Shown here one piece after another: positions 1 to 64,000 of a DNA stretch of 64,000 bases (position 1 is its first letter; every line of letters begins with the position of its first letter). The stretch spans positions 215,597 through 279,596 of the forward strand of contig JAPLSN010000042.1 of NCBI GenBank assembly GCA_026398615.1, in the 5' to 3' direction. This DNA comes from Spirochaetota bacterium (lineage in GTDB: Bacteria; Spirochaetota; Spirochaetia; Treponematales; UBA12059). A program made the position numbers and the translations under genes. A model generated the notes under the pieces. The model was not told where the DNA came from, made no database searches, and saw only the letters and a list, made by a program, of their open reading frames with translations.

Positions 1-1
1 C

Positions 2-1702
2 CACGCCGGCTATTATTACCGGCCCCAACGCTGCAAGCAGCCGGTGAAGATCTTCGGTGAGATTGAAAACCTCGTCTCCAGGGGTGGATTCCGGCAGATA
101 ACGCTATCGTCCCTTTCGTCCGGGGATTATCCCGATATCGCCGGACTGGTGCGTTTCCTCAATTCGAAATACCGCGGACGAGGCATTTCCTTCCAGTTGC
201 CTTCGCTCAAAGTGGAAACCTTCAGTCTGGAGGCACTCGAATCCCTGTCAGAGGTTCGAAAGGGCGGTTTGACGTTCGCGATCGAAACGCCGGAGAAGGC
301 CGGGCAAATCGCCATCAACAAGCTGGTCACGGCGGAGCGGACGAAAGCCATCATCGCCGAAGCCAGGAAGCACGGCTATCGCGTGATCAAATTTTATTTC
401 ATGATCGGCTTGCCCTTACAGGTCGATCCCGTTCGCGAGACTGACGCCATCGTTGACTTCATGAGCGGCATTGCATCAGACGGTGCCATCCAGGTGAACT
501 TGACCGTCGGGATTTTCGTGCCCAAGCCGCATACGCCGTTCCAATGGGCGGAGCAACTGGATGAACGATCGGGAATGGCAGGCATCAACAGGATCAGGAG
601 TGGTCTCAAGTCACGCCGGAATATCAAGATCTCCTGGCATTCACCCTTCCTGTCCGTGATCGAGGGTATTTTCGCCAGGGGTGATGAAAGGGTAGGGGAG
701 CTTATTCTCAAGGCTTGGAAACGAGGCGCCCGTCTTGATGCATGGGAAGAGTATTTCCGGAAGGATGTATGGCACTCCGTCCTTGTTGAACAGCCATTCG
801 CGCTGGATTTTCTGAAAGCCAAAGACGTCGATGCTTCCCTTCCGTGGGATGGCATATCCATCCGCGTATCCACATCCTACCTGAGGAACGAGGAACTACG
901 ATCGAAACAGTCTATTATCACTTCCGGATGTATCGAAAATTGCAAGGAACGATGCGGGAGTTGTTCGGATGGGCTCGGCATAGTACAGAATTCCATACAT
1001 GGCAAGGATTTCCCTATTCCCGATTACGTATCGGAGCTATCCTCGAAGCAGTCAGCTCGGATGCTGTTCAGGTTCAGGAAAGAAGGCCGATCATCGTATA
1101 TCGCGCATCATACGGTTGGAGAACTTCTGTTTCGGGCTTTTTCCATAGGAAAAATCCCAGTCAGTTATTCTGAAGGGTTCAATCCCTTGCCCCGGCTCGA
1201 TTTGGGAAATCCGCTCCCTCTGGGGGTTCCGTCATCCTCCGAGTACGGTCTCGTTTCCCTGTATGCCGCAATCGGGGAAAGGGATTTCCTGGTTGGAACG
1301 AATTCCAGCCTCCCGGAAGGCATGGAACTCATCGATACATGCCTCCTCGCATACCCGGATAATACCAAAATCATATCTCTCGGCTCCGTCTGGAGAGGCG
1401 CTGATTACTTGTTGACGTTTAATGATGAGGAATCGTGTTCCTCCGCCTTTAAAATACTTGCTCGACTGTCTGCCGACCGGAACTGGTCGATGCATATGGA
1501 AAAAACTGGTCCCTGCATAATCGCGCGTCTGGCCGACCCTGACAAGCTTGCCATCGTTCCTTCCTTGAGAATTTTCCTGGACGAGGCGCTGTTGGCCCAT
1601 GCCTTCACATTCAAACCCTCGACGCTTCGAATCCAGCAATATGCATCCGATGGCAATAGCCTGGTGGATCTGCTGGGCTTTTTCAAAAAGCGCGGTTATT
1701 GA
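2..1702 (+). CDS. Radical SAM protein (TIGR03960-like) fused to a DUF2344/TIGR03936-like C-terminal domain; 5' end cut by window edge
   Basis: The frame is open from nt 2 (HAGYYYRPQRCKQP...), which looks like the tail of the radical-SAM cluster-binding region; the tracked M at 44 is a GTG. The C-terminal half has the DUF2344-like stretch SEGFNPLPRLDLGNPLPLGV. Confidence 0.7.
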   Translation, partial: HAGYYYRPQRCKQPVKIFGEIENLVSRGGFRQITLSSLSSGDYPDIAGLVRFLNSKYRGRGISFQLPSLKVETFSLEALESLSEVRKGGLTFAIETPEKAGQIAINKLVTAERTKAIIAEARKHGYRVIKFYFMIGLPLQVDPVRETDAIVDFMSGIASDGAIQVNLTVGIFVPKPHTPFQWAEQLDERSGMAGINRIRSGLKSRRNIKISWHSPFLSVIEGIFARGDERVGELILKAWKRGARLDAWEEYFRKDVWHSVLVEQPFALDFLKAKDVDASLPWDGISIRVSTSYLRNEELRSKQSIITSGCIENCKERCGSCSDGLGIVQNSIHGKDFPIPDYVSELSSKQSARMLFRFRKEGRSSYIAHHTVGELLFRAFSIGKIPVSYSEGFNPLPRLDLGNPLPLGVPSSSEYGLVSLYAAIGERDFLVGTNSSLPEGMELIDTCLLAYPDNTKIISLGSVWRGADYLLTFNDEESCSSAFKILARLSADRNWSMHMEKTGPCIIARLADPDKLAIVPSLRIFLDEALLAHAFTFKPSTLRIQQYASDGNSLVDLLGFFKKRGY

Positions 1703-1838
1703 AAGAAGCAAGACAGATCAAGGGAAAGGCTGAATAATTAATCTATTTAAAAGTAGACAGAATATACATTATCGGAAGTAGAAAAAATTGATAATCCGGT
1801 AAACGGAATGGCTGCCCTTCCGATAGCAGCATTCTGGT

Positions 1839-2585
1839 TTAGGGAAGGTAGATTTTTCCGAGCGATGCCGGCGTACTGTAAATGCTCGTGAAATCGCTCA
1901 AGCGAATGCCGGACGAAACGGCATACATCTGGACGAAAAAAGGCACGACAGGAGGATCGGTATTATCGACATCGGCATCATCAAGTTCAACAAATGGAAA
2001 AAGGAAACTGACGGGATCGCTGGTTTCCTCGGGCAGTCTGGATATCTCCAGATCTTCCGGGTCATTGGCGGTACAATGGATGTAGGGTTCCTCGCCCGTC
2101 GACGGGAAAGTAATGTCGATTGGGTACGAATCATCGGACGGATCGGGTACCTCTAGAAGCGAAGATTGTTTGGAGAGTGGTTCGAGGGTCACACCGAGGG
2201 ATAAGCGCCGATAACCGAGATCCCTCATTTTTTGCAGGATTGCGTCTGGAGTGAAGTCCTCGATATAGACAGTGATCGTAGTCTTGTCGGAATCCGCGGG
2301 TCCCGTGGCGTTGTAGATGCGGTAATAGAATTCGTAGCCTTGGCAGTCCGGGGGATCGGGATTACTGGCGTCGTTCCTGAAGGAAAAGGTGTTACCCGAC
2401 AGATTGGCTTCCGTATCAACCGTCGGAGGAGAAAGGTAGGGATATTCCTCGAGGCCGCAGGAGACCACTAGGTTCGCTGCGAACAGGGCGGCCGCGAAGA
2501 AGGCATGAAACCGGCCATCCGCCGGCCTCCCCCCCCCGGAAATCGGCGGATGGCCGACCGTTCTGGATATGGCAAAGGAACGCAT
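1839..2585 (-). CDS. Hypothetical lipoprotein
   Basis: 248-aa ORF whose N-terminus has a hydrophobic segment plus lipobox (FFAAALFAANLVVSC). It starts 4 nt after the upstream cyclase stop. Confidence 0.6.
   Translation of the reverse strand: MRSFAISRTVGHPPISGGGRPADGRFHAFFAAALFAANLVVSCGLEEYPYLSPPTVDTEANLSGNTFSFRNDASNPDPPDCQGYEFYYRIYNATGPADSDKTTITVYIEDFTPDAILQKMRDLGYRRLSLGVTLEPLSKQSSLLEVPDPSDDSYPIDITFPSTGEEPYIHCTANDPEDLEISRLPEETSDPVSFLFPFVELDDADVDNTDPPVVPFFVQMYAVSSGIRLSDFTSIYSTPASLGKIYLP
2529..2537 (-). repeat. G9 homopolymer (C9 on + strand) in codons 17-19 of the lipoprotein gene
   Basis: Direct read: ggcctCCCCCCCCCggaaat. The tract encodes the GGG of PPISGGGRPADG. Confidence 0.95.
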
Positions 2586-2589
2586 GGGG

Positions 2590-4995
2590 CTACGCGGAGG
2601 AGCCTTTCAAGGGCGGGTCGATGTTTTCCAGGCAGTCGATCAGCTCGTAGATCACCACCGGCTTGTTCTTCCCCTTCACCCTGATGTTGTCCAGCTCCCG
2701 GACCATGAATTTGTCCTTGACGAGGCCATAGGTGCTTTCGCTGATGATGATGTTGGTCGTGTATTCCTTGTTCGTCGCCTCGAGCCGGGATCCGAGGTTC
2801 ACGTTGTCTCCCGTCAGGGTGTAGTTCATGCGTATCGGGGATCCCATGTTGCCGACCGTCATGATGCCCGAATTGATGCCGATGCCGATGTTGATGCGGA
2901 TGGCTTCAGGCCAGGTCAGGTTGAGCTCGGCCAACCTTTTCATCTGCCTGAGGGCGCACTTGCATGAGAGGACCGCGTGATCGGCCTGTGGCAACGGAGC
3001 GCCCCAGAAGCACATGACCGCATCCCCGATGTACTTGTCGAGCGTGCCGCCGTAGTCCAGGACGAGGTCCGTCATCGCCGTGAGGTATTCGTTGAGATGG
3101 TTGACGAGCTCCTGCGGCGACATGTTCTCCGACAGGGTCGTGAATCCCCGGATGTCGGAGAAGAATACCGTCAGTTGCTTGTCCACGCCTCCGAGCTCCG
3201 GAGGATTGTCGACGAGCTGGTCCACGACCCTCGGGCTCACGTACTTCCCGAAGATGTCCCTGATCGCCCGCTTGTCCCGTTCCTCGGTGAAAGCGCGATA
3301 GACGACGACGGCGACGAAACAGATGAGGATGCCGAACGCGGGTTTCGTGAAATTGAAGATGAGGTTGCGCTGCTCGAAGGTGAAGGTGATCACGAAGAAG
3401 ACGACGATCAGGATGCCGATCGTGATGAAGAACGACCAGACCGTCGAGAGCCGGGAACTGTAGAAGCATACGAAGGCGACGAGCAGCACGAGCACGAGAA
3501 CGTCCTGCCAGTACGGGACGTAGCGAAGGAAGTTGTCCATCAATATCGTGTTGAGGGCGTTGCTGTGTATCTCGATCCCGTACATGAGGCCGAAGGGGGT
3601 CGGTTTTTCGTCCTGAGCCATTCCCCTCGCGAACGCGCCGACCATGAGGATCTTGTTGGCCAGGTTCATGCTCCTCGGCCAGGTGGAAGCGTCGGGGCTC
3701 GGGGCCTTGCTGGCGTAACCGGAATATGAACGCATGGGGAAGGTTTGCCTTCCGTCGAAAGCCTCTTCCGACGGGGCGCCCAGGTAGTTGACGAGCATCC
3801 TGCCGTTCCTGTCGATGGGAATCACGATCTCTTTCAGGGTCCGGTACACACCCGGTTTCGTGATGTTCCCGTCCTCGTCGTATTCCTCGGGAACCACGAC
3901 GATCTGGTACGGCTTCCACTCCCCCGTTTCGGGATCGAACTTCATGGGAGCGGCGATCCGGATGTGTTCTCCGAGGGTGACTTCGACATCCTGGACCTTC
4001 TTGCCAAGGTACTCGAGGGCGAGCGAAAGCGTGATGGCGGGTACGAACGAATCCCGGAACTTCCTGATGATATGGTACTGGAGGTCCGGTGTGCCGTCCG
4101 AATCGACATCCTCGATCTTGAACGGGGCGTTCTTCTCCATGACGGCCTTGAGTGCTACAAGGGCTTTTTCGGAAACCGGGGTGTCGATGTTGTGGTAGCG
4201 GCCTTCCTTGTCGAGCCATGCCAGACGCTCGAAGGCGTTTTCATCCACAGCGTATCCCGGTTTCAGCTCGTCGAGCTTGATGATTTCCACGAGGACTGCC
4301 TGCTTGATCACGAGGGGTTGGCGCCGGTATATCTCGTCCGCGTCGGGAATGTAGTTCGCGTGACCGTATCCCTTGACCCTGTTCGCATACGGAACGAGCG
4401 GGGCTTCGGCGCCGAGAAAGGCCTCTACGGATTTCCAGTCGCCCTTGACGTCCGTGATAAGGCCCCAGCGTTTGGCGAGTGCATCCTGCCGCGCGGCGAC
4501 ATCGGCTTCCATCGAGGGCGTCGGAGGCGGCGACTTCATGACATTTTCGAGGAACACGCGGCCCGATTCTTCCATGCCGCGCAAGAGGATGGAATCATCG
4601 GCGGCCACGCCCGGATCGGCGAAGAAAATATCTAGGAAAACCGCCCGTTCACGGCTGTTCCGGTCCTTGATGCGCGAGAATGCGTTGATGAGATCGGCAT
4701 GACGCCACCGCGGGAACGGCCATCGACCGAATTTCGAGAGGGAGTTCTGATCCACGCCGATGATGACGATATCTTCGGAACGCTTGGGATCGTTGATGGA
4801 TTTGACCGTCCCTTCCTGGAAAACAACATTCTTCCGCTCGTTTTTCAGGATGAAATGCGTGTCCAGTATCTTGAGTTCCACGTTCCGCAGGACATCACGG
4901 GTTCCGTCCACGAGGAGGAGCAATCCGACTATCGCTGCGCCTATCAGGAAGGCGAAGCGCCTGGTCTCGAAAATTTTCATGCGCTTTCTGGGCAT
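2590..4995 (-). CDS. CHASE2-type membrane sensor fused to a class III adenylate/guanylate cyclase
   Basis: Cyclase core motifs are present (VFFSDIRGFTTLSE, KYIGDAVMCFWGAP, GDNVNLGSRLE), with multiple TM helices before the catalytic domain. The start is chosen at MPRKRMKIF (ATG 4995), which follows GGAGGAG; the tracked 5' extension to 5076 is unsupported. Confidence 0.85.
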   Translation of the reverse strand: MPRKRMKIFETRRFAFLIGAAIVGLLLLVDGTRDVLRNVELKILDTHFILKNERKNVVFQEGTVKSINDPKRSEDIVIIGVDQNSLSKFGRWPFPRWRHADLINAFSRIKDRNSRERAVFLDIFFADPGVAADDSILLRGMEESGRVFLENVMKSPPPTPSMEADVAARQDALAKRWGLITDVKGDWKSVEAFLGAEAPLVPYANRVKGYGHANYIPDADEIYRRQPLVIKQAVLVEIIKLDELKPGYAVDENAFERLAWLDKEGRYHNIDTPVSEKALVALKAVMEKNAPFKIEDVDSDGTPDLQYHIIRKFRDSFVPAITLSLALEYLGKKVQDVEVTLGEHIRIAAPMKFDPETGEWKPYQIVVVPEEYDEDGNITKPGVYRTLKEIVIPIDRNGRMLVNYLGAPSEEAFDGRQTFPMRSYSGYASKAPSPDASTWPRSMNLANKILMVGAFARGMAQDEKPTPFGLMYGIEIHSNALNTILMDNFLRYVPYWQDVLVLVLLVAFVCFYSSRLSTVWSFFITIGILIVVFFVITFTFEQRNLIFNFTKPAFGILICFVAVVVYRAFTEERDKRAIRDIFGKYVSPRVVDQLVDNPPELGGVDKQLTVFFSDIRGFTTLSENMSPQELVNHLNEYLTAMTDLVLDYGGTLDKYIGDAVMCFWGAPLPQADHAVLSCKCALRQMKRLAELNLTWPEAIRINIGIGINSGIMTVGNMGSPIRMNYTLTGDNVNLGSRLEATNKEYTTNIIISESTYGLVKDKFMVRELDNIRVKGKNKPVVIYELIDCLENIDPPLKGSSA

Positions 4996-5013
4996 GTGAA
5001 CTCCTCCATATGG

Positions 5014-5040
5014 AAAACGGACCCGGGTTTCCGGGTCCGT
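5014..5040 (-). terminator. Perfect 10-bp GC-rich hairpin with a short U-run between the TPR gene and the cyclase
   Basis: ACGGACCCGG-gttt-CCGGGTCCGT at 5017-5040. On the minus strand it is followed by TTTTCC, then the SD and ATG of the cyclase. Confidence 0.5.
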
Positions 5041-5155
5041 CCACGCGATAGGTTTCCGTTGGAATCCCGGCGGCAATCGTCGGCCAAGGCCTGTCCTCCC
5101 AACCCTTCACGTCAACGCGCATGGCGTCAAACCGGATCGGAGGGGAACGCGCGGC

Positions 5156-5863
5156 TTACAGGCCGTTCGACGTCAGGAAAATTATACGGCTCCTTGCCAG
5201 TTTTGTCCAATCGTCATCTGGCTTGGTCGCGACAAGTTGGTTGTAGCACTCGCGGGCTTTCGCGTAGTCCTTCGCGTCCTCGTAAAGGAGCCCGAGCAGG
5301 TAGGAATCGTGCGGATAGCCGTCTGAAGCCGGAAATTCGCCGACGAGGCGGGCATACAGCTCGATACCCTTGGCGGTATCGCCTGAAGCGAGCGCGCAGG
5401 AAGCCGCATTGCGCAATCCGACGACGCCCAGGTCGAATTTCCTTCCCTTTTCGAACACTTCCAGGTAGGCCTTTTGCGCTTCGGCATACTCTTTTTTTTC
5501 GAAATGCATCCTTGCCTTGAGCAGGAGCGCCTTGAGTCCAGCGTACCGGCTTCCGTGTGCCTTGATGGCGGCGTCGATATCCGCCCGGAGGAGCGTTTCA
5601 AGCTCGGTTTTCTTGGCGTCTTCGGCCGAATACCATGCTTCGAAGCTCTTGTTCATTTTTTCCATGGAAACGGCGGACGCCTCGAGGGCGATGCCGTTCA
5701 TGACGGTCCAACCGATGGCCAAGGTTACGGCGAGGCCTGTTGCTACCGCGAAAACCACGAGAACCATCCGGTATTTTCGCAGGATGTCATTGAGCTTTTC
5801 GGAAAAATCGGTCGAATCGGCCGAGGCCGAATTGTCCGACTTTTCGGTGTTCTTGGATACCAC
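5156..5863 (-). CDS. Membrane-anchored TPR-like protein (YfgM-like architecture)
   Basis: One N-terminal TM helix (MVLVVFAVATGLAVTLAIGW) is followed by helical repeats resembling TPR (YAEAQKAYLEVFEKG..., YAKARECYNQLV). GTG start lies 7 nt after AAGGAG. Confidence 0.6.
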   Translation of the reverse strand: MVSKNTEKSDNSASADSTDFSEKLNDILRKYRMVLVVFAVATGLAVTLAIGWTVMNGIALEASAVSMEKMNKSFEAWYSAEDAKKTELETLLRADIDAAIKAHGSRYAGLKALLLKARMHFEKKEYAEAQKAYLEVFEKGRKFDLGVVGLRNAASCALASGDTAKGIELYARLVGEFPASDGYPHDSYLLGLLYEDAKDYAKARECYNQLVATKPDDDWTKLARSRIIFLTSNGL

Positions 5864-5867
5864 GATG

Positions 5868-7379
5868 CTACTCCTTGGGGCTGGCGATGCCGAGTTCCTT
5901 GATGAGTCGGGACAGGTAGGTCCTCTGGATGTCGAGGATCCGCGAGGTCTCCGTCTGGTTCCAGTCGTGCTCCTCGAGCGCGGACCGGATGAAGTGCTTC
6001 TTGAAGAGGATTAGCGCGTCTTTCAGATTCTTGCCATGATACATGTTGCGGTCTTCGGGACGTTCGCCGATGGAAAGGTCGGTCGCCGAGATATACAAAT
6101 CCTTGGCCACCACCACCGCGCGCTCGATCGCGTTCTCAAGCTCGCGGATGTTGCCGGGCCATGAATACGAGAGCATGAGGCCCATGGCTTCGTCGGCAAA
6201 GCCCAGCGCCTGCTTTTTCGTCTCCCTGCACGCCCGCTTGAGGAAATGCTCCGCGAGCGGCGCGATGTCCTCCTTGCGCTTTCGCAGGGGCGGGACGTAG
6301 ATGGGCAGGACGTTGAGGCGGTAGAAGAGATCATTCCGGAATTCGCCGCGCTCCACCAATGTTTCGATATCACGGTTCGTGGCCGCGATGATCCTGACGT
6401 CCACGGTGACCGGATCGCTCGAGCCGACGCGCTCGAAGGTTCGCTGCTGGAGGACGCGAAGCAGCTTGGCTTGGAGCTTGAGCGGCATGTCGCCGATCTC
6501 GTCGAGGAATATCGTGCCGCCGTCGGCCATCTCGAACCGGCCCTTGCGGTTCTGGATGGCATCGGTGAATGCGCCCTTGACGTGTCCGAAAAGTTCGCTC
6601 TCGAGCAAGCCTTCGGGAAGCGCCGCGCAGTTGACCCTGACGAAAGCTCCCTTCTGACGGGGGGAACGTTTGTGTATCTGCTCGGCGATGAGTTCCTTGC
6701 CGACGCCGCTTTCGCCGAGGATGAGGACCGACGAATCCGTCCTGGCCACCTTGTCGACGATCTCGAGTTTCTCCCTCATGGCCGGGCTCACGGAAATCAG
6801 GGTGTGGTAGCCCTGCCCGGTTTGAATCTGGTCCCGGAGGTATCCGATCTCCTCGCGCGCCTTTTCGAAATACTGGGCGTTCTCGATTGCTATCGCCGCC
6901 TGGACGGCGAAGACTTCCAGCCACCGGAGGTCTTCCTGCGTAAAATACTTCTTGTCTTTCTTGTTGATGATCTCGATGACCCCCACGCACTTGTCGCGGA
7001 TGATCATGGGAACCGCGATGATGCTGTACGTGGGGAAACCGATCGACTTGGAAATATCACCGTAGAACCTGGAATCGGTTTCGACGTCGTTGACGATGAG
7101 CGAGCGACCATGTTCGGCCACCCACCCGGCAATCCCTTCGCCCTGGTTGAGGGTGAATTTCTTGACGTCGCGGCCTTTCGGGCCGAGAGCTATCTCGAAA
7201 TACAGTTTATTGTCTTCCGCGTTCTTGAGGGCGAGCGATGAGGCCTCCCCCTCGATGAGTCGCGTTGCCGACTCGATGATCCGGGTCAACAATGACGTGG
7301 CGTCACCGTAGTTGGAGTTTATGAGCGTGCTGACTTCGAGAAGGGTCTCGAACTTGCGGGGATCGACGCGCTCGAACAT
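5868..7379 (-). CDS. Sigma-54-dependent transcriptional activator (GAF sensor, AAA+ domain, Fis-type HTH)
   Basis: Walker A GESGVGKE, ESELFGHVKGAFTDA (GAFTGA-loop variant), the RIIAATNRD/FRNDLFYRL block, and a C-terminal HTH (ETSRILDIQRTYLSRLIKELGI). Confidence 0.9.
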   Translation of the reverse strand: MFERVDPRKFETLLEVSTLINSNYGDATSLLTRIIESATRLIEGEASSLALKNAEDNKLYFEIALGPKGRDVKKFTLNQGEGIAGWVAEHGRSLIVNDVETDSRFYGDISKSIGFPTYSIIAVPMIIRDKCVGVIEIINKKDKKYFTQEDLRWLEVFAVQAAIAIENAQYFEKAREEIGYLRDQIQTGQGYHTLISVSPAMREKLEIVDKVARTDSSVLILGESGVGKELIAEQIHKRSPRQKGAFVRVNCAALPEGLLESELFGHVKGAFTDAIQNRKGRFEMADGGTIFLDEIGDMPLKLQAKLLRVLQQRTFERVGSSDPVTVDVRIIAATNRDIETLVERGEFRNDLFYRLNVLPIYVPPLRKRKEDIAPLAEHFLKRACRETKKQALGFADEAMGLMLSYSWPGNIRELENAIERAVVVAKDLYISATDLSIGERPEDRNMYHGKNLKDALILFKKHFIRSALEEHDWNQTETSRILDIQRTYLSRLIKELGIASPKE

Positions 7380-7391
7380 GGCGCGGATGCG

Positions 7392-9767
7392 TTACGCGTT
7401 GTCCCCGGAGTCGTCCTTGTCCTTGAGGATGTCGCCGAGCGTATAGCCTTCGCTGGAATCGCTCTCGTCCTGCATGAACTTGGAGAGCTCCTCGCGCTGC
7501 GTGCGCCGCACCATGTCGCGAATGGAGAGCGAAAGGCGCTGCCGCTCGACGCTCAGCTCGGTGACCATGGACCTGATGGGAGAACCGATCGGGTGGTTCT
7601 TGACGACGTTTTCGAAGCTGTCCTCGCGTTCGACCGTGATATTCATCTTGTTGACAAGCCCCTCGATATCGCCTTGGACCTTAACGAAGACGCCGAAATC
7701 GGTAACCCCGGAAACGATCCCGTCCACGATGGAACCGACATGGAACGCCTTTGCAAAGCTCTTCCAGGGGTCTTCCGAAAGCTGCTTGACTCCGAGCCGG
7801 ACATTATGGTCCTGCTGGTCGCTCTCGATGACGATGACTTCGATTTCCTGTCCGGCTTCGAGCTCGCTGGCTGGATTCTTGACCTTCTTGGTCCACGAGA
7901 GATCGTCCACGTGAAGGAATCCGTCCACGCCTTCCTCAAGCTCGATGAATGCACCGGCATTGGTGATCTTGACGACCTTTCGCTTGAGGCGCATTCCGAC
8001 CGGATACTTGTTGTCGACGTTGTCCCAGGGATTTTCCTGGACCTGCTTGAGACCGAGCGAAACCTTGCCGGCCTGGAGATCGTAGTTGAGGATCATGCAC
8101 TGCACGGGGTCGTCGATCTTCAACATTTCCTCGGGTTTCCTGACCTTGCGGATCCAGGAGAACTCGGAAATGTGGGCGAGGCCTTCGATGCCCTCTTCGA
8201 CTTCGATGAAAGCGCCGTAGTCGGTGAGCTTGGTAACCTTCCCCTGGACCACGTCGCCGATATGGTAGCGCTCTTCGAAGGTAAGCCACGGATCGTCCGT
8301 GAAATGCTTAAGAGATAGATTGATGCGTTTCTCTTCAGCATCGAGTCGAATGACCTTGAGCTCGATTTCCTGGCCTTTCTTGACGAAATCCTTCGGCCTG
8401 GTGACATGACCCCAGCTCATGTCGTTTATATGGAGGAGCCCGTCGAACCCGCCGAGGTCGATGAACGCACCGAAACTCGTGAAACTCTTGACTGACCCCT
8501 TGACGACGTCGCCGATCTGGGCTTTTGCGAAGAACTCGTCCCGCTGTTTCTCCGAGTGCTCTTCGAGCCACTTGCGGCGGTTCAGGACGATGTTCACGCG
8601 CTTTTCGGAGTAGAGGCGCTCGATGAAAAACAGGCTCGTGAGCCCGATGAGCTTGTCTGTTTTTTCGACGCGGTGAACATCGGCCTTGGAGACGGGAAGG
8701 AAACCCCGGAGACCGTGGTTGAGGTTGACCTCGAAACCACCCTTGATTTCCTTGTCGATGGTACCTTCGACCGGAAGGTGCTCATGGAAGGCGCTGGAGA
8801 AGGTCCGCCAGTGGATTTTTTCGTCAGCCCGCTTCTTGGACACGACGATGTCGCCGGAATAGGTTTCCTTCTTGAGGAGGACGACGGAAACCTGGTCTCC
8901 GACCTTCGGTGCGACGGCGAATTCGACGAGGGGGATCTTGCCTTCGGACTTGGCTCCGACGTCGATGAAAACGGTATCGTTCGTCACCTGGATGACGTGT
9001 CCGTCGACGAGGTCTCCCTCTTCGAGCTGGTCGATCGACTTTAAGTACTCTTCCTGCAATTGTGTCTGAATGCTGTCCGAAGAGGGTTTTTTGACCGCAT
9101 TCACTTCCACTTCCTGTATGCCCATGTTGGTCCCTTGATGGTGAATTTTCGCGTACACTTTCTCATAAACTTCTTCTATGGTCAAGTCCGAGGTGTCCAA
9201 ATAGACCGCGTCGGACGCGATTTTAAGGCTTCCTTCCGCTTTGCTGCGGTCGATCGAGTCCCGCATCTCGATATTGGCGCGGACTTCGTCGAAGCTCAGC
9301 TTGCTGGTTCCCTGCGCGAAACGCCTGCACGTTCTGGAATCGACGGACGCGTCCAGGTAGAACTTGAGGTCGGCGTCCGGGAAGACCACGGTCGTGATGT
9401 CCCTGCCCTCCACTACCGCGTCGATGGAACCAGCCGCCGCCCGGATGATGTCGTTCACGACGTGGCGGACGGGAACTATGGCGGAGACCTGTGCGACGGT
9501 CCCATCGATGGCATCGGTGTGCAGTTCATCCTCTATGTCGCGGTTTTCCAGCGCCACCCTGCCTTGCCGGTACTCCAGACGCACCGTCTTCGCGAATTCC
9601 ACCACGGCATCCGCATTGTCGAGGTCGATCGACGACGCCAGGCACCCGTAGGTGATGGCCCGGTAGAGATTGCCGGAATTGAGATAGGTAAAATGAAGAT
9701 GCTTGGCCACCATCCTTGCTATAGTGCTCTTGCCGGTTCCTGCCGGCCCGTCCATGGCTATGATCAT
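7392..9767 (-). CDS. cmk-rpsA: Bifunctional cytidylate kinase / 30S ribosomal protein S1
   Basis: The N-terminus MIIAMDGPAGTGKSTIAR is Cmk-like and is followed by repeated S1 OB-fold motifs (GxVxxxxxFGAFIxL repeated). Such fusions are annotated in Treponema genomes. Confidence 0.9.
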   Translation of the reverse strand: MIIAMDGPAGTGKSTIARMVAKHLHFTYLNSGNLYRAITYGCLASSIDLDNADAVVEFAKTVRLEYRQGRVALENRDIEDELHTDAIDGTVAQVSAIVPVRHVVNDIIRAAAGSIDAVVEGRDITTVVFPDADLKFYLDASVDSRTCRRFAQGTSKLSFDEVRANIEMRDSIDRSKAEGSLKIASDAVYLDTSDLTIEEVYEKVYAKIHHQGTNMGIQEVEVNAVKKPSSDSIQTQLQEEYLKSIDQLEEGDLVDGHVIQVTNDTVFIDVGAKSEGKIPLVEFAVAPKVGDQVSVVLLKKETYSGDIVVSKKRADEKIHWRTFSSAFHEHLPVEGTIDKEIKGGFEVNLNHGLRGFLPVSKADVHRVEKTDKLIGLTSLFFIERLYSEKRVNIVLNRRKWLEEHSEKQRDEFFAKAQIGDVVKGSVKSFTSFGAFIDLGGFDGLLHINDMSWGHVTRPKDFVKKGQEIELKVIRLDAEEKRINLSLKHFTDDPWLTFEERYHIGDVVQGKVTKLTDYGAFIEVEEGIEGLAHISEFSWIRKVRKPEEMLKIDDPVQCMILNYDLQAGKVSLGLKQVQENPWDNVDNKYPVGMRLKRKVVKITNAGAFIELEEGVDGFLHVDDLSWTKKVKNPASELEAGQEIEVIVIESDQQDHNVRLGVKQLSEDPWKSFAKAFHVGSIVDGIVSGVTDFGVFVKVQGDIEGLVNKMNITVEREDSFENVVKNHPIGSPIRSMVTELSVERQRLSLSIRDMVRRTQREELSKFMQDESDSSEGYTLGDILKDKDDSGDNA

Positions 9768-9818
9768 GAAGGACTCCTGTGAGTCACGGAATCGGATGCG
9801 GACCTTGTTTCATCCGCG

Positions 9819-10580
9819 TCAACGCGTTCCCGGGACCGTGTTGTATCTGTACGAAAGAATTGCCTCGACTTCATCATCGGCAAGCTCGCAAAAATCGCCG
9901 TCGCGCATTCCTCCCAGTCCGATGGGGCCGATCCGTATCCGCACCAGTTTCCTTGCGCGCAAGCCGACCGTTTCCAGGGCTCGCCGTATCTCGCGATTGC
10001 GACCCTCGAGCAGGACGACCGACATTCTGCGCGGTTCCAGGATCTCGACCCGTTCGGCGCGAAGCGTATCGCCGTCGGAATCGATCCCACGGACGAAATC
10101 CCCGGGGAAGGATCGGGGAATATCTTCGTGGGTATCGACGAGGTACTCCTTGTCGATGCCTCCGGAAGGGTGACCGACCCTTCCGGCGAATTCCCCGTCA
10201 TTCGTGAAGAGGATGAGGCCCGACGAGGCAAAATCGAGCCGGCCGACGTTGTAGAGACGCTCCTTGAAGCGGGCGCGGAGGAGGTCGATGGCGACTGGCC
10301 TACCCTTCTCGTCATGCATGGTGCAGAGGTAACCGACCGGCTTGTTGAGAGCCACGTAACGCAGGCGCTCGGTGGCGCCGATCGCCAGGCCATCGACCTC
10401 GACAACATCCTCGTGCAATACCCTGGTGCCGAGTTCAGTCACCACGCGGCCATTGACGCTGACACGGCCGGACCGGATGATTTCCTCGCAGGCGCGCCGC
10501 GACGCGATCCCGGACCTGGCGAGCGCCACCTGAAGGCGTACGGACGATTCAGGGAATTCCCTTTCGATCGACGGCGTCAT
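9819..10580 (-). CDS. rluB: S4-domain pseudouridine synthase, RsuA/RluB family
   Basis: S4 motif (LQVALARSGIASRRACEEIIRSGRVSVNG) and catalytic GRLDFASSGLILFTNDG. Confidence 0.85.
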   Translation of the reverse strand: MTPSIEREFPESSVRLQVALARSGIASRRACEEIIRSGRVSVNGRVVTELGTRVLHEDVVEVDGLAIGATERLRYVALNKPVGYLCTMHDEKGRPVAIDLLRARFKERLYNVGRLDFASSGLILFTNDGEFAGRVGHPSGGIDKEYLVDTHEDIPRSFPGDFVRGIDSDGDTLRAERVEILEPRRMSVVLLEGRNREIRRALETVGLRARKLVRIRIGPIGLGGMRDGDFCELADDEVEAILSYRYNTVPGTR

Positions 10581-11158
10581 TCTTCGTTTTCGAGCTCGAA
10601 GCGTTCGCGTTCGAGTTCGTCGAGCTTCGGCAGGTCGGCGATGCTGTCGAGCCTGAAGAACTTGAGGAAGTCCTTCGTGGTACCGTACTGCGTCGGTTTC
10701 CCGAGTACGTCTTTTTTCCCGACTTCCTTGATCAACTCGCGTTCGACGAGGAAGCGGATCATGTTGTCGGCGGAGACTCCGCGGATGGCCTCGATCTCGG
10801 ACCTTGTGACCGGCTGCGAGTACGCGATGATCGAGAGGGTTTCGAGAGCCGCCCTCGACATCCTGGCTTCGCTCTTTCGGCCGTACTTTTCCTTGAGCGC
10901 GTTCCAGTAATCGCGTTTCGGCGCGAGGGTGTACCCTCCCCCGATCTTCAGCAGTTCCATGCCGCGGGAAGGGCCGGAATATTCACTTTCGAGGTTCTCG
11001 ATGACGCGTTCGACGACGTCCTTTCCGAGCCCGGAGACGCGCGAGATGGACGCCACGTCGATGGGATCGGTTTCGAGGAAGAAGATCGTTTCTACGAGCG
11101 CGGTTTCGCGTTCAAGGGACGGTTCCCTCGCCTTTTCGTTCGTCGGTTCCGTGTGCAT
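10577..11158 (-). CDS. scpB: Segregation and condensation protein B
   Basis: ScpB-like blocks (AALETLSIIAYSQPVTRSEIEAIRGV, GKPTQYGTTKDFLKFF). It lies downstream of and overlaps scpA. Confidence 0.85.
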   Translation of the reverse strand: MHTEPTNEKAREPSLERETALVETIFFLETDPIDVASISRVSGLGKDVVERVIENLESEYSGPSRGMELLKIGGGYTLAPKRDYWNALKEKYGRKSEARMSRAALETLSIIAYSQPVTRSEIEAIRGVSADNMIRFLVERELIKEVGKKDVLGKPTQYGTTKDFLKFFRLDSIADLPKLDELERERFELENEE

Positions 11159-11897
11159 GGCGTTGTATCCGGATGTCTCCGAAGAGCTTATGTTGGTAGA
11201 TGCCGATCATCTTGAGCTTGACTGCTTCGAGGATGGCGAGAAACGAGCATACGATATCCATCGTCGAGTGTCTACGGGTGACGAGATCCGCAAAGGTAAA
11301 GCTGCCCTTCGAGTCGAGGAGTTCGTCGATGAGCGTCAGCTTTTCGTTGATGGAAACTTCCTCGTACAGGTCGATGATCCGTTCTGAGCTGATGCCGCTT
11401 ATGAGCCCCGAAAAGGACTTGAGGAGATCCCATACGTCGATCGCGTGCCAGAGTTCCTCGTCCTCCTCGAACGGGATCGTGCGCTGGATTTTCTTGCGTT
11501 CGATTGCCCACTCGACTTCGAGTTCCTTCCGTTCCATGAGTTCCGAGAGCCGCTTGAAGCGCTGGTACTCGATGAGCTTCTCCACGAGATCCTGGCGGGG
11601 ATCCTCGATGTCGTCGGTGAAGTCGACTTCGACGGGCAGGAGCATGCGCGACTTGATGTAGAGCAGTGTCGCGGCGAGCGCGTAGAATTCGGTCAGGTCG
11701 TCAAGGGGCACGGAATCCGTCATGTCCAGGTAGTCGAGGTATTGTTCTGTGATTGAGGCGATGGGGATATCGTAGACGTTCACCTCGTTCTTCTTGATTA
11801 GGAAGAGGAGAAGGTCCAGCGGGCCTTCGAATTCGTGAAGCTTGAAACGCTGGGTGGTCCCGCCCGCGTCGCGCCTGGTTTCCGTGCTTTCGGTCAT
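11112..11897 (-). CDS. scpA: Segregation and condensation protein A
   Basis: The N-terminus FEGPLDLLLFLIKKNEVNVYDIPIASITEQYL is typical of ScpA. Confidence 0.85.
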   Translation of the reverse strand: MTESTETRRDAGGTTQRFKLHEFEGPLDLLLFLIKKNEVNVYDIPIASITEQYLDYLDMTDSVPLDDLTEFYALAATLLYIKSRMLLPVEVDFTDDIEDPRQDLVEKLIEYQRFKRLSELMERKELEVEWAIERKKIQRTIPFEEDEELWHAIDVWDLLKSFSGLISGISSERIIDLYEEVSINEKLTLIDELLDSKGSFTFADLVTRRHSTMDIVCSFLAILEAVKLKMIGIYQHKLFGDIRIQRHAHGTDERKGEGTVP

Positions 11898-11903
11898 TCC
11901 TTG

Positions 11904-12413
11904 TTACGCTTTCAGCGGATTATAGGATGCCTGAGCGGCAAGGTAAACACCCTGGTCGCCGAGCCCCGCGGCCACTTGGGCGTACCGGGTGCCGGAGCGC
12001 GGGTCGCGGAGGGAAGGCTCCAGTTCGAGCAGGGGAAGCAGGGCGAAGAGCCGTTCGTCGAGAAGGGCGTGGGGAACGGTCAGCAGAGTATCGGACAGGA
12101 TGTAATTCCCGAACAGAAGGATGTCGATATCGAGGGTCCGCGGGCCTTTCGGCCTTTCGACCGCCCGGTTCCGCCCGAAATCTTTCTCGATGCACTGCAA
12201 TTCCTTGAACAGGCTGTACGGTCCATGACTCCATTCTCCCGACACCGCGGCGTTGAGGAATTCGGGTTGATCCTCGACGTGGCGCGGGGCGCTCCGGTAG
12301 AGAGCCGAAACCTTGACGCCCGAGAGAAGGGCGGCAAGGCGTCCAAGGGCGCCTGCGAAAATGGCAGCGGAATCTCCCCGGTTCGAGCCGAGTCCGAGGT
12401 AGGCGGTGATCAG
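11904..12413 (-). CDS. folK: 2-amino-4-hydroxy-6-hydroxymethyldihydropteridine pyrophosphokinase (HPPK)
   Basis: The conserved N-terminus [11 protein letters not shown] lies upstream of the tracked GTG, and [11 protein letters not shown] is also present. The frame opens after a stop at 12441-12443. The only start-like codon ahead of the conserved N-terminus is CTG at 12413, which overlaps the recA stop, so the 5' end is uncertain. Confidence 0.7.
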
Positions 12414-13624
12414 AAGAGGCCCTCGTCCCCGGCACTTTTTTCAGTCTTGACAGCCGCGGATCTCGGCGGGGTTTGCCGGACGGAAACCGGCTCTGCCTGC
12501 TCACGTTCGGCGGTTTTTGGGGGAGCTGCCTTGGCTTCGTCCTTCCCGGCAGGCTTGGCTTCCTTCTTGGCCGCTTCCGTTTCTCCCTTCAGCGGGAAAA
12601 TGAGCGCGCGTACCTTGCGTTCGATTTCCGCGCTGAACTCGGGGTTCTGCTCGATGTAAAGCTTGACATTTTCCCTGCCCTGCCCGAGCTTCTCCTCGCC
12701 GCAGGTGTACCAGGCGCCCTTCTTGTCGATCACCTCGTATTTCACCGCGGCGTCTATGAGGCTGCCCGACCAGGAAATGCCCTTGCCGAACATGATCTCC
12801 AGTTCCACCTTGCGGAACGGCGGCGCGACCTTGTTTTTGACCACCTTGACGCGAACCTTGTTGCCGATGGCCTCGTCAGGGTTCTTCTCGATCGTCTCGA
12901 TCTTGCGGACCTCGAGCCGTATCGAAGCGTAGAATTTGAGGGCGTTGCCGCCCGTGGTAGTCTCCGGGTTCCCGAACATGACGCCGATCTTCATGCGGAT
13001 CTGGTTGATGAACAGGAGGATGGTCTTCGATTTGGAGATGGTGCCGGTCAGTTTCCTGAGGGCCTGGCTCATGAGTCGGGCCTGGAGGCCGACGTGAGCG
13101 TCCCCCATGTCACCCTCGATTTCCGCCTGTGGGGTGAGCGCGGCCACCGAATCGACGACGACGATATCGACCGCGCCGGAACGAATCAGCGATTCCGCGA
13201 TCTCGAGCGCCTGTTCCCCGTTGTCCGGCTGGGATACCCAGAGGTTGTCGATATCCACACCGAGATTCTTGGCATACACGGGATCGAGCGCGTGTTCGGC
13301 ATCGATGAAAGCGGCGATACCGCCCGTTTTCTGCGCCTCGGCGACTGCATGGAGGGCCAGGGTGGTCTTGCCCGACGATTCGGGACCGTAGATCTCGATG
13401 ATGCGGCCGCGCGGATACCCGCCGATGCCGAGCGCTTCGTCCAGGAGTATGGAACCCGAGGATATCGTATCGATGTCGAGCCAGCCAGCTCGAGTCCCCA
13501 GTTTCATGAGCGAGCCCATGCCGAATTGCTTTTCGATCTGGAGCCTGGCCGCTTCCAGGGCTTTGTTCTTGTCCTCGATGCTGGATGCCGATCGATCGAC
13601 CGTGGATTCTTCGTTCTTGGACAT
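12410..13624 (-). CDS. recA: Recombinase RecA with an Ala/Lys/Pro-rich C-terminal tail
   Basis: [20 protein letters not shown] and [30 protein letters not shown]. The start is chosen at ATG 13624 (MSKNEE), 5 nt after GGAGGA; the tracked TTG extension to 13750 is rejected. Confidence 0.92.
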
Positions 13625-13712
13625 GATGGTCCTCCGATACAGTACTACATCGCGGAAACGGCTTGATGCTCGTATACCCCGCCCATCACGGGGCACGATA
13701 CCCTTATTCCTC

Positions 13713-13755
13713 GCCTCGGTCAATTCCATGATCTCGGCGGCCTCGGTCAATTCCA
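13713..13755 (-). repeat. Perfect 16-bp direct repeat (x2, 27-bp period) upstream of recA, each copy carrying TTGACC
   Basis: gcctcggtcaattcca occurs at 13713-13728 and again at 13740-13755. On the minus strand each copy reads TGGAATTGACCGAGGC. Confidence 0.9.
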
Positions 13756-13786
13756 GCCATATCGTGCATGGATCGGCAGCAGCTTG

Positions 13787-15124
13787 TTATCGCCGTCTGA
13801 GAATTTCGAGCGGCTGCAAACCTGCGGCTTTCCGCGCGGGAAGGATCGAAGTCAGGAGTGATATGACGACCGTACCCGCGGCGATGAAAGCGAGCGAAGC
13901 GTAATCCAGGACTATGGGTATCATCTCGAGATAATAGTCGGGATTGAGCAACTCCGAGGGGGAGCTTCCTTCCGGAAGGTCGAGTGCGAAACGAACGGCG
14001 CGATCCACGAGGGAAAGGCTGCGTTCGAGGAGGGAGATGGCCTCATTGACGTTCACGGCTGCGAACGCGCCGATCGCTGTTCCGGCGGCAGCGCCCAGTG
14101 TCCCCACGATCGTGCCGATGACGAGGAATACGAGGGCGATGTCCCCGGACGACATGCCGAAGCTTTTGAGGACGGCGATCTCGTTCGACCGTTCCATGAC
14201 GAGTGTCACGAGGGCTCCGCCGACGTTCACGGCCGCCACGCCGACGATGAGCGCCATGATGAAAAGCAGGATCGAGCGAGTGGATTCCAGCGAATCCATC
14301 AATCCCCGTTCAAGGTCGCGCCAGTCGAACACCGAGACATTCCCGCCGACGACATCGCGGATGGACAAGGTGAGTTTCGAGGGAATTCCGGATGCAGCTT
14401 CGCGCTGGTATTCCTTCGCGTACGGATCGGCGATCTTGACGCCGATCAGGATCCGCGACGTGGCTGGAACGAGGATCCGCGAAGCCGCCTTGGGGTGGAT
14501 GAAGAGCCAGTTCGCGTCGAGTTCGCGGTATCCCGATGAGACGACGGCCCGGAGCACGTACACGGAAACCCTGGGTTTGGGATCCGAGCCCGAGTTCGAG
14601 CGGAGCGTGATGAGATTGATCGTGTCGCCCACGCGTAGCCCGAGCTTCTTCGCCAATTCCTTGCCAGCGATGGCGCCGTAGGAATCGAAGGCCTCGACGG
14701 AACCTTCCACGGTTTCGAGATAGCGGCCTGTAGCGGAAGCCAGTAGGAAGGCGGGGTCGACCGCTCGTATCGCGACGCCGGACGAGACACCGCCGGCGAA
14801 CGTGACGCCAAAAGACTGGATTTCCGCCCATGCTCCTTCGACGCCACTTACCCCGCGGATTCTCGATGCCAGGTCATCCGCTTCACCGAACGTGGCCGAG
14901 TAACGCGGAATCACCTGCTTGTGGTAGGTACCGAGCTCGATGTAGCGGGCGGTTATCCCCTGGATCATGCCGTCGGCAACGACCAGGACGACGACGATGG
15001 GGACGAGGCTCACGGCGATGCCGATGACGGCACCACGCAGGGACCGCCTGGCCAGGTCCCGTCGGTCGGTTCCCCTTCCGACGAGCAGGCGCATGCCGAT
15101 CGCGAGGCAGGATGCGACGGTCAT
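13787..15124 (-). CDS. lolE: Lipoprotein-release ABC permease, LolC/E (FtsX-like) family
   Basis: MacB/FtsX-type topology with a large periplasmic loop and C-terminal LKSFGM...; it is the third gene of a permease-ATPase-permease trio. Confidence 0.75.
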   Translation of the reverse strand: MTVASCLAIGMRLLVGRGTDRRDLARRSLRGAVIGIAVSLVPIVVVLVVADGMIQGITARYIELGTYHKQVIPRYSATFGEADDLASRIRGVSGVEGAWAEIQSFGVTFAGGVSSGVAIRAVDPAFLLASATGRYLETVEGSVEAFDSYGAIAGKELAKKLGLRVGDTINLITLRSNSGSDPKPRVSVYVLRAVVSSGYRELDANWLFIHPKAASRILVPATSRILIGVKIADPYAKEYQREAASGIPSKLTLSIRDVVGGNVSVFDWRDLERGLMDSLESTRSILLFIMALIVGVAAVNVGGALVTLVMERSNEIAVLKSFGMSSGDIALVFLVIGTIVGTLGAAAGTAIGAFAAVNVNEAISLLERSLSLVDRAVRFALDLPEGSSPSELLNPDYYLEMIPIVLDYASLAFIAAGTVVISLLTSILPARKAAGLQPLEILRRR

Positions 15125-15801
15125 GACGGGAAAAGCTCTCCCTCGTGAAGCCTGAACCGCTGTTCCGCCCTTCCAGCGAGACGCAGGTCGTGGGTGACCA
15201 GGACGAGCGTCGTGCCCCGCTTGGCCACCGCGCCGAAGAGTATGTCTTCGGCGCTCCGCGCGGACCGTTCATCCAGGTTGCCCGTCGGTTCATCTGCGAA
15301 TACGATGCTCGGCTCGTTCATAAGGGCTCGAGCGATGGATACCCGCTGGCGTTCGCCTCCGGACATTTTCGAGGGATAATGGCTTGCCCTGTCGGCAAGC
15401 CCGATCTCGGTGAGGAGCCCTTCGGCGCGTTCATACGCGCGCGGCCTGGACAAACCCGCGACGATACCGGGCATGGCGACATTTTCCATCGCGGTGAAAT
15501 CCTTGAGAAGGTAGTGGAACTGGAACACGAAGCCGACGCTCGACAGCCGGAATCCGGCAAGATCCCGTTCGGGCGTCGAGTGGAGCGGGATTCCGTCGAC
15601 CCACGCCTCGCCTTTCGTCGGTGCGTCGAGCCCTCCGAGTATCGAGAGCAGCGTACTCTTCCCGCATCCGCTGGCTCCGGTAATGGAGATGGTGGATCCG
15701 GCTTCGGCTTCCAGGTTCACGTCCCTGAGTATCTCCAGAGCTTCGGCATCCCCGGCGAAGGTTTTCCCGAGACCGATGCAGCGCAGGACCATTTCACTCA
15801 T
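15121..15801 (-). CDS. lolD: Lipoprotein-release ABC ATPase
   Basis: Walker A GASGCGKST, signature SGGERQRV and Walker B IVFADEPTGNLD. The start is ambiguous between ATG 15801 and ATG 15792. Confidence 0.85.
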   Translation of the reverse strand: MSEMVLRCIGLGKTFAGDAEALEILRDVNLEAEAGSTISITGASGCGKSTLLSILGGLDAPTKGEAWVDGIPLHSTPERDLAGFRLSSVGFVFQFHYLLKDFTAMENVAMPGIVAGLSRPRAYERAEGLLTEIGLADRASHYPSKMSGGERQRVSIARALMNEPSIVFADEPTGNLDERSARSAEDILFGAVAKRGTTLVLVTHDLRLAGRAEQRFRLHEGELFPS

Positions 15802-17083
15802 TCCTGAGAACCTCCGCGGGCCGGTATCGGGGAACACGGGCTGAAGCGATGTACGCGGCCACTATCGCGCTTGCGGTTCCGGCCATGAAGATGACGAGCA
15901 CTTCCGGGAAATACACCCTTACGGGAATTTCGAACATGTAGAACGGCGACTGCGCGTATATGGAAAGATCGGCACGGGCGACGGCATCACCTCCGAAGCC
16001 GGAAAGCGCCATCGAGAGTCCGGAAGCGGCCGATTCCAGGAAACGGATCAGCTCGTTTACCCAGGCGGCCAGCAGAAGGCCGGTCGAGATGCCTGCGATT
16101 GCGCCGATGAAACCGATGATCGCGCCGTCCATGACGAAGACCGCACGCACGTCCGCGGATTCCGCGCCGATGGCTTTCATGACGGCAATCTCTTCCATGC
16201 GCTCGAACACGTTCCGCTTCATCGCGTGGTAGATATTGAGGCCGACGACGACGAAAATGAGCCCTACGAGGAGCATCATGGCTGACTTTTCCGTCCTCAG
16301 TGCGCCGAAGAAGGAACGGTTGTAGGTCCGCCAGTCGGTTAACTCGCCGCCGGAGCCGTTCACGACGGCTTCCACCCCAGGATGACGGGTTTCCCGGTCG
16401 GTGAACTTGATGCCGAAGTCAAGGGGAGCCGAACCCGAGATCATCATGCCTGTTTCGAGCGAAACGATGCCCAGTCCCGAGTCGAAATCGTAATAGCCGC
16501 TACGGAATATGCCGCTCACATCAAGGTTCATGGTGCGAGCCGACACTCCATCCTCTTCCGAGGCGATGACGGACAGGACCGAGATGCTGTCACCGGGGGC
16601 AAGGCTCAAGCTCCGGGCGAGTTCGGCGCCGATGGCGATCGATCCCTTCGACGAGGGGAATTCACCTGCCCTCAGGTCGAGTTTCTCGATGAAATCGGGA
16701 TCCTTTTCGGGGGCATCCGGGGACACTGCCTTGATCTTCAGGGGCGCCACACGGCGCCCGGATGTATACGCCATCGTGTTGGTTTCGGTGAATTCGAGGA
16801 CCGCAGCCACGCCAGGAACGGCCTTGAGCCTCGATTCCAGTACGCCCGTGTCGATCGATATTCCCGCAGGAAATGCCGCCCTGGCATGGTGGCTGTCGAT
16901 CGAAAGGATGGAATCGATGAAGCCCGACTGGAATCCGTTCATGACGCCGAGGACGACGACAAGGGTAGCGGCGCCGATAGCGATCCCGCCAGAGGAAAAG
17001 ACGGAGGACGCCAGCCGCCCGTTCCGCCGCGCTGCGCGGAAGTAACGCGATGCGACGAACCCTACCCATGAATGATTGATCAC
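15794..17083 (-). CDS. lolC: Lipoprotein-release ABC permease, LolC/E family
   Basis: Same architecture as 13787..15124 (MKAIGA..., four TM helices, large loop); it is the first gene of the trio. Confidence 0.75.
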   Translation of the reverse strand: MINHSWVGFVASRYFRAARRNGRLASSVFSSGGIAIGAATLVVVLGVMNGFQSGFIDSILSIDSHHARAAFPAGISIDTGVLESRLKAVPGVAAVLEFTETNTMAYTSGRRVAPLKIKAVSPDAPEKDPDFIEKLDLRAGEFPSSKGSIAIGAELARSLSLAPGDSISVLSVIASEEDGVSARTMNLDVSGIFRSGYYDFDSGLGIVSLETGMMISGSAPLDFGIKFTDRETRHPGVEAVVNGSGGELTDWRTYNRSFFGALRTEKSAMMLLVGLIFVVVGLNIYHAMKRNVFERMEEIAVMKAIGAESADVRAVFVMDGAIIGFIGAIAGISTGLLLAAWVNELIRFLESAASGLSMALSGFGGDAVARADLSIYAQSPFYMFEIPVRVYFPEVLVIFMAGTASAIVAAYIASARVPRYRPAEVLRNE

Positions 17084-18177
17084 GGGAATACCCTCGTCCG
17101 CACCACGGCCCCGTCCTTCAGAAGCTCTTCCGAAACCTTCTTGCCGCCTTCGAACCGGGTTCGGGCGAAAACTTTGCCCTTCCAGTAGTATTCCTCGGTC
17201 CGGACTTCGTTTTCCCCGTAACTGACTACTTTCTCGAGTTCCCCGTCCGCCGAGTGGCGCTCCGACGCGAGGGACCCGTCATCCCGGTAGATGTAATCCA
17301 CGAGCGTCACGGAATCCGCGGTTGTAGTCCGGACGGATGCCAGGCGGCCGTTCCGGTCGTATGACCAGGCGGCAGTCCTGAGTTCAGCCCCGCCCTTGTA
17401 CGAAATTTCGGACATGATCCTTCCGCGTTCGTCGTACTCGTCCACGCTGGAAATCCCGTCAACAGGCCGTTCCACGGTTTTTCGCCTGATCTTTTTTTCG
17501 ACATACTCGTTCGAGATACGCTCGGTGACGACACCCTTTTCGAAAACGGCTTCGTAAACCAGGTTCCCGTCACGGTCCCGTTTCCTGACGAGCTCACGGT
17601 CGCCCAGCGTTTTCCATGCGTCGCCGCCTTTCGAGGGCAAGTTCAGCTCGGCATCGATCTCAACGCGGCCGTCGGCGAGGACGCTGCGGACGGCGTATGC
17701 GAAACCGCTCCTCGTGTAGAGCACGGTATCGGTCCTGGTCGTCGCGCCATGTGCATCCTTCGTCGTGACCGAAGCGAGACGATCCCCGTCGTACGCGTAC
17801 GAGATCGTGACGGTCGCACCGTCTTCGGTCGCCGCGACCATTTCCGTGGGGCGGCCATATGCATACGAAGTCCTTTCGCGAAGGATCCCTTCCTCGAAAT
17901 AGCGCCGCGTGACGATGGATCCCGAGGAAAGAATCGTTTCCCAGCGCGCGATCTCACCTTTTGCCCCTTCGAGCGCCCGTATTTCGAGATCTGCATCGCG
18001 GGTGACGGCGAGCACCCAGGGAAATTCGTCCTTCCGGTACGGTTCGATCCGCTCGTAGGCGATTCCGTTGCGGTCGGCCACATAGTACTCCGTCACGGGA
18101 TCTGCGAAAACCGGTACGAGCGCGGCAGCGAGCAGAGAAACGAGCAGGGCGGAACGAAGGGCGGGACGTGGTTTCAT
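17080..18177 (-). CDS. Secreted beta-hairpin-repeat protein (YD/MORN-variant-like repeats)
   Basis: Signal peptide MKPRPALRSALLVSLLAAALVPVFA, with recurring motifs YAYDGDRLASV, WSYDRNGRLASV and YIYRDDGSLASE. It shares a 4-nt overlap with the lolC start. Confidence 0.55.
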   Translation of the reverse strand: MKPRPALRSALLVSLLAAALVPVFADPVTEYYVADRNGIAYERIEPYRKDEFPWVLAVTRDADLEIRALEGAKGEIARWETILSSGSIVTRRYFEEGILRERTSYAYGRPTEMVAATEDGATVTISYAYDGDRLASVTTKDAHGATTRTDTVLYTRSGFAYAVRSVLADGRVEIDAELNLPSKGGDAWKTLGDRELVRKRDRDGNLVYEAVFEKGVVTERISNEYVEKKIRRKTVERPVDGISSVDEYDERGRIMSEISYKGGAELRTAAWSYDRNGRLASVRTTTADSVTLVDYIYRDDGSLASERHSADGELEKVVSYGENEVRTEEYYWKGKVFARTRFEGGKKVSEELLKDGAVVRTRVFP

Positions 18178-19043
18178 GGAAGTCCTATGAAGTCATTGAG
18201 GAAGGAATCGGGATTGAAGACCGAGAAATCCTCGTACCGCTCCCCGGAGCCGATGAATGCCGTCGGAATCCCCAACTCGTACGCGGCGGCGAGAACGATG
18301 CCGCCCTTGGCCGTGGAATCGTACTTGGTAACGACAAGCGCGTCGACCTCGACCGCGTCGCGGAAAGCTTCCGCCTGGGCAACGGCATTCCGGCCCGTCG
18401 TCGCGTCGACGACCAGCAGCTTGCGGTAGGCTTCGCGGGGCACCCTGGCATTTATGATCTTGTCGATCTTGGCCAGTTCCTTGACGAGATTTTGTTTCGT
18501 GTGCATGCGTCCGGCGGTATCGGCGATGACGAGTATCCCCGATCCGGTACCCTCCGATTCCAGTGCGTCGAAGATGACGGCACCCGGGTCCGAACCCTGT
18601 TCCTGGGCCACGACCCGTACGCCGAGCCTTTCACCGTGGATCTTCAACTGATCGATAGCGGCGGCACGGAAAGTATCACCCGCGGCCAGGACTATGGTTC
18701 TGTCGCGGCCGTCCTTGCCGAAAAAGAACGCGAGCTTGGCGATGGTCGTGGTCTTTCCGACCCCGTTGACGCCGAGGACGAGGAAGCAGCCGGGACCGGT
18801 AACGGGCGGTTCTATCAGGGCCGGGCGGGCATAGGGAGCAAGAATGGCCTTGAGCGCCGCCTTGACCTGGCGTTCTTCGGAAATCCTTCCCCGTGCGCAT
18901 GCGGCCCTGAGTTCCTCGGTGGCCTTGAACGCGAGGGTGGTTCCGATGTCGCCCTCGACGAGAAGGTCGCACAGGTCGTTGAACAGTTCTTCGGGCGCGG
19001 TACCGAGCTTGAAAAGGGCCTTGAGCCTTTCTGCAAATTTCAT
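18174..19043 (-). CDS. ftsY: Signal recognition particle receptor FtsY (short form, NG domain only)
   Basis: GVNGVGKTTTIAKLA, DTAGRMHTK and the TKYDSTAKGG motifs. Confidence 0.9.
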   Translation of the reverse strand: MKFAERLKALFKLGTAPEELFNDLCDLLVEGDIGTTLAFKATEELRAACARGRISEERQVKAALKAILAPYARPALIEPPVTGPGCFLVLGVNGVGKTTTIAKLAFFFGKDGRDRTIVLAAGDTFRAAAIDQLKIHGERLGVRVVAQEQGSDPGAVIFDALESEGTGSGILVIADTAGRMHTKQNLVKELAKIDKIINARVPREAYRKLLVVDATTGRNAVAQAEAFRDAVEVDALVVTKYDSTAKGGIVLAAAYELGIPTAFIGSGERYEDFSVFNPDSFLNDFIGLP

Positions 19044-19059
19044 GTTCTTCCTTGTAATC

Positions 19060-20544
19060 TCACTCCATCGTCTTCATGTAACGGGAGAACGAGAACGCGG
19101 CATCGACGAAAAAGCCCGCGCTTGTGGCCGTGGCGGCCCAGAATACCGTCTGGCTGGTCCAATACCCGAACTCCAGTCTTTTCCTCGCAGATTCGGATTC
19201 CGCCAGGCTCAGGCGGCCGGCAGCGATGTCGTTGAGGATGGCTTGCTCGGCGTTGGAATAAAGCTGGAAATATCCATAGGAAAGGACGGCCACCGGCAGG
19301 GAAATGACGAAACGGCCGAGCGAGTCAAAGAAGGAATCCCGGGAATACTTGAAGCCAAAGGCCTTCCTGTCGACTTCCTTCAGCAGGGTGACGTCGATGG
19401 TTTCGATTTTCCCCGCATCGAGTTCGAAGAAACGCGGCGCATACCCGTTCAAGCGCGCTTCGCCTATCCCGCGCACATCGTCGGCGATCACGTCGACGGG
19501 ACTCAGGCCGGCGAATGACGAGGAAACGTACACCCTGGCATCGGCGGGATTGGTGCGGACGAGGAATGTCGGTGGGTTTATCGGGGACAGTTCGACGACA
19601 ATCTCCGTCGTCGATCCCGGATAGGCACGTACTTCGCTTTCGCCGGACTCGTAGCCGAAAGCCTGGGTCGACAACCGGTATTCGCCGCCGCGATAACAAT
19701 AGAAGGTCCCATCCGCGATGTTGACGACAGGATTGGCTCCTTCAAGCCTCATCGTGGCATGATCCGGGATAGGTTTGACCCTCAGGATGGCGAGGTTGGC
19801 TCCCGCAACCGCTCTTTCTATGGTTTCGCGCGCAAGAACGACCGCGTCGCCGGGATCGTCGGGAAAGGCGAAATTTTCGAATGAAACGATCCGGGCCGAC
19901 GTCAGGGATGACCACACATCGAAACCCACAAGCGCGTAGCCCCCGACCGGGCGGACCGTCCCCGTGATGAGGATGTCGAGCCGGTTGTCACTCATGGATT
20001 TCAGGATATCCGACGATTCCGGGACGAAACGCCCTTCCTGGTGCCCCTTCCACATGGCCAGCCGTACGTAGCGTTCGGGTCGTTTTTCCGTGTTTCCCCC
20101 CGTGTCGCGGATGGACGCCCTTACGAGCTTGTCCAAAGCGGCACGTTTGGCTCTCAAGTCGGTTTCGGCGAGGACGCGATCGGCTGCCTGCCTGTCCGCT
20201 CCGGCCCGGCTAAACGGCACGGTGTCCAGTTTCCTGCGGGCAGCCGCGAGTGCGCTGCCCGCCGCATACAATGCCCGAAGCCGGGTTCGCTCGTCGACGG
20301 ATGCCGTTTCTTCGGGCGACATGCGCCTGAACGGAAGGGAGCTTATCCTGCGAAGGAGCAGACTGGGGATGGCAATGGCGAATGAACGAAGCTGCTCGTT
20401 TCCCCCGTCGACCTTCAATTCTGCGATTCCGACGACGAGCGCTGCCTGTTCCGAGATCGCGATGGAAGGTTCCGCGGCGGGTGAACGCGCAGCAACGACA
20501 AAAAAGGCGAACGCCGCCAGCGATCGGAGGATCCGATCAAACAT
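19060..20544 (-). CDS. Exported protein with PEGA-like domains and C-terminal TM helices
   Basis: Signal-like N-terminus plus PEGA-like stretches (FLVRTNPADARVYVSSSFAGLSPVDV...NGYAPRFFELD). It shares a [KR]-Y...[DS][RS]FF motif with 41067..42209 and 43345..44607. Confidence 0.5.
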   Translation of the reverse strand: MFDRILRSLAAFAFFVVAARSPAAEPSIAISEQAALVVGIAELKVDGGNEQLRSFAIAIPSLLLRRISSLPFRRMSPEETASVDERTRLRALYAAGSALAAARRKLDTVPFSRAGADRQAADRVLAETDLRAKRAALDKLVRASIRDTGGNTEKRPERYVRLAMWKGHQEGRFVPESSDILKSMSDNRLDILITGTVRPVGGYALVGFDVWSSLTSARIVSFENFAFPDDPGDAVVLARETIERAVAGANLAILRVKPIPDHATMRLEGANPVVNIADGTFYCYRGGEYRLSTQAFGYESGESEVRAYPGSTTEIVVELSPINPPTFLVRTNPADARVYVSSSFAGLSPVDVIADDVRGIGEARLNGYAPRFFELDAGKIETIDVTLLKEVDRKAFGFKYSRDSFFDSLGRFVISLPVAVLSYGYFQLYSNAEQAILNDIAAGRLSLAESESARKRLEFGYWTSQTVFWAATATSAGFFVDAAFSFSRYMKTME

Positions 20545-21674
20545 CGTCGTCGTTCGCTCCGTCTTCGACGACCGTTCCGCCCTTCCAGCGGAAGTGCATC
20601 CAATTTTCGATGAACGGGTCGATGTCCCCGTCCATGACGCCCTGGACGTTTCCGACGAAGAACTTCGTCCGGTGATCCTTGACCATCGTGTACGGCTGGA
20701 AGACGTACGACCTGATCTGGCTGCCCCATGCGATTTCCTTCTTTTCCGAGGCGAAGCGCGCGTTTTCCTTTTCTTTCTCCAGCCGGTAGTATTCGTACAA
20801 TCTCGATTTGAGGACGCTCATCGCAACGTCCTTGTTCTTGTACTGGCTGCGTTCGTTCTGGCAGGTTACGACGATTCCCGTCGCAAGGTGGGTAATGCGG
20901 ACGGCACTGTCCGTCTTGTTCACCTTCTGGCCACCGGCGCCCCCGGAACGGTAGGTGTCGATACGGATCTCGTCCGGTTTGATTTCGAGATCGATGGAAT
21001 CGTCGAGGACGGGCAGGATGTAAACGCTGGCGAAGGATGTATGCCGTCGGGCATTGGCGTCGAACGGGCTGATCCGCACGAGCCGGTGCACCCCCGATTC
21101 GCCACGCAGGTAGCCATAGGCATACGCACCGTCGATTTCTATGGTTGCACTCTTTATTCCGCCTTCGGCTTCGAGGATGTCCACAATTTCATACTTGAAA
21201 CCCCTCCGTTCCGCCCATCTGGTATACATCCTGAGAAGCATTGAAGCCCAGTCGCAGGCTTCCGTTCCGCCGGAACCGGCATGGATGGAAAGGAATACGC
21301 CGTTGCGATCAGCTTCGCCCGAGAGGAGCTCAAGCACCATCGCCTTGTCGAAACGGTTTTGGAGCTTGTCGTAGGTAGTGCTGATGTCAGTATCGAGGGA
21401 TGTATCGTTTTCCTCCCGGGCCATATGGAACACGTCGAAGAGCGCTTCGACATCCTCGCGGAGTTGTTGCCATGAATCCAGGCGGTTACGCATGAGCTTG
21501 GCTTCGCCGATGATGCGTTCGGCTTTTGTCTGGTCGTTCCAGAATCCCGGTTCCGCGGTTTGCGTGTCCCGGTCATCTATGGCTTTTTTCAGGGAATCAG
21601 GGTCAAAGACGCCCCCAGATATCCATGATATTCCGCTTCAATTCCTCGATGGGTGCGGAAATGTCTTCGTACAT
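20537..21674 (-). CDS. prfB: Peptide chain release factor 2, made by a programmed +1 frameshift (ORF0 21674..21603, ORF1 21604..20537)
   Basis: ORF0 reads MYEDISAPIEELKRNIMDIWGRL and ends at CTT TGA C. The +1 frame continues DPDSLKKAIDD...; SPF and GGQ (RSGGAGGQKVNKTDSAVR) motifs are present, and GGAGG precedes the ATG. Confidence 0.95.
21602..21608 (-). other. prfB +1 frameshift site CTT TGA C with an upstream internal SD-like GGGGG
   Basis: The minus strand reads tgg ggg cgt CTT TGA C cct. Confidence 0.95.
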
Positions 21675-21708
21675 GTGTTCCTCCGTGGGAATCGGCTCCA
21701 GGCCTGTC

Positions 21709-21990
21709 TCAGGTCTTATGGGGCCGGACGATCACTTTTCGCCATTTGTTCTCCTTAAGGATGGAGATGGCGAGGGTTCCCTCGACGGGGAACTGGTACA
21801 TCCGAATGGTATCGTAGTAATCGGTTATCTTGTCGATATCCCGTTTCACGGCGGATAGCTGTTTTTCCGAAACCTGGGCAGATTCGAAGCATGCCCGCTG
21901 AGCTTTTTCAAAGCCGTATTGCGGGAGGAGATCGTAGAGAGCGGCCCTGGAATCCTCGCTCCCCATGTCGCAGACGATTGAAACGAACAT
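21709..21990 (-). CDS. Small Cas2/VapD-like ferredoxin-fold protein (orphan)
   Basis: This 93-aa protein shows a Cas2-like pattern: MFVSIVCDM (beta1 with Asp), SRAALYDLLPQYGF (alpha1), QRACFES (compare YSVFE), and DTIRMYQFP (compare LRIYxL). No cas1 or repeat array is nearby. It ends 35 nt upstream of prfB. Confidence 0.45.
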   Translation of the reverse strand: MFVSIVCDMGSEDSRAALYDLLPQYGFEKAQRACFESAQVSEKQLSAVKRDIDKITDYYDTIRMYQFPVEGTLAISILKENKWRKVIVRPHKT

Positions 21991-21998
21991 TTACATCA

Positions 21999-22028
21999 AA
22001 TCTATCCGAAATCCGCCGGAAGTGTCAA
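21999..22028 (-). promoter_or_regulatory. Putative sigma-70 promoter TTGACA-18-TAGATT, with the ATG 8 nt after the -10 (leaderless candidate)
   Basis: Minus strand: cgtTTGACActtccggcggatttcggaTAGATTtgatgtaaATG. There is no SD. Confidence 0.4.
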
Positions 22029-22042
22029 ACGAGCAGGAAGCA

Positions 22043-22113
22043 GGATTGGCAGCGCAGCCGCATCCGGCCATTGGCGCAGCCGATGGCCTAGGTGAGCGGC
22101 ACAGCCGCTCACC
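22043..22113. repeat. Array of three consecutive 23-nt palindromic hairpin units with a shared GGC-N3-GCC core
   Basis: GGATTGGCAGCGCAGCCGCATCC | GGCCATTGGCGCAGCCGATGGCC | ta | GGTGAGCGGCACAGCCGCTCACC. Unit 3 is a perfect 10-bp stem with a 3-nt loop, unit 2 is 10 bp with one G-U pair, and unit 1 is weaker. Confidence 0.85.
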
Positions 22114-22120
22114 GGGCCTC

Positions 22121-22149
22121 TGGAACTCCCGCGAATCGTCCGATATTAT
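22121..22149 (+). promoter_or_regulatory. Putative promoter TGGAAC-17-TATTAT, with the ATG 8 nt after the -10 (leaderless candidate)
   Basis: TGGAACtcccgcgaatcgtccgaTATTATagagcaagATG. There is no SD. Confidence 0.35.
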
Positions 22150-22157
22150 AGAGCAAG

Positions 22158-23426
22158 ATGAAACGACTACAATGCATTACGTTCGCGCTGCTCTGCGCGG
22201 CCGCTGCGATCACCGCAGCCCAGTCCCCGGAACCCGTCGACACGGACGATACGGGCTCTACCGAGAGCATTTTCGCGCCCTTCCCTTCCCGGATCAGGGT
22301 GGTCACGAGGGGCTTGACAGTCATCGTTGCCTGGGAGGATAGCGCCGATATCGAAGGCGACTATGCCATTTACCGCTACGGACAAGCCATCGATGCATCC
22401 AATTTCGGGAATGCTTTGTTCCTGGGTTCCGTTCCGATCGGTAGCATGAGCTTCGAGGATAATCCTCCCGATCCCAAGGCATATTATTACCTTGTCCTCG
22501 GAAGGGACGCGAAAGGACTCGTCTACGAGGTTTTCGTTCCCCTGAAGAACGCGACAATGATGCCAATCTCCGTCGCGGTGCCCGAAAAACCCAAAGGCGT
22601 GATCGAATCCATTTCGGCGACCCGCAGGAATGATGCCATCGTCCTTTTATACGTCGTTTCCAAACCTGGCGACAATTACGTGCTCTACCGTCACATTGAA
22701 CCGATCCTGTCGGTTCCCAAGCTCCTGGAATCCACCATTGTCGCGCTTTTCGAGGACACCGCGGGCAGCTTCGTGGATTACCCCGTGCCGGGTATTTCCT
22801 ATTTTTACGCGTTGGTGGAGGAAAAAGCGCTGACCAGCGGCGAGATCAAGCTGGAGGCCGGGGTGAATGCCACCACGACGGCGGTGGTGATACCGACGGG
22901 CTTGTACAGAACGGGACTCCCCGCGGTATCGGCGGTATCGCGGAACATTCCCCTGCCCTATCTTTCACTCAACAGGAGCGTCGGGACGGACGGGGGCACC
23001 ATCGCCGACGGTATCGATCTGCCTGAACCAAGGCAGCTCACGATAGAGACCGAAAAAGCCCTCAGGCGCTATCTGGCCGGCATACCTTCCCTGTCCATGG
23101 AGATACCGCGGCTCAGGGTGTTCCAGGAAGACCTCAAGCCAGCCGCGGGAGCGGAAGATTATACCCTGGGCATCATCGCGCGGGACAAGCTGCAGCGAGG
23201 CGTCTACGTTGAGGCAGCCGATCACCTGATCCGCTACCTGTCGATCCAGCGTACGCCCAATGCCGCTGCGAGGGCGCATTTCTACCGTGGGGAAGCCCTC
23301 GCCTTTTCCGGAAGTTTGCGGGACGCGTTCTTCGAGTTCCTCCTGGCAGAGGACCGCTACTATGTCGAGTCCAACGAGTGGATCAACTACATCCTCGAAA
23401 AGCTGAACGCGAATCCACTTTCCTGA
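22158..23426 (+). CDS. Secreted hypothetical protein with two Fn3-like repeats and a C-terminal TPR-like region
   Basis: Signal peptide MKRLQCITFALLCAAAAITAAQ. An internal duplication pattern is visible (..VAWED...YAIYRY...YYYLV / ..LLYVV...YVLYRH...YFYALV). Confidence 0.5.
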   Translation: MKRLQCITFALLCAAAAITAAQSPEPVDTDDTGSTESIFAPFPSRIRVVTRGLTVIVAWEDSADIEGDYAIYRYGQAIDASNFGNALFLGSVPIGSMSFEDNPPDPKAYYYLVLGRDAKGLVYEVFVPLKNATMMPISVAVPEKPKGVIESISATRRNDAIVLLYVVSKPGDNYVLYRHIEPILSVPKLLESTIVALFEDTAGSFVDYPVPGISYFYALVEEKALTSGEIKLEAGVNATTTAVVIPTGLYRTGLPAVSAVSRNIPLPYLSLNRSVGTDGGTIADGIDLPEPRQLTIETEKALRRYLAGIPSLSMEIPRLRVFQEDLKPAAGAEDYTLGIIARDKLQRGVYVEAADHLIRYLSIQRTPNAAARAHFYRGEALAFSGSLRDAFFEFLLAEDRYYVESNEWINYILEKLNANPLS

Positions 23427-23474
23427 AAAAGGGCGCGGGCATCGGTGAAAACTGGCGCGTCCGCGTGGCCCTGG

Positions 23475-24524
23475 TCAGAATGAAAACCGGCAAACTGTCT
23501 CGTGTACGTACTTGGCGCCGGGTTCCAGGATGCACGCGGGGAAACCCGCTTGATTGGGCGAGTCCGGAAGGAACTCGGTTTCCAGGCAGAAACCCGAATG
23601 CCTGTCGTAGACTGATCCCGTCTTCCCCCTGATGTCCTTCAGGAAATTCCCCGAATAAAACTGCACGCCGGGCATGGTGGTGAGAATGGTCAATCGCCGA
23701 TTCGTCCCGGGATGAAACGCTTCGGCGCAGGGGATCAGCGAATTGTCCGATATTTCGGGACGATCAAGGACAAAGCAGTGGTCATAACCGCCGACCGCGG
23801 CGATGTCCGTCCCGACCGGCTTCGCCTTCAGGAAATCGAAGGGAGTGCCTGCGACAGGATGCAACGCCCCGGTCGGTATGAGGTCGTCGCCCACGGGGAC
23901 ATAGCGGGAACAGGAAATCCGCAGTTCGTGATCGAGGATATCGCCCTTTCCCTCGCCTTTCAGGTTGAAGTAGGAATGATTGGTCAGGTTGACCGGAGTA
24001 GGCGCGTCCGTCACCGCCTCGTACGCCATCCGGATCGAACCGTCGGCGCCGAGGCTGTAGGTGACGGAAGCTTCGAGATTCCCGGGATAGCCCTCGTCCC
24101 CATCAGGACTGTTCAGGGAAAAGCGCACCGAGGGGTCCCCGCCGACGCTGCCGGGTTCGGAGTTCCACACGTACTTGTCGAATCCCTTGCGGCCGCCGTG
24201 CAGGTGGTTTGCGCCGTTGTTTGTAGCCAGGACGTATGACGTCGATCCGAGCCTGAACGCGCCTTTCGCGATGCGGTTGGCGTAGCGCCCGACCGTCGCG
24301 CCGAAGAAGGGGTGCTTGGCAGCGTAGCCCGACAGGGTGGAAAAACCCAGGACGACGTCGTCATGGCCGCCCTTTCCGGCGGGGAGCAGGACCGAGACCA
24401 GGATGGCCCCGAAATCGGTCAACGAGATCGACATGTTCCCGTTCTTCAGCACGAAGAGCCTGGTTTCCTCGCCCGTGGCGAGCGTACCGAACGGGAGTAC
24501 CCTGGTATCCATGTGATCCTCCAT
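23475..24524 (-). CDS. galM: Aldose 1-epimerase (galactose mutarotase)
   Basis: GRYANRIAKGAF, NNGANHLHGG and the HSGFCLETEFLPDSPN motifs. Confidence 0.85.
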   Translation of the reverse strand: MEDHMDTRVLPFGTLATGEETRLFVLKNGNMSISLTDFGAILVSVLLPAGKGGHDDVVLGFSTLSGYAAKHPFFGATVGRYANRIAKGAFRLGSTSYVLATNNGANHLHGGRKGFDKYVWNSEPGSVGGDPSVRFSLNSPDGDEGYPGNLEASVTYSLGADGSIRMAYEAVTDAPTPVNLTNHSYFNLKGEGKGDILDHELRISCSRYVPVGDDLIPTGALHPVAGTPFDFLKAKPVGTDIAAVGGYDHCFVLDRPEISDNSLIPCAEAFHPGTNRRLTILTTMPGVQFYSGNFLKDIRGKTGSVYDRHSGFCLETEFLPDSPNQAGFPACILEPGAKYVHETVCRFSF

Positions 24525-24573
24525 TTCCCGTCAGGCACAGCGGGCGACAGGACCGGCCCTTTCCGGCCAATTT

Positions 24574-25116
24574 TCATGCTTCAGTTCGTACGCGTCCGAC
24601 GACCGACGCCAGTATCTCCACGATGGCATCCGGCTTGAGTTTTTCCGTGTTGACGATCAGGTCGGCGTCCGAAAACGCGTCGTTGTCGATCCCGTAGATC
24701 CTGAGATAACGTTCGTGGTCGGCACAGTCCCGTTCCCTCGTGAAGGCCAATATTTCTTCCATCTTTCCATTCTCGCGGTCACGGATGCGCCGGGCCCTCG
24801 TGGTTTCGGAGGCGCTCAGGTAGACGCGCAGGTCGGCATCGGGCAGAAGCCAGAGTGCCAGCCTCGATCCGATGACGCAATCCCCCTTTCGGGCAAGTTC
24901 GACCTGCTTCCTGTCGAGGGTCCGGTCGTAGGAATCATCGTTCCTGGACTTGTCGAGAAGCTCCGTGAAAGGCATACCCAGTTCGACGGACATGTTGCGG
25001 AACGTGTAATTGACGAGGCGGACGCCGAGCCGTTTGGCGAGCAGGCCGCTCACCGTCGAATTCCCGCATCCGGACTTTCCCGAGATCGCGACGATGAACG
25101 GTTTCATTCCCTGCAC
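24574..25116 (-). CDS. Cytidylate kinase-like P-loop kinase (stand-alone)
   Basis: IVAISGKSGCGNSTVSGLLAKRLG P-loop in a protein of about 180 aa; the start may be MKPF (25107). Confidence 0.6.
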   Translation of the reverse strand: MQGMKPFIVAISGKSGCGNSTVSGLLAKRLGVRLVNYTFRNMSVELGMPFTELLDKSRNDDSYDRTLDRKQVELARKGDCVIGSRLALWLLPDADLRVYLSASETTRARRIRDRENGKMEEILAFTRERDCADHERYLRIYGIDNDAFSDADLIVNTEKLKPDAIVEILASVVGRVRTEA

Positions 25117-25127
25117 GATCTACCCCT

Positions 25128-25991
25128 TCATTCCACGTTCCGTATCTGCTCGCGGATGTTCTCGAGATCATCCTTCATCGACACCACCGCCAGCCCGACC
25201 GAGCTCAGCATGTTCTTGGATCCGATCGTGTTGATCTCCCGGTTCATCTCCTGGCAGATGAAATCGAGCTTCTTGCCGCAAGCCCGCTCGTCCATCGTCG
25301 CCGTGAAGGATTCCAGATGGGATCGCAGGCGGACGATTTCCTCGTTGATCGTGTGCTTCGCGAGGTAGGAGGCTATCTCGACCAACATCCTCGATTCCTC
25401 GACCTCGTCGCCGAGCACGTCCCGGAATTTCTTGGCAAGCCCCGACCGGATGGTGGATTCGAGCTCGTCCGCGTGGCTTTCGACGGTCTTGACATGGTTC
25501 GAGACCGAAGCGATGAGCCGTTCCACGTCGCGCCTCGTCGCTTCGCCTTCCCGCTTTCGTTCGGCGTCGAGGGAGTCGAGGCATGCAAGGACGGACGGTT
25601 GTATCTCATTCCAGAGGCCTTCGGCGTCGATCTCCCTGTCGAAGGTAATGACGCCCTCGAACGCCACGAGATCCGAAAGCACAAGTTCCCCGACAATTCC
25701 GGCTGAGTCGCGCAGGCAGCGGAGCGCGTCCGCCACTGCCTGCGCCGATGCCCGATCCACGGAGACAGTCGGTGCGACGGACAGATCGTGGACCCGGATG
25801 TTGAATTCCACTTTTCCGTGGGCCATCACGCCGGCGATGGCTTCCCTGATTTTGGGCTCCAGCGCCGCGAGGTAGGGAGGAACGGATACATATGCGTCCA
25901 GAAAGCGGTTATTGTACGATTTGGCGACGATGGTCGCCCTGATCTGCGGCGTCGACACCGGCGTTTGCGCGTATCCGGTCATGCTTTTCAT
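25128..25991 (-). CDS. yicC: YicC-family stress-induced protein
   Basis: MKSMTGYA N-terminus and C-terminal GKKLDFICQEMNREINTIGSK. Confidence 0.85.
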   Translation of the reverse strand: MKSMTGYAQTPVSTPQIRATIVAKSYNNRFLDAYVSVPPYLAALEPKIREAIAGVMAHGKVEFNIRVHDLSVAPTVSVDRASAQAVADALRCLRDSAGIVGELVLSDLVAFEGVITFDREIDAEGLWNEIQPSVLACLDSLDAERKREGEATRRDVERLIASVSNHVKTVESHADELESTIRSGLAKKFRDVLGDEVEESRMLVEIASYLAKHTINEEIVRLRSHLESFTATMDERACGKKLDFICQEMNREINTIGSKNMLSSVGLAVVSMKDDLENIREQIRNVE

Positions 25992-27502
25992 GGTTCGGCT
26001 GTTTCCCCTCCGGCCGCGAGGGCATCCGCCACCGCCCTGCCGAGCTTGAAATTGTCGCCAGCGCCCATGGTCACGAACACGTCGCCGGGTTTCAGGTCGG
26101 CGAGCAGGTGGTCCAGCGCATCCATGGGTTCTTCGAAATAGCGTACGTTGCCATGTTTCCGCGAGGCTGCTTCGAAAAGCGTCCGACCGCTGACGGAGCC
26201 GTCCGGAGATTCCCGCGCGGACGGGTAGATCTTGTGGAGTATGACCTCGTCGGCGTCACCGAAACTCTCCGCGAACTGGTCGAGCAGCGCCTTGGTCCGC
26301 GAATACGTGTGCGACATGAAATCCACGATGAGGCGTCGTCCCCGGTAGAATTCCCGGAATCCCGCGAGCGTGGTACGGATCGCGGTGGGGTGGTGCGCGT
26401 AATCGTCCACGATGAGGATGCCGCGGGAATCGAGGATAATCTCGCTGCGGCGGCGGGAACCCCGGAAGGCTTCGAGGGCACACGCTGCCTTGACGAGCGT
26501 CGCCTTGGCTGGAACCGGATTGCCTGTACGGTCCCGTTCGATGGACAGTGCGAGCGCGAGGGCCGCCGCCGCGTCGAGGACGGTATGCCGACCGGGCACC
26601 CTGAGGGAGAAGGAATCTTCGAACCCAGAGAGGCGGAAACTTACCTTCCCGTCCCTCGCACTGCATTCGACGATCCGGTAAGGTCCGGTTGCCGTCAGTC
26701 CATACGGGACAAGGAGGAGGTCCGGCCGCAGCCGCATCGCGAGTCCGGCGGTTTCGACGGCGCCGGGATCGTCGGAGCAATGGATGAGCTCGCCCCCGGG
26801 CGGCAGACGGCACGCGTACTCGACGAACGCGTCCCTGATCGACTCGTAGGTCGGGAAGAAATCCTGGTGGTCCGGCTCCACGCTCGTGAGAACGATTCGG
26901 CGCGGATGGAAAGACAGGAAATGCCTGCGGTACTCGCAGGTCTCAGCCACGAAGTATAGTTCCCCCGCGATCATCGTGGACCTGTCGCCGAAACTGGATA
27001 CGGCGCTTCCAGCCAGGACTATCGCAGGCGCACCGATTTCCTTGAGCATCGCCCCGGTCAATGCAGTCGTGGTCGTCTTGCCGTGGACGCCTGCGATGCC
27101 CGAGGAATCGAAACGGGCGGAGAACGCGCCGAGGGCTTCGGTGTAGCTCAGGACCGGGATGCCGAGTCGCTCCGACTCGACGAGTTCCGGATGGCGGTTC
27201 GGATCGTAGGCTGCCGAATGGATGACCAGGTCCAGGCCCGGAGCGATGTTGCCGGGGGAAAAGGACGCGACCTTCACTCCGAGGGAATCGAGGATGGCGT
27301 CGGTGTAAAAGACATCAGGCACATCGCTCCCCGTGAGGAGCGCGCCGAAGTGTGAGAGTATTTCGGCGAAGGCGGTCATCCCGGTGCCCTTCGCGCCCAC
27401 GAGATGGATCCTGCATCCAGCGAGATCCTCAGGCAACGCGTTTTCGGTCATGTGGAAATCCTGCAAGTAGCCGGTCGAAATCTCAGCGGAAAGCGCCGTC
27501 AT
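25988..27502 (-). CDS. murC: UDP-N-acetylmuramate--L-alanine ligase (MurC family)
   Basis: IHLVGAKGTGMTAFAEIL, GVHGKTTTTALTG and DDYAHHPTAI. Confidence 0.75.
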   Translation of the reverse strand: MTALSAEISTGYLQDFHMTENALPEDLAGCRIHLVGAKGTGMTAFAEILSHFGALLTGSDVPDVFYTDAILDSLGVKVASFSPGNIAPGLDLVIHSAAYDPNRHPELVESERLGIPVLSYTEALGAFSARFDSSGIAGVHGKTTTTALTGAMLKEIGAPAIVLAGSAVSSFGDRSTMIAGELYFVAETCEYRRHFLSFHPRRIVLTSVEPDHQDFFPTYESIRDAFVEYACRLPPGGELIHCSDDPGAVETAGLAMRLRPDLLLVPYGLTATGPYRIVECSARDGKVSFRLSGFEDSFSLRVPGRHTVLDAAAALALALSIERDRTGNPVPAKATLVKAACALEAFRGSRRRSEIILDSRGILIVDDYAHHPTAIRTTLAGFREFYRGRRLIVDFMSHTYSRTKALLDQFAESFGDADEVILHKIYPSARESPDGSVSGRTLFEAASRKHGNVRYFEEPMDALDHLLADLKPGDVFVTMGAGDNFKLGRAVADALAAGGETAEP

Positions 27503-27509
27503 CGCGGTC

Positions 27510-29468
27510 TCACGGTTGTTCCCCGAATTCGACGGCGATCCGGACTTGCCAGCTTCGCTCAGGCTTGACGGTGAAACGCCAGGAAGCGGCCAGGCTCACT
27601 CCCTGGTACAGGGACAGATCATCCGTCGAACCGCGGGGCGACGGGGATTCCTTCGGGGCCGCAAGCTCGAGGGACGCCATGGCGAGGACAGCCGGCTTGT
27701 CGAAGACCAGCGAGAGTGAATCGTCCCCGTCCGCGGACGCGAAGGTAATCCTGGATGCGAGGTCGATCGCCGCGTCGGAGAGCGCGTCGATATCCATGGA
27801 CCGATCCTGGAAACCCACCGACCCAACGAAATCCTCACGCCTGGTTACGGGCGTCCACGCTGACGAGGATCTGAGCACGCAATCGACCGAGATATCCGAC
27901 TTGTTGGTGATCGAATACACGAGGAGGATGAGGTTTTTACGGAAGTTGTAGCCTTTTTCGATCCACAGTTCCACCCGCTGACCGTCCATGGAAAGCGCCA
28001 GTTCCTTGCCGAAGAGTGCTTCCGCGTTGGGCCGCTTCGATTCCAGGACGGAAAAAAACGCACCCGCCAGGTCCTCTGAAGCCATGACGTTTCCGTCCCC
28101 GCCCGTGAGTTCGAGCGTGTCGGAAAAGCACCGCACCGGAAATCCGCTTCCGGGCGGCGCGAGCGAAGAAGCGTAGTTGCGTCGCCTCCGCAGGACATCC
28201 AACTCGAAGAGCGAAGCGCCCGAGGTCCGCAGGTAGGCGTTGTACTCATGTCCCTGGAAGAGGGTTTCGTTTTCGCCGTCGAAGTCGATATCCGCGCGTA
28301 TCAGGGAAGGCTTGTGGGTGCCTTTCGACCTGGTCGTCAGTTCAGCATCGATGAGCGAACGGAACGCCGCATCCCGGATGCCGAGATCCAGGAGACCCGG
28401 CGTCCCCGACGGCCAATACACCTCGCCGGCCTGTGCCGCCCACAGCCCCTCCTGGGCAGTGGCTTTCCTTGACTTGTCGCCCCGAAGCTGGCCCACGAGG
28501 AGGTGCACGTAATGCATCTTGGAATAAAGGTTGGCGCTCTCCTGGAATCGCAGTACTGCGCCCCTGACGCTGCCGGTGAAACAACCGTCTCCATTCCCCA
28601 ATGACCGTATGGTTTCGTCCGGATGCAGGAGCCGGTCGGTCGCGCAACAGGGGAAGTATGCCCGGGAAAAGCGTTTCCGGGAGCGGAGGGCCCTGGATGC
28701 CGTGATGGTTTCGTATGCGAGTGACGCCTTCCTGAGTTCGTTGAAAGCGGTTTCAAAATAGAGGTCGGGCGTCTCGCAGCCGGAAGCCTGCCAGAGATGA
28801 CGCGCCGATTCACCGGGAAGCATGAGGACGGTGCACGGCCGTTCGCCGTCAGCCCTGCCGTCGGACAAATGCCCGATCGCCTCGAGCATCTCGATGAAAC
28901 CGAGGCGCGCGCCGAAACTGTACTCGCCGTCGAACACCGGGAAAACGGCTATTGTGCGTCCCTGATCTTCGGTCAGGACCGGCGAGAAGAGCCCGTCGCC
29001 CGAGAATCCGGCTTCCCGGAAATGCCTGTCCAGGAGGAAGGTAAAATCCATCCCGGAGGTTCTGAGAGCCGAGGCAATCGAAGGTTCCCATGCATAGTTG
29101 GATAACCACGCGCCGCGGGGCCGTTTGCCGAAGTGCTTCCGGATGAAGGTCGTCAGGAGCTCTATCTGCCCGAGCCGATCCTGGGTCGGGATGAGCGGGA
29201 AGACGGGTGAATAGAACCCGCCGCCGGCCAGCTCCACCTGCTTTCTCGTGACCATCTCCTCGAGCAGCATGAGGAATTCGGGATGCCGCGTTTCGAGACG
29301 ACGCAGGAGACTGCCCGAAAAATGAAGGAAGACGCTGATTTCCGGGAAACGGTACAGCGTGGAGAGGAAGGGGCGATAGCAGGTCTGATAGATGGTTTCG
29401 AAACGGTTCGTATCGAACCCTTCGGGGAGATGGTTGTAGGTTCCCAGGACAATCTGCCGTCTAGACAT
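27510..29468 (-). CDS. Glycoside hydrolase family 57 protein (alpha-glucan-acting)
   Basis: N-terminus LGTYNHLPEG...HFSGSLLRRLE...VELAGGGFYSPVFPLIP is typical of GH57. Confidence 0.7.
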   Translation of the reverse strand: MSRRQIVLGTYNHLPEGFDTNRFETIYQTCYRPFLSTLYRFPEISVFLHFSGSLLRRLETRHPEFLMLLEEMVTRKQVELAGGGFYSPVFPLIPTQDRLGQIELLTTFIRKHFGKRPRGAWLSNYAWEPSIASALRTSGMDFTFLLDRHFREAGFSGDGLFSPVLTEDQGRTIAVFPVFDGEYSFGARLGFIEMLEAIGHLSDGRADGERPCTVLMLPGESARHLWQASGCETPDLYFETAFNELRKASLAYETITASRALRSRKRFSRAYFPCCATDRLLHPDETIRSLGNGDGCFTGSVRGAVLRFQESANLYSKMHYVHLLVGQLRGDKSRKATAQEGLWAAQAGEVYWPSGTPGLLDLGIRDAAFRSLIDAELTTRSKGTHKPSLIRADIDFDGENETLFQGHEYNAYLRTSGASLFELDVLRRRRNYASSLAPPGSGFPVRCFSDTLELTGGDGNVMASEDLAGAFFSVLESKRPNAEALFGKELALSMDGQRVELWIEKGYNFRKNLILLVYSITNKSDISVDCVLRSSSAWTPVTRREDFVGSVGFQDRSMDIDALSDAAIDLASRITFASADGDDSLSLVFDKPAVLAMASLELAAPKESPSPRGSTDDLSLYQGVSLAASWRFTVKPERSWQVRIAVEFGEQP

Positions 29469-30297
29469 CGCTGGCCTTTCCCTGTTGGCGCTCCATCCTA
29501 TCCTTTTTCCCCGTGTCTGCGGAAGCCGTACGCCGGGATCGGCGGTCGGCAGGGCGAATCACGGAACGGGGGCACTTGTCGGAGATCGCCTGCCACTCGC
29601 CCTTCGCGGAAGGGTTGACGGCGGCGAGATTGTCGTGGACTGAAAATTCGCCGTTCATGGAATGATGTTCGCAGATCCTGCATGCGTCGCAGCCGGCCGA
29701 GCAGGAAAGCCGTTTTTTTGACGCCGGCGCCCGGGAGCGGCATGCGATGAAGCGGGAATCGAGCGGGACGATGTCGATGAGCAGCTTGGGACAGGAGGAT
29801 ACGCAGATCCCGCACGCGGTGCAGCGTTCGGGCACAACCACGGCTATGCCGTCCTCGATCCTGATCGCGCCGTTCGGACAGGCTTCGGCGCAATCCCCGA
29901 AGCCGAGACAGGCATCAGGGCAGACCCGGTGCCCGTCGAAATATACGATGGCCACCCGGCAGCGACGTTGGCCGGTGTAGGTGTACGAGGGAGCGGCCGC
30001 ACCCTCAACGCCCGAGCATCGCACGACCGCCGTTTTTTCGGGAACGGCCCCGTCACCCGGCTTTCCCCGGCCGAACCCCTCGTCGAAGGGACAAGCCCCC
30101 CAAACGGGTTCATTCGAAGCCACCGCCTCCACGAAGCGGGCGCAGGTCGGATGTCCGCAACGGCCGCAATTCCAGCCGGGCGTTTTCCGCTGTCCGCTGC
30201 GTTTCGACTCCCCCTCGTTCAGCGAACGGAGGGAGAAGAACGCCGCACCGGCGACGAAGGGGATGAAAAAGGATACCAGGTATGAATAGACGGTCAT
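29461..30297 (-). CDS. rnfB: Rnf complex subunit B (Fe-S)
   Basis: N-terminal TM helix, a CGRCGHPTC...CP cluster domain, and two ferredoxin CxxCxxCxxxCP motifs (CGFGDCAEACP, CTACGICVSSCP). Confidence 0.8.
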   Translation of the reverse strand: MTVYSYLVSFFIPFVAGAAFFSLRSLNEGESKRSGQRKTPGWNCGRCGHPTCARFVEAVASNEPVWGACPFDEGFGRGKPGDGAVPEKTAVVRCSGVEGAAAPSYTYTGQRRCRVAIVYFDGHRVCPDACLGFGDCAEACPNGAIRIEDGIAVVVPERCTACGICVSSCPKLLIDIVPLDSRFIACRSRAPASKKRLSCSAGCDACRICEHHSMNGEFSVHDNLAAVNPSAKGEWQAISDKCPRSVIRPADRRSRRTASADTGKKDRMERQQGKASDV

Positions 30298-30301
30298 CCC
30301 T

Positions 30302-30898
30302 TCAGCCTCCGGCCGAACTTATGAAAAGTTGATCGAGACCCGCGAACGCAAGCGCGACGAGGCCCGCTGAAATGAAATAGATCGGCGCGCCGCGGAGCGA
30401 TCTCGGGATATTTTCCGAGTCGAGCTTCCGTGCGATGGATTCAAGAAGTACCGTCGCGGCCCAGTATCCCGCGCTTGCCGCCAGCCCCGCGACGAACGAA
30501 TCCGGCAACGAGAGTTCGACACCGGCGACAAGGATGGCGATTGAGAAAAGGAGGCCATTCGATGAGGCTTCGATCAACGACGTGGAGACCGCCTTGGCGC
30601 CATCCTCAATACGCTGGCGATTACCGGCCAGCGCCGTCGCCGCCATTCCGAAGAGGGAAATGACTGAACCTGTCATGAAGAGGAACAGGAGCGGGGCGAG
30701 GAAATCCAGGCCGAATGGCCGCATGAAAAGATCGCGGGCGCTCTGGAAAAGGAAGGTCGAAACGGCAGCGGCAGGAAGCAGAGCCAGCCCGCGGATCCTG
30801 CTCCTGGAACCCATGCCGGAAGGCATGAGTCCGACGCCGTACCGAAGTACGACATTGCCCGTGAAGACGAAGGAAAAAACCGTGCCGGCGAGCGTCAT
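30302..30898 (-). CDS. rnfA: Rnf complex RnfA/RnfE-family membrane subunit (divergent)
   Basis: Polytopic 198-aa protein in the rnfA position. Which of the two paralogs is A and which is E is decided by gene order only. Confidence 0.6.
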   Translation of the reverse strand: MTLAGTVFSFVFTGNVVLRYGVGLMPSGMGSRSRIRGLALLPAAAVSTFLFQSARDLFMRPFGLDFLAPLLFLFMTGSVISLFGMAATALAGNRQRIEDGAKAVSTSLIEASSNGLLFSIAILVAGVELSLPDSFVAGLAASAGYWAATVLLESIARKLDSENIPRSLRGAPIYFISAGLVALAFAGLDQLFISSAGG

Positions 30899-31506
30899 GG
30901 GTACCTTCTGAAGAAGAAGCGCCTGAAACCCGCAAACGCGCCCGCGAGAAGCCCGAAGAGCATGAATCCTCCTGCCGGAGTCAGGGCGAACGGTATCGCA
31001 TACTGCGGAAAGAACGCGGCGCGTGCCGCTGTATTGCCGGACGGCGCCGCGGGGAAACCTCCGTTGCCCAGGAATTCACGCACGAAACCGAAAACGATCA
31101 CTGCGAGCAGCCAGAACGCCAGGGCTTTCGCCGTCTCGGGAAAACAGGAGTGGTCGGGAGCATCATGCCGCCGAATTCCTAGGACGACGAGGGAATTGAA
31201 CGCGAGCATCGGAAGGAACGGGGCAAGGAAGGCGCTTTCGACGGGCGAGAGTGCATGGAATGCGATGATGTAAAGGCTCGTCGCGGCGGCGGATGTCACG
31301 AGTCCGAGGGTTCTCGCGAACCGGGCGGCGGCGTTTCTGCTGACGAAGGGAACCAGCACCGCGACGCACACGGTGACGAACGCCATCCCGACGCCGACAG
31401 CCGCGGCCCGAATCGTGGAATTGGCCGCTGCGAGCACCGGAACCGTGCCAAGGCAGGATTCCAGGAAAAGATTGGGTACCGCTGATCCGTAGCGACGCGC
31501 ACTCAT
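30895..31506 (-). CDS. rnfE: Rnf complex RnfE/RnfA-family membrane subunit (divergent)
   Basis: Start at MSARRYG (ATG 31506). Polytopic 203-aa protein; the tracked 5' extension overlaps rnfG out of frame. Confidence 0.6.
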   Translation of the reverse strand: MSARRYGSAVPNLFLESCLGTVPVLAAANSTIRAAAVGVGMAFVTVCVAVLVPFVSRNAAARFARTLGLVTSAAATSLYIIAFHALSPVESAFLAPFLPMLAFNSLVVLGIRRHDAPDHSCFPETAKALAFWLLAVIVFGFVREFLGNGGFPAAPSGNTAARAAFFPQYAIPFALTPAGGFMLFGLLAGAFAGFRRFFFRRYP

Positions 31507-31508
31507 GC

Positions 31509-32018
31509 CTATTCCCTTCCCGCCGCCGCGATCCATCCGGAGATCGTCCGTTCGGCTGCGATCCGTTCGAGGGGCGATCCCGGAAAAGCGTCCATCGTTT
31601 CCCCGGTTCCGGTCATCCTGGCGAAAACGAACGCCGCCTGTTTCTCCAAAAGCCCGCCCGACGAGTCCAGAGCCAGCAGGGCAGAAGGTTCGCCATGTTC
31701 GCCCAAGACAAGCATGAATCGCGCCGAACGGACGGAATTCCTCATGACGACGGGGAACGCTGATCCGACCCTTCGCGATGCCTTGTCCAGGACATCGTAT
31801 CCCGGAACGCCAGCTATCGAACCGGACGAAGCGCCGCGATCGATGCGTATCGGGGACTTCCATCGCGCAGCGGCTTCATGCGCGCGGAGGCAGCCTGAAA
31901 ACATATCACGATCCATGTCGTCGATCATCCCCTGTAACGGCGACAGCGCGAGGCAGACGAGGGCTATCGCCGCGGCGGAAATCAACGCTCTTTTCCACTG
32001 GAAATGGATACCGCTCAT
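31509..32018 (-). CDS. rnfG: RnfG-position protein (N-terminal TM helix, degenerate FMN-binding-like domain)
   Basis: Starts at MSGIHFQWKRALISAAAIALVCLAL with an ATGA overlap on the rnfD stop. The protein is 169 aa, and I could not find a canonical C-terminal (S/T)GA(T/S) flavinylation motif. Confidence 0.5.
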   Translation of the reverse strand: MSGIHFQWKRALISAAAIALVCLALSPLQGMIDDMDRDMFSGCLRAHEAAARWKSPIRIDRGASSGSIAGVPGYDVLDKASRRVGSAFPVVMRNSVRSARFMLVLGEHGEPSALLALDSSGGLLEKQAAFVFARMTGTGETMDAFPGSPLERIAAERTISGWIAAAGRE

Positions 32019-33091
32019 TTCGTGCCCCTCGTTCTGGACCGCACGGGTAAAACTTCCTCCAGGACGGGGACGAGGCAGTTCGCGATCAGAACCGCGAACG
32101 CCGTGCCTTCCGAATACAGTCCGAACCGCCTGAACAGGAACATGAGGGCGCCGATACCTGCCGCATACACGATGGACGCTCGCCTCGAGACGGGCGAGGT
32201 GACAGGATCGGTGGCCATGTAGAAGAGCACGAGCACGACGCTGCCGGACGATATGGCAAACAGGACGTCTCCCTCGAACGGGGAAGACCCCGTATCGCCG
32301 AAAAACCTGATAAGCGCGGCAAACACGAGCAAGGCTGTCGCGGGAATCTGCCAACGGATGATCTTTACGACGAGAAGCAGCACCGATCCGGCAAGGAGGG
32401 CAATGATCGCGGTTTCGCCGATGCAGCCGGGCCTGATGCCGAGGAGCAGGTCCATGTAGCCGTCGGGGAGTCTGGCGCCGAGCCGATCGAAAAAGTTGGC
32501 ATTGAGGAATCCGGTCGCGGCGCGCGAGAGAGCGGAGCCGGAATATCCGCCGGCCTTGAGCGCGTTCATCGCCGAAACCCCGCCGGGACCGGCTGCGGTG
32601 CGGACGAATCCCAGGGGCGTGGCACCCGAAATCCCCTCGACGCCGGTGATGAGCCGGGGCATGACCCAGGCAGTCATGGATGCCGGCCAGTTCGCGTGCG
32701 CAAACGCGATCCCGGCAAGCGCCGGATTCATCCAGTTGGAGCCGAGGCCGCCGAAACAGCACTTGACGATCCCGATGGCAAATGCCGTCGCCAGGGCGGG
32801 GATGAACAAGGGAACGCCCGGAGGCATCCCGAGGCCGACGAACAGACCGGTCAGGACGGCGGTTCCGTCATGTATCGTCGATCCTCCCCGTGCGAGGCCG
32901 ACCGCAAATTCGACTGCGACGGCGGATGCTACCGCCGTTCCGATGACGGCGAGCGTGGTCGGGCCGAAAAGGAACATCGACCACAGGACGACCGGCACGA
33001 GCGTCACCACAATCGTGAAGGATATGGACCTGACCGTCTGTCGGGACGAGATGAACGGGGCTCCGGATACCGAGAATGCTTCGCGTCTCAT
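32015..33091 (-). CDS. rnfD: Rnf complex subunit D
   Basis: Polytopic NqrB/RnfD-like protein. The start MRREAFS (ATG 33091) forms an ATGA overlap with the rnfC stop. Confidence 0.75.
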   Translation of the reverse strand: MRREAFSVSGAPFISSRQTVRSISFTIVVTLVPVVLWSMFLFGPTTLAVIGTAVASAVAVEFAVGLARGGSTIHDGTAVLTGLFVGLGMPPGVPLFIPALATAFAIGIVKCCFGGLGSNWMNPALAGIAFAHANWPASMTAWVMPRLITGVEGISGATPLGFVRTAAGPGGVSAMNALKAGGYSGSALSRAATGFLNANFFDRLGARLPDGYMDLLLGIRPGCIGETAIIALLAGSVLLLVVKIIRWQIPATALLVFAALIRFFGDTGSSPFEGDVLFAISSGSVVLVLFYMATDPVTSPVSRRASIVYAAGIGALMFLFRRFGLYSEGTAFAVLIANCLVPVLEEVLPVRSRTRGTK

Positions 33092-34395
33092 CGCGAAGCT
33101 CCGGTTTTCCTCGCGCGCCGGGCCGCGGCAAAGACTTCGGTCAGGGGGAGCCTCGAAGGACAGATGTACGCACATACGCCGCACAGGGTGCAGTCGGCCA
33201 GGTGCGTCTGGGCTTCGTTTCCGGGAATGCGTTCCGCGGCTTTCCAGAGCGATGCCGGATCGAGGGATTCCGGGCAGGCTTCGATGCAGCGGCCGCAGCG
33301 CATGCAGCGGTACCGTGACCGGCGTTCAGGCCGGCCGGCGAGGGCCAGTATCGCGCTTGTAGTCTTCATGACGGGGACATCGAGATCGATGACGGAACTC
33401 CCGCGGAGGGGACCGTTCATTATGATCGTGCCGGGTGCTCCCCTGAATCCGCCGCATTCCTCGAAAAGGTCGCCGATGGGCGTGCCGACACGCGCCTTCA
33501 GGATGGACGGATTCATGACGGATTCCCCTGCGACCGTGATGTAGCGTTCGATGACCGGCCTGTTGAATACCACTGATTCGAAGGCTTCGAGGGTCGTGGA
33601 GGGGGATATCATGAAGACCCGGGGGGCTTGTTCGCGCTTCCGGAACAATGCCTCGATCACCTGGTTGGGAAGTTCCTGCGGATAACGCTTCGCGCAGGGA
33701 ACGAATTCGATGACCGGGGAGTATTCACGGGGCAGGGACCCGGTCGTGGCAGCGGCTTTTCGGAGGTCCTCCTGCGCGCCCGCAACGATGATACGGGCCG
33801 GCGAGAGGAGCTTGGAGAGGATGTCGAGACCTTCGGCGAGATCGGCGATCCTGTCGGCCAATATCCGCCGCTCCGAGCAGAGCCAGGGTTCGGTTTCAAT
33901 GGCGTTCAGGACGAGCGCGTCCAACCGTCCCGTTTTTACCGCGGCATCGATTTTTTCCGAAAGGGGAATGCCTTCCGGGAGGTTCGAGATCGCGCCTTTG
34001 TCCTCGAGCAGCCTGAGCAGGTCGCCTTTCGAGAGCGTCCTCCAGGGAAAACGCTCTATGCGCCTGCCGAGGCGCTCGAAAGAACCTTCCATGCTGATGA
34101 CGAGAGCTTCCGACCGTTCGCCGCCCGGCAGGGAGACCGTCGCGCGTCCGCGCACGATCCCCGGAACGGGAGAATGGACGGAACTCGACCCTGGCCCCTG
34201 CGGTCTCCCGACGACCTGGCCTTCCTTGACGGTATCCCCGTCGGCGACGATGCAGCGCGCAGCCTGCCCGGCGTGTTGCTTGAGCGCGACGATGGCTATG
34301 GCCGGAAGGAAAGCGTTTTTCGTGGGAGCAAGATCGGGCTCCCCTGCCTGGACAAGCTCGATCCCCCCGGAACGGAAGGAAGCGATTGTGTTCAT
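33088..34395 (-). CDS. rnfC: Rnf complex subunit C
   Basis: C-terminal 2x[4Fe-4S] motifs CMRCGRCIEACP and CTLCGVCAYICP, in an RnfC-like length and position. Confidence 0.85.
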   Translation of the reverse strand: MNTIASFRSGGIELVQAGEPDLAPTKNAFLPAIAIVALKQHAGQAARCIVADGDTVKEGQVVGRPQGPGSSSVHSPVPGIVRGRATVSLPGGERSEALVISMEGSFERLGRRIERFPWRTLSKGDLLRLLEDKGAISNLPEGIPLSEKIDAAVKTGRLDALVLNAIETEPWLCSERRILADRIADLAEGLDILSKLLSPARIIVAGAQEDLRKAAATTGSLPREYSPVIEFVPCAKRYPQELPNQVIEALFRKREQAPRVFMISPSTTLEAFESVVFNRPVIERYITVAGESVMNPSILKARVGTPIGDLFEECGGFRGAPGTIIMNGPLRGSSVIDLDVPVMKTTSAILALAGRPERRSRYRCMRCGRCIEACPESLDPASLWKAAERIPGNEAQTHLADCTLCGVCAYICPSRLPLTEVFAAARRARKTGASR

Positions 34396-35978
34396 GGTTC
34401 CTGCCGGAGTTCAGCGATTTCAGGCTCGCTCCCCGCGCTGCCGCGCCTTTCGCGGATGAAAAAACCGGCCAATGGGAGCAGGAGGATTATATATACGAGA
34501 ATCTGACGAGCTTCAAGCCTTGATACGCCCGTGGTTGCGGCTTCATGGCTGGCGCTGACCCTGGAAAACCGCCGCCCGCGCGTTCCGAACCCGATGACGC
34601 CCGACGATTCGCCGTCGCGGACGCTGTTCCTGATCCATGACTCGTCGAATTCCAGCACCGTTTCCAGTATTGCGACCGGGGGAAAGGATCGGAGGTCGAA
34701 ACGGGGAACCGAGATGGATTCCATCGTACCATATTCGATGCTGCCCAGGCGAGCGACGGCGAGGGCGGTCTGGTAGGCCTTGTGGGCGATGTAGTCGGAA
34801 AGGTCGGGCAGGCGTTCGCGCGGTCCGTCCGTGAGCAGGCTTGCGACTGAGGCGGAATCCCGCGGCGTTCTGCTCCACGAGACGGGATGTGGGGCAGTGA
34901 GCCCGGACGATGCGACAGGTCCCGCGGCGTCTCCGCCGCGACTCGCGAGATCTCCGCGACTCGCGAGATCTCCGCCGGAGGCGGAAATCACCATCAGGAC
35001 GAGACAACCCGCCGCGACGATTGGCAAAGCCCTGGAAAGCGCAATCGTCGCCGGATCTGGCCGGATCCTTTCGAGTATCGGTACGGCGGAGAAAAGTTCA
35101 TGCGAGTACCGTACTGACTCGTACCATCGGCCGAGGAATCCCGCGGCAACCCAGGCTGCGACCGACCCCACGCACGAGAACAGGAATGAAGGAATGCAGT
35201 CCGGGAAGATACAGGCGACGGCGACGGCAATCGCGAGGGACGGCAGCATGGCAGGCAGCGAAATTCTCAGACCTGCCGCGGCGCTGCTGAAACCATAGGG
35301 CGCAGCGGTTTCATCCAGGACCGAGAGGACATACAGCCCGAAAACCGCCGAGACGATGAGGGGAGCCGATGGTCCGAACCAGAGCGGCAGCCAGGGGAAG
35401 ATGAAGAATGCGCGCTGGGGACGGATGGTATCGCCCGCGAAGACCGCGAAGACCGCAGCGGCGAGGGGAAACAGCCAGAGGAAAGGCACGTGCGCGGTTT
35501 CGGATCGGAACACGCACCATCTGCCTTTCCACGTGTCAAGGACTTTTCCGATGCCTGACTGCTGGCTGGAACGTACAAAATACGCCGCGTACGGTCTGCC
35601 GCCTATTTCGGTCCGGAAATAACGTACAAGGCCAAGGATGAAGGGATCCAGCCTCGGATCCGAGGGGACGAGCCGGTCAAGGCATGCTGCAAGCGAAATG
35701 GTCACGAGTCCCGAAAAGTTGCTGATCTCCACCGGCTGGTTCGAAACATCGAGAACGTCGACGATCCCTCCCGACGCAAGCGCCGAGCGTACATCGCGTC
35801 CGGGGATTTCCGCGTCGACATATACTATCGTACGCCCGGGCCATGGGGAAGCATAGACGCCCTTCGGCAATGTGAAGGAGGAAGCGGCCATGCATGCGGC
35901 CACGACAAGGGCAAGTCCGACCAGCATGAACGGATTCAGCCTGGATTGCACGCGGACCTTCTTCCTCAGAGTGTGCAA
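34392..35978 (-). CDS. Hypothetical polytopic membrane protein (possible lipoprotein start at 35927) coupled to rnfC
   Basis: 528-aa ORF with a TTG start, or alternatively M18 followed by LVVAAC. It has several TM helices and shares a 4-nt overlap with the rnfC start. Confidence 0.5.
   Translation of the reverse strand: MHTLRKKVRVQSRLNPFMLVGLALVVAACMAASSFTLPKGVYASPWPGRTIVYVDAEIPGRDVRSALASGGIVDVLDVSNQPVEISNFSGLVTISLAACLDRLVPSDPRLDPFILGLVRYFRTEIGGRPYAAYFVRSSQQSGIGKVLDTWKGRWCVFRSETAHVPFLWLFPLAAAVFAVFAGDTIRPQRAFFIFPWLPLWFGPSAPLIVSAVFGLYVLSVLDETAAPYGFSSAAAGLRISLPAMLPSLAIAVAVACIFPDCIPSFLFSCVGSVAAWVAAGFLGRWYESVRYSHELFSAVPILERIRPDPATIALSRALPIVAAGCLVLMVISASGGDLASRGDLASRGGDAAGPVASSGLTAPHPVSWSRTPRDSASVASLLTDGPRERLPDLSDYIAHKAYQTALAVARLGSIEYGTMESISVPRFDLRSFPPVAILETVLEFDESWIRNSVRDGESSGVIGFGTRGRRFSRVSASHEAATTGVSRLEARQILVYIILLLPLAGFFIRERRGSAGSEPEIAELRQEP
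34938..34973 (-). repeat. Perfect 18-bp in-frame tandem duplication (GDLASR x2), each unit carrying a CTCGCGAG palindrome
   Basis: gcgactcgcgagatctcc occurs at 34938-34955 and 34956-34973. Confidence 0.95.
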
Positions 35979-36255
35979 AAAGCCAACGCGATGAAAAACC
36001 CGAGTAGGGCTCCGGCGATAAACCGATCGCCGTGGATATCGCGATGACCAGCGAACTGTGACTGGACGGCATGCCGCCCGTGCGCCACAGCAGCGTGGAA
36101 AGGACGTCCTTGAAGGAACGGGCCTTGTGTCTGACGAGAATGATCACGGCTTTAATGAATTGCGCGAAAAACATGCTGAATATCGCCGAAAGGAATACCG
36201 GATTCCGGAGAAACGATGATATTGTAGCGTTTCCTTCGTTGACGACCGGCGGCAT
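35966..36255 (-). pseudogene. Divergent PAP2/DUF212 (YuiD-like) gene remnant, apparently truncated or frame-disrupted
   Basis: The first ~85 aa fit DUF212 (FFAQFIKAVI...GGMPSSHSSLVIAISTAIGL). After about 36020 the frame turns non-hydrophobic and runs 250+ nt out of frame over the next gene. A shifted frame gives FIAGALLGFFIALAFCTL*. The MYDA/GVRR half of the family is absent. Confidence 0.45.
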
Positions 36256-36357
36256 TGGGGGCAGTCTCCCCCATTTCCCGCCGCGCTGTCAAGGGACGGC
36301 CTTTCGCCGTCGGTCCGCGGCGCGGACTGGAAAGGTACGCTCTTCGCGGAGGCGCGG

Positions 36358-37287
36358 ATGGATCCTGGAAAACCGGCGGGCGGAATGATATCCTTTCCGG
36401 TCGGCGTCAACGACGACGGGAAACGCCTGGATACCCTGATACGCGCTCTTCTGGCGGACATCCCTCTGTCGGGCGTTTACCGCATCCTTCGCGGAGGTGG
36501 CGCCAGGCTCAACGGCAAGCGTATGCCGCCCTCGGCGAGGGTCCGTCACGGGGACGTCATAGAAATTCGCGAATGCTTTGCCCCTTCGATTCCTGCGGAT
36601 CGAGCTCGGGACTTGACCGGAACCGGAAGTTTCGACCTGGACTCATGCATCCTGTGCGAAACGCCGGACCTGCTTTTCATCAACAAGCCGCGCGGGATTC
36701 TCACGCACGGCAACGGTGGTCTCGACGAAGCCGTGACCGGCCGGTACCGTAAGGAAATCAGCGAATCCATCGACTTCAAGCCCGCTCCGCTCCATCGGCT
36801 GGACCGGAATACGAGCGGTATCCTCGCGGTATCGACGTCGATTGGCGGCGCGAGGGCGTTCAGCAAGGCGATCCGGGAGGGCATGATCGTCAAGGAATAC
36901 CTCGCGGTCCTGCAGGGCGAACTCCGTGACGGGGTGAGTTGGTCGGACGAACTCGAGCATTCCCCGGGATCCCGCATGACCGTGCCCGGCCCGGGGCGGA
37001 TCGCGCTGACCGAGGTTGAACCGGTCCGCCGGTCGAACGCCCTCACGCTGGCCAGGATCCGCATCCGTACCGGGCTCACCCACCAGATTCGCGCCCAAGC
37101 ATGCCTGCACGGGCATCCACTGCTCGGGGACTTCAAGTACGGGGGACGATCGTTTCCGGGCGGGTACATGCTTCATGCCGGCATGATGCTGCTTCCCCCC
37201 GGGCTCGACATCGAGTATCCGTCCGAAATAAGGGCGCCCCTTCCCCCCGAAACGGAGAAAACGATTGCAGGGTTGTTCCCGGATTGA
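36358..37287 (+). CDS. RluA-family pseudouridine synthase with N-terminal S4-like domain
   Basis: HRLDRNTSGILAVS catalytic motif and LTHQIRAQ. The start is either 36358 or 36385. Confidence 0.8.
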   Translation: MDPGKPAGGMISFPVGVNDDGKRLDTLIRALLADIPLSGVYRILRGGGARLNGKRMPPSARVRHGDVIEIRECFAPSIPADRARDLTGTGSFDLDSCILCETPDLLFINKPRGILTHGNGGLDEAVTGRYRKEISESIDFKPAPLHRLDRNTSGILAVSTSIGGARAFSKAIREGMIVKEYLAVLQGELRDGVSWSDELEHSPGSRMTVPGPGRIALTEVEPVRRSNALTLARIRIRTGLTHQIRAQACLHGHPLLGDFKYGGRSFPGGYMLHAGMMLLPPGLDIEYPSEIRAPLPPETEKTIAGLFPD

Positions 37288-37369
37288 ATCCCGTTTTTTT
37301 CCGCCGAATTTCCTTGAACCGACCGGGCATTATCGATAGGGTTTATCGAGACTCATCAGGAGGATTCAG

Positions 37370-38311
37370 ATGAAATTCAACGTCAACCCGGTCATGGTGC
37401 TCGTCGCGATCATCGTGGCTGTCGCGGTCGCGTTGCTGTCGACGAGCTTCTACGTCGTCGATTCGACCGAGCGCGCGGTGGTTACGATGTTCGGCCGATA
37501 CGCATCGATCGCGGATCCCGGGCTTCATTTCAAGATCCCGTTCGGCATCCAGAAGAACTACAACGTTCCGACGGAGGTCGTCCAGGTCGAGCAGTTCGGG
37601 TTCAAGACCTCGAAGGCCGGCGTCGTCTCCGAGTACGACGATACCACGAAGCCGTTCATGATGCTCACGGGGGATCTCAACGTCGTGCAGGTGGAATGGG
37701 TCGTGCAGTACAGGATCGTGGACCCGAAGGCGTGGCAGTTCGAGGTGTACGACCGGCACAAGACGATCCGTGACGTGTCGCAGTCCGTCATCAACCAGCT
37801 TATCGGGGACAGCTCGTTCGTCGACGTGACGACCTCAGCCCGAGGCAGGCTCGAGGTGGCGGCGCTCGAGATGATGAACGCGCAATTCAGGAGTTATTCG
37901 CTCGGGATCACCATAACGGCGGTGAAATTCCAGAACGTCGAGATGCCCGAAGCGGTCAAGGCGGCCTTCAGCGACGTCAGCAACGCCAAGACCGACCTCA
38001 TGCGCCTCATCAACGAGGGCAAGGAGGCATACAACGCCGAGATCCCGAAATCCCGCGGCGAGGCCGACCGTCTCGTCCAGGTCGCCCAGGGCTATTCGAC
38101 CGAACGCGTGAACAAGGCGCGCGGCGATGTCGCCCGTTTCAACTCGGTCTATGAAGAGTACCGGAAAGCACCCACCATCACGAAGAAGCGGCTGTATTAC
38201 GAAATGATCGAAGCCGTGTTCGGGGGCGACGAACGGATCGATCTCATAGACCGGAACCTGAAGAACTTCCTGCCGCTCAAGGATCTCGGAGCTACGGGAG
38301 GCACGAAATGA
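37370..38311 (+). CDS. hflK: FtsH protease modulator HflK (SPFH/band-7)
   Basis: N-terminal TM helix, SPFH domain, and the EAYNAEIPKSRGEADRLVQVAQGY region; GGAGG SD. Confidence 0.85.
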   Translation: MKFNVNPVMVLVAIIVAVAVALLSTSFYVVDSTERAVVTMFGRYASIADPGLHFKIPFGIQKNYNVPTEVVQVEQFGFKTSKAGVVSEYDDTTKPFMMLTGDLNVVQVEWVVQYRIVDPKAWQFEVYDRHKTIRDVSQSVINQLIGDSSFVDVTTSARGRLEVAALEMMNAQFRSYSLGITITAVKFQNVEMPEAVKAAFSDVSNAKTDLMRLINEGKEAYNAEIPKSRGEADRLVQVAQGYSTERVNKARGDVARFNSVYEEYRKAPTITKKRLYYEMIEAVFGGDERIDLIDRNLKNFLPLKDLGATGGTK

Positions 38312-39294
38312 AGGCTAACAGGCTCATCGTCATACTCGTCATCGCTGCCATCGCGGTCGGGATTTTCGTGCTCGCGGGTCCGTTCTACATCCTCGAGGAA
38401 GGCCAGATGGCCGTCGTCGTCCAGCTCGGCAAGATCGTCGCGGTCCAGACCGAAGCCGGCCTGAAATTCCGGAGCCCCTTCCTCGACATACCCAAGTTCT
38501 ATCCGAAGAAGATCATGCCCTGGGACGGCGAGTCCCGGCAGATCCAGACCAGCGAAAACCAGCTCATCTGGGTCGACACCACCGCGCGCTGGAGGATCGT
38601 GGATCCCGCCAAGTTCTACGCGTCCATCAACGAGCTGGATAACGTTTACGGCAAGCTGGACGATATCATCGACAATGCCGTCAGGACGGTCATCTCGAAG
38701 AACCGCCTCTCGGAAGCGGTCCGCTCCACCAACTACATCCAGTCGTCCAAGTCCGGGGAAGTATTCCAGACCGGCGACCCGATCAGCGACGAAGCTCTCA
38801 AGCAGCTGACCCAATCGGACAACCTGTACGAAGCGATCGCCAAGGGACGCAGGAAGCTCTCCGAGGACATGCTCGCAATCGTGAAGCCGAACGCGCCCGA
38901 CTACGGCATCGAGGTGATCGATATCGTGATCCGCGAAATAGCCTATACCGAGGACCAGATCAACAACATCTACGAGCGGATGACCAAGGAACGGAGCCAG
39001 ATCGCGCAGGCCTACCGCAGTTTCGGCGAGGGCAAGAAGGCCGAATGGCTGGGGAAGCTCGAGAATGAAAAACGCTCCATCCTTTCCGAAGCGTACCAGA
39101 AGGCGGAGACGTTCAAGGGCAAGGCCGATGCCGAAGCCTCCCGGATCTACGCGGAATCCTACAACAAGGATTCCGGTTTCTACGAGTTCTGGAGGGCGAT
39201 CGAGTCATACCGGCTGACCATGCCCCGTTTCAACAAGACCATGACGACAGATCTCGACTATTTCAGATACCTGTACTCCCCGGAGGGACGCTGA
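38308..39294 (+). CDS. hflC: FtsH protease modulator HflC (SPFH/band-7)
   Basis: N-terminal TM helix and SPFH domain, with an ATGA overlap on hflK. Confidence 0.85.
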   Translation: MKANRLIVILVIAAIAVGIFVLAGPFYILEEGQMAVVVQLGKIVAVQTEAGLKFRSPFLDIPKFYPKKIMPWDGESRQIQTSENQLIWVDTTARWRIVDPAKFYASINELDNVYGKLDDIIDNAVRTVISKNRLSEAVRSTNYIQSSKSGEVFQTGDPISDEALKQLTQSDNLYEAIAKGRRKLSEDMLAIVKPNAPDYGIEVIDIVIREIAYTEDQINNIYERMTKERSQIAQAYRSFGEGKKAEWLGKLENEKRSILSEAYQKAETFKGKADAEASRIYAESYNKDSGFYEFWRAIESYRLTMPRFNKTMTTDLDYFRYLYSPEGR

Positions 39295-39301
39295 CGAATG
39301 C

Positions 39302-39326
39302 CGGGGCGGCGGCCGACGCCGTCCCG
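39302..39326 (+). terminator. Weak terminator-like hairpin after hflC
   Basis: CGGGGCGGC-ggccgac-GCCGTCCCG (one G-U pair) followed by a pyrimidine-rich tail with few T residues. Confidence 0.3.
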
Positions 39327-39393
39327 CTTCCCTCCCCTCCATTCCGGCATCCCGGGCCATTAGCGGTTTGATGGTTGAAAGGGAGGGATTTCG

Positions 39394-41070
39394 GTGTATA
39401 CTTGGTACGTGAGCATACGCATCAAGCTAATTCTGGTGGTTCTTCCCATCATCATCATCGCCGTCGTCCTGGCGGGAATGTCCTCCTATTTCATCGCGTC
39501 CGGAGCGGTGAACCGCGTCACCACCGAGCTCCTTTCCTTCAAGTCGCTCGAGCTCGAAAAGTACGCCGAAAGCCAGTGGAACCTGCTGGTGGAAAGCGGC
39601 ATGACCGACCGGCCGGACATGGTGGAAGCGGCGTCCCGAGGCGTTGAAAGTTTCGGCAGGACCATCGTCACGTCAGAAACGGAGGTCGTTTTCGCGACAG
39701 ACGCCTCGGGAGCGCTGACGATCAGGACGACAGCCATCGAGATGGGCGAATCCGAACGTGCCCGCATCGCCGAGTCCTACAAGAAAGGCGAACGCGGCAT
39801 CATCGAGATCCCGATCGGAGGGACGATGCGCGTCGCCGCCACCTTCCCCTTCGGGCCTTTCGGATGGCAGGTGTTCGTCGCCGAGCAGAAATCGGTATTC
39901 TTCAGCGACATCGAACAGATCACGCGGCAGACCACGTACATCCTCGGCGCTTCCGCGGTGGCTGCGGTAATCATGCTCCTCTTCCTCGTCAACCTCCTCA
40001 CCCGCCCCCTTATGAACGTCGTCGGGGCGATGAAAAAAATCATCGAATCCAACGACCTGTCCGAAAAGGTCGATGTCGAATACAAGGACGAGATAGGGAA
40101 GCTTTCGCATACCTTCAACCTCATGCTCGGCGAGCTCGACAAGGCATACAAGCAGATCAAGCGCTACGCCTTCGACGCGGTCCTAGCCCAGAAGAAGGAG
40201 ACCCGGATACGGAACATCTTCCAGAAGTACGTTCCGCGGGAACTCATCGAACAGTTTTTCAAGAATCCCGAGGGAATGCTCGTCGGGGAGAACCGCGACC
40301 TTGCCGTCCTGTTCTCGGACATCCGCGGGTTCACCACGATTTCCGAATCCATGCGGCCGGACGACCTCGTCAACTCGCTCAACCGCTACTTCACGTCGAT
40401 GGTGGACATCATCATGGCCAAGAACGGCATCATCGACAAATATATCGGGGACGCGATCATGGCCTTCTTCGGCGCACCCGTCCGCCACGACGATGACGCC
40501 CTCAATTCGTTGCTGGCCGGGCTCGACATGATCACCGCCCTTGACGATTTCAATGCAACCCAGGAAAAGCTCGGCAAGCCCCTTTTCCACATCGGGGTGG
40601 GGATCAACTTCGGGACGGTGACGGTCGGCAACATCGGATGCGAAAAGAAGATGGACTACACCGTGATCGGCGATACCGTGAACCTTGCGTCCCGCCTCGA
40701 GGGCCAGACCAAGGAATACCACCAGAAACTCATCCTCGCCGAGAACCTCCACGAACTGGTCAAGAACGAGATTCCCTGCCGCCTCATCGACTCGATCGCC
40801 GTGAAGGGCAAGACGAAGGGAGTTCGCATTTACACGTCGAAACGTTCGCTCGGCGACCGCGAATCGGAGGCATGGACCCTCCACAACACCGCCATGGACG
40901 GGTATTTCAAGCGCGATTTCACGTCCGGGCTCGCGAAATTCGAACGGGTTTCGTCACTGCTCGGGCCGGACGATTATGCATCCGCCATGATGGTCGAACG
41001 CTGTCGCGCCTTTGTCGCGAATCCTCCGCCAGCCGACTGGGACGGCGTCGAGGTCAAGCACGAAAAATGA
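39394..41070 (+). CDS. Membrane sensor (extracytoplasmic domain + HAMP) fused to a class III adenylate cyclase
   Basis: HAMP region (LTRPLMNVVGAMKKI...EIGKLSHTFNLMLGEL) and cyclase motifs (AVLFSDIRGFTTISE, KYIGDAIMAFFGAP, GDTVNLASRLE). GTG start follows GGGAGGG. Confidence 0.85.
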   Translation: MYTWYVSIRIKLILVVLPIIIIAVVLAGMSSYFIASGAVNRVTTELLSFKSLELEKYAESQWNLLVESGMTDRPDMVEAASRGVESFGRTIVTSETEVVFATDASGALTIRTTAIEMGESERARIAESYKKGERGIIEIPIGGTMRVAATFPFGPFGWQVFVAEQKSVFFSDIEQITRQTTYILGASAVAAVIMLLFLVNLLTRPLMNVVGAMKKIIESNDLSEKVDVEYKDEIGKLSHTFNLMLGELDKAYKQIKRYAFDAVLAQKKETRIRNIFQKYVPRELIEQFFKNPEGMLVGENRDLAVLFSDIRGFTTISESMRPDDLVNSLNRYFTSMVDIIMAKNGIIDKYIGDAIMAFFGAPVRHDDDALNSLLAGLDMITALDDFNATQEKLGKPLFHIGVGINFGTVTVGNIGCEKKMDYTVIGDTVNLASRLEGQTKEYHQKLILAENLHELVKNEIPCRLIDSIAVKGKTKGVRIYTSKRSLGDRESEAWTLHNTAMDGYFKRDFTSGLAKFERVSSLLGPDDYASAMMVERCRAFVANPPPADWDGVEVKHEK

Positions 41071-42209
41071 AAATTGCGACCGCGTTCGGGCTGGTTGCTG
41101 CCACGATGTCCGCCTGGCTCCCACTCCCTGTTTCGGCGCAGGATCGGGATGTCATGACGATCATTATCCTCGCCCCGCGTGTCAGTTCCGAGGATCAGGG
41201 CGGGGAAGCTGACGCGACCCTCTTCGCGCAAAGCTACGCGCGAGCGATCGCCGCGGAACTCGCGGCGGGGGGATTTGCCGTCGTTCCGACTCCCCAAACC
41301 GGCGTCGATCCCGCGGGCCAACCCGGGGCGGATTTGCCGGCCGCCGCTGCGGACGATCCTTCGGGCATCCGGGCGCTGGCCGCGGCGGCGCTCGGGGCCA
41401 ACGTACGTTTCACGGCATCGGTGGACGTCCATGTCCGAAACAAGCGTGCGACCTACTCGGCGATCGTCGTCGATTCGCTCTATGAAACCGTCGTGGCGGG
41501 CGACGCCGGAACGACCTATGCCGGGTTGACGGCCCTGAACGTCCTCAAGGATTCGGCGTTCGTCCTGCGGAACCGTGTGGAGCGCAGTCTCGTGGATCAA
41601 TCCCGGACCGGAAACGGCGTACCCATCCCATATTCCCTCGTCTTCCTCCGCGCACTGGACGGCGCGGAGATCTTTTTCGGCGGGGATGAGCGACCCGTGG
41701 CTGTCGCCAGCGGCGGGAAGATACTGCTTCCCTATCTGCCGGTACCCGAGGGATCCGGCCTTGCATTCACGATCAAAAAGGATGGCTACAACGACATCGT
41801 CGGTACCACGCGGCTGTTGCGCAAGGTTCGGGAGGTCAAGCTGCCTCCGATGCGACCCGTGGTTACCCGGGCGCTGACCCTGTCCTGGGGTCTCGAACGT
41901 TCCCTCGGAGGAGGGATCGGGTACCGGCATTACCTGCTGCCGGATCGTTTCTTTCTCTTCGCCGAGGACGATTTCTACTTTCAATACGATTTCAGGCCCG
42001 ATTCATGGACTGTTCCGCACAACGACCTGTACGCGGGCGTCGGCTTCTATCCCTTTTCATTCCCTTCGTCCCGTTTCCGCATCTCGTTCGCGAACGGCAT
42101 GGGAATTCTGGGCACGGTCTTGCCGCAGCCCGACATGATCGACCGTTTTTTCCTTGACGCCGTCATTATTCCGTTCTCGACCCAGTTCGAGGCCTATGTC
42201 TTAGGGTAA
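41067..42209 (+). CDS. Secreted PEGA-like / beta-rich protein (paralog of 43345..44607)
   Basis: Start MKIATAFGLVAATMSAWLPLPVSAQ forms an ATGA overlap with the cyclase stop. It has a PEGA-like stretch (LAFTIKKDGYNDIV) and an aromatic-rich C-terminal domain carrying YRHYLLPDRFF. Confidence 0.55.
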   Translation: MKIATAFGLVAATMSAWLPLPVSAQDRDVMTIIILAPRVSSEDQGGEADATLFAQSYARAIAAELAAGGFAVVPTPQTGVDPAGQPGADLPAAAADDPSGIRALAAAALGANVRFTASVDVHVRNKRATYSAIVVDSLYETVVAGDAGTTYAGLTALNVLKDSAFVLRNRVERSLVDQSRTGNGVPIPYSLVFLRALDGAEIFFGGDERPVAVASGGKILLPYLPVPEGSGLAFTIKKDGYNDIVGTTRLLRKVREVKLPPMRPVVTRALTLSWGLERSLGGGIGYRHYLLPDRFFLFAEDDFYFQYDFRPDSWTVPHNDLYAGVGFYPFSFPSSRFRISFANGMGILGTVLPQPDMIDRFFLDAVIIPFSTQFEAYVLG

Positions 42210-42328
42210 TCATGGTATTTCGAGGTCAGGACCCCATTTTCGTTCGGTCTCGACAGCGGCTTGACGAATCGCGGCTGGCTCTTCATCGAGAATGTGCCCA
42301 TGATGTCATGGGGAGTAGTGGTACCACT

Positions 42329-43348
42329 ATGAAAACCATGGGAGCGATGGCCGGTGCGGGTATATGCCTGCTGTTCTCGCTGTCGTCCTGCAGCCTGCTC
42401 ACCGGGACTCTGTTTCCGCCCGAGCTGACCCGCGCGACCGCCATGGCGAAGCTCTGGGACATCCTGCCGGAACTCGAAGGCGAGACTGATTACAGCACGA
42501 TGATGGCGAGCCTCCACGGGAAGCGGAATGTCCTTGCCTTGTATTTCAACACCACCTTCATGCCCGCGACGATCGTGCTCCTGGACGACAGGGATTTGAG
42601 CCTTGTCAAAGTGCTGCACAGTTCCAACCTGACGGCCGATCTGACTCCCATCAGGGGTTTCATGGAGGTCATGAACTTGAGCGTCGCCTTCAATGGCAAC
42701 TTCATTCTCGGGACCCATGAATTCGACCCCGTCACAGGTCATTTCATCCAAGAATATGATTTCCTCGACAATAATTCCTGCGGACTGGTCGGGAGCGCCA
42801 CAAGCAAGCAATTCGGCTTCGTCGACATGAATTCACTCAGATGGTACGAATGGGATGGTCTGCCGGGATACAATGCCCTAGCGAATACCTTTTCTGTTTC
42901 GAATGGAGCTGCCATGTTCATGAGCACGCTCCTTTCGAGCGCCTACCAGTCCTCGGACGCGGCGACCGGGTTGCGTTTCCTCGTCGGTATCGATTATTCA
43001 GAGCTGAAGGATCCTGCGCATCCGGAGTTGGGTTCTTTCCATTTCCCGCTCGGGTACATTGCCACGCCCTGGTCTTCAAACAACGGTACCATCGTTCCCG
43101 TCCGCATAGTGAATGTTCCGGGATTTTCCTACGACTACCCGAACATGTGGATTACGCTGGACGGAATCGTGATCCGCTACGACGAGGATGGCGAACTCGT
43201 CCGATTCTCCGTCGGGGGTGGGCGGAATGATTCCATCCATTACGATTCCGAATCCAAAGACCTTCAGTTCGAGCGGACCGGCAGGTATTTCTACGAGTTC
43301 TCGAGGGGAACGGGTATGCTGGCCAAGTCGGCCACGTGGTGGGAATGA
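42329..43348 (+). CDS. Hypothetical lipoprotein
   Basis: MKTMGAMAGAGICLLFSLSSC lipobox. The codon usage looks visibly more AT-rich than in neighbouring genes. Confidence 0.55.
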   Translation: MKTMGAMAGAGICLLFSLSSCSLLTGTLFPPELTRATAMAKLWDILPELEGETDYSTMMASLHGKRNVLALYFNTTFMPATIVLLDDRDLSLVKVLHSSNLTADLTPIRGFMEVMNLSVAFNGNFILGTHEFDPVTGHFIQEYDFLDNNSCGLVGSATSKQFGFVDMNSLRWYEWDGLPGYNALANTFSVSNGAAMFMSTLLSSAYQSSDAATGLRFLVGIDYSELKDPAHPELGSFHFPLGYIATPWSSNNGTIVPVRIVNVPGFSYDYPNMWITLDGIVIRYDEDGELVRFSVGGGRNDSIHYDSESKDLQFERTGRYFYEFSRGTGMLAKSATWWE

Positions 43349-44607
43349 TGCAGCGTCACCCCCTTGCCCTCGTAATTCTGGGCTCGATGCTCGCAAGCGG
43401 AGTTCGCGCTCAGGACGCCATTCCCGCCGTGGATGCCGCTGGCGCTCCAGCCGCGCAGCTTTTCCACGCGATCGTTGCCCTGGATCTTTCCGGTGCTTCG
43501 CCCGAAGCGCTTCCGGCCTATATCCGGGGGATGCAAACCACCCTGACGGGATCGGAGACGGCCGTATCGCTCGCCTGGTTCGGCGAATCCTATGCCTACG
43601 GCGAGGCCACTGCCGAACGTGCGCTCCGCGACGCGGCCGTACGGTCCGGCTGCCGCTTCACGGTGTCCTGCGCGGCAAGAGACGAGGGTCCGAACGCCAC
43701 CGCGATCTGGACGGTGCGCGATATCCGCATGAAGATCGACTATCCCGAAAAACAATCCGCAATGAAGAACCCGACCACCGGCAGCATCGTGGATTTCTTC
43801 TGGCTTGGCGCGGTCGCCACGCTTGCAGAAGCCACCCGCCTGGCGGTGCCTGACGAGTACATAACCGTGCTGGCGCTTCCGGGCAGTGTCGTCTCCGGCT
43901 TGACGCCGAAAGCCGTCCTTGTCGGAGATTCGGGCGAACTCATCGTGCCGGTCATCGTGCCGAAACCTTACAATCTGGTTGTAGAGGCCAAGGGGTACCT
44001 GCCCGCCAAACTCCGGCTGCTCGTGGACCGACCTGGCATGGAGGTAGTCGTCGACCAGCGTCCGTTGCCGCGTTTCGACTTCGAGTGCGCCCTCTATCAG
44101 GTGCAATTCCCCGACTTCAAGTTCAGGTACTGGATACCCCATACGCGTTTCTTCGCCAGCGCGGGATTCGAACAATTCCTGGCCGGTTTCCTTCTCGTCG
44201 AGGATCGCGGGGAAACCGCAACTCCAGCTCCACCGCTCTGGAGCGGAATCCCGCTCGTACAGCCCGGGATCGGGGGCGGCATGGATTTGACTCCCGCGGG
44301 CTTCCCCTTCGAGTGCCTCGTCGGGGCCGACGTGTTTACCCGCGTCTTTTTCCCCGAATGGAGCGGCGTCGCCCTGGATCCCGCAGCGACGCTCGGCATC
44401 AGGCTCTACGCTTCCGCCGCCCAACGCCTGTCCGGAAACGCGTTGTTCTTTGCGCAATTGGGTTCGATAGTCTACCCGATTTTCGACCGGGATCTCATCC
44501 TTGCGTCGAAAAATTCCGACTCCGGGCCTGAATTTTCGGTACTTGCGGGTCCGGTTTTCATGGAATTCATGTCCTTCCGCTGCGGTCTGCGTTGGGAGCT
44601 GCGATGA
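43345..44607 (+). CDS. Secreted PEGA-like / beta-rich protein (paralog of 41067..42209)
   Basis: MMQRHPLALVILGSMLASGVRAQ signal peptide and an ATGA overlap with the upstream stop. It has YNLVVEAKGYLPAKL and FRYWIPHTRFF motifs. Confidence 0.55.
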   Translation: MMQRHPLALVILGSMLASGVRAQDAIPAVDAAGAPAAQLFHAIVALDLSGASPEALPAYIRGMQTTLTGSETAVSLAWFGESYAYGEATAERALRDAAVRSGCRFTVSCAARDEGPNATAIWTVRDIRMKIDYPEKQSAMKNPTTGSIVDFFWLGAVATLAEATRLAVPDEYITVLALPGSVVSGLTPKAVLVGDSGELIVPVIVPKPYNLVVEAKGYLPAKLRLLVDRPGMEVVVDQRPLPRFDFECALYQVQFPDFKFRYWIPHTRFFASAGFEQFLAGFLLVEDRGETATPAPPLWSGIPLVQPGIGGGMDLTPAGFPFECLVGADVFTRVFFPEWSGVALDPAATLGIRLYASAAQRLSGNALFFAQLGSIVYPIFDRDLILASKNSDSGPEFSVLAGPVFMEFMSFRCGLRWELR

Positions 44608-45749
44608 TGATCAGGATTTCCGCGAATGCGCGCATATGCATGGCATCCATGATCGCCGCCAGCATCCTGGTGTCGGGTTGCTGGCGGCCCGTCTTCGATG
44701 TCGGGGTTTCCACCGGCGCCCTCATAGCCGGACGGCTCGACGCGGCCGGTTCCATCGGGCCGGTCGACATGGGAAGCGAAGATTATGAGCGCGGGGAATT
44801 CCACCCTGCCCTCGGTACCGAACCGACTGAAGGATTTTTCGTTTCCGACGGTTCCGATATCCGCATCACGTACGTGTACCCGGATCCCGTTTCGGGCGAG
44901 TATGCAATGATTGAAACTTCCACTCCCAAGCAAGGCCCCTATGGGATCGAAGCGGCCGCTGGCCCCATCAGGTCGAACAGCGACCCGGGACCCCCTGTCA
45001 TCAATTTCGAAGAGCCTTCTGTCCTCATTTCCGGTGCGGCGAATGGAACAGCCAATCCTTGGGTTGCTCTTTTCTTCGTCGTGAAGACATATACTATGGG
45101 GGTTTTTTCAGGTTCCACGTTTGGTGTCACCCAGTATTATGAATACGATCCAAGAACCAATGCTCAGGGTTTTTCCTCGCACCGTTCCGGTGGGGTATTG
45201 ACGAGGCGTTGGTCCAGACTCTATTTCGATGATGGCATCCCAGCGACACGACATCAATTCTTCGATTTCTTCTTGACTGGCTTGGTGTTCGACCAGCAGC
45301 AGCAGACAGATCTTCCATTTTCTCCCTCCGCATTTCCCCTATTCCAGGATGGTTACTGCGGTGCGACGGTCAGTAGCATCGATCCGTCCGCCGTGGTGAC
45401 CGCCAGTGGCAAGGACGCCACGTACAGGAATACGCTCGATGCAGGGAATACTATGCTCGATACGAACGTCAGCACCGTGCAGCTTGATCATTCGATTACC
45501 GCGGTGCTCACAAACGGCATGATGCTTTCCGAGGACGACGGGTTTCTCTACGTCTACGAACAGGACGGCGGAGAACGTTTCCACACGGCCATCGGAAAGC
45601 TCCGTTTCGCGCACGAAGCGTGGAGTTCGGCGGACAACCGCTGGTACATGATTTTCGTTCTCCCGTTGCCGGAATACCGGAACGGAAACGTGGACGTCGT
45701 GTTCAGGATCTACAGCGTGCCTGCCGTGGACATCGACCGCCTCAAGTAA
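44604..45749 (+). CDS. Hypothetical lipoprotein
   Basis: MMIRISANARICMASMIAASILVSGC lipobox, with an ATGATGA overlap on the upstream stop. Confidence 0.55.
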   Translation: MMIRISANARICMASMIAASILVSGCWRPVFDVGVSTGALIAGRLDAAGSIGPVDMGSEDYERGEFHPALGTEPTEGFFVSDGSDIRITYVYPDPVSGEYAMIETSTPKQGPYGIEAAAGPIRSNSDPGPPVINFEEPSVLISGAANGTANPWVALFFVVKTYTMGVFSGSTFGVTQYYEYDPRTNAQGFSSHRSGGVLTRRWSRLYFDDGIPATRHQFFDFFLTGLVFDQQQQTDLPFSPSAFPLFQDGYCGATVSSIDPSAVVTASGKDATYRNTLDAGNTMLDTNVSTVQLDHSITAVLTNGMMLSEDDGFLYVYEQDGGERFHTAIGKLRFAHEAWSSADNRWYMIFVLPLPEYRNGNVDVVFRIYSVPAVDIDRLK

Positions 45750-45750
45750 G

Positions 45751-45780
45751 AACAGCCCGCGTGGATCGCGCGGGCTGTTT
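45751..45780. terminator. Hairpin between convergent genes (bidirectional terminator candidate)
   Basis: AACAGCCCGCG-tggat-CGCGGGCTGTT followed by TTG on the + strand. Confidence 0.6.
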
Positions 45781-45797
45781 GCATCGGACCGTTTACC

Positions 45798-48203
45798 TCA
45801 AATGGTGTCCCTGAGCTTATTGAGGAATGTTTTCATCGATTCATCTCCGGCGCCTCTCGACTTTTCGTCCAGGTAGAGCAGTTTGCCGTCCCGCGAGGGA
45901 ATGCTCGCGAGGTCTTCCAGGATCCCGATGAAGTTGAGCACGACTTCCGCCTGCCCGGCTTCCTGGAAGGCTCGTTCGTACCTGCGGAAACGGTCGCACA
46001 GGTCGGGCATCGCCTCCAGCGATTCCCTGGTCGCGAGGAATTCGTCGAGCTTGCCGCGTGCGTCGAGATAGGCGCCCGTTCCGCCCTTCGCGAAGGTCGC
46101 GTCCTCGGCCCTGGCATACGCGGTGAATTGCCGCAAGAGCGATTCGAACTTCACGGCCACGACGCGGAAAGATTCTGCCCGGCGCTCCAGCGAGGCGACC
46201 CGTTCGATCAACGCATCCCGTTCGGTCGTGGTCCGGGCCAAGGTTTCCCTGGTCGTGGCGAGTTCCGCAGCGGACGGATCAGGCGCGGCGGTTTCCGATC
46301 CGGCGACCTGCCGCGTCAGCTCGCCGTTGCGTTTCTGGAGGTCCGCATTACGCTGTGCGAGCTCCCCGTTGGTCCTGGCGAGATCGGCATTCTTCTTCTG
46401 CTCGGCATCGAACGCTTTCCTGAGATCCTCGATCTCCTTCTGGAATGCGGTCGTATCCTGGGGGGCAGCGGCTTGTGTGCTCGCAAGGGATCGCGCTCCG
46501 CGACGGATGCCGTCGAACGCCTGCGACAATTGGTCCGCGTCGGGGTATTTCGATGCCAGCTCGACATAGGCCATGACGGCATCCTCGTACCTGCCGGCAT
46601 CGTACATGCGCCTGGCGGTTTCGAGGGCTGTGGCAGCGTTTTTCGTGGCCAGCAGACGTTTGGCTTGGTCTTCGATGATGTCGCCGGATTTCCATATCCG
46701 TTCAGCCAGGGTCGAACGGCGGGCCGGAGTTATCGCCAATGCCACCATGAGTTGGTCGAAACCGGACTGGACTTTCAGGTAATCGCCGGAGTCGTAGGAA
46801 GCTTCGATGCCGGCGATCGATTTTTCGATCGCGGCGGAACGTGATTTTTCGGTTTCTTCCATCCTTGCGATGAAATACGCGCTGGCGGCCGCTATCTCGG
46901 GAATCGCGGAAAGGGAGAGCCGGTACAGTTCCTCGGCCTTGACGACATCACCCTGCCTGAGGGCAGAGGCGGCGTTGTCGGAATATACCCGTATCGTGGC
47001 GAGCAACGTTGCGGATTCGGCGAGCCTGGAAAGATCGACGGCGCTCTTCGCCTTCTCCGATTCCACGAAACGGCTGAGCGCATCGATGACAAACAGGTCA
47101 GCCGGGCGTCGTTTCTGCATGGACGGGAGCTCGGCGACCGAGGGATCGTCCACGTAGGCCTTGAGCGAAATGATCGCGGCGGCAGCGTCGTTATATCGTT
47201 TTTCATAGACTGCGTCGCGTATACCGGCGTACAGGCCAATGAGACGGTCTTCGGCCGACTTGGACTTTTCCATCTGGTCGTTGAGCCTGGAAAGTTCGCT
47301 TCGCGCCTGCTCCAGCCCGGCATTGGCTTTCGATCGGGCCTCTTCCAGGGCTTTGGAGCGCTCATCGAGCGCTGAGCGCAATTCCTGTTCGCGCTTGCGG
47401 GCATCCTCAAGAAGTCCCTGGCGTTCGGCATTGATCGTCGAAAGGTTAGCCTTGTATTCTTCGCGCAGTTTCTGGAGGTTGTCTTCCATCTGGCGGCGGT
47501 CCACATCGGCCTTTTTCCTGAATTCGTCGAGGACGTTTTCGAATTCCCTTTTCTTCTCCGCTTCGAACTTCTTGAGGCGTTCCTGGATGACGGCTTCGTT
47601 CAAGCCTTGGGCGAAGAGCTTCTCGCGCTCCTTCTGGATCTCGTATTCGAGACGGGCGGCAAGTTCCACTTCCTTGGCCTTGATCCTGGCTTCCATGTCG
47701 GTGATGATCCTCGATTTTTCCTCGTCGAGGGTTTTCATGCGTTCCTGGACGGCCGCCAATTCCTTGTCCTTTTCCTTGAGCTGGACGTCCACTTCCTTCT
47801 TCAGTTCCTGTATGAGTCGTCCTTCCGCGCTCGACAGTTTCGCGGTTCCCGTCGCCTGTTCGTTTTTCCGCCGGCTGAACGACGATGAGAGAAAAACCAA
47901 GCCGAGGGCAATGATGCAGACAGCCGCGACATTGACGATAACGGGCAGGGCCAAGCCATTCTTCCGCGCTTGTACCTGCCAGATCGAAGGATCCGAAGAG
48001 ATGCGGTTGGACGTCGCGATCTTTTCGATATGGTTCAGGATTTCCTTCTGGTCATCCCTGGAGATACCGGAAGACTCGTCGAATGCGAAATCCCCAGGAG
48101 AAGAGACTTCCGTATTTTCCGTCACGTCGGCACCGGGAGGGGTCGGGTTGGCGTGTTCGTCGACCTTATGCTGCGCCTTTTTCAGAAGGCCATCTCCGCT
48201 CAT
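45798..48203 (-). CDS. Large single-pass membrane protein with long coiled-coil and TPR-like segments
   Basis: 801-aa protein with one TM helix (LALPVIVNVAAVCIIALGLVFL). Long heptad-like E/K/R/L-rich stretches are present (for example NADLARTNGELAQRNADLQKRNGELTRQ). Confidence 0.6.
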   Translation of the reverse strand: MSGDGLLKKAQHKVDEHANPTPPGADVTENTEVSSPGDFAFDESSGISRDDQKEILNHIEKIATSNRISSDPSIWQVQARKNGLALPVIVNVAAVCIIALGLVFLSSSFSRRKNEQATGTAKLSSAEGRLIQELKKEVDVQLKEKDKELAAVQERMKTLDEEKSRIITDMEARIKAKEVELAARLEYEIQKEREKLFAQGLNEAVIQERLKKFEAEKKREFENVLDEFRKKADVDRRQMEDNLQKLREEYKANLSTINAERQGLLEDARKREQELRSALDERSKALEEARSKANAGLEQARSELSRLNDQMEKSKSAEDRLIGLYAGIRDAVYEKRYNDAAAAIISLKAYVDDPSVAELPSMQKRRPADLFVIDALSRFVESEKAKSAVDLSRLAESATLLATIRVYSDNAASALRQGDVVKAEELYRLSLSAIPEIAAASAYFIARMEETEKSRSAAIEKSIAGIEASYDSGDYLKVQSGFDQLMVALAITPARRSTLAERIWKSGDIIEDQAKRLLATKNAATALETARRMYDAGRYEDAVMAYVELASKYPDADQLSQAFDGIRRGARSLASTQAAAPQDTTAFQKEIEDLRKAFDAEQKKNADLARTNGELAQRNADLQKRNGELTRQVAGSETAAPDPSAAELATTRETLARTTTERDALIERVASLERRAESFRVVAVKFESLLRQFTAYARAEDATFAKGGTGAYLDARGKLDEFLATRESLEAMPDLCDRFRRYERAFQEAGQAEVVLNFIGILEDLASIPSRDGKLLYLDEKSRGAGDESMKTFLNKLRDTI

Positions 48204-48345
48204 GATTCAACTCCAATGGGTAGTCGGGAATCGGTTCGGCTTTCAAGCACCCCATTCAAGTCTAGCCCCTTTCCGGTCATGCGACAAGGGAGAAGCGGCG
48301 TTTCACCCGTTTGATATCGGTGTCGCAGGCACGGAGGGTTGACTC

Positions 48346-48383
48346 GGAAAAAAGGAAAGGGGCCATCCCGCCGGGACAGCCCC
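48346..48383 (-). terminator. Rho-independent terminator after the biotin-carrier gene
   Basis: Minus strand: GGGGCtgTCCCggcGGGAtgGCCCC followed by TTTCCTTTTTTCC. Confidence 0.65.
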
Positions 48384-48405
48384 CCATGGGCGCGATCGAT
48401 CCGGA

Positions 48406-48777
48406 TCAGGCGAGATCGAGCATGGGATCGCCGGTATTGACGGAAGCGCCCGCCTGGACCCGGAGGGCGCTCACGACGCCATCCATGGTGGCGCAGATCT
48501 CGTTTTCCATTTTCATGGCTTCGAGGATCAGGATGACATCCCCGCGTTTGACCGCCTGGCCGACGGAGACACGGACCGAAATCACGGTGCCTGGCATCGG
48601 AGCCCGTATCGTTCCACTGCCGGTAACCGCCGGCGCCGCCGGCGCGGCGGGCGCGGCAGGGGAAACCAAAGGCGGTGCCGCGGCGGCCGTCGGGGCGAGC
48701 GGCGCGGAAACCCCGCCGAGCTCCTCCACTGAAACGTCGTACTGCTGTCCGTTGACCGTAACCTTGTACTTTTTCAT
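48406..48777 (-). CDS. Biotin carboxyl carrier protein, transcarboxylase 1.3S / MmdC-like
   Basis: MKKYKVTVNGQQYDVSVE N-terminus, an Ala/Pro linker, and the biotinylation motif ILEAMKMENEI. Start ATG 48777 follows GGAG. Confidence 0.85.
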   Translation of the reverse strand: MKKYKVTVNGQQYDVSVEELGGVSAPLAPTAAAAPPLVSPAAPAAPAAPAVTGSGTIRAPMPGTVISVRVSVGQAVKRGDVILILEAMKMENEICATMDGVVSALRVQAGASVNTGDPMLDLA

Positions 48778-48788
48778 CTCAGGGCTCC

Positions 48789-49130
48789 TTAGCTGCGGCG
48801 CTGCTGGCCGAATAATCTGTTGACATGCCCCCATACGGGGGTAGTGAAACCGCCGGACGACGGTTCGATCGCGGCGATCCTGAATGGCGGGGAACTTGCA
48901 CCCCTCGCCGCGGAAACGGCCGCGGTGATCACTGCCACGAGCTGCTGGTCAGCGGATGCCAGTGCGGGCGCAGGCTGCGACCGCGCATCGGGTTCGGACG
49001 CAGGAAATTCCGGGTCCTTCGCGCCGAATAAATGCCGGGAAAACCAGATGACGATGACCATGATGGTCAAGACCGCAAAAACGGTCGCCATGCCGGCGAT
49101 GACCGTGATGGTCGGGTTGAACTGGTACAT
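48789..49130 (-). CDS. OadG-family small membrane protein (decarboxylase gamma / MmdD-like)
   Basis: One N-terminal TM helix, an Ala/Pro-rich linker, then QQLVAVITAAVSAARG. Confidence 0.65.
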   Translation of the reverse strand: MYQFNPTITVIAGMATVFAVLTIMVIVIWFSRHLFGAKDPEFPASEPDARSQPAPALASADQQLVAVITAAVSAARGASSPPFRIAAIEPSSGGFTTPVWGHVNRLFGQQRRS

Positions 49131-49141
49131 CAGAGCGCTCC

Positions 49142-50686
49142 TTACACCGGGAAGTTGCCGTGCTTGCGCGGCACCCTGGTTTCCCGCTTGCCGAGTAGCA
49201 TCGCGAGCGCGCTCGAAAGCCGTCGCCGGGTTTCCGCGGGGGCGATCACGTCGTCGACATAACCGCGGACCGCGGCCTTGTAGGGATTCGCGAATTTCTC
49301 CTTGTACTCGTCGATCTTTTCCTTGCGCGTCGCGGCGGGATCTGCGCTCTCTTCGATCTCCTTCTTGAAGATGATGTTCGCGGCGCCGTCAGGACCCATG
49401 ACCGCGATCTCCGCGCTTGGCCAGGCGAAAACCTGATCCGCGCCGAGATGCTTGGAGCACATCGCGATGTATGCCCCGCCGTATGCCTTGCGGATGATGA
49501 CCGTGAGTTTCGGGACCGATGCCTCGGAGTACGCGTAGAGGAGCTTCGCACCATGGCGGATCACGCCGCCGTGCTCCTGGCCGACGCCGGGCAGGTAGCC
49601 GGCGGTGTCTGTGAGGGTGACGAGCGGGATATTGAACGCGTCGCAGAATCGGATGAACCGGGAAGCCTTGTCCGAAGCGTTGATGTCGAGGACCCCCGCC
49701 AACTCCTTCGGCTGGTTCGCGACGATGCCGACGGAACGTCCTGCCAGGCGAGCGAAGCAGGTCACGATGTTCTTGGCGTAGAGCGGCTGGATCTCGAAGT
49801 AGTCGCCATTGTCGAAGATCCGGGAGATGACCTCGCGGATGTCGTAGGGCTTGTTGGGGGAATCGGGGATGACGTCGGCGAGATCGGCAAGCATTCTCGC
49901 GGGATCGTCGCCGTTCGCAATCACGGGCGAGTCCTCGATGTTGTTCTGGGGAAGGAAGGAAAGAAGTTTCTTGATGCCTTCGATCGTCGCGTTCTCGTTC
50001 GGGAAAGAGCAGTGGGCGACGCCGCTTTGCTCCATGTGGACGGTCGCGCCACCCAAGGTTTCCGCGGAAACATCCTCGCCGGTGACCGCCTTGATGACCT
50101 GGGGGCCCGTGATGAACATGTTCGCGGATTTTTCGGTCATGAAAACGAAATCGGTGAGCGCCGGGGAGTAAACTGCGCCGCCGGCGCAGGGGCCCATGAT
50201 TACCGATATCTGGGGAATGACGCCGGAAGCCTGCGTGTTCCGGTAGAAGATGTCACCGTACCCGGACAGGGCATCGACGCCTTCCTGGATGCGCGCACCG
50301 CCTGAATCGTTGATGCCTATGATCGGGGCGCCGACCTTCACGGCCATATCCATCGCCTTGCAGATCTTGGCAGCGTGCATCTCGCCGAGGCTTCCGCCTA
50401 TGACGGTGAAATCCTGCGCGAACACGTAAACGAGCCGGCCGTTCACCATGCCGTAGCCGATGACGACGCCCTCGCCCGGGGCCTGGATCCTGTCCATCCC
50501 GAGGTCGTCGCATCGATGCTCGACGAATGCGTCGAGTTCGATGAAGCTGCCTGGGTCGAGAAGGGTCAGGATGCGCTCCCTGGCGGTCATCTTTCCCTTT
50601 TGGTGCTGGGCGGCTATGCGCTTCTCGCCGCCTCCGGCGGTGATTCTCTCGCGCCTGGCTTCGAGTTCCTTGATCTTCTTTTCCAT
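49142..50686 (-). CDS. Methylmalonyl-CoA carboxyltransferase 12S / MmdA / propionyl-CoA carboxylase beta family
   Basis: QHQKGKMTARERILTLLDPGSFIELD, GGARIQEG, and the carboxyltransferase N and C domains. Start at MEKKIKELE (ATG 50686). Confidence 0.88.
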   Translation of the reverse strand: MEKKIKELEARRERITAGGGEKRIAAQHQKGKMTARERILTLLDPGSFIELDAFVEHRCDDLGMDRIQAPGEGVVIGYGMVNGRLVYVFAQDFTVIGGSLGEMHAAKICKAMDMAVKVGAPIIGINDSGGARIQEGVDALSGYGDIFYRNTQASGVIPQISVIMGPCAGGAVYSPALTDFVFMTEKSANMFITGPQVIKAVTGEDVSAETLGGATVHMEQSGVAHCSFPNENATIEGIKKLLSFLPQNNIEDSPVIANGDDPARMLADLADVIPDSPNKPYDIREVISRIFDNGDYFEIQPLYAKNIVTCFARLAGRSVGIVANQPKELAGVLDINASDKASRFIRFCDAFNIPLVTLTDTAGYLPGVGQEHGGVIRHGAKLLYAYSEASVPKLTVIIRKAYGGAYIAMCSKHLGADQVFAWPSAEIAVMGPDGAANIIFKKEIEESADPAATRKEKIDEYKEKFANPYKAAVRGYVDDVIAPAETRRRLSSALAMLLGKRETRVPRKHGNFPV

Positions 50687-50831
50687 GACTGACGCTCCAT
50701 CTGTCGAATTCGATATCTGCGAGGATGGGTTTCCGCACTCGACGAACGGCCGTCGCATGAGTCCGCGTTCGAAGCGGCGCTCCTCCGGTGACCGATCATC
50801 CGGGAGAGGATATCCGAAAATCCGCCAATGA

Positions 50832-51230
50832 TCAACGCTGGCAAAGTTCCACGAGAACCCCGTTCGTGGCCTTGGGATGGAGAAAGGCGATTTTCGCGCC
50901 GCCCGCGCCGTACCGGGGCTTTTCGTCAATGAGCCGAACACCCTTCCCCTTCAACTCCGCGAGCGCCTTTTCGATGTCGTCCACCCTGAACGCGATGTGC
51001 TGGATGCCCTGGCCCTTCGCCTCGATGAACTTGGCGATGGGACCCTCGGGGTCCGTGGACTCGAGGAGTTCGATCTCGGTATCGCCGAGCGGAAGGAATG
51101 CCACTTTCACCTTCTGATCGGCCACGGTTTCGGAACCGAGCAGCTTCAGTCCCAACACCCCGGTGTAGAAACTCAGGGTCTCGTCGATGTTTACGACGGC
51201 TATTCCGATATGATCCACTTTGCTTACCAT
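50832..51230 (-). CDS. mce: Methylmalonyl-CoA epimerase (VOC/glyoxalase fold)
   Basis: VDHIGIAV...IELLE...GIQHIAFRVDDI...GAKIAFLHPK pattern in a 132-aa protein. Confidence 0.85.
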   Translation of the reverse strand: MVSKVDHIGIAVVNIDETLSFYTGVLGLKLLGSETVADQKVKVAFLPLGDTEIELLESTDPEGPIAKFIEAKGQGIQHIAFRVDDIEKALAELKGKGVRLIDEKPRYGAGGAKIAFLHPKATNGVLVELCQR

Positions 51231-51343
51231 GGTTCCTCCGTTGTTCTTGATCCATCCCGACGTACTTACCAGGTTGTTGAAAACCAGAAGCTTCTCAACA
51301 CCCTGTTAATGTTCGCACCCGCGGCCGGTCGTTCGATTTCCTT

Positions 51344-52351
51344 CTAACCCATCGCCGCCATGAGATCATCCGCCGCGTCGTGCGGATCGCGCGCACGGTC
51401 GACTACCTCAGCCGAAAGCATCTTCGTCCGTGACCGGATGTCGTCCCGTTCAAGGAGCGCCGTCAGGCGATCCGTGACGACGGAGCGAAGTTCATGCTCG
51501 ACGTTCGCGAGCCGGCGTGCCCTGAGCAGACCTGCCTGGTCGAGTCCGGCCCTGTGACCCTCGATCGCCTTCTTCACGGAATCGACGCCCTCGCCCGTCT
51601 CGGCGATCGTCTTGATCACCGGGGGCAGGCCGTGCGGATCGTCGCTGTATCCGGCCGCAGCCTTTGCGACGCCGTGCCCGGCAAGGGCGAATGGCGGTGT
51701 CGTGCCATTGACGAGCGCGGTTTCGAGCATCCCCTTGATCTCGCGGACGACGCGGTCCGCGCCGTCCCGGTCCGATTTGTTGACGACGAAAACGTCGCCG
51801 ATTTCCATGACGCCGGCCTTGATGGCCTGGATATCGTCGCCGAGGCCGGGTACGGAGACCAGGACGATCGTGTCCGCCAGGCGGACGATATCCACTTCCG
51901 ACTGGCCGACGCCGACCGTTTCGATGATGATCCGGCGGTAGCCTGCCGCGTCCAGGACGCGCACCGTGTCGATCGTGGCTCGCGATACGCCGCCCAGATG
52001 CCCGCGCGTCGCGAGGCTGCGGATGAAAACGCCCTCGTCCGTGGCGTGCGCCTGCATGCGGATGCGGTCGCCGAGGATGGCACCGCCGGTGAACGGGCTG
52101 GATGGGTCCACTGCCACGACGGCAACCGTGAAACCGTCCCGGCGATAGCTCCTTACCAGCTTGTCGACGAGGGTGCTCTTGCCAGAACCCGGGGGGCCGG
52201 TTATCCCGATGACGTGGGCTTCGCCCGTGTGAACGTGAAGGGCCTTGACGATACCGACGATCCCGGGATCGCCGTTGTCGATGCGCGAGATCGTCCTCGC
52301 GATCGCCCTGACGTCGCCGGAACGGATTCCCGCGACGATATCGTCGCTCAT
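51344..52351 (-). CDS. meaB: Methylmalonyl-CoA mutase-associated GTPase MeaB/ArgK
   Basis: GPPGSGKST P-loop, ETVGVGQSE and VVNKSDRDG motifs. Confidence 0.88.
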   Translation of the reverse strand: MSDDIVAGIRSGDVRAIARTISRIDNGDPGIVGIVKALHVHTGEAHVIGITGPPGSGKSTLVDKLVRSYRRDGFTVAVVAVDPSSPFTGGAILGDRIRMQAHATDEGVFIRSLATRGHLGGVSRATIDTVRVLDAAGYRRIIIETVGVGQSEVDIVRLADTIVLVSVPGLGDDIQAIKAGVMEIGDVFVVNKSDRDGADRVVREIKGMLETALVNGTTPPFALAGHGVAKAAAGYSDDPHGLPPVIKTIAETGEGVDSVKKAIEGHRAGLDQAGLLRARRLANVEHELRSVVTDRLTALLERDDIRSRTKMLSAEVVDRARDPHDAADDLMAAMG

Positions 52352-52358
52352 GACCTGG

Positions 52359-52760
52359 TTACGAGTTCCGCTTCAGATTGGCCCGGATGAAATCGATGGT
52401 CACTTTCGTCGGCGTGCCAGGTCCGAAGATTTCGGCGATACCGGCTGACTTGAGGAAAGGGATGTCGCTTTCGGGAATGACGCCGCCCCCGATCACGAGG
52501 ATGTCATCGACCTTCCGCTCCTTGAGGAGTTCCATGACTCTCGGGAACAGGTGGTTGTGGGCGCCGGAGAGTATGCTCATGGCGATGCAGTCGACGTCTT
52601 CCTGCATGCCGGCCTGCACGATCTGCTCGGGCGTCTGCCTGAGTCCGGTATAGATCACTTCCATCCCGGCGTCCCGGAGGGCGCGGGCGATCACCTTGGC
52701 GCCGCGATCGTGGCCGTCAAGACCGGGCTTGGCGACCAGTACGCGAATTTTCCGTTCCAT
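52359..52760 (-). CDS. Methylmalonyl-CoA mutase, stand-alone B12-binding subunit
   Basis: [23 protein letters not shown] (DxHxxG cobalamin-binding motif) in a 133-aa protein. Confidence 0.88.
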
Positions 52761-52905
52761 GCTGTTCCTCCGGTTACCTGGGTGCCGGAAAAAACGTCAA
52801 CGCTTTTTCCGGCAATGCCGTATTGCAGAGATTCCGCAACGCTTGCCACGAAGCGCGAGGGGTGCGGAGCGGCGGTTGAAAAGCTTCAAGTCGTCCAACA
52901 GCCCT

Positions 52906-54564
<1,659 letters not shown>

Positions 54565-54606
54565 GGTTTTCGATCCTTTCGCGGTCGTCGCCGCGATCCG
54601 GCGCAC

Positions 54607-55140
54607 TCAGGTCTTGACGGCTTTCGCCAGTTCAAAGCCCTTCGCCAACGCCGCGAGATTCAGTTCCTCGGTGCCTTTCGGTACCCGGTTCCTCACCGCT
54701 TCGCCGAGCACCGACTGGCCGACGATCCCCGAGATGCCTGCGAGAGCGCCGAGCGCCACGATGTTCGCAACCACCTTCTTTCCGATATCTTCGGCCGCCG
54801 TCCTGAGGATGGGCACGCTGACGGTCCGTGCGGCGATCTCGTCCGAGAGCTGGACGGAGGAGTCGACAATGATGAGTCCCCTCTTCATGAGCTTGCCGTA
54901 GGTCCTGTATGATTCCTGCGTGAGCGCCAGGAGAAAATCCGGATCCGTCGCCTTGGGGTAATCGATCTCCTCGGCGGAGATCACCACTTCGGCCTTGCTC
55001 GCGCCGCCGCGGGCTTCCGGGCCATAGCTCTGCGTCTGGACCGCGTTCTTGCCGTCGAGAATGGCCGCCTCGGCAAGCACGATGCCGGCAAGGAGGAGAC
55101 CCTGTCCGCCGGACCCGCTCAGTCTGAATTCTGTTCGCAT
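54607..55140 (-). CDS. korC: 2-oxoacid:ferredoxin oxidoreductase gamma subunit
   Basis: Start MRTEFRLSGSGGQGLLLAGIVLAEAA. The tracked 5' extension is out of frame over korB. Confidence 0.8.
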   Translation of the reverse strand: MRTEFRLSGSGGQGLLLAGIVLAEAAILDGKNAVQTQSYGPEARGGASKAEVVISAEEIDYPKATDPDFLLALTQESYRTYGKLMKRGLIIVDSSVQLSDEIAARTVSVPILRTAAEDIGKKVVANIVALGALAGISGIVGQSVLGEAVRNRVPKGTEELNLAALAKGFELAKAVKT

Positions 55141-55979
55141 CCGCGCACTCCTCCCTGGAACTGGTCGAATTTCCGTTGCACCTGCGAGACTACGTTTCCG
55201 TATACTTCCGTGAATTCCGGTTCGGGCGCGGCATGGAGTTCCCCGATCAGGAATTTGCCCGCGAGTCTTTCGGGAGGCAGCGCCGAAGCTGCCTTGACAT
55301 TGACGGCGCCGTCCTTGAACCAGTTGAGCATGTCCACCGCGGATCCGAGCTTGTTCTTCCTGCCGAGATAGGTGGGGCATTGCGTGACGGCTTCGATGAC
55401 CGAGAAGCCCTTGTTGAGGAGAGCCTTCTCGATAAGATCGGTCAGCAGCTGGACGTGGTAGGTGGTCGCCCGTCCGACATAGGTCGCGCCCGCGGCGATG
55501 GCGAGTTTGGACAGGTCGAAGCTGCGTTCGACGTTGCCATAGGGTGCCGTCGTGGCCAGGAAGCCCTTGGGCGTCATCGGCGAATACTGCCCGCTCGTCA
55601 TGCCGTAGATGTTGTTGTTCATCACGATTGTAGTGATATCGATATTCCGTCGGGCGGCGTGGATGAAGTGGTTGCCGCCGATGGCCGTGCAGTCGCCGTC
55701 GCCCGTGAGCACGATGACCTTGAGTTCCGGCTTGGCTACCTTGATCCCCGTCGCGAAGGCGATGGCGCGGCCGTGGGCGGTATGGAGCGTGTCGAAATCC
55801 AGATAGCCCGGCGCGCGGCTCGAACAGCCGATCCCGGACACGATGATGGTCTTGTTCTTGTCGAGTTTCAGGCGCGCGATGGCGCGCGTGAGCGCCCCGG
55901 TTACCGTACCGTGGCCGCAGCCCGGGCACCAGATATGGGGAAGCCTGCCCTGCCTCATGTACTTCATGGATTCGCTCAT
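55119..55979 (-). CDS. korB: 2-oxoacid:ferredoxin oxidoreductase beta (TPP-binding) subunit
   Basis: WCPGCGHG and the GDGDCTAIGGNH TPP motif. Confidence 0.85.
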   Translation of the reverse strand: MSESMKYMRQGRLPHIWCPGCGHGTVTGALTRAIARLKLDKNKTIIVSGIGCSSRAPGYLDFDTLHTAHGRAIAFATGIKVAKPELKVIVLTGDGDCTAIGGNHFIHAARRNIDITTIVMNNNIYGMTSGQYSPMTPKGFLATTAPYGNVERSFDLSKLAIAAGATYVGRATTYHVQLLTDLIEKALLNKGFSVIEAVTQCPTYLGRKNKLGSAVDMLNWFKDGAVNVKAASALPPERLAGKFLIGELHAAPEPEFTEVYGNVVSQVQRKFDQFQGGVRGCEQNSD

Positions 55980-57130
55980 TTCGAAGCCTCCGCGGTGCGG
56001 GCGGCGCCGTTCGTGATCACCGACAGGATTTCCTCCGGACGGAACAATTCGCCGTTGACCTTGCCGAGCCGTTCAACCGCAGCGCGGCGGGCCACTGCCC
56101 GTTCGACTTCGCCTGCGAGCTGCCCGAGGTTCATTTCGGGAACGATGACACGCTTGACGTGCCCCATGATGCCATCGAAAGTGGCTTCCGGGAAGGGCCA
56201 GATGGTTTTCAGCCTGAGGAGGCCGGCCTTGATCCCGTTCTTCCTCGCCTGCCGGACGGCGCTGAGCGCCGACATGGCGGAGCACCCGAACGTGACGACG
56301 AGGGTATCGCAATCATCGACGCCCTCGACCGCGTAGTCCCTGATCTCGGGCTCGTTCTTCTCCACCTTGAGGTTGATGCGCCTGAGCAGGGTATCCGCCA
56401 CCTCGCCTTTGTTGGAAGGGAAACCCGTCTCGTCGTGGAAGAGTCCGGTGACGTGCCAGCGGAATCCCTCACCGAACGGAGCCATGTCGGGCACGCCGCC
56501 GTTCGGGTCGGCCGCATAGGGCACGTAGCTGCCAGGGGCCGCCGGCGCCTTGCGGTTGACCACCTTGATCGACGACTGTTCGGGGAGGATCACTTTTTCA
56601 CGCATGTGTCCTATGACCTCATCCATGAGGACAATGACCGGCACACGGTATTTTTCCGCGAGATTGAAGGCGCGTACGGTGAGTTCGAAGCATTCCTTCA
56701 CGTTTCCGGGGGCCAGCACGATGACCGGATGGTCGCCATGCGTGCCCCAACGGGCCTGCATTACATCCCCCTGTGCCGGAGATGTGGGCATGCCCGTGGA
56801 CGGCCCCATGCGCTGCACGTTGATGATGACGATGGGGATTTCGCAGAGGCTCGAATAGCCGATGCATTCCTGCATGAGCGAGAACCCGGGCCCGCTCGTC
56901 GCGGTCATCGATTTCTTGCCCGTGAGCGAGGCGCCGATGATCGCCGCGATGGAACCGATCTCGTCTTCCATCTGGAGGAATTTTCCTCCCAGCTTCGGAA
57001 GTTCCTCGGCGCAGAGTTCCGCGATCTCCGTCGAAGGCGTTATCGGGTAGCCGGCGAAGAATTCCAGCCCCGCCGCGAGGGCGCCGAGGGTGCAGGCTTC
57101 ATTGCCCTGCATGAGCTTGGCGTTAGGCAT
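55976..57130 (-). CDS. korA: 2-oxoacid:ferredoxin oxidoreductase alpha subunit
   Basis: MQGNEACTLGALAAGLEFFAGYPITPSTEI N-terminus. Substrate (2-oxoglutarate versus another 2-oxoacid) cannot be determined from sequence alone. Confidence 0.85.
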   Translation of the reverse strand: MPNAKLMQGNEACTLGALAAGLEFFAGYPITPSTEIAELCAEELPKLGGKFLQMEDEIGSIAAIIGASLTGKKSMTATSGPGFSLMQECIGYSSLCEIPIVIINVQRMGPSTGMPTSPAQGDVMQARWGTHGDHPVIVLAPGNVKECFELTVRAFNLAEKYRVPVIVLMDEVIGHMREKVILPEQSSIKVVNRKAPAAPGSYVPYAADPNGGVPDMAPFGEGFRWHVTGLFHDETGFPSNKGEVADTLLRRINLKVEKNEPEIRDYAVEGVDDCDTLVVTFGCSAMSALSAVRQARKNGIKAGLLRLKTIWPFPEATFDGIMGHVKRVIVPEMNLGQLAGEVERAVARRAAVERLGKVNGELFRPEEILSVITNGAARTAEASK

Positions 57131-57395
57131 GGTCAGCCTCCGGTGAGATCGCGTAATCCAAATCGGAAGCGTCCCGTTCGTTCTTCCCGTTTGCGCCTTC
57201 TTCCAAGACCTCGATCGCGAAGTCGGGACAGCGGAATTCGCAAAGGTGGCATCCGATGCAGAGCTCGGGATGTTCCGCGAAGACCTTGCCCTTTTTCAGG
57301 ATGAGCACCTGTTTCGGGCAAAAGGCTACGCAGATATTGCATCCCTTGCACCATTTCTCGCGGATGATGTGCTTGAAGGTCTTTTTTTCAGCCAT
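57123..57395 (-). CDS. korD: 2-oxoacid:ferredoxin oxidoreductase delta (2x[4Fe-4S] ferredoxin) subunit
   Basis: CKGCNICVAFCP and CIGCHLCEFRCP. Confidence 0.85.
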   Translation of the reverse strand: MAEKKTFKHIIREKWCKGCNICVAFCPKQVLILKKGKVFAEHPELCIGCHLCEFRCPDFAIEVLEEGANGKNERDASDLDYAISPEADHA

Positions 57396-57517
57396 GACTC
57401 TCTCTGTTTGTCTCCGATCTTCCTCGATGCATGCAGCAATGGCGCTTGATGGGAACGCTCTCCATTTCGCCGAAGGCGATCCGGAGAGAACGGCGGGTGA
57501 TCGGAGTCTTGGCGAAC

Positions 57518-57546
57518 AGCATACCGGAGAAAGCCATGTCTGTCAA
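57518..57546 (-). promoter_or_regulatory. Putative sigma-70 promoter of the kor operon (TTGACA-17-TATGCT)
   Basis: Minus strand: tacTTTGACAgacatggctttctccggTATGCTgttcgcc. It implies a leader of about 115 nt containing a nested hairpin at 57458-57488. Confidence 0.5.
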
Positions 57547-57653
57547 AGTAAAAAATGGACGATTCATGCGGACGAAGGTACCGACAACGCGGGGCGGTGA
57601 AGGTCATCGGATGAAAAACCGTTGTATCGGGCGGCAGGACCGGGGTTTTCCGG

Positions 57654-57682
57654 TTCACATGCCAGGATAAAACGACTATACT
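57654..57682 (+). promoter_or_regulatory. Putative sigma-70 promoter of the 5S carboxyltransferase gene (TTCACA-17-TATACT)
   Basis: cggTTCACAtgccaggataaaacgacTATACTcaagcc, 26 nt upstream of ATG 57708. Confidence 0.5.
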
Positions 57683-57707
57683 CAAGCCAGACCCCATGGA
57701 GGAAGTA

Positions 57708-59372
57708 ATGAAGAAAGAACTCAAGATCCGGGACCTGACCCTGCGCGACGGCCAACAATCGCAGTTCGCCACCAGGATGAACCAGTCTCAGGTCGATCGC
57801 GTGCTGCCATTCTACCGTACCGCCCATTTCTACGCCATGGAAGTATGGGGAGGCGCGGTTCCCGATTCCATCATGCGCTACCTGAACGAGAATCCGTGGT
57901 TCCGGCTCGAATCCATCAAGGACGGCATCGGCGGGGCTTCGAAACTGACCGCACTGTCCCGCGGCCGGAACCTGTTCGGCTACACGCCGTATCCGGAATC
58001 GGTCATCGAGGGTTTCTGCCGCAACGCCGTCAGGAGCGGCATCGATATCATGAGGATATTCGACGCGCTCAACGACGTCGACAACATGACCAGCTCCATG
58101 CGTTATGTAAAGGAAAACGGCGGCAAGGCCGACTGCGCGGTATGCTATACGGTCGACCCGAAATTCACCGTGGGGGAGCGCGTCGCCTCCTTTTTCAAGG
58201 GTAGGAAGCTGCCTGACCACCTCTTCACGATCAAGTATTTCGTCGGGAAGGCCAAGGAACTGGCCGCCCACGGCGCCGACATGATCACCATCAAGGACAT
58301 GGCGGGACTCATCGATCCGGGTACGAGCGGCCAGCTCATCAGGGCCCTCAAGGACGAGATTGACCTCCCGATCGATCTCCATACGCACTGCACGCCCGGG
58401 TTCGGCACCGCGAGCATACTCATGGCCGTCGTCAACGGCGTCGACATAGTCGACACGGTCGTGCTTTCCTTCTCAGGCGGCCCCGCTGCCCCGGCATTCG
58501 AGATCATACAGCTCTTCGCGGTCAAGCTCGGCATCGATACCGGCGTGGACCTTCCCGCCGTCGCTGCTATCGAGCGGGAACTCAAGGTAGCGCGCACGGA
58601 ACTCTCCAAGTACGACCAGTACAAGCGCCTGCCTCCTGCCTTCGACATCTGCAGACCCGAGCTGCCGCCCGCGATCGAACGCCTCTTCGACGATGCGATC
58701 GGCGCGGCGAAATCCGGCAAGGTGAACGAAGTCCTGGCGCTATGCCAGAAGATTGAGGCATGGTTCAACTACCCGGAACCCGATGAAATAGTGAGGGTGG
58801 CGCAGATCCCGGGCGGCATGTACACCAACATGATGTCCCAGCTCAAGGAAGCCAAGCTCGAACATCACCTCAAGGAAGTGCTCGCCATCGTCCCCGAAGT
58901 GCGCCTCGACGCAGGCGTACCGCCCCTCGTAACGCCGACCAGCCAGATCGTCGGCGTTCAGGCGGTCAACTGCATCATGGATAAGACGAACGGCAAGCCC
59001 TTCTACACGAACGTTTCGAAGAATTTCGTCGAACTCGTCAAGGGAACCTATGGACGCACGCCGTGGCCCGTCGATCCGGCTTTCCGGGAACGCATTTCGG
59101 GCGTCCGCGAAGAGACTCCGTACGACACTTCCCGATACGTCAAGCAGCCGAATCCGGAAATGCCGGAGCTCGGCGGGCGGAAGCTGGCCGAAAACGAAAA
59201 GGACGAACTGCTCCTCGAACTCTTTCCCAATGTCGCCGACAAGTTCCTCAAGGGCGTTCGCGAATCAGAGCGGGCGGCCGCGCTCACGTCCGCCCCTCCG
59301 GAGCCGGAACCCGAGCCTTCACGGTATCCCGACAGTTTTTGGGAAACGCTCTCGCTCGGGATGGAGTGCTGA
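57708..59372 (+). CDS. Carboxyltransferase 5S subunit / OadA-like (HMGL-like domain), lacking a biotinyl domain
   Basis: IRDLTLRDGQQS, YAMEVWGGA and HTHCTPG motifs. The C-terminus has no AMKM motif. The start is chosen at ATG 57708, 5 nt after GGAGG; ATG 57696 lacks an SD. Confidence 0.85.
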   Translation: MKKELKIRDLTLRDGQQSQFATRMNQSQVDRVLPFYRTAHFYAMEVWGGAVPDSIMRYLNENPWFRLESIKDGIGGASKLTALSRGRNLFGYTPYPESVIEGFCRNAVRSGIDIMRIFDALNDVDNMTSSMRYVKENGGKADCAVCYTVDPKFTVGERVASFFKGRKLPDHLFTIKYFVGKAKELAAHGADMITIKDMAGLIDPGTSGQLIRALKDEIDLPIDLHTHCTPGFGTASILMAVVNGVDIVDTVVLSFSGGPAAPAFEIIQLFAVKLGIDTGVDLPAVAAIERELKVARTELSKYDQYKRLPPAFDICRPELPPAIERLFDDAIGAAKSGKVNEVLALCQKIEAWFNYPEPDEIVRVAQIPGGMYTNMMSQLKEAKLEHHLKEVLAIVPEVRLDAGVPPLVTPTSQIVGVQAVNCIMDKTNGKPFYTNVSKNFVELVKGTYGRTPWPVDPAFRERISGVREETPYDTSRYVKQPNPEMPELGGRKLAENEKDELLLELFPNVADKFLKGVRESERAAALTSAPPEPEPEPSRYPDSFWETLSLGMEC

Positions 59373-59483
59373 TCGCTTTTCGTGCCAGGGAAAGGTCCGG
59401 ACGATCGCGGGCGGACCGTCCGGGGCCGCGATTGAAGTTCCGGACGCGCTTGCCATTTTCGACGAAGGAGATACACTGTAATC

Positions 59484-60254
59484 ATGGGCAATTCCGCCGT
59501 GCTGTTCGGGAAACGCGTGATACTGCTTTATCCGCCCCCGATCATCGACGAGATCATCGAAAACCTTTCCAACAGGGAATTCGAAACGTTCGTGACCCGC
59601 GATCACGTACGGCTTGCGGTTTTCCTCAGGAAAGACGACCGCTCGATCGTGTTCGTGAACATCGATGACGGCCTCAAGGAGCCGGAATGGGCGGACTGGA
59701 TCAAGGCGAGGATCGCCGAAAACCCCGCCGTGGAATACGGAATCCTGACGCTGAACGATTCGTCGACGCTGCCGGAGAAATACATCATGGAAGTCGGCAC
59801 GCGCTGCGGGTACGTGACTCTCAAGAACGGGGCGCTCAGGGCCTCCGAAACCCTGGTCAAGACCCTGGAGGCCAATGAAGCGAGGGGACAGCGCAAGTTC
59901 GTCAGGGCCGTCTGCCCGCCAGGGACCGCCAATTTCAACATCAACAATGCGGGTGATATGTTGCGCGGTCTGGTACTGGACATCAGTTCGGCAGGAATGG
60001 CCATACGCTTTGACGACAACAGGATTTTCAGGCCCGGATTGGTGCTTTCCGACCTCCAGCTGAACCTCAAGGGCAGTCGCCTGCCGCTCTCGGGCGTCGT
60101 GATGGGCGGTCGTTCCGATCCCGACAGGGGCGAGATAGTGCTTGTCATGTTCACGCCCTCGACGATGGACGAGGTGAAGCGTTCGAAGATCCGGAGTTTC
60201 ATACGCCGCCGTCTCCAGGAAGAATTCGAAGCCCGTCTCGTGACCATGACGTGA
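59484..60254 (+). CDS. PilZ-domain c-di-GMP receptor, PlzA-like two-domain architecture
   Basis: RxxxR (RGQRKFVR) and D/NxSxxG (DISSAGMA) motifs lie in the C-terminal half of a 256-aa protein that also has an N-terminal accessory domain. Confidence 0.7.
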   Translation: MGNSAVLFGKRVILLYPPPIIDEIIENLSNREFETFVTRDHVRLAVFLRKDDRSIVFVNIDDGLKEPEWADWIKARIAENPAVEYGILTLNDSSTLPEKYIMEVGTRCGYVTLKNGALRASETLVKTLEANEARGQRKFVRAVCPPGTANFNINNAGDMLRGLVLDISSAGMAIRFDDNRIFRPGLVLSDLQLNLKGSRLPLSGVVMGGRSDPDRGEIVLVMFTPSTMDEVKRSKIRSFIRRRLQEEFEARLVTMT

Positions 60255-60309
60255 ACGCTTTCCGCATGGCAAGCCTGGCCTGAACCTGACCTGGCACCGG
60301 AAGGCGACG

Positions 60310-61494
60310 TTACCGGAGTATCTCGACGCTCCGCCGTTCCCCGTCGATCCGAATCCGTGTTTTCCCGATGACGCCGCGGGCGGTACCATAGCCGGCGAGG
60401 AGTTCATCCAGTGAAAGGCGTTGTCCCGGGTACGCCGGGAAGAGGCTGGCCGTGAACGCCGCAGGGACTCCATGCGGCATTCCGTCAGAACCGAAGACGA
60501 GGGTTTCCCCGGGTACATACCCGGCTTCGTCGATGAGCATCCTGAACGGATCGTTGGCTGTGCAGAGCCGTTCCGCAAGCCGGTCAGCGTAATCGACGGA
60601 ATCGCTTGAGAAATTCGGCTGCATCGATAGTTTCACGCCGGCATCCCGGCAGCGGCGAGCCTGGTCCGGCGTGATGAACTGGACGTGCTCGAACCGGATT
60701 TCTCCATTGAATGAATCTCCCCGCATCGATTCAGCGACGCGAATGGCCTGCCAAACGGCCAGGTCGCCGATGGCATGGAACGAGAGAGCCTTGAAGGAAG
60801 CGGCGTCACGCGCACGCTCCAATAGTTCTCCGTCCGTATACGTCATGACTGGATTCCATGGGCCGATGAACCCTTCGGACAGCGCCGCGGTCCGGGCGCC
60901 GAGCGATCCGTCAAGGAAGAACTTGACGCCCCGCAGAGATGGCGCCGGGCCCAGGCTCGGCACCGTGTCGGATGCAGCCCACGCGGGCACGCGTTCCGCG
61001 TATGGAGAAGAAGAGATCAGGTCGAAGGCTTCCCGACAGGTGACCGTCATGTCTTCCACCGAACCGATGCCGAATTCCTTGACCGAGTCCATGAAGATAC
61101 CCAGTTTTTCGATGGTCAACCCGGCGAGCGCACCATAGAACGAAAAAAGCCGGGGCAGGTTGGCCTCGGACCAGACTCGGTCGAAACGCCGTTCGCCCAT
61201 ACCGGGGATAGCGGAGCCCAGGAACCCGAGGGCGGAATCCGAGAGCGCGAAACCGTGGAGGGAGAAGTTGATGACGAGCACGGGCGGCAGCGTCGCCAGG
61301 CATGAGGGCGTCAGTTCCAGCGAGTTGGACCGCAAGCCCCTGACGACGGTCAGATGGTCCCGTGGACAGCCTTCGAGGAAACGCCGAGCGGAGTCTGAGT
61401 CCATCCCGGAAAGGTCGGTGCAGCCGATGAGCGACGCATAAAGGCTCGTGTGGGAGTGGTTGTCATGGAGCAGCGGGATATCCAAGGTTTTCAT
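60310..61494 (-). CDS. Amidohydrolase-family metal-dependent hydrolase
   Basis: N-terminal HDNHSH metal-binding motif, SFHAIGD and VFGSDGMP blocks. Confidence 0.65.
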   Translation of the reverse strand: MKTLDIPLLHDNHSHTSLYASLIGCTDLSGMDSDSARRFLEGCPRDHLTVVRGLRSNSLELTPSCLATLPPVLVINFSLHGFALSDSALGFLGSAIPGMGERRFDRVWSEANLPRLFSFYGALAGLTIEKLGIFMDSVKEFGIGSVEDMTVTCREAFDLISSSPYAERVPAWAASDTVPSLGPAPSLRGVKFFLDGSLGARTAALSEGFIGPWNPVMTYTDGELLERARDAASFKALSFHAIGDLAVWQAIRVAESMRGDSFNGEIRFEHVQFITPDQARRCRDAGVKLSMQPNFSSDSVDYADRLAERLCTANDPFRMLIDEAGYVPGETLVFGSDGMPHGVPAAFTASLFPAYPGQRLSLDELLAGYGTARGVIGKTRIRIDGERRSVEILR

Positions 61495-61597
61495 TTCTTC
61501 TCCGCCGTGGACGGTTCACCGTGTTTTTACCATGAACGGGACAAAGGTGCCGGCCAGTTTCGTCTTCTGGCAGAGGATGGCGTCGCTCACCCCGATC

Positions 61598-61628
61598 TTG
61601 CCGGCGCCCCCCCCCTGAACTGTATAGC
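61598..61628 (+). promoter_or_regulatory. Putative promoter TTGCCG-19-TATAGC whose spacer contains the C9 tract
   Basis: cTTGCCGgcgCCCCCCCCCtgaactgTATAGCacgg, 50 nt upstream of ATG 61678. Hexamers were picked by eye. Confidence 0.35.
61607..61615. repeat. C9/G9 homopolymer in the divergent intergenic region
   Basis: Direct read: ggcgCCCCCCCCCtgaac. Confidence 0.95.
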
Positions 61629-61677
61629 ACGGCAACGATCTTTACGGAAAGATCCCGTCCGGCGTAGACTCGCCGAC

Positions 61678-62730
61678 ATGAAGACGATCGCGCTCCTCTC
61701 GATCCCCGTCGCGCTTTCCGTCGGACTCTTGGCGGCTTCGTGCGCGACGTTCTGGCTGCCCCGACAGGCCGTATCGCTCGCCGCCTTGCTCATCCGGGCC
61801 GTCCCGGTCACGAGGCTGGCATCAGTTTCCGGGCTCGATCCCGGGATCGAGAACCTCCTCGCCCGCGTCGATTCGATTCGCCGTTTTGCACGCGAAGAGC
61901 TCGGGCTGAGGGAAACGAAGAGCTATACCACCTTCATACAAACCGACCGTGAGTACGTGGTGCGCGTCGTATCGGCTTGCCCCGAGCTTTCGTTCGAGCG
62001 GAAATGCTGGAGCTATCCCATTCTCGGGAAGCTGCCATACAGGGGCTTCTTCGATGACGTGGATGCCCGTCGGGAGGCTCGTCGGCTTGCGGCACGGGGA
62101 TACGATGTCATTGCGCGGCCGACGACCGCCTTCAGCATGCTCGGCATGGTTCCCGACCCGCTTTTTTCCTTCATGACGGAATATGAAACGGGAGATCTCG
62201 CCGAGCTCGTCATTCACGAGCTGGTCCATGCGACGGTATTCGTCCGCGGCCAGTCCGGTTTCAACGAGGAACTTGCGACGTTCATCGGCCGCAAAGGTGC
62301 AGAACGCTACCTTTTGTCCGCAGGCGCCGCGCTGGCAGCGTACCGCAATGGCCTGAGCGACGCGGGACGCTTTTCCTCCTTCCTGCGCGAAACCGGGCGG
62401 GAGCTCGGCGAGGTTTATTCTTCGGGAGGTTCACGTGACGAGAAACTCGTCCGCAAGCGTTCGATCATCGCGCGCCGCGCCGCGGAGTACGTCGAACTTT
62501 CGCCTCCCTTCTCCGGGGGTGCCTATGCAAGTTTCGACATGGGTCGCGTCGACAACGCGTACATAGACCTGTACATGCTCTACGAAGGCGAACCGGGACT
62601 GTACCAACGATTCTTCGACAGATGCGCTGACGGAGACCTCGCCGCGTTCGTGCACTCTATCGCGGAATTGGCGAAAACCGGTGTGGACGTGAAGGTGGCG
62701 ATGAAAAAAATCCTCGAACGGGTTTTATAA
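61678..62730 (+). CDS. Lipoprotein zinc aminopeptidase (DUF2265-like, HExxH)
   Basis: Start MKTIALLSIPVALSVGLLAASC (lipobox) and the VIHELVHATVF motif. The tracked 5' extension from 61450 is rejected. Confidence 0.6.
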   Translation: MKTIALLSIPVALSVGLLAASCATFWLPRQAVSLAALLIRAVPVTRLASVSGLDPGIENLLARVDSIRRFAREELGLRETKSYTTFIQTDREYVVRVVSACPELSFERKCWSYPILGKLPYRGFFDDVDARREARRLAARGYDVIARPTTAFSMLGMVPDPLFSFMTEYETGDLAELVIHELVHATVFVRGQSGFNEELATFIGRKGAERYLLSAGAALAAYRNGLSDAGRFSSFLRETGRELGEVYSSGGSRDEKLVRKRSIIARRAAEYVELSPPFSGGAYASFDMGRVDNAYIDLYMLYEGEPGLYQRFFDRCADGDLAAFVHSIAELAKTGVDVKVAMKKILERVL

Positions 62731-62790
62731 GCAGGCCATACGGAGCAGCCTGCTTCATGTGTTTTCACTTGCCCATGACCGAAATTGCAT

Positions 62791-62827
62791 GGTAGTTTCC
62801 CGCTTCCGGCCTCATCAAAACAAGGAG
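62791..62827 (+). promoter_or_regulatory. Candidate preQ1-class-I-like riboswitch/leader upstream of yhhQ
   Basis: GGUAGUUUCCCGCUUCCGGCCUCAUCAAAACAAGGAG. The 3' tail AUCAAAACAAGG closely matches the known A-rich tail plus SD of preQ1-I aptamers (for example AACAAAACAAGG). The proposed P1 (GGUAG/CGGCC) is weak. Confidence 0.3.
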
Positions 62828-62835
62828 TCCTTCCA

Positions 62836-63567
62836 ATGGATCCACATGCACGCGCAGCAGAACCGTCACGGTTGCGTTATTTCGATTTCCTCATGGCGGC
62901 TTTCGTCGCAGTCCTCATCGTCAGCAATATCGCGTCTTCGGCCAAGATCATCGATTTCGGATTCTCCATCGCCGGAATCAGGATGGCCTTCGATGCAGGT
63001 ACCCTGCTTTTCCCCGCGAGCTACATATTCGGGGACATCCTGACGGAAGTCTACGGCTACAAGGCTTCGAGGCGGGTCATCTGGACGGGATTCGGCGCGC
63101 TCGTGGCGTCATCGCTCGTGTTCTGGGCGGTTCGCGTCCTGCCCGGGGAATCCAGCTGGGAAGGATACGCGGGGCAAGCCGCGTATGCAGCCATCCTCGG
63201 CGGCATGAGTTCAGGCGGCATCGCGCTCGCCAGCCTGCTTGGATACTGGTCGGGTGAGTTCGCGAATTCCTTCATCCTGGCGAAGATGAAGATCCTCACC
63301 AGGGGAAGGATGCTCTGGGCAAGGACCATCGGCAGCACCGTGATCGGCGAGGCGGTGGATACGGTTTTTTTCGTTCTCGTCGCGTCGCTGTTCGGCTTGT
63401 TCGGCTGGGGACTCTTCGTGACGCTCGTGGTCACGAACTACCTGTTCAAGTGCGGCGTCGAGGCTCTGATGACGCCGGTGACGTACCTCGCCGTCCGCTT
63501 CCTCAAGCGCGCCGAAGGCGTCGATCACTACGACGAGGACACGGATTTCAATCCTTTCCGTCGCTAG
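62836..63567 (+). CDS. yhhQ: Queuosine-precursor transporter, YhhQ/DUF165 family
   Basis: FPASYIFGDILTEVYGYKASRRVIWTGF and polytopic topology. ATG 62836 lies 8 nt after AAGGAG. Confidence 0.8.
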   Translation: MDPHARAAEPSRLRYFDFLMAAFVAVLIVSNIASSAKIIDFGFSIAGIRMAFDAGTLLFPASYIFGDILTEVYGYKASRRVIWTGFGALVASSLVFWAVRVLPGESSWEGYAGQAAYAAILGGMSSGGIALASLLGYWSGEFANSFILAKMKILTRGRMLWARTIGSTVIGEAVDTVFFVLVASLFGLFGWGLFVTLVVTNYLFKCGVEALMTPVTYLAVRFLKRAEGVDHYDEDTDFNPFRR

Positions 63568-64000
63568 CGGGCTGTTGAAAAAGGCCTGCAGCCTTTTCAA
63601 CACCGTGCCGGGAACCCGAAGCCCGTAGGGCTTCGAAAAGGTACGTGACGCAGTCGACCACCGCGACGACGTAGCGGCGATTCCGGTCCCCGAGCTCGTA
63701 CCGGAAGGGACCGGGGGTGGCACCCGTCGCACCACAAGAAGGACACGCCGAGTCCGAGTGCTTGCGGAAACACCCCCTGCTGACGAACAGGGGCGGCAAG
63801 AAGTTCCCGTCGACGGGAATGATGCCCCATGCGTCGAATCCCCACGACGTGATCTTTTCCTTGAGATCCGCGAGCGCCCTGCCTGAACCGCCCTTGCCGA
63901 GGACCTCGTCGGCTTCGACGTAGAAATACGCAAACGCCGACCCGCCGGAAGCGTTCGCCCATGCCGCGACCGCACGGGCATTGGCGCAATAGCCGAACAG
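63548..64000 (-). CDS. Hypothetical protein, 5' end outside window (possible GNAT-like fold)
   Basis: The frame is open from the window edge (LFGYCANARAVAAW...) to TGA at 63548. LGKGGSGRALADL weakly resembles the acetyl-CoA-binding motif of GNATs. The 3' end overlaps yhhQ by 20 nt. Confidence 0.4.
   Translation of the reverse strand: MFGYCANARAVAAWANASGGSAFAYFYVEADEVLGKGGSGRALADLKEKITSWGFDAWGIIPVDGNFLPPLFVSRGCFRKHSDSACPSCGATGATPGPFRYELGDRNRRYVVAVVDCVTYLFEALRASGSRHGVEKAAGLFQQPASDGKD
63574..63601. other. Hairpin just after the yhhQ stop and inside the 3' tail of the convergent ORF
   Basis: GTTGAAAAAGGC-ctgca-GCCTTTTCAAC (one bulged A), with no flanking T-run. Confidence 0.4.

Follow-up and report, generated by a model that had tools for sequence, protein, structure and literature searches.

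A run of short, adjacent palindromes lies between two divergently transcribed genes of a Spirochaetota bacterium (contig JAPLSN010000042.1). The locus raises the question of what kind of element these palindromes form: a set of operators, a copy of a dispersed repeat family, a structured RNA, or a local product of the DNA itself. The stretch analyzed, referred to here as the window, is 64 kb in length, and all coordinates are window positions. The feature is real and ordinary in kind, and it is found in one species, without sign of conserved function.

The palindromes and their genomic setting

The array is located in a 167-nt intergenic region (21991-22157), with the gene to the left on the - strand and the gene to the right on the + strand. 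The left-hand gene (21709-21990, - strand) encodes a solo Cas2-like protein of 93 residues, which scores 31.5 bits against the Pfam Cas2 model (cut-off 23.8) and 25.3 bits against TIGR01573 (cut-off 24.5), in both cases just above the curated cut-off. Thirty-four bases past this gene begins prfB (20537-21674, - strand), encoding release factor 2, with RF-1 and PCRF domains and a +1 frameshift site (CTT TGA C) at 21602-21608. The right-hand gene (22158-23426, + strand) encodes a protein of 422 residues with a signal-peptide-like sequence at its N terminus and no Pfam family.

The first-pass annotation placed the array between the -35 boxes of the two divergent promoters, and this placement is borne out. 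The promoter of the Cas2-like/prfB operon (21999-22028, - strand) is of the sigma-70 type, with TTGACA (22028-22023) separated by 18 nt from TAGATT (22004-21999), and the ATG at 21990 follows 8 nt past the -10 box. Among 80 orthologous loci, 70 carry a TTGAC(A/G)-type box 34-36 nt upstream of the Cas2-like ATG, and a -10 box of the TAnnAT type comes after it. On the other side, the promoter of the 422-residue protein gene (22118-22149, + strand) consists of CTCTGGAA (22118-22125), a 14-nt spacer and CCGATATTAT (22140-22149), and the ATG at 22158 is 8 nt downstream of the -10 box. In an alignment of just under 40 loci, the motif (T/G)CCGATAwTAT is located about 8 nt before this ATG, with CCGATA being invariant, and the upstream box, usually CTnTGG (CTnTGGaa), is at a fixed distance from it. 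Both promoter blocks are thus conserved in orthologous loci. Judged from the sequence, the -10 box and the 8+11+8 geometry of this second promoter appear to resemble those of a sigma-28/FliA promoter. A sigma-54 promoter with enhancer-binding sites was considered for the same gene and rejected by eye, as its boxes do not have the GG-N10-GC spacing. Apart from these, the promoter scan gave nothing in the region, and no promoter on the + strand upstream of the array. Both conserved promoters fire outward, and the palindromes are therefore upstream of both -35 elements.

The array contains three units. U3 (22091-22113) is a perfect 23-nt palindrome, GGTGAGCGGC ACA GCCGCTCACC, in which all positions of the 10-bp stem are paired. 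U2 (22066-22088) is a 23-nt palindrome of the same layout, GGCCATTGGC GCA GCCGATGGCC, with nine Watson-Crick pairs out of ten and one T:G pair (read on the + strand). The arms are thus 10 bp and the centers, or loops, 3 nt in both. U1 (22043-22065; GGATTGGCAGCGCAGCCGCATCC) is a decayed unit, in which GGAT+TGGC faces GCCG+c+ATCC across a 6-nt center; its core is GGC-AGCGCA-GCC, and its pairing amounts to only 4+4 bp with a bulge. The units had been described as contiguous except for a 2-nt spacer before the third, and indeed U1 and U2 abut (0 nt) while U2 and U3 are separated by TA, with no other linkers. The sequence of the array is the same in three independent assemblies, which excludes an assembly artefact.

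Folding of the units as single-stranded DNA sets U1 apart from the other two. U3 has a folding energy of -12.3 kcal/mol, with similar z scores on both strands (about -6.7 to -6.8). The values for U2 are -9.0 kcal/mol (z -3.85) on the + strand and -6.7 kcal/mol (z -1.95) on the - strand. U1 is not significant as a hairpin when compared to shuffled sequences (z 0.12 and -0.81), and it scores below 8.7 bits, and is not detected, with a covariance model (R1) built from U2 and U3 only. Of the three 23-nt hairpin units originally described, U2 and U3 are therefore real palindromes, but the hairpin of U1 is no better than those of its shuffles. Likewise, the GGC-N3-GCC core assigned to all three units is present in U2 and U3, whereas U1 has GGC-N6-GCC.

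The two palindromes did not arise by chance. When the window was shuffled 300 times with its dinucleotides preserved, one shuffle contained a pair of such 23-mers within 30 nt. Among 5000 shuffles of the 167-nt intergenic region, the probability of at least one palindrome was 0.005 and that of at least two was 0, with no shuffle (0/5000) containing two.

Relatedness, copy number and conservation of the units

Sequence comparison shows the three units to be relatives. U1 and U2 have GCGCAGCCG in common at a spacing of 22 nt (P 0.004), U1 and U3 have 11 of 13 bases in common (P 0.02), and U2 and U3 in register agree at 15 of their 23 positions (P 0.008, with a null model that preserves the palindrome). 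This mutual relatedness of all three units is the signature of local tandem duplication. The symmetric positions common to U2 and U3 are GG..A..GGC / GCC..T..CC. The positions at which they differ (3, 4, 6 and 7, together with their partners) remain complementary inside each unit.

The outer stems had been noted to vary in a compensatory-looking manner. The differences between U2 and U3 are indeed self-complementary, but the pattern is limited to that one comparison, because U1 lacks the N3 core and is not a significant hairpin. As the differing positions of U2 and U3 still pair, what is being maintained or regenerated is intrastrand pairing rather than a protein half-site. Pairing within the strand predicts that differing positions should be self-complementary, while a half-site common to the two units does not.

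The first-pass annotation also proposed a genome-wide search for further 23-mers of this kind. The DNA searched was the window and 6.9 kb beyond its left end, about 71 kb in all. Mismatch searches with the full units and their consensus, a regular expression for the unit pattern, and the R1 covariance model with filters off found no further unit in this DNA, so that the array is unique within about 71 kb. There are 37 GGC-N3-GCC sites in the window, of which only U3 extends to a long perfect palindrome, U2 being broken by its T:G pair. The best other match to R1, at 19.2 bits, falls in coding sequence according to a rough map of the open reading frames. The same model, also with filters off, gave nothing comparable in close relatives.

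Searches of wider collections gave a similar picture. The U3 stem has 72 matches in metagenomes, from unrelated organisms and contexts (within genes, or embedded in longer palindromes), and none of the 72 has an ACA/TGT loop or a U2-like neighbor. The U3 stem is therefore a generic GC hairpin rather than a family. BLAST searches against plasmids and phages returned chance-level matches or none.

No Rfam family was found at its gathering threshold, and a known RNA family is rejected as an identity for the array, the matches being limited to a sub-threshold one to naRNA4 and meaningless ones to miRNAs. The naRNA4 model (RF02564), which describes the RNA derived from E. coli REP325, is alone among Rfam models in aligning over its whole length. 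It scores 20.7 bits, whereas its gathering score is 59.5, and the E value of 0.07 for the 171 nt searched would lose significance in a search of the whole window. The alignment includes a 12-nt identity, GCCGCATCCGGC, between U1 and the model consensus. This match is one of REP/BIME-like architecture and not of membership.

Several other classes of element were examined and rejected. The array had been held not to be a terminator, and in agreement with this no terminator-like site is present in 21600-22400 and the flanking genes diverge. Nor is it a CRISPR, as had also been stated. Its short, partly palindromic repeats next to a Cas2-family gene are reminiscent of a CRISPR array beside cas2. 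In contrast to such an array, the three units are non-identical and contiguous (0 and 2 nt apart) without spacers, 77 of 80 loci have the solo Cas2-like gene fixed ahead of prfB, and Tandem Repeats Finder reports no CRISPR array in the window. Operators of the CRP, LacI, CIRCE and NtrC types were compared by eye, and none fits.

The orthologous intergenic regions, whose comparison the first-pass annotation had suggested, do not conserve the units. None is present in 80 genome loci from other species or in six further loci (L156-L161). The spacer between the two promoters is about 5-9 nt in three of these loci (L073, L056 and L054) and 20-40 nt in most, as compared to 88 nt in the window. The spacer is 49 nt in L004, which among the species of the genome collection is the closest, its Cas2-like protein being 94% identical to that of the window. 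The flanking promoter blocks, including that of the 422-residue protein gene, align well between L004 and the window, though the spacers themselves give no convincing alignment. The spacer is thus free to vary in length and sequence between two conserved promoters.

Conservation of structure without conservation of sequence is rejected as well. The orthologous spacers are generally unstructured. Most of their z scores fall within -1.6 to +1.6, with L019 (z -3.8) and L040 (z -2.4) standing out, and the small palindromes of L004 and L047 reach only marginal significance (P 0.05 and 0.06, respectively). With the units missing from all the orthologous loci compared and the spacers generally unstructured, the array is a lineage-specific expansion rather than a conserved regulatory element. 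The site between the promoters is a hotspot for insertion and turnover.

Two of the other spacers show what else can occupy this position. In L156, whose Cas2-like protein is 84% identical to that of the window, the same promoter spacer (within 300-590) is filled by about 240 nt of AT-rich DNA of unrelated sequence. In L019, the 64-nt spacer upstream of the Cas2-like gene (about 2915-2985) contains a long hairpin, the one with the z score of -3.8, which is unrelated to the units of the window.

Origin of the array and alternative explanations

We tentatively favor, at a little short of even confidence, the explanation that the array is a young, species-specific cluster of palindromes at the DNA level, with REP/BIME-like architecture, made locally in a variable spacer. 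A unit of roughly 23 bp with the core GGC-(G/A)CA-GCCG would have been duplicated locally in tandem, to give two intact units and one that has since decayed. Mutations that perfect a palindrome are known to arise by template switching where the palindrome is imperfect (PMC7202029), and such switching would then have copied one arm from the other, producing compensatory-looking changes without selection. As at quasipalindromic hotspots of template switching (PMC7202029), the arms differ between units and yet pair within each. Such hotspots represent a mutational process, however, and not a class of element, and the tandem layout of the array also needs the duplication step. This proposed origin by duplication and template switching is drawn from only three units. 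Weak selection for cruciform-prone (hairpin) DNA could be an alternative route to the same pattern. Two clean adjacent stems would decay under neutral drift, and the array should therefore be either very recent or under some selection.

The array, if it acts at all, would act as DNA rather than RNA. No promoter reads into it, so that an element at the DNA level is the better reading, and the array is probably silent. The likely consequence of its presence would be architectural, as the two promoters would be about 80 bp further apart than in compact orthologues. Cruciform-prone DNA of REP/BIME-like character would also be placed where divergent transcription is expected to build negative supercoiling. 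Any effect would probably be one of promoter spacing or of cruciform formation. A role for cruciforms or for supercoiling is speculative, and GC-rich arms of 10 bp extrude slowly. Also to be weighed against this explanation is that a spacer of about 5-30 nt suffices in most orthologues.

An alternative reading is that the palindromes are tandem operators or upstream activator sites, at which a lineage-specific dimeric transcription factor would bind the 23-bp dyads and control one or both promoters. This we consider unlikely, even though several features of the array fit it. U2 and U3 are dyad-symmetric and share symmetric positions (P 0.008), and the units are placed exactly between the two -35 boxes. 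Their centers are 23 and 25 bp apart, roughly two helical turns, upstream of both -35 elements, as is seen for palindromic operators between divergent promoters. The centers are located roughly at -54, -79 and -102 from the start region of the 422-residue protein gene and at -62, -85 and -110 from that of the Cas2-like gene, which are typical distances for activator sites.

The operator proposal is weakened by the total lack of conservation of these dyads. There is no trace of the units in any orthologous spacer, and several of these spacers, at about 5-9 nt, have no room for them. The half-sites of U1 are separated by N6 rather than N3, and U1 fails the model of U2 and U3. The positions outside the shared consensus are also palindromic, which recognition by a protein does not require. 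Moreover, there is no second site in the roughly 71 kb searched, and hence no repeat at other promoters there. No cognate regulator was identified, and none is encoded immediately beside the gene pair, the neighbors being release factor 2, an aldose epimerase and cytidylate kinase.

The array could instead belong to a REP-type family dispersed through the genome by a RAYT-type transposase (PF01797), either as one copy or as a small BIME-like cluster. Of the three explanations offered in the first-pass annotation, a REP-like cluster agrees best with the architecture, the differing positions of U2 and U3 being still self-complementary. Like enterobacterial REP/BIME elements such as REP325, the array consists of extragenic, GC-rich, imperfect palindromes of 20-35 nt lying side by side. 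U2 and U3 are extragenic palindromes with 10-bp stems, of a length within the 20-40 nt or so of the stem-loop units of REP/BIME elements, and U1 fits this description weakly. The array is a lineage-specific insertion in a variable spacer, the naRNA4 model aligns with it over its full length (20.7 bits, with the 12-nt identity in U1), and other Treponema genomes (L063 and L082) carry recurrent hairpin families.

On the other hand, the multi-copy property expected of a REP-like cluster is not found. The window and the adjoining 6.9 kb contain no dispersed copies, the match to naRNA4 falls far short of the gathering score, and the 72 metagenome matches to the U3 stem are in unrelated contexts, none with a U2-like neighbor. 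The units are contiguous without linkers, and no GTAG-type 5' tetranucleotide flanks any of them. The location between divergent promoters is also atypical. In E. coli, about 99% of REPs are found between tandem or convergent genes, where they act in 3' UTRs, and about 1% between divergent genes (PMC4550694). Taken together, these observations make a copy of a dispersed family quite unlikely. A family dispersed at low copy number may nevertheless be compatible with the roughly 71 kb searched.

A further reading gives the palindromes a function of their own, as a lineage-specific cis module. They might form cruciforms that serve as an insulator or sensor, coupling or uncoupling the Cas2-like/prfB operon and the gene with the sigma-28-type promoter via transcription-generated supercoiling. 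Alternatively, they might be the first sighted REP/BIME-like copy in free-living Treponemataceae. Either version is decidedly doubtful, and we regard it as a long shot.

The possibility that the spacer is transcribed and forms a structured RNA, with three hairpins in a 5' leader or a small RNA, had been raised as well. The + strand of a 96-nt region folds slightly better (-53.3 kcal/mol, z -3.9) than the - strand (-50.7 kcal/mol, z -3.2). On the + strand both imperfections of the stems read T:G and would become G-U wobbles in an RNA, but neutral transitions would give two of two with a probability of 25%. A weak TTGTAG-16-TATAAT on the - strand, seen by eye inside the start of the 422-residue protein gene, could read through the array, but this TATAAT is not conserved as such, the invariant CCGATA being on the other strand. 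A structured RNA is highly improbable, and the proposal finds no support, as there is no Rfam family at the gathering score, both conserved promoters point away from the array with none predicted upstream of it on the + strand, no terminator is present, and the 80 loci and L156-L161 contain no homologues of the array for covariation.

The array itself matters little, being another short extragenic palindrome cluster in a single uncultured species. It is of modest value as a clean natural case in which the spacer of a conserved bidirectional promoter can expand from some 5 nt to 90-240 nt, and it illustrates that compensatory-looking tandem hairpins need not imply a structured RNA or an operator.

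Conserved neighbors and other hairpin arrays

The setting of the array is probably more interesting than the hairpins, in that a solo Cas2-like gene is fixed upstream of prfB and the divergent gene has a sigma-28-like promoter. In 77 of the 80 Treponemataceae/Spirochaetales genome loci, the Cas2-like gene immediately precedes prfB on the same strand. It has 114 close homologues, all from spirochaetes wherever the source names them, and in 24 homologues Asp8 and a further 24 residues do not vary. The 64-kb window contains no other cas gene and no CRISPR array. The protein appears to be a domesticated Cas2, its gene forming a fixed operon with that of release factor 2.

The gene for the 422-residue protein has a homologue in the same divergent position in 56 of the 80 loci. 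A promoter of the sigma-28/FliA type would link this uncharacterized protein to the motility regulon.

[quoted passage not shown] It is about 8 nt for both divergent genes, with no Shine-Dalgarno sequence (21988-22028 on the - strand, 22140-22160 on the + strand), and for the Cas2-like gene this geometry is found family-wide. The arrangement suggests that the mRNAs of both genes may be leaderless or nearly so, and that of the Cas2-like gene is probably nearly leaderless.

Two other genes in the window deserve mention. An aldose 1-epimerase gene (23475-24524, - strand) is located between cmk and the gene for the 422-residue protein. It is missing from that position in the closest relative (L157), which indicates a local gene insertion beside the locus. 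Elsewhere, a gene for a GAF-domain sigma-54 activator (5868-7379, - strand) indicates that the host uses sigma-54 enhancer-binding proteins.

Arrays of adjacent hairpins are also present in Treponema vincentii and another Treponema species (L063, 3345-3403; L082, 1457-1699). One recurrent hairpin in these arrays is CCGATGTAC-nTCCnT-GTACATCGG, and in L063 it is found just downstream of the Cas2-like gene. These hairpins may represent a REP-like family in host-associated treponemes.
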